Origin: Bdellovibrionota bacterium | GTDB taxonomy: Bacteria > Bdellovibrionota_C > UBA2361 | Assembly: GCA_044352465.1 (NCBI GenBank) | Contig: JBILDU010000029.1 | Span: 1 to 31,054 of the forward strand | Direction of reading: 5' to 3' | DNA length: 31,054 bases | The notes under the pieces: model-generated | Database searches by the model: none | What the model was told of the DNA's origin: nothing | What the model saw: only the letters and a program-made list of their open reading frames with translations | Position numbers and translations under genes: made by a program | Part shown: piece by piece, positions 1-31,054 of the stretch | How positions within the stretch are numbered: position 1 is the stretch's first letter | How the letters are laid out: each line of letters opens with the position of its first letter

Positions 1-2
1 AT

Positions 3-614
3 TCGGGGGTAGGGGTGCGGCCTAATTTTCGCAAGATGCCCACGGCGTGTCCGAACGGCGAAAACGACTGTCTGCTTGATTTCGATGGCGCACTACGGGC
101 GGGCCGCGTCAGTGGATTTCGCTACGATGCTCAGGGCCAAGGGCCGTATTGCGATAGTCCGTTTGATCCCAACACCACAAGTTTTATCAACTGTGCGGCG
201 AGGCCACCATCGACCAACCCTAATGCGTCGCCGTGTGTTTCGCAGTCAGTATGGAGCGGAGGGTGTGAGGCGTCAGCATTCTTAGCGCTCGGTGAGCCTG
301 GGGTGTATCTCGGTCGGGTTGCCGCGGTAATGGCCGAGCTCGCGCTTCGGAGCGGGGGGCGGTATTGCCCCATTCTCCCGACCCTCGGGGAGAAGATGGC
401 TTCGAATGAGAACTATTTTGACCACGACGGTGACGAGCCCCCAGGGGCGAGCTCCCTCTGTTCAGGGTGCACACCCCGCCAGCTGAGGGCGAGCGTCGTG
501 CCGAGTGCCGATACTGTGGAGTATAGTCTTGAGCTTCTGACCAAAGGAGAGCAAGCGGCCGAATGTGCAAGTCGGGCTGTGGGTGGGAACCCTTTCACCC
601 TGGTGGAAGAATAG
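3..614 (+). CDS. C-terminal part of a Cys-rich hypothetical protein (5' truncated by the window edge), probably extracytoplasmic
   Basis: The frame is open from position 3 (TCG GGG GTA GGG GTG...) to TAG at 612-614. It has about 10 Cys and ends ...PFTLVEE. No family recognised with confidence. Confidence 0.6.
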   Translation, partial: SGVGVRPNFRKMPTACPNGENDCLLDFDGALRAGRVSGFRYDAQGQGPYCDSPFDPNTTSFINCAARPPSTNPNASPCVSQSVWSGGCEASAFLALGEPGVYLGRVAAVMAELALRSGGRYCPILPTLGEKMASNENYFDHDGDEPPGASSLCSGCTPRQLRASVVPSADTVEYSLELLTKGEQAAECASRAVGGNPFTLVEE

Positions 615-778
615 ACCCTCGTTGAATTAGGCCGCGGCAAAGATAATAAAGCGGTAGAGATCCTCACAACTCTGGCGGCATGCTCCGATAGTTGCGCGCT
701 CTCTGGGGCACCAACTCAATCAGGCGATGTGTCTTCAGCCTTTGCTGTTTGCGCTCCGGATAGATGGTCGGCGTGGTG

Positions 779-2770
779 TTATGCCGCAAGCCACGCTTTG
801 ATGCGCTCGGTTACCGCCCCCGGGGTAAATCCGAACTTCTGCGCCAGGAGCTCTCCCGGTGCTGAGGCGCCGTAATGATCGATCCCGATCGTGAGCCCGT
901 CGGAGCCGACGATTCTTTCCCAACCCATCGTGATACCGGCCTCAAGAGATACTTTTTTCGCTTTCGATGGAATGAGTTCGAGCTGGAACGTCGAGTCTTG
1001 TTCCCGCAGAAGCTCGAGGCAGGGAATGGAGACCACCCTAACCCGTTGACCTTCAGCCGCAAGGCTCTTCGCCGCTTCAACCGCGAGCCATACCTCTGAG
1101 CCTGTCGCGCAGATCACGATCTCGGGATTCGGTGAATCCACGACGATGTACGCTCCCCGGCGGATAGAGTCGGCGGTGAAGCCTTCGGGGCGCTCAAGAG
1201 AGGGGAGGTTCTGGCGGGTAAAGAGGAGGGAGCTCGGACGGCTCTTCATCTCGAGGGCGAGTTGATACGCCATCGCTACCTCCACCCCATCAGCCGGTCT
1301 CCAGACGTAGAGGTTCGGTATCGCCCTTAGCGCAGCGATATGTTCGATCGGCTCGTGGGTGGGACCGTCTTCGCCCACCCAGAAACTATCGTGGGTGAAG
1401 ATGAAAAGCGACTGGAGGTGGGAGAGCGCCGCGAGCCTGATAGCGGGGCGCATGTAGTCGCTAAAAACTAAGAATGTGGCGCTGTAGGGGATCCAGCACT
1501 GCGAGTAAGCGAGCCCGTTGACCGCCGCGCCCATGGCGTGTTCTCGGACGCCGAAGCGAATGTTTCGACCACCAAACTCCTGCGCCTGTATTTCACCCCC
1601 GTCTTTAATCGCAGTCTTCGTCGAGGGCTCAAGATCGGCCGATCCGCCGATAAACCACGGGACGTTCTTGGCGATGACCTGAATCGCTTTCCCCGAGAGA
1701 TTCCGGGTGGCGTCCTTCTTTCCATCTTTAAAGGCAGCGAGAAGTTCGCTCTGAAGGTTCGGCGGGAGCTCCCGCTGGAGGTGGGCGGCGAGTTTCTTCG
1801 CTCTGATCGGGTCGTGCGAATTAAATGCGGTAAGTTTTCGCTGCCACTCCTCGTAGCGGCTCGCTTTGGCTTTGTTGAGTGCCGCGCAGAAGTTTTTCAC
1901 TTCATCGGGAACTAAAAATTGAGCATCGACCGGCCAGCCGAGATTTTGTTTCGTGAGCTTGACCTCCTCGGCACCGAGCGGGGCACCGTGAGCATCGTGG
2001 GTGTTGGCTTTATTCGGGCTGCCGAATCCAAGGAGGGTGCGGCAACAGATAATGCTCGGCCGGCTCTTTTCGGCGAGCGCCTTTTCAAGACAGCTGCTAA
2101 CGGCGGCCATGTCATGCCCATCGCAGCTTTGGACGAACCAGTTGTACGCCTCGAAACGTTTCGCCACCGATTCGGTGAAAGTCACCTCGGTTTCGCCAGC
2201 GAGGGAGATCTTGTTGTCGTCGTAGAGGTAGACGAGGTTGTTGAGTCCCAAGTGTCCGGCGAGCGATGCTGCCTCGGCGGTGATTCCTTCCATAAGGTCG
2301 CCGTCGCTCACGAGCCCAAACACTCGAAAGTTAAACAGATCCCCACCGTATTCAGCGGCAAGGAGCTTGCCCGAGAGCGCCATTCCAACGCCGTTGCCGA
2401 AGCCTTGCCCCAGCGGTCCGGTGGTGGTTTCGATCCCCGGGGTCATACCAAACTCCGGGTGTCCGGGGGTTTTGCTGCCCCATTGTCGGAACGCTTTGAT
2501 CTCTTCCATCGGGAGGTCGTAGCCAAAGAGATGGAGGAGCGAGTACCACAACATCGAGCCGTGGCCGGCGGAGAGGATAAATCGATCGCGGTTCGCCCAC
2601 TGAGGATCGTGCGGGTTGAAGTTCATGTAGTCGGCCCACAGCACCGAGCTAAAGTCGGCCGCGCCTAACGGAAGACCCGGGTGTCCGGAGTTCGCCTTTT
2701 CAACGCCATCGAGGGAGAGCATGCGTACGGTGAGAGCAAGTGAAGCGAGGTCCGAATGGGCTGATTTCAT
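779..2770 (-). CDS. tkt: Transketolase
   Basis: 663 aa with SGHPG, RDRFILSAGHGS, TPGHPE, TTGPLGQG, the TPP-binding SDGDLMEG...DDN motif, FGVREHAM and THDSFWVGEDGPTHEP. AAGGA lies upstream of the ATG. Confidence 0.98.
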   Translation of the reverse strand: MKSAHSDLASLALTVRMLSLDGVEKANSGHPGLPLGAADFSSVLWADYMNFNPHDPQWANRDRFILSAGHGSMLWYSLLHLFGYDLPMEEIKAFRQWGSKTPGHPEFGMTPGIETTTGPLGQGFGNGVGMALSGKLLAAEYGGDLFNFRVFGLVSDGDLMEGITAEAASLAGHLGLNNLVYLYDDNKISLAGETEVTFTESVAKRFEAYNWFVQSCDGHDMAAVSSCLEKALAEKSRPSIICCRTLLGFGSPNKANTHDAHGAPLGAEEVKLTKQNLGWPVDAQFLVPDEVKNFCAALNKAKASRYEEWQRKLTAFNSHDPIRAKKLAAHLQRELPPNLQSELLAAFKDGKKDATRNLSGKAIQVIAKNVPWFIGGSADLEPSTKTAIKDGGEIQAQEFGGRNIRFGVREHAMGAAVNGLAYSQCWIPYSATFLVFSDYMRPAIRLAALSHLQSLFIFTHDSFWVGEDGPTHEPIEHIAALRAIPNLYVWRPADGVEVAMAYQLALEMKSRPSSLLFTRQNLPSLERPEGFTADSIRRGAYIVVDSPNPEIVICATGSEVWLAVEAAKSLAAEGQRVRVVSIPCLELLREQDSTFQLELIPSKAKKVSLEAGITMGWERIVGSDGLTIGIDHYGASAPGELLAQKFGFTPGAVTERIKAWLAA

Positions 2771-2840
2771 GGGTATTTATTCCTTAGGCTGCGGGTTGGT
2801 TTTCCTAACTTGCTGATTTATATGGATAATTAGCCATTGG

Positions 2841-2870
2841 AGCGTATCACGGCGAGGTCTGCGATTACAA
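2841..2870 (-). promoter_or_regulatory. Putative sigma70 promoter for tkt
   Basis: The minus strand reads TTGTAA-N18-TACGCT with a TGn extended -10. Motif match only. Confidence 0.35.
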
Positions 2871-2956
2871 GCTGGCAGCTTCTCGTGCGGAGCAGGGTGT
2901 GGGCGCCCCGCGCGACGTAAAGGAGTGCCCCTTTTGTGGAAGGGTACACTAAGCAA

Positions 2957-3174
2957 GCCCCCACGGAGGAGCATCTTTCAGCCGAGCTGCCCAAATCAAG
3001 TTACCGAATGAACCGGTGACGGTGGTGGGTGGCCAGCGTTCTCCCTTTGGCACGCTTCTAGCTAAGTAAATTTCTTAGTAACCCGGTCGTTCTGCCGAAC
3101 GATCGCGGTGAAATCAGAATGCCTGACTCCAGTTGAGTGAACCACCCCCCCCCCCGGTTCACTCAACTTTTTTT
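2957..3174 (+). ncRNA. Candidate orphan structured small RNA (five-way junction plus terminator), family not recognised
   Basis: Bulged closing helix 2965-2984/3106-3130. Hairpins at 2986-3033, 3035-3056, 3061-3079 and 3084-3105, with G-U wobbles on the + strand. TACACT -10-like box at 2945-2950. Intrinsic terminator at 3131-3174. No + strand ORF downstream. Confidence 0.6.
3131..3174 (+). terminator. Rho-independent terminator with a poly-C loop
   Basis: Perfect 13-bp stem AGTTGAGTGAACC (3131-3143) / GGTTCACTCAACT (3156-3168), loop of A plus C11, followed by a T-run to 3174. Confidence 0.85.
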
Positions 3175-3266
3175 ATTTGGATGCTCCGCATCTCGGTATA
3201 AGAGTAGGGAGCCTGGACGTGCGGGACTAGTCGGCGCTTCGTAGCCGCTCGGTCACACCATCAAGG

Positions 3267-3824
3267 TTAAGCGGCCTTCCACTTTATCGAACACCCGAGG
3301 GGGTGAACAAACTTTGCTGTGGGCTCCTGCCCGTGCAACACGGCCTCGATAGCTGGGGAAAGGTGGTCCGCGCGGGGTTTCGAGGGATCTTTCGGGACAT
3401 CGGTTATTGCGCCGTGAAAAGCGAGCTTAAGGTGTGAATCGAAGAGGTAACATTCCGGTGTGCACGCCGCATCGAACGCCCTCGCCACCGCCTGGCTTTC
3501 GTCCCATAAGTAGGGGTAGGGGAGCTTTAGGGCGACCGACTTTGCTTGCATCTTTTCAAAGCTGTCGTCCGGATAGGCTACCGGATCGTTCGAGTTTATG
3601 GTCACCGTTCGAAGGCCGAGTGGGGCGTACTTTCGCGCAATCTGGGCGAGCATCTCTTCAGTGCCTTTGACGTAAGGGCAATGGTTGCAGGTGAAAACAA
3701 CCAGGGCAGCTTTGCCACCACCCAGATAGTCCGCGCCAATGAGTTCCCCGTCGACATTTTTAAGGGCAAAAGTCGGCAGGCTAGAACCTAGGGGTAATTT
3801 ATCGCTCGCGTTCGTTCGTTCCAT
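3267..3824 (-). CDS. Thioredoxin-fold redoxin (AhpC/TSA-like thioredoxin family protein)
   Basis: CNHCPYV CxxC motif, INSND...YPDDSFEKM, YPYLWDESQAVARAFDAACTPE and C-terminal GCSIKWK, typical of this family. Confidence 0.9.
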   Translation of the reverse strand: MERTNASDKLPLGSSLPTFALKNVDGELIGADYLGGGKAALVVFTCNHCPYVKGTEEMLAQIARKYAPLGLRTVTINSNDPVAYPDDSFEKMQAKSVALKLPYPYLWDESQAVARAFDAACTPECYLFDSHLKLAFHGAITDVPKDPSKPRADHLSPAIEAVLHGQEPTAKFVHPLGCSIKWKAA

Positions 3825-3866
3825 GGTCTCCTCGTCGGGGGCCGCAATCTCCCGAAGCCGCGAAGG

Positions 3867-4718
3867 CTAGGGCTGCTGCGGCGCTTTCTTGTTGTAACGC
3901 GAGTTCTTCTCTAAGAAGCGTCGTACGTTCTCAGCGAACCACTCGGGGTGTTCGATCATCGGTGCGTGTCCGCATTTTTTGATCGAGATGAGCTCGGCGT
4001 TCGGGATTTCGCGATGAAAAGTCTCCGCAACATCCATCGTGGTGACTTCATCGTCCTCGCCCCATAACAGTAGCACCGGAACCTTGATCTCCTTTAGGAG
4101 GTGGAGCAGGTTGTCTTTCTTTGCACTTCGGGCGGCGTGGATGATGTTGAGCACGTTCATCCGTGGAGCGATCGTTTGATAGATCTCCTCGATGCGCTCT
4201 TCAGTGATGAATTGCGGATTCGTAAAAACCCGCTTCATGTGCTCTCGAATATAGTTTCGGTCAGGGCGCACCGGAAGCGCGTCGACGGTATGCTCGTAGA
4301 GCCCCGAGGTGCCGGAAAGGATGAGGCAGTCAACTAATTCGGGGGAGGCAAGGTAGAGGCGCATCGCCACGTGCCCACCGAGGGAATTCCCGCATAAGGT
4401 TACCGGCTGCAGCGACCGCTCGCGAATAAGATACTCCGTGTAAGCGGCCAGAGACTTGATCTTCACCTCGGAGCGGTGTCCGGAGAGGATTGGAAACTGC
4501 AACGCTATCGGTCGGCAAAAGTCGGTAAAGAGGGGGAAGACCGATTCCCAGTTGGAAAGTGCCCCTAAAAGACCGTGGAGCAAGATCATCTCGGGCCCCG
4601 TGGTACCACCTTCGACGGTATCGAACGTCAGGGGCTCCTCTTTCTTGAGCCACAACGGATCGACCCCCCCCACGCGGTGAGCCATTTTTTTAAGGTCGTT
4701 GAAAACGCTTGAGTTCAT
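3867..4718 (-). CDS. Alpha/beta fold hydrolase
   Basis: Oxyanion motif LLHGLLG, nucleophile elbow GNSLGG, acid region WGEDD, catalytic His in CGHAPMIEHP. Confidence 0.92.
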   Translation of the reverse strand: MNSSVFNDLKKMAHRVGGVDPLWLKKEEPLTFDTVEGGTTGPEMILLHGLLGALSNWESVFPLFTDFCRPIALQFPILSGHRSEVKIKSLAAYTEYLIRERSLQPVTLCGNSLGGHVAMRLYLASPELVDCLILSGTSGLYEHTVDALPVRPDRNYIREHMKRVFTNPQFITEERIEEIYQTIAPRMNVLNIIHAARSAKKDNLLHLLKEIKVPVLLLWGEDDEVTTMDVAETFHREIPNAELISIKKCGHAPMIEHPEWFAENVRRFLEKNSRYNKKAPQQP

Positions 4719-4901
4719 TCGGTGTCGTGTGCCGTATGGGCGGAGGAAAACGTGCGGCTCCTATTCGTGCCGCGGAGATTTTTTGTCTCAGGCGGATACT
4801 CTCCGCCGGATAGCCTCTGCCTTTCCCCATTATCGCAGAGCTTCGACCGGCCGAATAGAACGGCGCGAAAAAACGCTAAGGGGCTCACTTAAATAAACTT
4901 T

Positions 4902-6836
4902 TTACAGATCCAGTTCAAGTCTATGGGCATTTTCTTGGATAAGCCGATACCGGTCGGCGGTCTCTTTGCCGAGGAGCTGCTCGAACATTTGTGTGACCTG
5001 CTCCTCTCCATCTACCCGAATTCGCAGGAGATTTCGCGTTTTGGGGTCGAGCGTTGTCTCCCAAAGGGTCGATGGATTCATCTCGCCCAGTCCTTTAAAC
5101 CGAGTGATATGTATTTTCGACCTGTCGCTCTTGCCTTTCAGGATGCGCTCCTTGTCCTCATCTGAGTAAGCCCACAGGAGCTCCTCTCTGCTCCCGGAGC
5201 CGATCCGAATTCGGTAGAGCGGGGACATGCCGATGTAGAGGTGTCCTGCGTCGACCAGCGGCCGCATAAAGCGGAAGAAGAAAGCCATTAAGAGGGAGCC
5301 GATATGCATTCCGTCCGCATCGGCGTCGGTAAGGATGATCACTTTGCCGTAGCGGAGCTTCTCGAGGCGGACTTTGTCGCCGATACCACATCCGAGAGCT
5401 GAGGAAAGGTCGAGGAGTTCGCGATTCTCTTTGAGTTTCGCCTCGCTTGCCGCGACTGAGTTTAATATCTTTCCCCGTAACGGAAGGACGGCTTGGGTCT
5501 TTCGATCCCGGCCCTGCTTGGCGCTGCCGCCCGCTGAATCACCCTCAACGATGAAAAGTTCAGATTTTTCGGGGCTCGTTGATGAGCAGTCCGCGAGTTT
5601 TCCCGGGAGGTTGAGGCGGTGGCTTATGCCGATCTTCCGCGAGACGCTCTCGCTGGCGGTGCGCGCCGCGGCGCGCGCCTTTGCCGCCATCATGATTCGC
5701 TCGACGATCGCTGCGGCGATGTTGGGCTTCGAGTTCAGCACGTTCTCATAGGTTCGGATAAGCCCCTCGACCGGTGCCGCGATCTCGGGATTGTTGAGTC
5801 GGTTTTTGGTCTGTCCTTGGAACTGAAGTTGGGCAACCGCGCCGGGGACGTTCACCGAGACGACCGCGAGAAGGCCTTCGCGGATATCCTCACTGACGAC
5901 CTTGACACCCCGCGGGACCAGATTGTGGACCGACATGTAGTTACGGAGCGCTTTGCCGAGCCCAGTTTTAAAACCTTCGTCGTGCGTGCCGCCTTCCGAA
6001 GTGTGGATACCGTTCACGTAGGAGAGGACTTTTTCAGTCGTCGATTCAGTCCAGCAAAAAGCCACCTCCACCCGTACCCCATTGGTGCGTTCCAGAGAGA
6101 ATGTCTCGCCAGCGATCGGCTTCAGTTGCTCTTGCTCAAGCAGCTTGCCCAGGTATGAGACGAGGCCGTCGGGGAAGCAGTACCGATTCGATGTACCTGC
6201 CCCTTCGTCCACGAAGGTTATGGCGAGGCCTTTATGGAGAAACGCCTTTTCTTGGATCGTCTTCTCAATCCGGGCAGCTTGGAACGCGATTGAGCGGAAG
6301 ATCTCGGTGTCCGGCTTAAAGAAGATCGTCGTGCCGTGGGCCTTCGTCTTGGCCCCCTTCATGAGTTTGGAGGTTGCTTTGCCACGCGAGAACGATTGGG
6401 TCCACTCGAAGCCATCTCGGCGCACGGTGGCGCGAAGGTCAGACGAGAGCGCGTTAACCACCGATGAGCCGACGCCGTGGAGACCACCCGCAGAGACGTA
6501 GTTGCGATCGGAGAATTTACCTCCTGAGTGGAGCGTTGTCAGGATGAGCTCGAGCGCTGACTTCTTAAACTTCGGGTGGGTATCGACCGGAATGCCTCGG
6601 CCGTTATCTTCGACGCTGACGCTCTCACCATCTTTGTGGAGGGTCACCGTGATCGAGTCGGCGTGGCCGTTCATCGCCTCGTCGACAGCGTTGTCGAGGA
6701 TCTCGTTGACGAGGTGGTGCAGCCCTTGGGGGCCCTCAGTGCCACCGATGTACATTCCCGGGCGCTTCCGCACCGGCTCAAGGCCTTCAAGAACCTCGAT
6801 ATCCTCGGCTGTGTACGATTTTGCTGACATGCCCAT
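4902..6836 (-). CDS. parE: Type IIA topoisomerase B subunit (topoisomerase IV ParE-like)
   Basis: GHKL motifs (EILDNAVDE, DNGRGIP, GGLHGVG) and Toprim motifs (EGDSAGGSAKQGR, PLRGKILN, TDADADG, RFKGLGEMN). At 644 aa it lacks the large gammaproteobacterial GyrB insertion. Its ATG overlaps the A-subunit stop (TAATG). The parE rather than gyrB call is inferred from the partner lacking a GyrA-box. Confidence 0.85.
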   Translation of the reverse strand: MGMSAKSYTAEDIEVLEGLEPVRKRPGMYIGGTEGPQGLHHLVNEILDNAVDEAMNGHADSITVTLHKDGESVSVEDNGRGIPVDTHPKFKKSALELILTTLHSGGKFSDRNYVSAGGLHGVGSSVVNALSSDLRATVRRDGFEWTQSFSRGKATSKLMKGAKTKAHGTTIFFKPDTEIFRSIAFQAARIEKTIQEKAFLHKGLAITFVDEGAGTSNRYCFPDGLVSYLGKLLEQEQLKPIAGETFSLERTNGVRVEVAFCWTESTTEKVLSYVNGIHTSEGGTHDEGFKTGLGKALRNYMSVHNLVPRGVKVVSEDIREGLLAVVSVNVPGAVAQLQFQGQTKNRLNNPEIAAPVEGLIRTYENVLNSKPNIAAAIVERIMMAAKARAAARTASESVSRKIGISHRLNLPGKLADCSSTSPEKSELFIVEGDSAGGSAKQGRDRKTQAVLPLRGKILNSVAASEAKLKENRELLDLSSALGCGIGDKVRLEKLRYGKVIILTDADADGMHIGSLLMAFFFRFMRPLVDAGHLYIGMSPLYRIRIGSGSREELLWAYSDEDKERILKGKSDRSKIHITRFKGLGEMNPSTLWETTLDPKTRNLLRIRVDGEEQVTQMFEQLLGKETADRYRLIQENAHRLELDL

Positions 6837-9097
6837 TAGCCTACCTTCTCCACAGAAACTATCTCACCCCGCGCGACCACCTTGTTGCCCTTCAGTGCGC
6901 GATGTCCCGAGCAAACCTCGCTCGAGGGGATCTCGGTCGTCTTTCCGTTGGTGAGCGTTATCTTTAATTTGGCTTGCCGTTGAAAGCTCACCGCACTGAC
7001 GAGTCGATCGTCGGAGCGGACGCCGATGAGGGCGACCCCCACTGCGGCGGTATCACGCTCCGGTACCTCCTTCGCCGAGATGATGAGGCCCGCAGCCTTC
7101 TCGGTGAAGAGTCCGATCTGCCCCTCGAGTCGGCACACCGCGGCAAGAAAGTCGCCGTCGCGGAGCTTCATGGCGCGCTTGCCGCTCCTCTTGAGGCTGT
7201 CGAGGCCTTCGATGATAAGCGCAAATCCGACCCCTTGCTTCGAGACGAGGAGCATCTTATGCCCCTCGCGGATTTCGTGGACGGGAAGGAGCGTAGCCTC
7301 GGCTTGCTTGGCCTTCACCTCGAAGCTTTCCACGATCGTTTCGCCGTCTTTGAACTTCAAAATCTTTTGTACCGGGTCGCCATAGCCGCTCGAGGAGGGG
7401 AAGTCAGCTACCTTCAAGGTGTACAGCGTCCCCAGGTTCGTAAAGAACGCCACCGAGTCGACCGTCGAAAGGGCATGGGCTCGTTTAATCGAGTCGCCCT
7501 CCCGTAGGCGAGTTGAGGCGAGTTCGTTCGTTTGGCGGATACGTTTAATCCAGCCGTCGTTCGTCACGATCGCGTAGACATCCTCGTGCACTACATAATC
7601 TTCGGCGTTAAACTCGATCTCGATATTTTCACGCACGAGCTTGCACCGTCGCTTGTCGCCGTAACGTTCGGCGATCGCTTCGAGATCTTTCTTCACGAGT
7701 TCGCGAATCTTCGCTGGGTTCTTTAAGATCCGATCGATCTCGTCGACCCGCTTTTGTTTTTCCTTAAGCTCCTCACGGATCTCCAAGATATTGGTGCGCG
7801 AGAGTTGGTAGATCTTCATGTCGACCACCGCGTACGCTTGAATCTCCGAGAGCTTGAAGCGAGCGCGGAGCTTCTCCGCCGAGTCGGCCCGACCCTCGCT
7901 CTTACGCACGATCTTGAGCGCCTCATCGAGCGCGTCGTAGATAATGACGAGTCCTTCGAGGATGTGAATTCGCTCGAGAAGCTTCTTCCGCTCATACGTG
8001 AGCTTCTTCCGGGTTACGTCGATACGGAAGTCGATAAAGTGCTGGAGGCACGATTTTAGGGGCAAAACCTCCGGTCGGAGGGAGCCGTTGGGTCCGGGGA
8101 CGAGCGCGGTGAAATTCACGTTGAAGGCGCTCTCAATCGGGGTGTTCTTGAATAGATACGCCATCGCGACGTCGGGATCGGCCCCACTGGCGAGCTCGAG
8201 CACGATGCGCACCTGATCGGTCGACTCGTCGCGCACGTCAGTGAGTTGCGGGACCTTGCGGTCGATGATGAGGCCAGCGATCTTCTCAACAAGTTGGGAT
8301 TTGTTGAGCGCGTAGGGGATCGAAGTGATTACGATCGCTCGTTTGCCCCGCGCCTGCTCTTCGACCCCCCACTCTCCGCGCATCCGAATCGCGCCGCGCC
8401 CCGTCTCGTAGATCTCGGTGATCTCTTTTTTGCTATTTAAAATAAGACAGCCGGTCGGGAAGTCGGGTCCTTTGATCGTTGCGGCGAGTTTCGCACACGC
8501 GAGCTCGGGGTCGTCCAAGAGCTCGGTGAGTGCTTTGATCGTGTCGGTCAGGTTGTGGGGTGGAATGCTCGTCGCCATACCCACGGCGATGCCGCTCGCC
8601 CCGTTAATGAGAAGGTTGGGAACTCGGCTTGGAAGAACTACCGGTTCGGCGGTTGTGCCGTCGAAATTGTCCCGAAAGTCGACCGTTTCCTGATCAATCT
8701 CTCCGATAACATCGATCGCAAGGTCACGTAGCTTCGCCTCGGTGTACCGATACGCTGCGGCGTTGTCCCCGTCGAGCGATCCGAAGTTGCCTTGGCCGTC
8801 CACAAGGGGGTAGCGGAGTGAGAAGTCTTGAGTCATCCGCACCATCGCCTCATAGCAGGCGATATCCCCGTGGGGGTGAAACCGCGCGAGCACTTCGCCC
8901 ACGACCGCTGCGGATTTGCGATGGCTACCGTTCGGGCGCAGGTTGAGGTTCTGCAGCATCGCGTAGAGGATGCGGCGCTGTACCGGCTTGAGCCCGTCGC
9001 GGACGTCGGGGAGGGCGCGACCTGACACCACGCTCAGCGCGTAGGTAAGGTAGCGATCGCGCGATTCTTGGGACAAGTTTGTGTCGATGACCGCCAT
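6836..9097 (-). CDS. parC: Type IIA topoisomerase A subunit (topoisomerase IV ParC-like)
   Basis: [38 protein letters not shown], catalytic AAAYRYTE and [14 protein letters not shown]. The beta-pinwheel CTD lacks a QxRGGKG GyrA-box. Start placed at ATG 9097 (MAVIDTNL) rather than TTG 9148. Confidence 0.85.
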
Positions 9098-9506
9098 AGA
9101 AAAGCCTGCGTAAAGTCCGGATAGCTCGGTTGAAATTTTTCGCCGCAAGGGGGTGCGGGGATGAAGGGAGATTACACAACGGACCCCGTTCCGTAAAGAA
9201 CTCGCCCGGAATGGTCTGAGTGTCGAGGCTCAAAAAAGTGCCGCAGCGGACGCTGCATAAACCTGCGGGGACAGCGACCCGCCGGTTGCAGCGAACCCAA
9301 TTTAACGTGCGGGGTTCCCCCGATGAGACGGAGCGTGACGAAGCCGTGGTGCTGTCCCTCTCGCCAGGGTGAGAAAACTTCGCGGCTGTCCCCGCGAGGC
9401 CTGAGCTAACGACCGCTAGCGCAGTGAGGCAGTATGCAACTCCGCGAAACGACACAACGCGGGTCGGTCCGCGCACATGGCGAGTTTCGGAGTTTTCGGA
9501 AGAGTC

Positions 9507-10784
9507 CTACGGTAAGTCGGCGATTTTCGGCCCACCCGCAGCATGGAGGCGCCCGAAGAGCTTGCCCCCTTTCTTTTCCACCGCGTCGTAGCGGAAAGGT
9601 ACGAGATTACAGGCGATTTTACGCAGGATATCGCGGGTGCGTTGGTCGGTCATCTCATAAAAAGTCGATCCTCCCTGACTCCACCGCTGTGCTGCGGCGG
9701 AGAACGGTACGGCATATAGATTTGCATCGGGGGGGAAGAGTTTCGCCCGAGCGATCGTCGCAGCGGCCTCACTCGTAGTCAGATTTCTCCCCGTGTTCCC
9801 ATTTAGGATCACCGACCACCGCTGTAGGTCGAATTCGCGCAGATCTCCCGATTCGCTACGGAGTCGGGTGAGGTTGGCGAGCGAGCGCTCGAGCGAGATG
9901 AAATCGTCGTCGACGATCAGCACCACATGACTGCACCGCCGTAGTGCGGCGAGCGTTGCAATACCCCACGATCGCCCGAGATCGAAAACAACAACGTTAA
10001 ACTCACGTCCCAACGCTGCGAGGCTCGAGGTGATGAACTCGGTCGCAGCGGGGGCGTCATCGATCACGTTCGCTTTAAAATGAAAGGAATCATTGTACAG
10101 TTCGGGTTGGGGGACAACGACGAAGCGGCCGTCGAAACCGAAGACCGGTGCGACGAGCTCGTTGAGTCGGGTGGGCTCGACCTCGCCGTGTCGGAGACAG
10201 TGCGAGCTCATGGTCCGTTGCCGCGGAGTCGCGCGGGCCCATTGGGTGAGGTGTGGGTTGACATCGTCGAGATCAACGAGTGCCACACTGAGGCCGTGAC
10301 GCGCCCAACAACCGCCGAGCGCCGCCGCGATCGTTGAGGCTCCAACTCCGCCTTTCAGTTGACAGACCCCGATCACGGAATCGCGCAACGGTTCGGGGGC
10401 TGTAAGTGTCGGCTCGGTCGCGGCGTTCAGGAGAAACCCGGTCAGTTGAGCGACGTCGTGAACAGCGAAAACCTGTACCGCCAGCGAGCGGCGTAGCGCG
10501 ACGGCACGGTGCGCATACTCCTCGGCGGAGAGGGTGAGTGCAACTGAGCCCAGAGGGTAAGCGACCCGGAGGCGATCGACGATCTCGTCGGTCTCGGCGT
10601 TGATATCTGGCCCGAGGACGCAGCAGAATACGTCGTCCCAGTCGATCGAATCGATCTCAGCACGGGTAAATTCGCGTAACGTGATCTCACCGATGTCGGC
10701 TTGTCGAGCGGCTTCAAGGAGCCGACCACGCAACATCGCGCGACCTTCTGGGGAGCGTTCGTAGATAAGGATACGCTTTGTCAT
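9507..10784 (-). CDS. CpaE/TadZ-like ParA/MinD-family protein with a degenerate N-terminal receiver-like domain
   Basis: Deviant Walker A KGGVGASTIA (Ala at the Lys position, as in CpaE/TadZ), VALVDLD and VVFDLG. The N-terminus KRILIYE... is receiver-like but lacks the acidic pocket. ATGA overlap with the upstream response regulator. Confidence 0.75.
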   Translation of the reverse strand: MTKRILIYERSPEGRAMLRGRLLEAARQADIGEITLREFTRAEIDSIDWDDVFCCVLGPDINAETDEIVDRLRVAYPLGSVALTLSAEEYAHRAVALRRSLAVQVFAVHDVAQLTGFLLNAATEPTLTAPEPLRDSVIGVCQLKGGVGASTIAAALGGCWARHGLSVALVDLDDVNPHLTQWARATPRQRTMSSHCLRHGEVEPTRLNELVAPVFGFDGRFVVVPQPELYNDSFHFKANVIDDAPAATEFITSSLAALGREFNVVVFDLGRSWGIATLAALRRCSHVVLIVDDDFISLERSLANLTRLRSESGDLREFDLQRWSVILNGNTGRNLTTSEAAATIARAKLFPPDANLYAVPFSAAAQRWSQGGSTFYEMTDQRTRDILRKIACNLVPFRYDAVEKKGGKLFGRLHAAGGPKIADLP

Positions 10785-11191
10785 CGCTGTGGCTCCCGTT
10801 CGCGGTGTGACGCACGATCGACCAATGCCGTAATCGTCTGGAGCAGTTCCTCGTAAGCAAACGGTTTCCGCAGATAGCCGTCAGCTCCTTGTAGTTCGGC
10901 CCACTCTGCGGCGTCTTCGTCGTCTTGCGCGCTCACAATCACCACCGAGATAGCCGGGCTGTGCCGCTTAATCTCACGACACAGCTGAAAACCGTCGGCG
11001 CGAGGGCTCCCCGCTGGAGTGTTGAGGATGAGGTCGAGCAGCACGATGTCCGGCTCGAATGTGGCGACAAGTTGCTGGACCGGCACGCTCGCATCGGTGC
11101 ATTTGTGCGGCTGATGCCCGGCTTCAGCGATAAGTTCAGCGATGAGCGCGGCTTGGGCCGGAGAGTCTTCGACGATTAAGATCTTTGCCAT
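10781..11191 (-). CDS. Single-domain (CheY-like) response regulator
   Basis: KILIVEDS, phospho-acceptor in DIVLLDL, DGFQLCREIK, VIVSA and GADGYLRKPF. No output domain. Confidence 0.92.
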   Translation of the reverse strand: MAKILIVEDSPAQAALIAELIAEAGHQPHKCTDASVPVQQLVATFEPDIVLLDLILNTPAGSPRADGFQLCREIKRHSPAISVVIVSAQDDEDAAEWAELQGADGYLRKPFAYEELLQTITALVDRASHREREPQR

Positions 11192-12675
11192 GCGCCCTCC
11201 CCCGCGGTGCTCTGAGTCCTGTCGTGCGGGGATATCCCTCGCGGGATGATGAGGCGACGAAGTGGTGTTTCAATCGCCGGGGTATCCCACTGTCGCCGGC
11301 CATCGATCGTTCCCTGAAAAGTCAAAAGATTCGGCATCGCCGCGATCGAGTTGTCAGCGAAGATCACCTCGCGAACCCGTTCGACGCACGGTGTGCCCCG
11401 TGCAAGGCCCATCTCGATCACAAGGATAGGAGTGCGCGGGAGCGCCTGGTGCCGTTCGAGGAGGTCGACCGTCGCGGTCGCATCGGGGGTGTTGAAGACA
11501 CCAATAATACCGCGAAAGCCCCGTTCCACCGCAGCACGAAATCCAGCTATCCCCGGACCGCCGACGTCACCGAAGGTAAGACGTCGAGCCCCGCGACACC
11601 CAGCGATCTCAACAAGGCTGGGATATTGCTCCACGGGAGAGACGAACTTTTCAAGGTTGGTGGCTGGCGGAAAGATCTCCGCTACCGTCTCTATTGAGGC
11701 GACTCGCTCGAGCGAACCGATCGCTCCGCTCAGCGCGGTGGCGAACGTGGTGCGGCCTGAACCGGGCGCACCCACCACAAGGATGTGCGCGGCTCCGCTG
11801 TGGGCGGCCTCAGCAAGCCACGCGCCGAATTTAACCGGCAACGTCTTCGCGCGGATGAGCTCATACATCGTGACGTGGGCGATCCGCGGTATGCGAATGG
11901 CGAGTCGGGGCTCGCTCCCATCAACGAGCGGCTGCGCCACCACGTCGATGCGTGAGTGCCACCGGTCTGAAAGCGTCGCGGTGAGGTGCGCGGGAATCGA
12001 GGCGGCGCCGCAGCTTGAGACGAGGCGGGTGAGAAAACGTCGATACAGCTCCGGAGTGCGGAAACGAAACGGGGTGTGGAGCGCTGCACTTTTGCGGCGA
12101 CAAACCACCGTATCGAATCGGTCGACCCAGATGTCGGTCACGGCGGGATCCTCGAAGAGTGGGCTCAGTGGTCCGTAACCCCAAAGAAATTCGGCGAGTT
12201 CCGCGACGCCTGCATTGAGATCGTCGGCGGTGAGCCGCATCTCCCGGGTTAGGTTGTGCGCGGCCGTTTGAACCGCCGTGCGGAGCGGCGCGAGCTCGCC
12301 GGGGGGCGGCGCGTTATGCGGTGAGCGCTCGTCGAGGAGCTCTAAAGCTTTCGGAACAAGGGCGTTGAGCACCCCGGAGTTGCGCGGTGGTGTGGCGAGC
12401 CACGGCGGATTGGGGTCAGTGGGAGGTGTCTTCGCGGTATTTGGCGGCACCGCTGCTGAGGGGATTATCTCACCCGGTGGATTCGTCGAGGGATTGGAGG
12501 ATTCCCCGAGGGGCACCACCGGCATGTTCTCGAGCTTCAACGGAGCTTCGACGATCACCGTGGGATTTTTGAAAGCCTCGAATTGGGCAGAGTCGGTGCG
12601 CACGACCTTCTCGGTGGCGGTTTGGGCGCGCCGACCCCCCTTTTTACTCTGTAGTCTTTCAAGCAGTCCCGACAT
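11176..12675 (-). CDS. TadA/CpaF-family secretion ATPase paralog with degenerate catalytic motifs
   Basis: Family signature GYGPLSPLFEDPAVTDIWVD and PRLAIR. Walker A reads GAPGSGRTT, the Asp box SIETVAEI and Walker B RLTFGDVGG, and the His box has no His. Pro-rich N-terminal linker. GAGGGGAG RBS. Confidence 0.8.
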   Translation of the reverse strand: MSGLLERLQSKKGGRRAQTATEKVVRTDSAQFEAFKNPTVIVEAPLKLENMPVVPLGESSNPSTNPPGEIIPSAAVPPNTAKTPPTDPNPPWLATPPRNSGVLNALVPKALELLDERSPHNAPPPGELAPLRTAVQTAAHNLTREMRLTADDLNAGVAELAEFLWGYGPLSPLFEDPAVTDIWVDRFDTVVCRRKSAALHTPFRFRTPELYRRFLTRLVSSCGAASIPAHLTATLSDRWHSRIDVVAQPLVDGSEPRLAIRIPRIAHVTMYELIRAKTLPVKFGAWLAEAAHSGAAHILVVGAPGSGRTTFATALSGAIGSLERVASIETVAEIFPPATNLEKFVSPVEQYPSLVEIAGCRGARRLTFGDVGGPGIAGFRAAVERGFRGIIGVFNTPDATATVDLLERHQALPRTPILVIEMGLARGTPCVERVREVIFADNSIAAMPNLLTFQGTIDGRRQWDTPAIETPLRRLIIPRGISPHDRTQSTAGEGAWQRS

Positions 12676-12768
12676 CGTCTCCCCTCATGCACCCGATTGC
12701 GCGGAGCTTGCGTAGGTATCCTTTCGCAGGCTTCCCTTTGGCTGCGCTTTGGACCTGCACAGATAGTA

Positions 12769-12796
12769 CCATCGGCAGATTTGACGAGCAGCTTCA
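12769..12796 (-). promoter_or_regulatory. Sigma28 (FliA/WhiG)-like promoter upstream of the tadA-like operon
   Basis: The minus strand reads TGAAG-N15-GCCGATGG, against the consensus TAAAG-N14-GCCGATAA. Confidence 0.4.
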
Positions 12797-12946
12797 GCCC
12801 TTTAGGTGAGCTAAGCCGGGTAGCGCGATGAATGATGGGGGTAAGCTGCCTAGAGCCGGGGCTACTAATTTTTCGGTCACACGCTCGCGGGGTGTTAGGA
12901 GATACCGAGGGCGGGCACGATGAGTAAGTGACTAAAAGGTATGGAG

Positions 12947-13129
12947 TTATTTCGAGTCCGCCGGTGGGGCGGTTTCGGGTTGAGCCAGGGGAGCCACACT
13001 AATAGTTTCGGGGGGTACCTGGGTGAGGTGCGTGAGGAGGGGAAAAGCGAGCGAGCAGACTAAGGCGGCGAGCAGCCCCAGAACCACGAGTTCCAGAGAG
13101 CTCCCTGCGGCTTTCGATTCGTATCGCAT
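12947..13129 (-). CDS. Small Flp/type IV pilin-like membrane peptide
   Basis: 60 aa: short charged leader MRYESKAA, then GSSLEL and a hydrophobic helix (VVLGLLAALVCSLAFPLL). Strong AAGGAG RBS 9 nt upstream. Lies upstream of the tadA-like gene. Confidence 0.55.
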   Translation of the reverse strand: MRYESKAAGSSLELVVLGLLAALVCSLAFPLLTHLTQVPPETISVAPLAQPETAPPADSK

Positions 13130-13263
13130 GACTAACTACTCCTTGGTACTTGCGACGATTCTATGAGAAGCCATTTCGAGTGTGACGCGACCTTCCGATC
13201 CCCGAATTGGGATGCTGGCGGGGCGCGTTCGATTCGGCCGTTCGTTGAAAATTCACCATCCTG

Positions 13264-14584
13264 TTAAAAACCACCTTCTCTCCCGGTAGCGTTCTTTTGC
13301 AGATGTAAGAGAGCGATCTCTCGCTCGAGCCAGCGGGTTCGTTCGCGGACCTGGGCGGATGATATCGTCCCGGGTGTGGTATCGATACGGGGGGCAGTTG
13401 CGGAATCGTCGCCGCTTAGCGCGGTTTTGCCATAATCATCGCGAAGCTGGTTATACGTCGTCTCAAGCTCGGCGAGACGAACCAGTTCAAGACCCAGTTC
13501 TCGGAGCGCGACCACCCGGCACCACCGCAAAGTCGACGCGCTCCGGAGCGCGGGGCGGGGGAAGTCCACTGAGGAAAGTGGGTACTGCAATAACGAGGAT
13601 AAGCGCTGCAAACGCCCCGACGACAGCTCCACCACCGGCGATGCGGGAGAGGGAGAAGCGGCGGGGAGTCAGTGGTGAATGGTTTCGAGGGCGTTTGAGA
13701 GGGGTCGTGCTCCAATCGGAATATTCGCGGCGCTTATCCGCTACGGTGTTGGGCCCCACACCCTCGAATCGCTCTAGCTCCCGGCCAACGTCGGCCGCCG
13801 ACTGATACCGTTGGGCAAGATTCGGATTCATCGCTCGTTCAATGATCTGCGCCAGTTGGGGGGGGCAGTGCGGAGCGACCTTCACGAGCGGCGGGGGATG
13901 ACTATTTTTCTTTCGTGCCGCTAAAAGCTCACGTGAGTCGTCAGGGAACGGCGACACCCCCGAGATCATCTCGTAGCCCAGCACTCCGAGGGCGAAGATA
14001 TCGCCGCGGTGGTCGGACTCCCCCGTCTCGAGGTACTCCGGGGGGATATATTTCGGGGTGCCCACCATTCCGCCGGCTTGAGTGAGTGTTTGCGATCCAC
14101 TAACCCGGGCCACTCCGAAGTCGGCGAGTTTTACCTGGTCGTCGGCAGTAAGAAGGATGTTCTCCGGCTTAAGATCGCGGTGAATGATCCCCGCTTCGTG
14201 AATAGCCTCTAGCGCTGCGGCGATCTGGCGGAGATAGCGGACCGCTGAGTCCGCCGGTATCGGTTCTCGTTTGATTCGGGTGAGGAGGTTGCCTCCGCTG
14301 ACGTACTCCATGGCGTACGCCTGTAGGTTGTTACCATCGAAGTACTCGTACGCTTTGACAATATTGGGGTGATTAATACGGTAGGCGGCGACGATCTCGT
14401 TGCGAAAGCGCTCCCGGGCCGTGGGGGTTTCGATGACCCCTGGAGGTATCACCTTGAGCGCGACATAGAATTCCGGATTCGTAACGTCCTGGGCGAGATA
14501 CACCTCTCCCATCCCGCCACTACCGATGCGGCGGACGATGGTGTACCGGTCGTTAAACTGCGTTCCCGCTCTAAGATTTGCCAC
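13264..14584 (-). CDS. Membrane-anchored Hanks-type Ser/Thr protein kinase, apparently frameshifted near 13516 (the uninterrupted ORF is 13487-14584)
   Basis: IGSGGMGEVY, VALKVI, HRDLKPEN, DFG and GTPKYIPPE, plus TM helix AVVGAFAALILVIAV. After VVP the protein-like helical sequence VVALRELGLELVRLAELETTYNQLRDDY continues in another frame to TAA at 13264. Confidence 0.9.
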
Positions 14585-14788
14585 TGCGGTTAGATCGTCG
14601 ACCGGCTAGACGAAAATCTAAACAGATTGTTGAGTCGTTGTTGCCCTGCTAACCGACTGATCTTATTGAGTCGCTGCGCCGCCTCGTCGCTACGCCGGTT
14701 GGCTGGGGTCGGTTGAACGGCGCGGTAGTTTGAGCCATCCTGATACCAAGGCAGAATCGTCCGCACGATATGAGGTCTCTAAAGCGGT

Positions 14789-15202
14789 ATGGTCGGGAAG
14801 ATATCCAAAGAAAAACACGGTGCGCTCAATCGTTTACTCGAGGATGAGTACGCCTTAGTGCACCTTGACCCAGGGGTAGACGGAGTGGTGTTACCCCGGC
14901 ACCTCTCGGCTGGTCCGACCGTAACGCTCAAGGTGAGCCGTCTTTTTCGGGGCGCTCTTGTGGTCGAGGATGAGCGTTTTGTCGCGGATCTACTCTTTGG
15001 GGGAGATTATTTTACCTGTGTGGTGCCTTTCGGGGCGATTTGGGGGCTGACGAGTGCGACCGGAAGTAACGTCATGTGGCCAGAGGATACCCCAGAGGAG
15101 GTTCGGGAAAAGCTCGTCCAACCTCAACCAGCTCCGGCGAAAGTGGCGAGCGGTGGAGAGCCGACCGAGAAGAAACGGGGGCATCTCCGGCGGGTGAAGT
15201 AG
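14789..15202 (+). CDS. SspB-like ClpXP adaptor (stringent starvation protein B family)
   Basis: VHLDPGVDGVVLP...LLFGGDYFTCVVPFGAIW core, a flexible linker and C-terminal RGHLRRVK, which resembles the ClpX-binding LRVVK tail of SspB. Confidence 0.75.
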   Translation: MVGKISKEKHGALNRLLEDEYALVHLDPGVDGVVLPRHLSAGPTVTLKVSRLFRGALVVEDERFVADLLFGGDYFTCVVPFGAIWGLTSATGSNVMWPEDTPEEVREKLVQPQPAPAKVASGGEPTEKKRGHLRRVK

Positions 15203-15231
15203 CCGCGCCATTCGCGGGAGCCGCGCGAAAT

Positions 15232-15265
15232 AAAAAACCCGCTATCGGGGGGGCCGACAGCGGGT
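15232..15265 (-). terminator. Rho-independent terminator for the 15306-15632 gene
   Basis: The minus strand reads ACCCGCTGTCGG-loop-CCGATAGCGGGT (one G-U pair) followed by a T-run. Confidence 0.75.
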
Positions 15266-15305
15266 GCGCAATGTTCACGTTAAGGAGATATTTAGGAAAG
15301 ACCTT

Positions 15306-15632
15306 TTAACTCGCCTTTAAGAAGTACCACGGGGCCACGCGGCGGGACCCCCGTTTCGGCATTTCGGTAATCTTCTGAGCGATCCTCTTCACATCGAGGT
15401 CCAGCTCGCGACAGATCCAGGTAAAAGAGAATTCGCCGCTTTGCTGGTTGTTGAGATCTTCGAACAGCCACGCTTCAGCCGCTTCCATTTCCCGTTCATC
15501 GTTACCGACGTAGTCGAGAACTGCGCGCTCGAGGACCGCCAGGAGAAGTCGGCGCTCGGGGGTTCCTGTCATATTCGGCGTATCAAAAAGAGTCGCCGCA
15601 TCGTCATCGATAAAAGGAATATTAGCTCTCAC
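15306..15632 (-). CDS. Small hypothetical protein
   Basis: 108 aa with a GTG start and GGAG RBS. Helical PERRLLLAVLERAVLDY...AEAWLF...FSFTWICRELDLD pattern. Has its own terminator. Confidence 0.75.
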   Translation of the reverse strand: MRANIPFIDDDAATLFDTPNMTGTPERRLLLAVLERAVLDYVGNDEREMEAAEAWLFEDLNNQQSGEFSFTWICRELDLDVKRIAQKITEMPKRGSRRVAPWYFLKAS

Positions 15633-15872
15633 GTTTAACTCCGTTGAACGATACCCCTCTTACAGGGGCACTAAAACGAGGGTCTTAAAAAACAAAGGTC
15701 TTGAAAAGTAATGGTTTTAAAACTCGTATTGCCGAATCGGCTTCGCGCGGTGTTGCTCGTAAGCCGAACCGTCTTGAGAACATCGATAAGACGTTCCGGG
15801 TGTCGTTAAATTCAAAGACCGAGTAGGATTTTTAAGGAATTCTCAATATTTCCTCGTAGAAGAAAAAGCCAA

Positions 15873-16349
15873 ATGAAATCAACGATCTTTGTCATATGCG
15901 GTGTTGTCTGTGGGGTGGTTGCGACGGCGGCGTACGGCGAAACCGTGTGCCGAGCCGAGGTGAGCTATCAGTGGAAGCGGGAAAAGGAAGAGACCGCTGC
16001 CACGGTGGCGGTGTCACGGATTGAAGCCAAGGGCAAGGATGAAGCCGAGGGAAAGGCGAAGCTCAGCGAGGTGGGCGCTCGAGAGAAGATGACGGCGCTT
16101 GAGTCGTGTCGACGGGAGCATGAGAATAGTGCGGGATGCGTTGCGCGTAAATTTGACCTCTACGGCCCCGCACTCGCAAATGTCGGCTTCTCGGGGCGAA
16201 AAAAGTTAGAGGAAGCCATTCAGCGGGACTGCGCTACGACGCAGGGGACGTGTGTTGCGGCGACGGTTGGGGAGCCCCAATGCGTCGTCCTCGAGGTCGC
16301 TGCGGCTGAGGCCGGGGGCAAAGATAAGAAAGATAAGAAGAAAAAGTAG
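15873..16349 (+). CDS. Secreted hypothetical protein with six mature Cys and a Lys-rich tail
   Basis: Signal peptide MKSTIFVICGVVCGVVATAAYG. Ends GKDKKDKKKK. Confidence 0.75.
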   Translation: MKSTIFVICGVVCGVVATAAYGETVCRAEVSYQWKREKEETAATVAVSRIEAKGKDEAEGKAKLSEVGAREKMTALESCRREHENSAGCVARKFDLYGPALANVGFSGRKKLEEAIQRDCATTQGTCVAATVGEPQCVVLEVAAAEAGGKDKKDKKKK

Positions 16350-16370
16350 TGGAGCCCGCGCCCGTTTCGA

Positions 16371-17608
16371 TTACGTATCCGACCGACTGAGGAGGATTTT
16401 TTCGATCCCGGCGATTTCGGTGAGGTGTTCGAATGCGCGGGTTGCGGTTGAGATGCGGTCGCCTTGAGAGACTTCAACCTCGCCCCGGCGATTTAAGAAG
16501 TCGGGAGCCTGCGGAAAGGGGTGATCTAAAGCTGCTCCGATAAGCTCGACGAATCCTTCGTCGAGTCCCGGCGGTGGCGCCGTTTGGGGGGATTTTTTAA
16601 CGGCGCGTTTCAGTTCAAGGATTCTTCCAAGGCCTAGACGATAGAGCGGCTGAAGTCCGATCTTTCGGGCAAGGATAGTGCTATCCGTCTTGGGGTGGCG
16701 TTCGAATGCGAGTTCAATGCCTATGTTTAAGGCCCCCTTTACACGCTCGATGAGGGCTGTCATTGCGCCTTCGTCGCCAAAGTCGACGCCCCAGTGCACC
16801 ACCGCGCTGTTCGCGATAAGCGTGATCTCCATCTCGGCGCTTTCCCGGTCAGGGTGAGCATCGAGAAATGAGGTGAGCGGCTGGAGTGCTAAAGAGTCGT
16901 AAACGATCGGTTCGATGACCGCGATATCGGCGATCGCTTTTGGCGAGGCGGTCTCGAGCATCTGTGAAAAATCAGCGCTGGTGAGCGGCGCGTTTATCTT
17001 GAACGCCCAGGCGCGGTCCGGGACACCTTCCGCTGAGAGTCTCTTGGTCCGCTCTTGAAACGATTCCTCCTCCAAGACCGCTTCGGTCGACACGTTCGGA
17101 ATGTTTCAAAAACGAGGGCGAGGAGACGGGCGAGGAGGAAGTGCTTATCGGCGCTCAGTGTGTGAATGCCGAGCCAGGTGGAGCCTTTGTCGGGGGTATG
17201 AAAGCCGTTGCCAGGAGGGTTCTCGGTCGGATCTTCAAAGATCCGGACCTCAACGTATCGGGCGATGAGTAGGCCGATAAACTTGAGGTCAACAAAGCGG
17301 AGGAGCTTCTGGAGGAGTTTAAGTCCGTTGTCGTCGTCCGACAGGCTGAGCCACTCCCAAAAACGCTCCTCGCAAAAGCGATCGCCTTCCCAGCAGTCAA
17401 AGTCGAGCATGAGGCGACATTGCTCGAGCGTCGCAATCTCGATGAGATCGGATGAGGCGACGAGCCCGTTCTGTTTGACCGCCATGAACAGGCTCTGTGC
17501 CGGTATGGTGCGAATAAATTGCTCCGGCATCTCCGCCGCAAAAATGGTGCGCGCCAATGAACGGCTCGAGAATCCACTGTGGCGTTTGGGGACGGACGGG
17601 AGCGACAA
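16371..17608 (-). pseudogene. DUF6178-like protein split by a frameshift or deletion at about 17100
   Basis: The N-part starts at TTG 17608 after GGAGG (LDFDCWEGDRFCEERFWEWL...LLALVFET). The C-part is in another frame (IPNVSTEAVLEEESFQERTKRLSAEGVPD...LYRLG) and ends at 16371. The span is 1238 nt, not a multiple of 3. The family is assigned from remembered motif resemblance. Confidence 0.6.
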
Positions 17609-17672
17609 TCTGCCTCCGGAGGTACGGTGAGTGCTTCGTGTGACGGGGGCGACGAGCGCCCCCGCGATATCG

Positions 17673-18245
17673 TTACTTCGCTGGGGCGAGAACGATATGG
17701 ATCTGTCGGCCGTAGCCAGGCGAGCGCTCATCGACCGTGGCCACATCGGCGAGCCGCTCGATGATCTGCTTGAATTTTTCCAAGCCCAGTTCAACGTAGG
17801 CAACTTCACGGCCTTTGAAGCGCATACTGAATTTGACTTTGTCGCCTTCGGCGAGGAAGTCCCGCGCTTGCTTTAGCTTCGTCTCCAGGTCCCCCACGTC
17901 GGTGCGGTAGCGAATCCGGAGCTCCTTGATCGTGCTTTCCGAGCGTTTCTTCTTCGCCTCGGCCTCTTTCTTTTGTTCCTTATACTTGAACTTGCCGTAG
18001 TCCATGAGGCGACATACCGGAGGCTTGGCATTCGGCGAAACCTCAACGAGATCGAGCTCATCAGACTCGGCGCGTAGGAGTGCGTCCCGGATAGACATGA
18101 TGCCGAGTTGATCCCCGTTGTCGGCGATGACCCGAACTTCCTTGGCGATAATTCTGTCGTTGATGCGATGGGCGTCGGGTGGGGGGGCTTTGCGAGCGAA
18201 GCGGGGGTTACCGCGGCCGCCGCCGGAGTTAAAGAATGTATTCAA
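17673..18245 (-). CDS. infC: Translation initiation factor IF-3
   Basis: RINDRI..EVRVI, LDLVEVSPNAKPPVCRLMDYGKFKY and GDKVKFSMRFKGRE. TTG start 8 nt after AAGGAG. Confidence 0.97.
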   Translation of the reverse strand: MNTFFNSGGGRGNPRFARKAPPPDAHRINDRIIAKEVRVIADNGDQLGIMSIRDALLRAESDELDLVEVSPNAKPPVCRLMDYGKFKYKEQKKEAEAKKKRSESTIKELRIRYRTDVGDLETKLKQARDFLAEGDKVKFSMRFKGREVAYVELGLEKFKQIIERLADVATVDERSPGYGRQIHIVLAPAK

Positions 18246-18319
18246 AAAAATCGCTCCTTGAGCTGGGTGGATGTTAACGCTTCTACGCCGCGCATCGATG
18301 ATGCCGTACGGTTGTCTCT

Positions 18320-18348
18320 ATAATGGCTCTTAAACCATCGAAAATCAA
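18320..18348 (-). promoter_or_regulatory. Putative sigma70 promoter for infC
   Basis: The minus strand reads TTGATT-N17-CATTAT. Confidence 0.4.
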
Positions 18349-18435
18349 GGGGTTTGCGCATACCAACGGGGCGGAGGCGGTGCCCAGAGGTGGGAGACTT
18401 TCATTGACACCGGTCATAGCTGATTGATACCACTA

Positions 18436-18635
18436 AGCTCGTGAGTTCAAGGGAAGTCCGGTGAAATTCCGGCACGGGCCCGCCGCTGTATCGGTTGCCC
18501 CAGGGGTATACTTGGGGGGAGCGCACTCAATCCACTGTTTCCGCCCATAAGACGGCGGGGATGGGAAGGACGCGCTTTCGGGGGGGGGGAGGGAGATGCT
18601 CCCCCCGCTGCTGTAGTCAGAAGACCTACTCGCGA
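18436..18635 (+). promoter_or_regulatory. Cobalamin (B12) riboswitch
   Basis: Conserved blocks in the correct order: AAGGGAAgtCCGGTGAAATTCCGGcACGGgCCCGCCGCTGT, CCACTG, GGGAAGG and B12-box AGTCAGAAGACCT. TTGACA at 18404-18409 upstream. Lies directly 5' of a BtuB-like gene. Confidence 0.93.
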
Positions 18636-18730
18636 TTGAGAAAACCTCAAACTCCTCGCTTGCGCGGCATGAGCGGAGGGTGAACGACTACTTCCATACG
18701 GAGGGGGTGTACGCCCCCAAGTGAAAATCA

Positions 18731-20668
18731 ATGGCGAACCGCCTCTTTTGCGGTGCTGGAGTCCTATTGCCGATAGGGAGCCTGGCGCTGGTGTTGTCTT
18801 TATCGTTGGTACTATTTCCATCCTGCGCCGCAGCGCAAAGCTCGGGCGCTATCGTGGTAACGGCAACCAAAACGGGTACTCCCCTTGGGGAGACTGCGAG
18901 CTCAGTGAGTGTGGTTACCGCCGAAGAGATCGCGGCGAAGGGCCTCAAGACGGTCGCGGATGCGCTCCGTCTCGTCCCGGGAGTCGATGTGGTGAGGAGT
19001 GGTGGGAGTGGGGGTAACACCGTCGTGTTCTTGCGAGGAGCAAACTCAGAGCACACCCTCGTGCTTATCGATGGGATTGAGGCGAATAATCCCATCTCTC
19101 CGAATCGCGCCTTTAACTTCGCCGATCTTTCGACGGAGAACGTCGAACGGATCGAAATCGTTCGGGGAGCTCAATCGACGGTCTGGGGATCTGATGCGAT
19201 GGGTGGAGTTATTAACATCATCACCCAGCGGGGAGCGGGGCCGGTTGGCGGAGAGGTATCCTTTGAGGGGGGGAGCTACACGACCTTCACCGAGCGAGCA
19301 GGCGTCCGTGGAGGAACTGATATCTACGACTACTCGCTCGGTTTCTCGCGAACCGATTCAGGCGGAATTTCAGCAGCCGATGCGCGTGATGGAAACACCG
19401 AGCACGATCGTTACGGCGCATCGGCGTTCTCGCTTCGAGCGGGCGCAGCGCCGCTCGATAATTTGGACTTTGAGGGGACCTTTCGCTACGAGAGCGGACG
19501 GAGCGATATCGATAATACCGGGGGAACGGGCGGGGATGATCCCAATCGACTCGTGACGAATGAAAATTTTTATACCCGTGGGCAGGCGACCGCTCGTTTC
19601 CTCGATGGTCGACTCGAGCAGATTTGGGGAATCGGTTACTCCGACCAACGGTTCGAGGATAACAACGACCCCGATCCGGCGCATCCCCTCGATCGGCTCC
19701 GTAGCGATTACGATGGGAATCGTTTGAAGTTCGATCTGCAAAATAATCTGACGATTAACGATGCCTCGATTCTCGTCGTGGGCCTCGAGACAGAGGCGGA
19801 GCAGGGCTCCTCCGCGTTTCGGTCGACGTCGGCTTTCGGTCCGTTCGATGCTTTTTTTGCCGATCGTTCGGCGCGCACCAACGGGGCGTTTTCGCAGCTC
19901 ACCACGTCGTTAATGGAGGGGCTCTCTTCGACGTTTGGGGTTCGAATCGATGAGCACGATGAGTTCGGTAGTAAGGTAACGTGGCGGGTGGCGCCGCTCT
20001 ACACCTTCGTGACTACCGGAACAAAGGTGGCGGCAACACTCGGTACTGGCTACAAAGCCCCATCGCTTTTTCAGCTCTACTCGGAATATGGGTTCGGTGA
20101 GCTTGAGCCGGAGGAGAGTCTGAGCATTGATGCGACGATTGAGCGAGAAATCACCTCAGCGGTGACTGTCGGAGCCACATGGTATCGGAACGACTTCGAT
20201 AATCTGATCACTTTTGATCCGAACACCTTCGTGTTCGCGAATATCGCTGATGCCACCACAGCGGGGATTGAGAGCTTCGTCGCCGTCGAATGGGGCGGCG
20301 GTGTGTCGTCCCGCCTGAGTTATACTTATCTCGATAGCCGCGACGACTCGACCGGTGATCAGCTGCTGCGACGGGCGCGCCACAAAGCAGCGTTTGATGT
20401 CGCTTTTCCGGTGCGTGATCGGCTCTCTGTCTCGGTGAACGGCGTTTTCGTGGGGGTGCGCGACGATAACGACTTCTCGACGTGGCCAGCCGCGCGAACT
20501 GAACTCTCGAGTTATCTCCGCCTGAATGCGGGCCTAAACTATCGGATGAGTGAGCGGACGAAGATCTTTGCTCGAGTCGAAAATCTTCTCGACCGCGAAT
20601 ATCAGGAGGTCCTGGGCTACGGAGCGCCGGGGTCGGCAGGGTACGCCGGAATGACGGTGACATTTTGA
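18731..20668 (+). CDS. btuB: TonB-dependent outer-membrane cobalamin receptor
   Basis: Signal peptide, TonB-box-like IVVTAT, plug motifs FLRGANSEHTLVLIDG and ERIEIVRGAQSTVWGSDAMGGVINIIT, barrel ending in Phe. Controlled by the B12 riboswitch. Confidence 0.92.
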   Translation: MANRLFCGAGVLLPIGSLALVLSLSLVLFPSCAAAQSSGAIVVTATKTGTPLGETASSVSVVTAEEIAAKGLKTVADALRLVPGVDVVRSGGSGGNTVVFLRGANSEHTLVLIDGIEANNPISPNRAFNFADLSTENVERIEIVRGAQSTVWGSDAMGGVINIITQRGAGPVGGEVSFEGGSYTTFTERAGVRGGTDIYDYSLGFSRTDSGGISAADARDGNTEHDRYGASAFSLRAGAAPLDNLDFEGTFRYESGRSDIDNTGGTGGDDPNRLVTNENFYTRGQATARFLDGRLEQIWGIGYSDQRFEDNNDPDPAHPLDRLRSDYDGNRLKFDLQNNLTINDASILVVGLETEAEQGSSAFRSTSAFGPFDAFFADRSARTNGAFSQLTTSLMEGLSSTFGVRIDEHDEFGSKVTWRVAPLYTFVTTGTKVAATLGTGYKAPSLFQLYSEYGFGELEPEESLSIDATIEREITSAVTVGATWYRNDFDNLITFDPNTFVFANIADATTAGIESFVAVEWGGGVSSRLSYTYLDSRDDSTGDQLLRRARHKAAFDVAFPVRDRLSVSVNGVFVGVRDDNDFSTWPAARTELSSYLRLNAGLNYRMSERTKIFARVENLLDREYQEVLGYGAPGSAGYAGMTVTF

Positions 20669-21597
20669 TGTTGCGAGGGTGTTTGTCGTGGTGCGGTGTT
20701 ATTCTTCTCCTCTTTCATAGGGGGGGAGTTCCCGCGCTCGCGACCGATACTCCCCCAAGCGTTCTCTCCCCTCCGAGTGTCGCTCCGTGTGCCCGGATCG
20801 TGTCGCTTGCACCGAGCGTTACCGAAGTTATTTTTGAGCTCGGATTGGGGGATGCGCTGGTCGGTGTCAGTCGTTACGACCGCTTTCCCACCAAGGTTCA
20901 GTCCCTTCCCCGAGTAGGGGGGCTCTACGACCCACATATTGAGGCGATTGTCGCTCTACGACCGAGCCTCGTGGTTGCGCTCGTCGAATTCGGTGATCGT
21001 ATCGACTACGTTCGAAGCCTGGGGCTCGAGGTGCAGGTGATCGATCATCGCTCGGTTCAAGGTATCCTTGAATCGCTCCGAACCCTCGGCCAGCGATGCG
21101 GAGTTGCGGGGAGAGCCAATGAGCTTGAGGCGCATCTCAAGAAGCGGATCGAGGTGGTGCGCAGTCGGGTCGGTGCGTCTCCACCGGTGAGAACCCTCGT
21201 CGTAGTGGGGGGCGGGAGTGACGGTGACTCCCTCACCAGCGTCTTCGTCTCGGGGCGTGATGGATTCTACGATGAGATCCTGGCTCTCGCCGGCGGAGAA
21301 AACGTGGTGACGGGCAACACCGTCAGTGTACCGACCGTATCGGCGGAGGGGCTTCTAGCGCTCGATCCAGAGGTGATCATTCAGGTTCGTAACGAAGCGG
21401 AGAGTCGCGGGGTGTCGGCGGAGGCTCTTCGGCGCGCGTGGGATAATCTGTCGTTACTTCGTGCGGTCAAGCATCGGCGTGTCTACGTCCTCAGCGACGA
21501 CTACATGACGGTGCCCGGTCCTCGATTTGTAGAGGCTCTTGAGCGTTTTGCGGAGATATTGAGCAATGCTCAACCTGGAGGAGAAACGCATGGTTGA
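20665..21597 (+). CDS. btuF: Periplasmic cobalamin/siderophore-binding protein (BtuF-like)
   Basis: RIVSLAPSVTEVIFELG, PHIEAIVALRPSLV, SAEGLLALDPEVII and PGPRFVEALE. The start may be ATG 20668. Confidence 0.88.
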   Translation: MMLRGCLSWCGVILLLFHRGGVPALATDTPPSVLSPPSVAPCARIVSLAPSVTEVIFELGLGDALVGVSRYDRFPTKVQSLPRVGGLYDPHIEAIVALRPSLVVALVEFGDRIDYVRSLGLEVQVIDHRSVQGILESLRTLGQRCGVAGRANELEAHLKKRIEVVRSRVGASPPVRTLVVVGGGSDGDSLTSVFVSGRDGFYDEILALAGGENVVTGNTVSVPTVSAEGLLALDPEVIIQVRNEAESRGVSAEALRRAWDNLSLLRAVKHRRVYVLSDDYMTVPGPRFVEALERFAEILSNAQPGGETHG

Positions 21598-22369
21598 GCG
21601 CCTCGGTGAGGTAGTTTTAGCGCTCGAGGATGTTGCGGTCATGCGGGAGGAACGAGGCATCTTGCGGGCCGTTTCGTTCGATTGTCGCGTGGGCGAGATG
21701 TTGGTGCTTGTCGGTGCAAATGGAGCGGGCAAGACCACCCTTTTGCGGTCGATACTCGGTCTCACGCAGAAGAGTGGTGTCGTGCGAATCGGCGGTGTCG
21801 CATGTGCGACGGTATCTCGCCGTGAATACGCGCGGCAGCTCGCCTACCTCCCCCAACATGTTGACATCCCAACCGAGCTGACCGCGGGGGAGTTTATCGA
21901 GATGGGCCGGCACCCGTGGCGGCGTCACTTTGCTCGCTTGAATGAATGTGATCGGAGGGCGATCGCGCGAGCTATTGAGCAGACGCAAACGGCATCGTTT
22001 CTGAACCAAGCGCTCGAGACCTTGAGTGGGGGGGAACGGCAACGGGTATATCTGGCCGCGGCGCTCGCTCAAGAAGCGAGGATCTTGCTTCTGGATGAAC
22101 CGACGACCGGACTCGATCCGGTGCAGGGTGCCGAGGTGTGGCGACTGCTCGCCACTTTATGTCGAGCCAACGAGTTGACGGTGGTTGTGGCGACTCACGA
22201 TATCGAAGCGGTGCGGCCGTTCGCCGATCGCTTTCTGGCACTCCGGCGGGGCGAGGTGTTTTTTGATGGGCCGCCCCTGCAGTTCTTTGCGGGTTCGGTG
22301 CGCGAGATGACCTATCGTATGGCGGGGGATGCGCCGCTGTGTGGTCCTGTTGGAGCTCCGCGCGTATGA
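21590..22369 (+). CDS. btuD: ABC transporter ATP-binding subunit (BtuD/FepC-like)
   Basis: GANGAGKT, signature LSGGERQR, LLLDEP and H-loop ATHD. ATG 21590 follows a GGAGGAG RBS. The symbol is from operon context. Confidence 0.88.
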   Translation: MVERLGEVVLALEDVAVMREERGILRAVSFDCRVGEMLVLVGANGAGKTTLLRSILGLTQKSGVVRIGGVACATVSRREYARQLAYLPQHVDIPTELTAGEFIEMGRHPWRRHFARLNECDRRAIARAIEQTQTASFLNQALETLSGGERQRVYLAAALAQEARILLLDEPTTGLDPVQGAEVWRLLATLCRANELTVVVATHDIEAVRPFADRFLALRRGEVFFDGPPLQFFAGSVREMTYRMAGDAPLCGPVGAPRV

Positions 22370-23385
22370 GACCGACCGGTGGACGAGAGGCGTTGCGGAG
22401 TGGGGCATTGCCCTGGCTCCTGGGCATTTTCGCATTCATCGCGGTGGTGTTTGCTCCGTTCATCGGGGCTGTGCCTATCCCCTTCGGCTCTTTTCTTGGG
22501 GGGACTCTCGAGGTGACCGCTGCGCAGGTATTATGGGAGATTCGAGTGCCCCGAGTCTGTATTGCCTTCATCACCGGGGGCGCGCTCGCTCTGGGAGGCT
22601 TTGTCTTTCAGACACTCTTTCGAAATGTGCTCGCGACCCCCTATACCCTCGGTGTCTCGAGTGGGGCCGCGCTCGGTGCCGCGGTCTATTTTCAGATGGG
22701 GGTGGTGTTCTCGGTGGGGGGGGTCTCGGGGAGTGCGGTCGCGGCGCTGGGTGGGGCGTTGCTGATAGTCGTCGCGATTGATCGAATCGCCGCTCGCCAC
22801 GTGACAACGACAACGTTGTTACTCGCTGGAGTGGTGCTCACCCTTTTTTCGGGGAGCGCTATCGCACTCCTTGAATATATGAGTGGGCCGAGCGGGGTAT
22901 TTCAACTCTCGCGGTGGCTGATGGGAGGACTCGATAGTATCTCCGTGGGGTCGGTGCTGCCGCTACTCCCGCTGGTGGCGGTGGGGATGGGAATCGCGGT
23001 GTTCAAGTCAGCTGACCTGAATCTGTTGGCACTCGGTGACGAGCTCGCCATGAGCCGGGGGGTTGATGCGCCGCGCGTTCGGCGAGGACTTCTGGTGGGT
23101 GTTTCAATTATGATCGGGGCGGTGGTATCGTTCGCTGGGCCGATCGGATTTGTCGGGATGCTCGTTCCTCAAACCCTTCGGATGCTCATCGGAGGAGATA
23201 GTCGGCGGCTGGTGCCAGCGACGGCGCTCGGTGGCGGCGTATTCTTAGTTGTCTGCGATACGGTGGCGCGTACCCTCGTCGCCCCTCTCGAGATACCGGT
23301 AGGGATCGTGACCGCGCTCATCGGCGGGCCATACTTTCTCTATCTCCTCCTCCGTTCGACCGCGCCCGTGTCGGCGCGTGAATAG
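22366..23385 (+). CDS. btuC: ABC transporter permease, FecCD/BtuC family
   Basis: IRVPRV, QTLFRNVLATPYTLGVSSGA, GPIGFVG and EIPVGIVTALIGGPYFLYLL. ATGA overlap with the ATPase. The symbol is from operon context. Confidence 0.9.
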   Translation: MRPTGGREALRSGALPWLLGIFAFIAVVFAPFIGAVPIPFGSFLGGTLEVTAAQVLWEIRVPRVCIAFITGGALALGGFVFQTLFRNVLATPYTLGVSSGAALGAAVYFQMGVVFSVGGVSGSAVAALGGALLIVVAIDRIAARHVTTTTLLLAGVVLTLFSGSAIALLEYMSGPSGVFQLSRWLMGGLDSISVGSVLPLLPLVAVGMGIAVFKSADLNLLALGDELAMSRGVDAPRVRRGLLVGVSIMIGAVVSFAGPIGFVGMLVPQTLRMLIGGDSRRLVPATALGGGVFLVVCDTVARTLVAPLEIPVGIVTALIGGPYFLYLLLRSTAPVSARE

Positions 23386-23391
23386 GTACCG

Positions 23392-24795
23392 TTAGCTGCG
23401 TTTGACCTTGGTTCCGCTCGGCGAGTCCTCGACGGCGAGGCCGTGTTGTTGGAGAGCGCTCCGTAAGCGGTCAGATTCGGCCCAATTTTTCTCGCGACGG
23501 GCGGTGTCACGTGCGTCGATCAGGGCTTGTACCTCAGCCGGGATGGCGAGCGAAGTCTCGCGCCAAGTCGCCATGTCGAAGCCAAGAATCGAATCCATCT
23601 CGTAAAGGAGCCACAACTTTTCCCCCGCCGAAAGAGCCGCGTCGTTAAGAGCCCCCCATACCGACGCGAAGCCCTTGGGGGCGTTGAGGTCGTCGAAGAG
23701 CGCCGCCTCGAAATCGTTCAGGTAGGTTGCCTCGGCGGGGCGACGGGGCGGTTCAGCTACCTCTTTGAGCTGGAGTACCGCACTCCGCAACTTTTGGAGG
23801 CCATGAGCTGCATTGCGTAAAGTCTCGTCGGTAAAGTTCAGTTGAGAGCGGTAGTGGGCTGTGAGACACATAAAGCGGTACGTGAGTGGATCGAGACCCT
23901 GCTCGAGGAGGGTATCCAAGGTAAGAAATCCCCCCTTCGATTTGGACATTTTCTCCTTATTCACCACGAGAAATTCGCCGTGCATCCAGGTGTGAACCCA
24001 GTCGGCACCGGTGGCTCCCTCCGATTGGGCGATCTCGTTCGTGTGGTGGACCGGGATATGGTCGATACCTCCGCAGTGAATATCGAAGCGATCTCCAAGG
24101 TATTTCATACTCATCGCGCTACACTCGATATGCCACCCCGGATAACCCCGTCCCCATGGAGAGTCCCATTGAAGCTCCTGATTCTCGAACTTCGATTTCG
24201 TAAACCAGAGAACGAAGTCGAGCGGATTTCGTTTGTTGGTGTCGACATCAACGCGGGCGCGGGCTTTCAGGTTTTCGATGTCGAGCTTCGCGAGCTTGCC
24301 GTAATCGGCCAGCTCTGAGACGTCAAAATAGACGTTTCCCCCGGCAACGTAGGTCATCCCGCGCGCTTCAAGTCGTTGAATAAGCGCTATCATCTCCGGG
24401 ATGTGTTCGGTAGCTTTACAAACAGTGGTCGGGCGAACGATGTGGAGCTTGGCGCAATCGGCGAAGAAAACCTCGGTATAGTAGGCCGCGATCTCCGCGG
24501 AGCTCTTCTTTTCTCGGCGGGCCGCAACCGCCATCTTATCTTCCCCTTCGTCCGCGTCCGACACCAGGTGTCCTACATCGGTGATATTCATGACGTGTTG
24601 AACCGCATAGCCGGCGCGGCGGAGGGTGCGCACGAGGAGATCCTCGAAGATGTAGGTGCGCATGTTGCCGATATGCTGGAAGTTATAAACGGTTGGGCCG
24701 CAGCAATAGAGCGATATCGAGTCGGGAACGAGGGGACGAAGGGGCTCAACCGCACGCGTCAGGGTATTAAAGAGGCTGATCGATCGTGTCGTCAT
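23392..24795 (-). CDS. cysS: Cysteinyl-tRNA synthetase
   Basis: CGPTVY, HIGN, NITDVGH, SPWGRGYPGWHIECSAMS, HHTNEIAQS and KMSKS. Confidence 0.98.
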   Translation of the reverse strand: MTTRSISLFNTLTRAVEPLRPLVPDSISLYCCGPTVYNFQHIGNMRTYIFEDLLVRTLRRAGYAVQHVMNITDVGHLVSDADEGEDKMAVAARREKKSSAEIAAYYTEVFFADCAKLHIVRPTTVCKATEHIPEMIALIQRLEARGMTYVAGGNVYFDVSELADYGKLAKLDIENLKARARVDVDTNKRNPLDFVLWFTKSKFENQELQWDSPWGRGYPGWHIECSAMSMKYLGDRFDIHCGGIDHIPVHHTNEIAQSEGATGADWVHTWMHGEFLVVNKEKMSKSKGGFLTLDTLLEQGLDPLTYRFMCLTAHYRSQLNFTDETLRNAAHGLQKLRSAVLQLKEVAEPPRRPAEATYLNDFEAALFDDLNAPKGFASVWGALNDAALSAGEKLWLLYEMDSILGFDMATWRETSLAIPAEVQALIDARDTARREKNWAESDRLRSALQQHGLAVEDSPSGTKVKRS

Positions 24796-24934
24796 CGTTT
24801 GTCACATCCTCAAAAGGAGAAACGTTCGGTGGTCTCGACGGCGAGCCACGCGCCAGCGGCGCTTGGAGCGGCGTTGCGTTGATCACCTTTCAGCGGATCT
24901 ACCGCCACCTGAACGGAAGCGCCGAAAGGGTTCT

Positions 24935-25342
24935 CTAATTTCCCCACGTTTCGCTCTCGTCTGTTCCGCTGTAGCTCTGTGCGCCCGAGTCACCGTCAGA
25001 ATCGAATTCGCCGTCATGATTGAATCCAAGGTGCTGGGTGCCAGCTGAACCGGTACCGCTGCGGAAGTTTTCAAGCTCGGCGCACACAGTGCTCCGAGGA
25101 CCTAGTTTGTCGCACATCTCCTCCAAGAATTCCAGGCGAGCGGCGTGGGTGGTCGTTGAGGTTTCCGCCCGGCCCTGTGTCGTGCCCTTCGTCGCAGTGT
25201 CGCCATACACCGGCACCCTCGGTCCGTTTGAGCCGAAGATGTCACTGGCCGAATTTTTTTCGAATTGTTGGGCGTTTCCAAGGGCGGCACCAGACAGGAA
25301 GGCAACGGTAAGCACCGCAACGGTCCACGAAACTGTCTTCAT
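24935..25342 (-). CDS. Secreted hypothetical protein
   Basis: Signal peptide MKTVSWTVAVLTVAFLSGAALGNA, GAGGA RBS, one Cys pair and an acidic low-complexity tail. Confidence 0.7.
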   Translation of the reverse strand: MKTVSWTVAVLTVAFLSGAALGNAQQFEKNSASDIFGSNGPRVPVYGDTATKGTTQGRAETSTTTHAARLEFLEEMCDKLGPRSTVCAELENFRSGTGSAGTQHLGFNHDGEFDSDGDSGAQSYSGTDESETWGN

Positions 25343-25361
25343 CGGGCTTCCTCAAAAATAA

Positions 25362-25390
25362 ACATCGGTATTACTCGGGGCAGCTTTTAG
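25362..25390 (-). promoter_or_regulatory. Sigma28-like promoter
   Basis: The minus strand reads CTAAAAG-N14-ACCGATGT, ending 20 nt upstream of the 25342 start codon. Confidence 0.45.
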
Positions 25391-25770
25391 CGACTCGGGC
25401 AACGCCGCACCTACCCTGATTATGCGAGAACCGAGGGGAAATGACACGTCTTTCCGGGGGGGGCGTTGGGGGCCCCTTTGACTCTGGAGCGGTCGATAAA
25501 TAGGCGGGTCGGAGCTGCTGCTAAAGTCGAATGTGCGGCCGAGTAAGGGGAGGTCCGTAAGGTAGGTGGCGAATGCGAACCGCTGCATCGTGTCAGCTCT
25601 GCTTCCGAAGATCTCCTCGTGGCAGGGCCTCCGTGTTGTTTCGGGAGGTTGCGCTTTGCCGGCCTCGGAAGCTTAGCATTTGTCCCGGTCTTCCGGAGGT
25701 GTGAAGAACGTTTTTCACCCCCCTCCCCAAGATGATGTATTCCCCCTAAGCAACGTGATAATCTCGACGC

Positions 25771-26640
25771 ATGTCGTGTGCTGACGTGAACAGAGCGGAC
25801 CGTCCGATCGGACTTTTCGATAGCGGCCTCGGGGGGCTCACCGTGTTGCGGGAACTCGAGCGGCTTATGCCCGCTGAGCGGTTCGTTTACCTCGGTGACA
25901 CGGCCCGTTTGCCGTACGGCACGAAAGGTGTGGCAACGATTACCCGCTACTCCAGCGAGTGCGCCGATTTTCTTTTGAAGCATCATGTCAAAGCCCTCGT
26001 CGTCGCGTGCAACACCGCTTCATCGGTGGCCCTCCCGACCCTGCGCGCTAACCTCCCGTGCGACGTCATCGGGACGATCGATCCGGCGGTCTCGTGCGCA
26101 GTCGCCGCCACGAAGCGGGGTGGGATCGGAATTGTCGGCACCGATGCAACGATTGGGAGTGGGGCTTATGAGCGCGCAATTCAGTCGGTCGCCCCCGCCG
26201 TCGAGGTCGTTTCAGTGGCGTGCCCCCTCTTTGTCCCTCTTGTTGAGCAAGGGATGTTTGATGGTGAGATCGTCGAGAAGGTCGTTGAGCTATATCTCTC
26301 GCGATTCGATCTCGCGCGAATCGATACGCTCATCCTTGGGTGTACCCACTACCCCCTATTAAAAGGGGCTATCCAGAGATATGTCGGTTCAGCCGTCACG
26401 TTGATCGATTCGGGATACCCCATCGCTTTGGAGCTCGGTCGAATGCTTGAGGAGCGGGACCTACGTGCTTCAGCGCATGGCGAGCGGGGCGGGTCCACTT
26501 TTTTTGTGACCGACGAAGTCAGTCGTTTTAACCGCTTGGCGGCGCTTCTGTTGGCGAAGGAGAGCGTCAGCGCGATTCAAACCGCAGACCTGAGCGCCGA
26601 AGGTCCTCCAGTACCCCGACAAGACAGTCTTTTCATTTGA
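25771..26640 (+). CDS. murI: Glutamate racemase
   Basis: FDSGLGGLTV, GDTARLPYG, VVACNTAS and LGCTHYP (both catalytic Cys present). Confidence 0.97.
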   Translation: MSCADVNRADRPIGLFDSGLGGLTVLRELERLMPAERFVYLGDTARLPYGTKGVATITRYSSECADFLLKHHVKALVVACNTASSVALPTLRANLPCDVIGTIDPAVSCAVAATKRGGIGIVGTDATIGSGAYERAIQSVAPAVEVVSVACPLFVPLVEQGMFDGEIVEKVVELYLSRFDLARIDTLILGCTHYPLLKGAIQRYVGSAVTLIDSGYPIALELGRMLEERDLRASAHGERGGSTFFVTDEVSRFNRLAALLLAKESVSAIQTADLSAEGPPVPRQDSLFI

Positions 26641-26861
26641 GAGCTGCTGCGGCGGGCGGCCGAGCTGAGAACGGCCGTTCAGAAGAAACACTGCAGTAAC
26701 TCTTTTCATCGAGAGATGCGAGCGCAACTGAAGGAAGTCGCCTTTGGTGACTCTTTCGTCGAAACCTATTAAGTCTCGGGGCATCGAAACGAAGAGGGGC
26801 GAATACTTATCGATAATCCGATGAGGATAGAAACCTAAACCGCCCATTATTCTGAGGTGCT

Positions 26862-27164
26862 ATGGCGGAGAACCGGTGTCGTTTCTGTGTCGGCGAATTC
26901 TTAAAAGGGGGCGAGACGTGCTCCCATTGCGGTGAAACCCTGGAGAGTCCGATCGGCGCCCACGATCCCCGCCGAGCCCGCTCGGCGGGGGAGGTATTCT
27001 CATCCCCAACGGAGATATTAAACCGCGATAGCGGTGAGAAGGATGATAACGAAATCGAGAATATTCTCTTCGACTGGAAGAATCCGGTGGTTCTCAATAT
27101 TGTCGGGAGTCTCGTTTGCACGATGCTTCTCATCGCCACCCTGCTTGAGTTCGTCGGCCGGTAG
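26862..27164 (+). CDS. Small zinc-ribbon protein with a C-terminal membrane anchor
   Basis: CRFC-x10-CSHC at the N-terminus, hydrophobic C-terminal helix and a GAGGTG RBS. Confidence 0.65.
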   Translation: MAENRCRFCVGEFLKGGETCSHCGETLESPIGAHDPRRARSAGEVFSSPTEILNRDSGEKDDNEIENILFDWKNPVVLNIVGSLVCTMLLIATLLEFVGR

Positions 27165-27224
27165 ATCCGTTGGGGAACGCCCCGCGTGCCGGTTGGCCTG
27201 ATTGCGGGTCAGCCTCAATGCAGG

Positions 27225-28043
27225 TTAGAGCGCCAGCTCGCCGGTGGCGACGAGGGTCGCGGGTCCTGTCATCGAGACCCGACCGTTCTTTTGATCCCAT
27301 CGAACCTGCAGAGTCCCCCCGTCGACGACAACTTTAATGGGCGATTTTTGAACCTTTCCGTGCAAAGTTGCCGCAACGACCGCAGCGCATGCTCCGGTGC
27401 CGCACGCCTGGGTGAGGCCACACCCCCGCTCCCAGACGCGTAATCGAATCTCTCTCGAGGATCTGATCTGGGCGAAGCCCACGTTCACACGGTTGGGAAA
27501 GATCCGTGCGGTGAGCTCGACTCGCCGTCCAATCGGAGCTGGATCGAATTCCAGACTGTCGACGAACGTTACCGCATGGGGATTTCCCATCGAAACAAAG
27601 GTGTAGCTCTTCCCGCCGATCTGAAGGTCGGTGATAGGCGAGCGCTTCGCCACGATATCGGCTGAGCGGAAAGCCGGAAGCCCCATGTCAACCGTGACCG
27701 ACGTCACGGCTCCTCGCGTCGAGGAAACTTGAGCTTTTATGGGGCCGGCGAGGGTTTCGATCGTCATCGCTCGCTGCCGAACGATCTTATGGTCGATGAG
27801 GAACTTCGCGAGGCACCGAATGCCGTTGCCGCACATCTCGGCAACAGAGCCGTCGGAGTTCCAGTAGTCCATCCGAATGTCATGTCGCTTGGAGCGTCGT
27901 GCCAAGATGAGACCGTCAGCGCCGATACCGAATTGGAGCGAGGTGATAACTTGGGCGAGCTTCGCTGGATTCTTAATCCGTTCGCGACGATCGTCGATAA
28001 TGACGAAGCTATTGCCGCACCCGTGAAGCTTTGAAAACTCCAT
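27225..28043 (-). CDS. dapF: Diaminopimelate epimerase
   Basis: FSKLHGCGN, GIGADG, EMCGNGIRC, SMGNPHAV and VWERGCGLTQACGTGACA. Confidence 0.97.
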   Translation of the reverse strand: MEFSKLHGCGNSFVIIDDRRERIKNPAKLAQVITSLQFGIGADGLILARRSKRHDIRMDYWNSDGSVAEMCGNGIRCLAKFLIDHKIVRQRAMTIETLAGPIKAQVSSTRGAVTSVTVDMGLPAFRSADIVAKRSPITDLQIGGKSYTFVSMGNPHAVTFVDSLEFDPAPIGRRVELTARIFPNRVNVGFAQIRSSREIRLRVWERGCGLTQACGTGACAAVVAATLHGKVQKSPIKVVVDGGTLQVRWDQKNGRVSMTGPATLVATGELAL

Positions 28044-28055
28044 GCTCTGTCGACC

Positions 28056-29072
28056 TTAGCGCCGCCTCATGCCACTGCGAACCAACTTTTCGATATGGGG
28101 CGCCATAAGAGCTTCAAGAGCTGTCGCCGCTTCCGTGGCCCCACCATGGAACTTCAGTCGGTGGAGGAGAACGAAGGGGGCGATATACTTAAGATCGTCC
28201 TCGGTGGCGTAGTCGCGTCCGGCGACGATCGCCCAACCCTTGACCGCCTCCTGCAGCATAATCGCGGCGCGAGTGGATGCGCCGAATTGGAGCAGTGGAT
28301 TTCCGCGGGTAGCCTGAACGATGTCAACGATCGCTGTGCGCAGCTCCGGAGTAAGGAAAACCTGGGTCGTTACGGCGCGAGCAGCCAGAATGTCGCTACG
28401 GCAGCACACCGGCGCGAGCGAGTCGGCGCTCGAGACGATCGCCGCATGTTGCTCGAGAATCGCATATTCGGTCGCGGCATCGACGTACGACATCGGTATC
28501 TTCAGCAGAAATCGGTCGAGCTGTACGAGCGGAAGGGGATAGGTCCCCGCAATGTCGAGCGGGTTCTGCGTGCCGAGAACGAAAAAAAGCTGATCGAGCG
28601 GGTGAGTGACGTTGTCGATCGTCACTTGTTTCTCCGCCATACACTCGAGGAAGGCCGCTTGAACCTTCGGTCCCGCCCGGTTGATCTCGTCGGCGAGCAC
28701 CACATGCGCAAATACCGGTCCATGAACGAAGTGAAACTTCCCTGAGGTCGGGTCGAAGACGTTCACTCCGAGGACGTCGCCGGGGAGCATGTCCGGGGTA
28801 AACTGCACCCGGCGAAAAGCGACGATATGCTCGGGCGTCGTTGCGGGGACATCTCGAGCGATAAGCTTGCCAAGCGCTTTCGTCAAGGTAGTCTTGCCGG
28901 ATCCGGGATAGTCCTCGAGCAGGACGTGTCCATCAGCAAACAGCGCCGCAATGACGAGCTGAATGGTATCGTCTCGCCCCTTGATAACGCTACCGAGCGC
29001 CGCGGCGAGCCGTTTCGAGAGGTCGATCGCAGTACTAAAACCGGTTTGATTCATAGTAGGTGAGTCCAACAT
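28056..29072 (-). CDS. MoxR-family AAA+ ATPase
   Basis: GHVLLEDYPGSGKTT, RVQFTPDMLPGD, LADEINRA, TQNP and GTYPLP..QLDRF. TAATG overlap with the upstream TPR gene. Confidence 0.93.
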   Translation of the reverse strand: MLDSPTMNQTGFSTAIDLSKRLAAALGSVIKGRDDTIQLVIAALFADGHVLLEDYPGSGKTTLTKALGKLIARDVPATTPEHIVAFRRVQFTPDMLPGDVLGVNVFDPTSGKFHFVHGPVFAHVVLADEINRAGPKVQAAFLECMAEKQVTIDNVTHPLDQLFFVLGTQNPLDIAGTYPLPLVQLDRFLLKIPMSYVDAATEYAILEQHAAIVSSADSLAPVCCRSDILAARAVTTQVFLTPELRTAIVDIVQATRGNPLLQFGASTRAAIMLQEAVKGWAIVAGRDYATEDDLKYIAPFVLLHRLKFHGGATEAATALEALMAPHIEKLVRSGMRRR

Positions 29073-30973
29073 TACGATAATCCTTCGGTAAATACCTCAT
29101 CGGCGAGTTTATGCATAGTCTCGACCAGATCGTTCCCGCGCACTTTGATCGTGCCGATGAAGTTGCGTCGATCGGTAAACTGAAAGCCGTGTTCCCCCGC
29201 GGTAAAGTCGTACGTCACCGAAAAAGCGGTGTCTGCACTGGTGGGGAGGAATGCGGAGTGGGCGAGTTGTTGGGAAATGTCGGGTGGCATGCCAACCGTC
29301 GCGACCGGTAAGGGGAGTCCCGCGTTACGAAGCTGGGCTCGTGACGTGGTGAAAACGCTCTCGGCAAAGTGCCGATACTCCGATGAGTCGTGATCCAGAT
29401 TTTGGAGGGCGACGATTCGTGCGCGCACTGACAGGAGTTGGTCAAAATCGGGGCGGGCACGAGCAAGCACACCCTCAAGGAGCTCCCAGCCGCGTTCAGA
29501 TTTTCCGTGCGCAAAATAATTTTCGGCCAGCCAGAGCTCGTAGAAATTAGTCGCAAGGGAGCGATCGTCGCTGCGGCGTTCAACCTCAAGCCGTTGCTCG
29601 AGAAAGCGCGCCGGGATGGCGCGCAAGAGATGCCCGAGGGTCGGGTACTCAAGCATGCTATCGGTGTTGCGTACGTAGATGTCTTCGAAGTTCGCCAGGT
29701 CCTCGGCCAATATCTGTCGCGCGCGTCGTCCAAACCACCAAGCCCGTGTCGCATTCGTGGCGCGTTCGCGCGAGGCTTGGAGGCGCGCACTCCAGGAGTC
29801 GAATACGGTCAATTCGAGGTGGTGATTCTTCGCCTCGAGCGCTTGAGCGAGGGAGGCGAATACCCCAGCGCGGAGGTCCTCCTCGCTGGTGCCGATCTTG
29901 CCGAACCATTGACGTCGCGCGGCTGCGGCCTCGAGGTGTTCAAGAGCTCCGTCGACGTCGCCGGTATGAAGGGCGATTCGACCTCGCGCCAGATGAACAA
30001 GCGCGCGATGTTCCTCGCCGTTACGAAGTGGAAACTGGGCGACGCATCCCTCAAAGTTATCGATCGCCCGCTTGGCACCTTCGAAATTGGCTTGATCGAT
30101 GTATAAGATCGCGAGATTGAGCGCCGGTAGTACGTGCTCACATCCATCCGGCAGGCTGGTCGCGCGAAGCCAGGCGCTCTCCGCTTTATCGTCGGCGAAG
30201 GTTTCCTTAAATACCTCGCCGGAGTTATTGAGTGGCGTCGCAGGCGAGCCGAGACTTCCCAGGGAGAATTCGTAGGCGATCGCTTGCCGAAATACCTCGA
30301 TGGAGGCTTCGCGTTCGTGTTGCATCGAGAGCAAAATCCCCAGCATGTTGAGGGTGCGCCCCGGTGTTGCGGGATCGAGAGCGCCGAGGCGAGCAATACG
30401 AGTCGCCTCATCGAGGCGTCCGAGTTTCATTAAGACCCACGCTCGCGAGTCGGCGTACCACGGTGCGACGTACCCGAACGATTGGAACTCATCGAGTGCT
30501 TCGAGTGCGCCGGCGTAGTCATCGAGGTTTAAGCGGATGTGGGCGAGTAGAAAATAGAGCTGAGAGTGCTCAAGCTTTGTTACTCGATTGAAGTAGGGGG
30601 GCGGGCCGTTCTGATCGTTGAAGAGGGTGAGCGCTTGTTTCGTATATTTCAGCGCAAGTCGAAAGTGACCAACGTGGCTCAGATAGTAGTTGGCGAGATT
30701 CATGTGTGCCCGGTACGCCGCGGGATCTTTGGCGAGCGCTTTGAGTAGCTTCGTGCGGGCGTCAAGGGGCCGCTCTTGAAGCATGAGGAGCTCCGCGTCG
30801 TCGATGAGCTCCGTTGCCGTCTTGGTGTCATCTGACGACGGCGGTTCTGGACGATCGGGATACGCTTCGAAGGGATCGAACGGATCGAGAGGATCGCCCA
30901 CGTCGGCTCGAAGGTTGGCCCCCGGTGCGAGAAGGGCCACACAGCACGCGATGAAGAGTCGTTTCGTTACCAC
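29072..30973 (-). CDS. Secreted tetratricopeptide-repeat protein
   Basis: Signal peptide and multiple TPR-like helical repeats (AHMNLANYY, LNMLGILLS, LNNSGEVF, LARGRIALHTGDVDGALEHL). Confidence 0.8.
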   Translation of the reverse strand: MVTKRLFIACCVALLAPGANLRADVGDPLDPFDPFEAYPDRPEPPSSDDTKTATELIDDAELLMLQERPLDARTKLLKALAKDPAAYRAHMNLANYYLSHVGHFRLALKYTKQALTLFNDQNGPPPYFNRVTKLEHSQLYFLLAHIRLNLDDYAGALEALDEFQSFGYVAPWYADSRAWVLMKLGRLDEATRIARLGALDPATPGRTLNMLGILLSMQHEREASIEVFRQAIAYEFSLGSLGSPATPLNNSGEVFKETFADDKAESAWLRATSLPDGCEHVLPALNLAILYIDQANFEGAKRAIDNFEGCVAQFPLRNGEEHRALVHLARGRIALHTGDVDGALEHLEAAAARRQWFGKIGTSEEDLRAGVFASLAQALEAKNHHLELTVFDSWSARLQASRERATNATRAWWFGRRARQILAEDLANFEDIYVRNTDSMLEYPTLGHLLRAIPARFLEQRLEVERRSDDRSLATNFYELWLAENYFAHGKSERGWELLEGVLARARPDFDQLLSVRARIVALQNLDHDSSEYRHFAESVFTTSRAQLRNAGLPLPVATVGMPPDISQQLAHSAFLPTSADTAFSVTYDFTAGEHGFQFTDRRNFIGTIKVRGNDLVETMHKLADEVFTEGLS

Positions 30974-31009
30974 CGTTCCCCCGTGAGTGTGGCCAAAATC
31001 GACGCTGGA

Positions 31010-31036
31010 TTAAGGAGGCTGAGCAATCTCCGATAG
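31010..31036 (+). promoter_or_regulatory. Sigma28-like promoter for a gene beyond the window
   Basis: TTAAG-N14-TCCGATAG at consensus spacing. Confidence 0.45.
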
Positions 31037-31054
31037 CGGGGAGCGCGGGCCAGA

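Follow-up and report, generated by a model that had tools for sequence, protein, structure and literature searches.

A probable sigma-54-dependent small-RNA gene beside the transketolase gene in an uncultured bacterial order

The window analysed here is a whole stretch of 31,054 nucleotides from a Bdellovibrionota bacterium (GCA_044352465.1 JBILDU010000029.1:1-31054), whose genome (G000) amounts to 3.13 Mb in 170 contigs. The transketolase gene tkt (779-2770) and a gene for an AhpC/TSA-redoxin (3267-3824), the latter followed by genes for an alpha/beta hydrolase and gyrB, are both on the - strand. The space between them carries a + strand non-coding element, the features of which are collected in Table 1. 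A preliminary description of this DNA had placed here a stand-alone RNA of about 210 nt, folded into a five-way junction and followed directly by a terminator. The + strand terminator is real and conserved. With a terminator of its own, on the + strand between tkt and the redoxin gene, the element is indeed not the leader of either flanking gene.

Table 1. Features of the region between tkt and the redoxin gene, in window coordinates
Feature	Position	Strand	Basis and remarks
G+C-rich lineage-specific insertion, outside the conserved unit	2871-2993		Absent from the congener G001
Palindromic DNA site GTTAC-N11-GTGAC, presumed upstream activator sequence	3000-3020		Fixed distance to the promoter in 23 of 25 homologs
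Non-conserved spacer between activator site and promoter	3021-3047		Takes in two strands of the proposed junction, the 3' one of its long arm and AGCGT; no conserved columns among 25 homologs
Sigma-54 (-24/-12) promoter, TGGCACGCTTCTAGCT	3048-3063	+	GG at 3049-3050, GC at 3061-3062; TGGCAC-N5-TAGCT
Predicted small RNA, about 100 nt	3074-3174	+	Minimum free energy (MFE) -39.3 kcal/mol, z -7.55, 0/200 shuffles
Stem-loop SL1 (hairpin 3084-3105 plus three outer pairs)	3081-3109	+	MFE fold; folds of homologs
A-rich linker GAAAUCAGAAU, single-stranded, then the presumed seed, the invariant C/U-rich stretch GCCUGACUCC (3121-3130)	3110-3130	+	Conservation
Intrinsic terminator (13-bp stem 3131-3143/3156-3168, poly-C loop, U run to 3174)	3131-3174	+	RNAalifold

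A BLAST search with the 230 nt of the proposed structure gave matches in three of 61 genomes, namely G000 itself, where the sequence occurs once, the congeneric genome G001 (82% identity) and, over a short length, G032. In the alignment with G001 conservation extended over the 3' half, starting at about 2994 and reaching to the terminator. The 123 nt before it have no counterpart in G001 and no second copy in G000 (blastn); on their own they fold to -50 kcal/mol. This stretch holds the TACACT box (2945-2950) that had been taken for a -10 element, the 5' closing strand of the junction (2965-2985) and the 5' strand of its long arm.

Homologs beyond the reach of BLAST required a covariance model (R1) built on the conserved 3' part. 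At E values up to 1e-3 it matched 25 places in 24 of the 91 genomes of the order and none of the 33 other genomes of the phylum. The order is uncultured, and its MAG records carry the labels Bdellovibrionota or Deltaproteobacteria. Apart from G014, with two copies, each of these genomes has one, and the element is not a dispersed repeat of the MITE or REP kind. The gene is divergent from tkt in 22 of the 25 loci. A downstream ORF was called at 21 loci, the nearest being on the opposite strand in 15; it is the redoxin gene in 11 of the 25, convergent in 10 of those. In five genomes lacking the RNA, three of them from the RNA's own family, no such element was found in the space upstream of tkt.

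With the 25 homologs anchored on TGGCA, the bases T0, G1, G2, C3 and A4 proved invariant and are followed by Y5 and R6; further on, T11 is kept in 19, G13 and W15 in all 25, and C14 in 24. The resulting motif, TGGCAY-N7-GCW, has the same GG-N10-GC spacing in every homolog. RNA polymerase holoenzyme with sigma-54 recognises GG and TGC at -24 and -12, as stated in passages of PMC3844500. In TGGCACGCTTCTAGCT the GG and GC stand one helical turn apart, as in TGGCAC-N5-TTGCW; at -14 G000 has A instead of the consensus T, a position that varies across the family. Table 3 of the same source includes, in the part that bears on this point, glnA (TGGCACAGATTTCGCTTT) and glmY (TGGCACAATTACTGCATA) among the sigma-54 sites bound experimentally in Salmonella, and the promoter of G032, TGGCACAGATTTCGCAT, differs from the glnA site at 1 of the first 17 positions (PMC3844500). 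Counting 12 nt on from the C of GC at -12, transcription is predicted to start at about 3074 (uncertain within 3072-3078). A pairing of GGCA (3049-3052) with UGCC (3120-3123) was present in the MFE folds of all of the first four sequences and entered model R1 as a helix; it was dropped later, GGCA being a promoter element that precedes the predicted start.

Upstream of the promoter, in a region outside model R1, 23 of the 25 homologs have GTNAC-N11-GTAAC(A), its first base 48 or 49 nt ahead of the T in TGGCAC. The palindrome measures 21 bp and ends 27-28 nt before the promoter. In its 3' half-site the G is kept in 25/25 homologs, the T in 19, the two A residues in 18 and 19, and the C in 21. 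The same bases had been read as GTTACCG/CGGTGAC, the hairpin capping the long arm of the junction. Their fixed distance to the promoter is the behaviour of an activator site and not of an RNA arm; moreover, the two GTAAC words of G032 and of G055 stand as direct repeats, so the hairpin cannot form there. From the centre of the palindrome to the predicted start is only about 64 nt, close to the lower end of the usual range of approximately 70-150 bp given in passages of PMC3844500. Its half-sites are the same hexamers as the CbrB subsites TGTTAC/GTAACA, which in Pseudomonas lie upstream of the sigma-54-dependent genes crcZ and crcY according to sections of PMC6296734. Besides the promoter described here, G000 has several other good -24/-12 sites, and none of its 15 other sigma-54-like sites has the palindrome.

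The predicted RNA consists of a short 5' tail, SL1, the A-rich linker, the unpaired C/U-rich stretch and the terminator hairpin. This layout recurs in the homologs at lengths of 85-131 nt. Although the sequence differs each time, a hairpin is found at the place equivalent to SL1 in 23 of 24 homologs, and the 5' parts of the homologs fold with a mean z of -1.9 against mononucleotide shuffles. Since MAFFT does not align these hairpins, SL1 rests on folds of the individual sequences and on four substitutions. All three helix differences between G000 and G001 keep the pairing (G3085A and C3104U are compensatory, C3100U gives a G-U pair), and in a strain contig U3103C turns a G-U into a G-C pair; thus, 4/4 of the substitutions observed preserve the structure. 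For the terminator, RNAalifold on 20 sequences gave 11 pairs, five of them with changes on both sides. The stem GUUAAGUGGG/CCCACUUAAC is unusually conserved, its loop varies in length between strains, and the U run exists on the + strand only.

In the presumed seed, CTGACTCC is invariant in 20/20 aligned homologs; a subgroup of family f2 carries CCUAACUCC in this region. The stretch GCCUGACUCC is unpaired in the MFE folds. An AUG within it is not conserved, making a peptide unlikely, and the reading frame is not closed before the terminator. The sequence thus predicts a short transcript with its own promoter and an intrinsic terminator and with no ORF.

Because R1 included promoter columns, the association of promoter and RNA was checked in three ways that were independent of the model. 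First, a metagenome pattern built on seed and terminator only was found in two contigs, and both have TGGCATGTTTCTNGCAT 66-69 nt upstream of the seed together with a matching palindrome. Second, a seed-only pattern, applied to the order's 91 genomes, was found at 20 places in 19 of them, with 0 control matches; all 20 are known promoter-bearing loci, so that no copy without a promoter exists among the genomes searched. Third, a pattern of palindrome and promoter only was found at 12 places in the 91 genomes, against two for the reversed control. The RNA follows in 9 of the 12, including two copies that R1 had missed (G005 and G036). One of the remaining places precedes the gene for a signal-peptide protein (G015), and the other two are G+C-rich, belong to family f9 and lie, as judged by eye, in coding sequence. 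A first metagenome pattern (GTAACC...TCANAATGCCTGACTCC) had given no matches. A pattern scan of species genomes gave six, made up of three true homologs and three chance matches in unrelated MAGs. In their MAG records the three homologs bear the labels Deltaproteobacteria, Pseudomonadota and Bdellovibrionota.

Among 24 sequencing runs listed, no RNA run carried this locus. Logan contigs of four DNA runs were compared with the window over 2700-3400. One contig of run X9, with a depth of about 6.5, is approximately 90% identical and covers 2981-3400 with 41 differences, 38 of them listed; we use this strain footprint as supporting evidence only. A second X9 contig leaves the window at precisely 2875, where the lineage-specific stretch has its edge. 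Among the listed differences of the first contig, none falls in the promoter region (3047-3064) or in 3104-3142, which comprises the 3' base of SL1, the linker, the seed and the terminator stem. The palindrome has one, G3018A, towards the consensus GTAAC. The spacer has nine in 3025-3046, the predicted start carries C to A at 3074, and past the terminator there are 21 in 3187-3260.

As to the machinery, G000 encodes AAA+ activators in addition to carrying the presumed upstream activator sequence: there are nine strong Sigma54_activat matches, eight of them with a Fis-type HTH_8 and six with a receiver domain. None of these activators reaches an NCBIfam equivalog cut-off. No match to the rpoN models PF04552 or PF04963 was found in the G000 assembly, which is 94.9% complete and in 170 contigs. 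Both are present in the congener G001 and in G002, G032 and G055, and PF04552 also in G012; rpoN being found in relatives, an assembly gap is the likely reason for the miss. A phylogenetic profile covering five of the eight HTH_8-bearing candidate activators (L061-L068) did not single one out, as all five have counterparts in family f9, which lacks the RNA: at the thresholds used, L061 in 34, L062 in 22, L067 in 28, L068 in 25 and L066 in 31 of 36 genomes. The RNA may therefore be a dispensable member of an older regulon.

Taken together, window positions 3000-3174 probably constitute a small-RNA gene with its control region, composed of an activator palindrome, a sigma-54 promoter and an RNA, about 100 nt long, that would act in trans. 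In the proposed mechanism, an enhancer-binding protein of the NtrC/Fis-HTH type would bind the palindrome and activate RNA polymerase-sigma-54 on TGGCAC-N5-TAGCT; transcription would run from near 3074 to the intrinsic terminator at 3174. The most likely mode of action is pairing in trans by the invariant C/U-rich stretch, whose CUCC core is complementary to Shine-Dalgarno sequences. Through CUGACUCC the RNA would pair with mRNAs at their ribosome-binding regions, reducing translation when the activator senses its signal.

Two genome-wide complementarity scans of G000 for targets were both noisy and gave no credible candidate. The duplex scan covered 35,924 crude start sites, and the wobble-aware scan returned 291 sites, none at a clear ribosome-binding site. 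The best duplex-scan match and one ranked lower (in ORFs named by eye as C86 phosphorylase-like and C7 dehydrogenase-like) were rejected, both being internal to longer open frames. The translation-start regions of tkt showed no excess complementarity to the RNA (mean z 0.01, 22 loci). Models of Hfq and ProQ were unmatched in all of five genomes, so the usual chaperones of such RNAs seem absent, and the CsrA model was matched in 5/5.

The constant position beside tkt raises an alternative, that the sigma-54-driven RNA acts in cis. The transcript to which it would be antisense would enter tkt either from the redoxin gene or from a promoter lying past the RNA gene, and tkt would be controlled by duplex formation or by transcriptional interference in the divergent region that tkt and the RNA gene share. 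The divergent orientation persists while the downstream neighbour varies, and in genomes without the RNA, such as G012, the redoxin gene and tkt are almost adjacent and co-directional. The distance from the tkt start codon to TGGCA ranges from 59 to 538 nt (median 155, 22 loci). It is at most 120 nt in 7/22 and 59-64 nt in two, with little or no room for a separate tkt promoter, so that in some genomes transcription of tkt must overlap the control region. In addition, the terminator hairpin has no U run on the - strand and would not stop antisense read-through. In G000, however, 277 nt separate tkt from the promoter; three of the 25 copies are away from tkt, and the second copy of G014 is kept elsewhere. 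Sequence conservation would be superfluous in an antisense RNA, whereas across families both GCCUGACUCC and the terminator stem hardly vary; it is the conservation of the seed that makes us favour action in trans. We therefore consider control of tkt in cis unlikely.

Action in trans could also take the form of protein titration, as by CrcZ with Hfq/Crc or CsrB with CsrA, with no pairing to mRNA and with the invariant stretch and terminator stem as the binding site. The terminator stem is conserved far beyond the needs of termination, and the scans for mRNA targets and the test of tkt starts came out empty. The control module likewise resembles that of CbrB and crcZ, with the same half-site hexamers before a sigma-54 promoter and an RNA gene (sections of PMC6296734). 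As for possible partners, Hfq and ProQ were not found, and CsrA, the sole chaperone found, is itself an improbable one because the G000 RNA has no GGA motif. Known protein-sponge RNAs carry repeated motifs, but each RNA of this family has a single conserved stretch. Titration thus appears improbable, and pairing of the seed with mRNAs remains the preferred reading.

The junction fold itself was reproduced. Every helix that had been claimed could be read in the sequence, the non-Watson-Crick pairs are G-U on the + strand, and 2965-3130 (+) folded alone has exactly the closing helix and four arms as its MFE structure (-60.7 kcal/mol, z -3.45, with 1/200 dinucleotide shuffles as good). Over 2945-3174 the + strand also folds better than the - strand (z -5.07 vs -2.47). 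The bulk of this excess folding energy, however, falls in 3073-3174 alone (z -7.55), and the equivalent 110-nt upstream regions of 19 homologs show no excess folding (z from -1.16 to +1.48, averaging about 0). Among the homologs only SL1 and the terminator are kept, the other arms lying in sequence that is not conserved or belongs to DNA motifs. With the promoter at 3048-3063 and the start near 3074, the AGCGT/ACGCT (3035-3056) and GCTAAG/CTTAGT (3061-3079) arms overlap the promoter and start region. The close strain differs at 3030 and 3039, which would disrupt the long arm and the AGCGT helix, and has no listed change at the partner positions 2989 and 3052. Hence a junction-dependent RNA of about 210 nt (2957-3174), read from a sigma-70-type promoter near 2945, is very improbable, its 5' closing strand and -10 box being missing from G001 and its cap hairpin behaving as a DNA site at a fixed distance from the -24/-12 promoter. 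What stands of that proposal is a + strand non-coding gene with its own terminator, to which the hairpin 3084-3105 belongs as well; its length is reduced to about 100 nt, and the 5' closing strand and three of the four arms fall upstream of the promoter as DNA-level features, namely activator palindrome, spacer and -24/-12 elements. The case is a caution for RNA hunting in sequence alone, as operator palindromes and promoter spacers that neighbour a genuine small RNA can yield a convincing multi-helix junction when folded in silico.

The RNA family is undescribed so far, although its kind, the sigma-54-dependent small RNAs, is already known. No Rfam 15 family reached its gathering score in 2771-3270, and none was matched in 20 homologous loci, in agreement with the earlier suggestion of a possibly undescribed family. 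Full-text searches of literature outside subscription journals found no description of the RNA gene. Even when 2771-3270 was scanned permissively (E up to 10), only DnaX, Mahella-1, narK and DUF805b appeared, at E values of 0.28-6.6 that are far under the thresholds; these four matches are at chance level, and Qrr is not among them. Mahella-1 aligns with 2981-3081, and narK with 3049-3090 by way of an unpaired 5' consensus, GGCaCAgcucUUGCU, that itself reads like a -24/-12 promoter. Membership of either family was rejected, the scores of 13.1 bits for narK (E 6.6) and 16.2 bits for Mahella-1 (E 0.88) comparing with gathering scores of 43.2 and 70.7.

What had appeared to be an orphan large structured RNA thus becomes a testable module: an activator site, a sigma-54 promoter and an RNA, roughly 100 nt in length, with a 10-nt stretch that does not vary. 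It would offer a handle on the regulon of organisms known from metagenomes only. Sigma-54-dependent small RNAs are few, and Qrr, CrcZ/CrcY and GlmY/GlmZ stand at the top of major lifestyle or metabolic switches. An example in an uncultured freshwater lineage with undetectable Hfq and ProQ would extend this design principle. Because the RNA is fixed beside transketolase and its operator words resemble those of CbrB, we tentatively suggest that it might be the output node of a global switch, for instance for carbon or starvation status. A two-component sigma-54-dependent activator might have this small RNA as its almost sole direct target, as LuxO has Qrr, and the circuit, working without Hfq or ProQ, might be of the CbrB-CrcZ or LuxO-Qrr type and have evolved independently outside the Gammaproteobacteria.

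Of the known systems, the Qrr RNAs of Vibrio, under LuxO and sigma-54, share with the predicted RNA a length of about 100 nt, an own terminator, a sigma-54 promoter and an upstream site for an NtrC-type activator. Moreover, the activator module here appears almost dedicated to the RNA gene (9/12 places with palindrome and promoter in 91 genomes). LuxO is described as an NtrC homologue in a small-RNA quorum-sensing circuit in passages of PMC11407668. The RNA described here nevertheless has no sequence or structure match to Rfam Qrr at E up to 10, belongs to another phylum in which Hfq was not found, and usually occurs in one copy per genome. Qrr RNAs have several stem-loops, whereas this RNA has one internal hairpin.

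CrcZ, which with CrcY is controlled by CbrB and sigma-54 in Pseudomonas, is longer and acts as a protein sponge; the present RNA, in contrast, measures about 100 nt and contains a single conserved C/U-rich stretch. The likeness lies in the control region, where the CbrB subsites TGTTAC/GTAACA compare with (T)GTNAC/GTAAC(A) here. CbrB works with three subsites, far upstream and with their centres 20-25 bp apart, together with IHF (both points from sections of PMC6296734), whereas here there is one 21-bp palindrome. CbrAB itself is called unique to Pseudomonadaceae in a passage of PMC8871633.

The enterobacterial GlmY and GlmZ, under GlrR and sigma-54, are likewise small-RNA genes with bound sigma-54 promoters, TGGCACAATTACTGCATA for glmY and TGGCACGTTATGTGCAAT for glmZ (in the relevant part of PMC3844500). 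GlmY works by protein mimicry, as put in a passage of PMC4152352. The RNA found here differs from both in size and fold and has no Rfam match. The RNA gene beside tkt would work like Qrr with LuxO, CrcZ/CrcY with CbrB and GlmY/GlmZ with GlrR, and is a member of none of these families.

In one genome of the same order (G014), two nearly identical copies of the predicted small RNA were found, one adjoining tkt and the other adjoining a COX15/CtaA gene. Two divergent copies, with the seeds CCUAACUCC (L072, contig C64 of G005) and CCCUACUCC (L073, contig C69 of G036), were not picked up by the covariance model R1, which was built from the conserved 3' part of the locus, and were recovered solely by means of the promoter pattern. 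Since R1 overlooked these copies, the number of genomes carrying the small RNA (24 of the 91) should be read as a lower bound.

The same control module was also present in front of a protein gene. At approximately 1500-1700 of contig C136 in G015 (L074), the same palindrome, presumed to be an activator site, and TGGCAT-N7-GCT lie upstream of a gene whose product has a signal-peptide-like N-terminus. Among the 91 genomes, this gene is the sole protein-coding candidate seen for the regulon to which the small RNA would belong.

The source genome (G000) encodes nine enhancer-binding proteins and contains several -24/-12 sites. A search of its whole assembly gave no match to rpoN, which is probably explained by a gap in the assembly. 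In the whole genomes of G000, the congener G001 and three further members of the order (G032, G055 and G012), none of the five matched the Pfam models of Hfq and ProQ; each of these genomes does have CsrA, represented by 1-4 matching stretches.

Two stretches, one upstream of the predicted small RNA and one in its terminator, differ between the window and related sequences (see table). Folded by itself, the G+C-rich stretch reached -50 kcal/mol, and a strain contig of ~90% identity parts from the window sequence exactly at 2875, within this stretch. The poly-C loop is C11 in the window versus C6 in G001; compared with the window, run X8 showed a 2-nt deletion and run X9 a 1-nt insertion.

Coordinates of the features in the window
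Feature	Position	Strand	Remarks
G+C-rich stretch, 123 nt	2871-2993		missing in congener G001, single copy in G000
Terminator poly-C loop	3144-3155		length differs among strains
Cobalamin riboswitch aptamer (Rfam)	18426-18647	+	50.5 bits (gathering score 31.5), E 5.9e-10

The Rfam narK RNA model gave a weak match at 3049-3090, because its unpaired 5' consensus, GGCaCAgcucUUGCU, resembles a sigma-54 -24/-12 promoter.

Follow-up and report, generated by a model that had tools for sequence, protein, structure and literature searches.

A reduced Tad-type pilus cluster retaining a catalytically altered CpaF/TadA homolog and its regulators in uncultured Bdellovibrio-like bacteria

The window, the whole 31,054-nucleotide stretch of contig JBILDU010000029.1 (assembly GCA_044352465.1, Bdellovibrionota bacterium), contains three overlapping minus-strand open reading frames in the ORF listing, which encode a CpaF/TadA homolog (hereafter pseudo-CpaF), a CheY-like receiver and a TadZ/CpaE-type protein (Table 1). 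The overlaps described in a first-pass annotation of this DNA are present in the coordinates and translations: the CpaF-like gene ends with a 16-nt overlap in which W-Q-R-S-stop is read across the receiver's ATG GCA AAG ATC, an arrangement also kept in a congener (G090), and the receiver and TadZ-like genes share an ATGA. That annotation had also noted that tadB, tadC, the secretin, cpaB and prepilin peptidase genes are absent nearby, and across the window neither Pfam searches of 24 further ORFs nor tblastn found tadB, tadC, cpaB, a secretin or an A24 peptidase. Rfam gave no match within 9000-15000. However, the description of the module as stand-alone does not hold, as the locus is instead orthologous to a complete tad-like cluster, and a Ser/Thr kinase gene and a gene for a pilin-like protein had been overlooked.

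Table 1. Features of the reduced Tad-type locus and its downstream anchor (window coordinates).
Feature	Position	Strand	Basis or remark
Hanks-type Ser/Thr protein kinase	13487..14584	-	Pfam Pkinase 173.9 bits; opens the conserved cluster
Pilin-like small protein, 60 aa	12947..13129	-	counterpart by tblastn in 9/10 loci
Pseudo-CpaF/TadA, 499 aa	11176..12675	-	clade profile, AF2 model, Foldseek
Walker A GAPGSGRTT, Arg308 instead of the P-loop Lys	11746..11772	-	translation of the coordinates
Asp box IETVAE, Asp to Thr, both Glu kept	11677..11694	-	translation and ortholog alignment
Site of the 8-residue Central Loop deletion	11617..11643	-	alignment with canonical orthologs
Walker B TFGDVGG, Asp370 for the catalytic Glu, Gly372 for the conserved Arg	11557..11577	-	
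His box GIIGVFNT, Asn395 in place of His	11488..11511	-	
Single-domain receiver (CheY-like), 136 aa	10781..11191	-	Pfam Response_reg 72.5 bits
TadZ/CpaE-type protein, 425 aa	9507..10784	-	AF2, Foldseek 3fkq and KGGVGAS motif
parC (topoisomerase IV subunit A)	6836..9148	-	Pfam DNA_topoisoIV; downstream synteny anchor, outside the module

In 8 of 10 loci, and in most of those in a further comparison, TadA is preceded by an ortholog of the kinase. Relative to the congener, the C-terminal part of the kinase continues in another frame (ORF 13264..13635); this frameshift places residues 1-352 of the G090 protein in frame -1 (14584-13517) and residues 364-432 in frame -2 (13503-13306). Upstream of the pilin-like gene lie a promoter-like site (13186-13158) and the Shine-Dalgarno sequence AAGGAG. 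The gene has a dN/dS of 0.30 against G090 and encodes a short, charged leader with Gly as its last residue, the segment SSLELVV, a hydrophobic helix of ∼22 residues and a Pro-rich tail; its orthologs read KG/SIELIVLGLLAALIVVLAIP. The size of the protein and its hydrophobic helix are consistent with a Flp-type pilin. However, the G/xxxxEY motif of Flp pilins is missing: the window sequence is AAG/SSLELVV (with Glu at +4 but no Tyr) and that of the orthologs KG/SIELIV, whereas G/xTLxEY is present in the genome's three other Flp genes.

The receiver scores 72.5 bits against a Response_reg cut-off of 30.2 bits, and the acidic pocket, phospho-Asp, Ser and Lys with which it had been credited are indeed kept, with E8, D9, D53, S87 and K109 invariant in 15/15 orthologs. 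The TadZ-like protein combines an atypical receiver-like N-terminal domain with a ParA/MinD-like domain. It falls below the threshold of NCBIfam TIGR03815 (41.6 versus 154 bits); the top-ranked Foldseek match of its AF2 model (pLDDT 82.4) is 3fkq, the structure used as TadZ in PMC10499894, aligned through both domains over 408 columns with an E value of 7.5e-12. Residues 144-150, KGGVGAS, fit the K/RGGXGXS/T consensus given in the legend of Fig. 5 of bioRxiv 10.64898/2026.07.08.737194; among 15 orthologs G145, G146, V147 and G148 are invariant and K144 is found in 14. Against G090 the protein shows 86% identity and a dN/dS of 0.04. Its C-terminus reads KLFGRLHAA, with orthologs resembling KLIKKVQSLV, and is unstructured in the AF2 model (pLDDT ∼30); a C-terminal amphipathic membrane-targeting helix is described for CpaE in the available text of PMC13170226. 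A predicted complex of the pseudo-ATPase (residues 88-485), the TadZ-like protein and the receiver scored 0.46, as did a control in which the TadZ-like chain was replaced, so that this prediction counts neither for nor against an assembly.

The CpaF-like protein comprises a conserved MSGLLERL helix, a disordered N-terminal region (approximately residues 1-86), an N-terminal domain and a RecA-like C-terminal domain. It lies below the cut-offs of Pfam T2SSE (16.9 versus 24.9 bits) and NCBIfam TIGR03819 (72.5 versus 373 bits); a profile built from its clade matches CpaF chains in the PDB with an E value of 2e-46 (HMMER). The AF2 model has a pLDDT of 78.7, rising above 85 over roughly residues 100-470, and its best Foldseek matches are CpaF (8rjf_A, E 4.2e-24, and 8rkd), then 9e24, FlaI and GspE, in agreement with the two-domain fold of CpaF/TadA. 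We mapped its residues onto Caulobacter CpaF using the HMMER alignment and ortholog alignments, taking residue roles from the available text of PMC11300603; translation and alignment placed the motifs where the first-pass annotation had put them and bore out its reading of a CpaF/TadA fold that has lost the catalytic Lys, Glu and His. In Walker A the P-loop Lys (CpaF K287) is R308, in Walker B E357 and R359 are D370 and G372, and in the His box H382 is N395. Arg347 of CpaF, which acts in trans, corresponds to C360, with the neighboring R361 retained, and this Cys makes oligomer-dependent nucleotide sensing by pseudo-CpaF uncertain. The claim that every catalytic motif is altered is right in that each of the four is changed, but goes too far in that some nucleotide-contacting residues remain, namely E333 (CpaF E312), E329 and R242 (CpaF R223); the Asp-box residues E329 and E333 are invariant, and Thr replaces only the Asp between them. 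The segment corresponding to the Central Loop, which in Caulobacter CpaF (E331-G334) touches the TadB/C platform proteins (PMC11300603, available text), is shortened by eight residues.

These changes are not confined to one strain. All eight members of the clade, down to ∼40% identity, carry GSGRTT or GTGRTT together with G-D, within a Walker A of the form G(A/P)PG(S/T)GRTT, and all eight lack the His-box His and have the Central Loop deletion. All 15 canonical orthologs (defined as those that have tadB/tadC behind them or are truncated at the end of a contig) have GxxGSGKT, keep K, GE-R and H, and have a G-x-G Central Loop, the last being shared by both paralogs in the window's own genome. 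G302, P304, G305, G307, R308, T309, T310, G369 and D370 are invariant in 7/7 clade sequences. In a quick tree, supported by SH-aLRT values only and calculated with the partial sequence L048 left out, the Lys-to-Arg proteins form one clade (SH-aLRT 99) on a long stem branch of 0.98; G089 and the G036 lineage, further members of the family, have very long branches. For the clade sequences P0001-P0006, adjacency to a receiver gene is inferred from the common C-terminal W-x-x-S. Scans of metagenome contigs with the clade alignment and with P0003 found no relative.

Comparison with related genomes reveals what has been lost. A conserved cluster in related Bdellovibrionota/Oligoflexia consists of a Ser/Thr kinase, the pilin-like gene, cpaB, tadA, tadB, tadC, the receiver and tadZ, followed by parC; in locus L009 the order is STK, two unknown genes, the pilin-like gene, CpaB (SAF), TadA, TadB, TadC (T2SSF), receiver, ParA-like gene and ParC, and parC likewise follows the TadZ-like gene in L052, L053, L055, L061 and L062. 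In related genomes with the L009 order, TadA and the receiver lie 1.6-6.6 kb apart. As anticipated, synteny with the receiver and TadZ-like gene is conserved in the family of the window, where TadA adjoins the receiver in 5/5 genomes (G000, G090, G088, G089 and G087); tadB, tadC, cpaB and two secreted coiled-coil proteins have been lost and the kinase and pilin-like genes kept. A search of the 94.9%-complete genome with the T2SSF profile and tblastn found no relocated tadB, tadC or cpaB ortholog: every T2SSF match adjoins another ATPase and the best tblastn matches are paralogs (24-26% identity). This synteny shows that the TadA is the cluster's own, left behind when tadB, tadC and cpaB were lost, and not a recruited paralog. 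The three genes, with the upstream kinase and pilin-like gene, are thus the remnant of a Tad-type pilus cluster, and a small, uncultured group of Bdellovibrio-like bacteria has deleted the membrane parts of the Tad machine while keeping a catalytically altered motor and its regulators. In L063, TadA is separated from the receiver by two ORFs without a Pfam match that tblastn identifies as diverged TadB/C homologs (24-31% identity), and the His-box His is Cys; a change in the His box alone is therefore no sign of platform loss.

One could suppose that the protein is still an active, if unusual, ATPase, which hydrolyzes ATP slowly and assembles the retained pilin-like protein on a borrowed platform. 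Charge is conserved by the Arg in Walker A and the Asp in Walker B, R242 remains along with the glutamates of the Asp box and the glycines of the P-loop, and the pilin-like gene persists with a good ribosome-binding site. Yet three features have disappeared, namely the Central Loop, the His-box His and the Arg that follows the catalytic Glu; the genome offers no orphan platform gene (T2SSF), the pilin-like protein lacks the motif of the three canonical Flp genes and has a Pro-rich tail, and the single substitution E357A abolishes the function of CpaF (PMC11300603, available text). We consider this very improbable.

The reading frame of pseudo-CpaF is intact, with no stop or frameshift, in eight sequences spanning 40-97% identity. 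Against G090 its dN/dS is ∼0.17 overall and 0.15 in the C-terminal domain, at a dS of ∼1.8 that places the G000/G090 pair near saturation, and it lies between 0.15 and 0.21 in every region of the protein. The suggestion that the protein is maintained is thus upheld, dN/dS being far from 1; the clade-wide loop deletion, the intact frames and this ratio together indicate a pseudo-ATPase under purifying selection and not strain-specific decay. Pseudo-CpaF nonetheless evolves faster than its neighboring genes. The ratio dN(TadA)/dN(TadZ) is 3.46 in the window pair versus 0.68-0.89 in four canonical pairs, but another family has two canonical pairs in which it reaches 1.45 and 2.31, which makes this rate contrast a partial one; the ratios of the kinase and receiver are also raised in the window pair. 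At equal dS, the dN/dS is 0.172 for pseudo-CpaF versus 0.044 for canonical TadA, about fourfold; for more distant canonical pairs the NG86 dS is undefined.

These rates are what might be expected of a slowly decaying relic, an ATPase made useless by the loss of tadB/tadC and drifting toward loss, with only the receiver and TadZ-like protein still functional. The long stem branch agrees with this, as do the extreme G089 and G036 branches, which look like ongoing decay, and the cluster is patchy, with a TadZ-like ortholog in 26 of the 91 genomes of the order, and is destroyed in G026 and G027. Genuine decay such as theirs takes another form, however, the whole stretch from mid-cpaB to the N-terminal domain of TadZ being missing. 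Against a relic stand the uniformly low dN/dS, the uninterrupted frames, the coupling to the receiver gene by the 16-nt overlap kept in the congener, and the invariance within the clade of the altered P-loop and G-D, since a pocket without function should drift. Slow decay therefore appears improbable.

The first-pass annotation placed the target of the dead subunit in a pilus encoded elsewhere, and canonical tad clusters do exist in this genome: contigs C47 and C159 each carry a complete one with Flp pilin, TadZ, CpaB, TadA, TadB and TadC. With the CpaF fold retained, the protein might enter or compete with the hexamers of these canonical TadA proteins, tuning or blocking their pili. However, it shares only 25-30% identity with the C47 and C159 paralogs, in partial tblastn alignments of 168-286 residues, these form a separate clade, and a separate TadZ is encoded in each paralogous cluster. 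The Cys at the position of the trans-acting Arg also speaks against such a role, and the deletion of the platform-contacting Central Loop argues against docking on the platform of another machine, although mixed hexamers would still be compatible with it. We regard this role as unlikely.

We favor, with a probability of roughly 0.6, a reduced Tad remnant whose former motor is a non-hydrolyzing part of a signaling or positioning device. When the family deleted tadB, tadC, cpaB and the genes for the two secreted coiled-coil proteins, the motor ATPase of the cluster stayed. It subsequently lost the platform-contact loop, the P-loop Lys, the His-box His and the catalytic Glu together with the adjoining Arg, but kept, under purifying selection, its fold, frame, strictly conserved glycine-rich P-loop, Asp-box glutamates and conserved N-terminal helix. 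It would no longer power pilin polymerization and would act as a non-hydrolyzing unit that may still bind nucleotide. The intact ParA/MinD-type TadZ could ring it or hold it at the membrane, as CpaE does around CpaF in Caulobacter, and the phosphorylatable receiver and the Ser/Thr kinase could set the assembly state, giving a signaling or positioning device made from a former motor. Because the motor has been kept without its catalytic residues, along with its regulators, it probably has a regulatory or scaffold role other than that of a motor, and TadZ and the receiver are probably the partners that it serves, through nucleotide binding or as a scaffold.

Compared with known systems, pseudo-CpaF shares with CpaF/TadA, the motor of Tad (type IVc) pili (8rjf, 8rkd and 9e24), the fold, domain order and disordered N-terminus, and descends from a cluster with cpaB, tadB, tadC and tadZ; unlike CpaF/TadA it has undergone the Lys-to-Arg, Glu-to-Asp, Arg-to-Gly and His-to-Asn changes, has lost the Central Loop and any tadB/tadC partner, and falls below the Pfam and NCBIfam cut-offs. 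The TadZ-type protein has the atypical receiver and ParA/MinD architecture and the K/RGGXGXS/T motif of TadZ/CpaE. Contact or fusion of such proteins with the motor is documented in the available texts on a CpaE ring fitted around CpaF in situ (PMC13170226) and a TadZ-TadA fusion in B. bacteriovorus (bioRxiv 10.64898/2026.07.08.737194), but here the motor partner is degenerate and the pilus platform missing. A further difference is the separate phosphorylatable single-domain receiver always encoded just upstream of the TadZ-like gene; the available text of the published TadZ/CpaE descriptions used for comparison names no such receiver among the tad components. Our literature searches listed no described degenerate TadA/CpaF or pilus pseudo-ATPase. 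The nearest functional precedent is PilB of Myxococcus xanthus, which signals independently of hydrolysis and pilus assembly, an ATPase-deficient form still signaling to exopolysaccharide production (PMC5544727, available text). PilB, however, is a type IVa assembly ATPase and an active motor in the wild type, whereas pseudo-CpaF has lost its catalytic residues in nature and its machine is gone.

Secretion and pilus ATPases are normally viewed as motors, and a dead motor kept under selection with TadZ and phospho-regulators would give the cytoplasmic TadA-TadZ pair a job of its own, for instance in signaling, polarity or scaffolding. Tad machines are reported as essential for prey attack by Bdellovibrio (bioRxiv 10.64898/2026.07.08.737194, available text), so that Tad remodeling in related lineages bears on changes of lifestyle. 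The orthologs form a graded natural series, from the full machine, through loss of the platform with the Lys kept, to Lys-to-Arg with loop deletion, which separates the CpaF surfaces for catalysis and platform contact from those for partner binding. A more tentative extension, possible though doubtful, is that the subfamily of Tad motors with an MxGLLxxLQ helix has repeatedly been turned into pilus-independent, non-hydrolyzing hexameric signaling or positioning proteins that work with TadZ, receiver and kinase, and this would, if true, constitute a natural class of pseudo-enzymes within the PilT/VirB11 superfamily. The MxGLLxxLQ N-terminus is found in 34 cluster representatives, and the Lys, Glu and His are all kept in only 6 of them.

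Fold and descent both make the TadA-like protein a CpaF/TadA. A profile built from its sequence and those of the 12 closest relatives matches the Caulobacter CpaF chains (E 2e-46), and its AlphaFold2 model (mean pLDDT 78.7, exceeding 85 from about residue 100 to 470; residues 1-86 are disordered) identifies CpaF as the closest structural homolog in Foldseek (8rjf, 8rkd and 9e24, E 4e-24 to 1.5e-22), followed by FlaI and archaeal GspE. It falls below threshold with Pfam T2SSE (16.9 bits versus a cut-off of 24.9), and the NCBIfam TadA model aligns to residues 145-337 with an E of 3.5e-20, far under the model cut-off. Translation at exact coordinates gave the motifs GAPGSGRTT, IETVAE, TFGDVGG and GIIGVFNT. 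Using residue roles described for CpaF (PMC11300603) and positions mapped by alignment, the P-loop Lys (CpaF K287) is R308, the catalytic Glu (E357) is D370, the conserved Arg (R359) is G372, the His-box His (H382) is N395 and the trans-acting Arg (R347) is C360, with the adjacent R361 retained. Also retained are the Asp-box Glu (E312, here E333), the N-terminal-domain Arg (R223, here R242), E329 and the glycines and threonines of the P-loop. The first-pass annotation described every catalytic motif as altered; translation and mapping confirmed the substitutions, but several nucleotide-contacting residues are still present.

We sought relatives among 5.8 billion proteins and found 53. Six of them, known from the protein only, namely P0001 (97% identity), P0002-P0004 (54-55%) and P0005-P0006 (41-42%), all have GSGRTT and G-D and lack the His, and the copy in the congener G090 is 60% identical with a P-loop of GTGRTT. 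The substitutions are shared by orthologs down to 41-42% identity and are not strain-specific decay, in keeping with the earlier view of a maintained protein. In a quick maximum-likelihood tree the Lys-to-Arg sequences group as a single clade (SH-aLRT 99) whose stem is long (0.98), the canonical TadA paralogs of the parent genome form a separate clade (SH-aLRT 99), and monophyly of all sequences from the window's family is weakly supported (64). Residues G302, P304, G305, G307, R308, T309, T310, G369 and D370 are invariant in a 7-sequence alignment of the clade. In a second tier (P0010, P0012 from genome G087, and the copies of genomes G088 and G089), the Lys is kept, the His is lost and the catalytic Glu is mostly lost too.

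The 15 canonical orthologs, which are followed by tadB/tadC or ended by a contig edge, all carry GxxGSGKT, IEDVPEIF, GE(I/V)R and the His. They and both paralogs of the parent genome also contain the Central Loop (QG[EKN]G in orthologs), which in CpaF (E331, G332, S333, G334) is described as required for function and as a predicted contact site for CpaG/CpaH, the platform proteins (PMC11300603). An 8-residue deletion takes out this loop in 8/8 Lys-to-Arg sequences, the loop is degenerate or shortened in other members of the window's family, and six of the eight, all but P0005 and P0006, also have a Loop 8 region shortened by 2 residues. With the catalytic substitutions and the Central Loop deletion combined, the TadA-like protein has therefore lost both its chemistry and its platform-docking surface. 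Judged from sequence, catalytic loss tracks platform loss. At locus L063, a canonical-family ortholog retains Lys and Glu, but its His-box His is replaced by Cys and its Central Loop is degenerate. Diverged tadB/tadC homologs still follow it downstream, and it may represent this trend at an early point.

Comparison with related loci, all from draft metagenome-assembled genomes (the parent genome is 94.9% complete), identifies the window module as a reduced ortholog, without the membrane parts, of a full tad-like cluster. Ten loci, from assemblies titled Bdellovibrionota, Oligoflexia, Bdellovibrionales and others, encode relatives 30-35% identical to the TadA-like protein. L009 opens with the Ser/Thr kinase, followed by two secreted coiled-coil proteins and a pilin-like gene of 54 aa. 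Next come CpaB, with its SAF domain, TadA (T2SSE 122 bits), and TadB and TadC, both T2SSF proteins; another small pilin-like ORF, the receiver, the ParA-like protein and ParC complete the order. This second pilin-like ORF (...RGSVTLVEFVV...) is missing in the window. Across the ten loci, tblastn detected the upstream kinase in eight and the pilin-like ORF in nine, and placed the receiver and ParA-like pair 2.2-6.6 kb downstream of TadA in six; in one of the remaining four the receiver is downstream and the ParA-like gene lies upstream in inverted orientation, and three end at contig edges. The same layout occurs in 14 more loci from genomes of the order, with TadB and/or TadC in 13/14 and the diverged homologs in the 14th, L063.

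The window has the order and strand of the full cluster (kinase, pilin-like, TadA-like, receiver, TadZ-like, parC) minus tadB, tadC and cpaB; the module first described as stand-alone is its ortholog. Its three genes do overlap as first described, by 16 nt (W-Q-R-S-stop read across the receiver start ATG GCA AAG ATC) and by ATGA; the C-termini of P0001-P0006 (W-Q/L/P-R/K/Q-S) would be compatible with a receiver start overlapping in this way. The pilin-like gene lies 272 bp from tadA, the spacing from tadA to the receiver is zero, and TadA abuts the receiver in 5/5 genomes of the window's family. Searching the parent genome with L009 TadB and TadC returned nothing beyond 24-26%-identical paralogs, and L009 CpaB and the two secreted proteins had no match there; its T2SSF genes all adjoin other ATPases (contigs C16, C56, C47, C159). 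GC content is uniform across the window (0.53-0.63), and the neighbors include the housekeeping genes transketolase, parE, parC, infC, cysS and dapF.

Coordinates of features in the window, in related loci and in the parent genome (G000), with dN/dS to G090 (NG86; dS 1.3-3.1, near saturation)
Feature	Sequence	Coordinates	Strand	Content	dN/dS
TadA-like ORF	window	11176..12675	-	499 aa	0.17
N-terminal extension	TadA-like				0.12
N-terminal domain	TadA-like				0.21
C-terminal domain	TadA-like				0.15
C-terminal tail	TadA-like				0.21
Receiver ORF	window	10781..11191	-	136 aa; Pfam Response_reg 72.5 bits	0.06-0.07
TadZ-like ORF	window	9507..10784	-	425 aa; Pfam ParA/MinD-type families AAA_31, CbiA	0.04
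Pilin-like gene	window	12947..13129	-	cluster gene retained	0.30
Ser/Thr kinase	window	13487..14584	-	cluster gene retained	0.10
ORF touched by kinase frameshift	window	13264..13635	-		
Kinase frame break	window	near 13503-13517			
Divergent protein beside kinase	window	14789..15202	+	137 aa; no Pfam match	
ORF in TadZ-like/parC gap	window	8925..9476		183 aa; probably spurious	
Terminator-like hairpins	window	9242..9474	-	3 hairpins	
DUF6178, first ORF	window	16371..17093	-	profile positions 190-398	
DUF6178, second ORF	window	16994..17809	-	profile positions 20-173	
Second pilin-like ORF	L009	11467..11694	+	75 aa; between tadC and receiver	
Ortholog locus L063 (Cys in His box)	G064:C51	6197..9505	-		
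Deletion remnant L072	G026:C112	9076-12187			
Deletion remnant L073	G027:C68	787-3357			
Canonical tad cluster	G000:C47	941-7388		complete	
Canonical tad cluster	G000:C159	8564-15511		complete	
Third Flp gene	G000:C119	9191-11611		adjoins two PilT-sized T2SSE ATPases	

The two canonical tad clusters of the parent genome each contain a Flp pilin, TadZ, CpaB, TadA and TadB/C; an FlhA-like gene is next after the one on C47, and all three Flp genes (C47, C159, C119) have a canonical G/xTLxEY. The window kinase is frameshifted relative to G090: residues 1-352 of the G090 protein match frame -1, and 364-432 match frame -2. Either an assembly error or a genuine truncation detaching a C-terminal coiled-coil part could account for this. 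The 137-aa divergent protein is kept at the same position in 20 related loci (35-72% identity), marking the upstream edge of the cluster; by eye, we take it to resemble SspB-type adaptors.

Decay of the locus would predict a dN/dS close to 1, and the first-pass annotation had proposed this ratio as a check. The TadA-like gene gives 0.17 against G090, away from 1, with dS near saturation. Of the three large proteins, its product evolves fastest (60% identity to G090, versus 86% for TadZ-like and 74% for the kinase), and dN(TadA)/dN(TadZ) is 3.46 for the window and G090 versus 0.68, 0.69, 0.73 and 0.89 for four canonical pairs; two canonical pairs of another family give 1.45 and 2.31. Relaxation is real, yet less clean than the identities imply. 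Since a canonical pair at equal dS (about 1.8) has a TadA dN/dS of 0.044, constraint on the TadA-like protein is approximately fourfold weaker but clearly there, and the gene is retained under selection. True decay of this locus looks different from the window: G026 and G027, genomes from a different family in the order, have a deletion reaching from mid-cpaB into the TadZ-like gene, and tadA, tadB, tadC and the receiver are gone. What is left there is the kinase, parC, a C-terminal piece of CpaB and a TadZ-like fragment lacking the N-terminal domain, and the G026 TadZ-like fragment has an in-frame stop (TAA).

The partners are intact. As first noted, the receiver keeps its acidic pocket, phospho-Asp, Ser and Lys: E8, D9, D53, S87 and K109 are among 40 columns invariant across 15 sequences. 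The TadZ-like model (pLDDT 82.4) has its best structural match across both domains in 3fkq (E 7.5e-12), an E. rectale protein that serves as TadZ in PMC10499894, and its KGGVGAS agrees with the TadZ Walker-A-like consensus K/RGGXGXS/T (Fig. 5 legend, bioRxiv 10.64898/2026.07.08.737194). In Caulobacter in situ, a ring of six CpaE dimers was fitted round the CpaF hexamer, in the piliated state CpaE contacts the CpaF base, and adjacent CpaE receiver-like domains were proposed as links between dimers (PMC13170226); B. bacteriovorus has a TadZ-TadA fusion whose TadZ part binds the polarity hub RomR (bioRxiv 10.64898/2026.07.08.737194). Because of these precedents, the pseudo-ATPase would be expected to stay a TadZ partner, and by the same analogy the free receiver could act via receiver-to-receiver contacts. 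Complex prediction for the pseudo-ATPase (residues 88-485), TadZ-like protein and receiver scored 0.46, equal to a control in which the TadZ-like chain was replaced.

We propose that the TadA-like protein is probably a subunit that does not hydrolyse ATP, may bind nucleotide and is held by the ParA-like TadZ protein, and that its assembly state would be set by receiver phosphorylation; the kinase might act too, on the Ser/Thr/Pro-rich disordered N-terminus. A function is most needed for the altered but invariant P-loop and for the conserved MSGLLERL helix at the N-terminus. M. xanthus PilB, of which an ATPase-deficient variant without pili still signals to exopolysaccharide production (PMC5544727), offers a precedent for signaling by an ATPase-deficient protein, to which we liken this role.

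The clade profile matched 7569 of 1.84 billion cluster representatives at E <=0.001, and 52 at E <=1e-30. Among the matches listed, the Lys-to-Arg, loop-deleted clade is represented only by P0002, P0005, P0006 and the fragment P0078, and Arg at the Lys position occurs outside the clade in P0072, P0081 and P0091. Within the best 150 of the 7569, 34 had the subfamily N-terminal motif (regular expression) with all three catalytic columns filled, 112 lacked it and 4 gapped rows were dropped; Lys, Glu and His are all kept in only 6/34 with the MxGLLxxLQ N-terminus versus 87/112 without, counts that carry a degenerate query profile, 50% clustering that inflates fast-evolving lineages, and MAFFT columns not checked by hand. 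Catalytic degeneration nevertheless appears recurrent in the MxGLLxxLQ subfamily by alignment, and is the basis for a tentative, rather doubtful reading that this subfamily was repeatedly turned into non-hydrolysing proteins. In many metagenomic members of this type (P0054-P0102), the Walker B or the His box is non-canonical or Arg replaces the P-loop Lys; the degenerate representatives include P0054, P0057, P0058, P0067, P0070-P0073, P0081 and P0091.

A full-text literature search returned no paper on a pseudo-enzyme among pilus ATPases or on natural degeneration of TadA/CpaF; the available portion of a Bdellovibrio preprint names extra tadA paralogs, tadA2 and tadA3, without motif analysis (bioRxiv 10.64898/2026.07.08.737194). 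We describe the window module as Tad-derived and cytoplasmic, with a pseudo-CpaF. Elsewhere in the window, the terminator-like hairpins lie in the 359 bp that separate parC from the TadZ-like stop (consensus scan only, with a count not above shuffles), and the DUF6178 protein is split over two overlapping ORFs, probably a frameshift or pseudogene.
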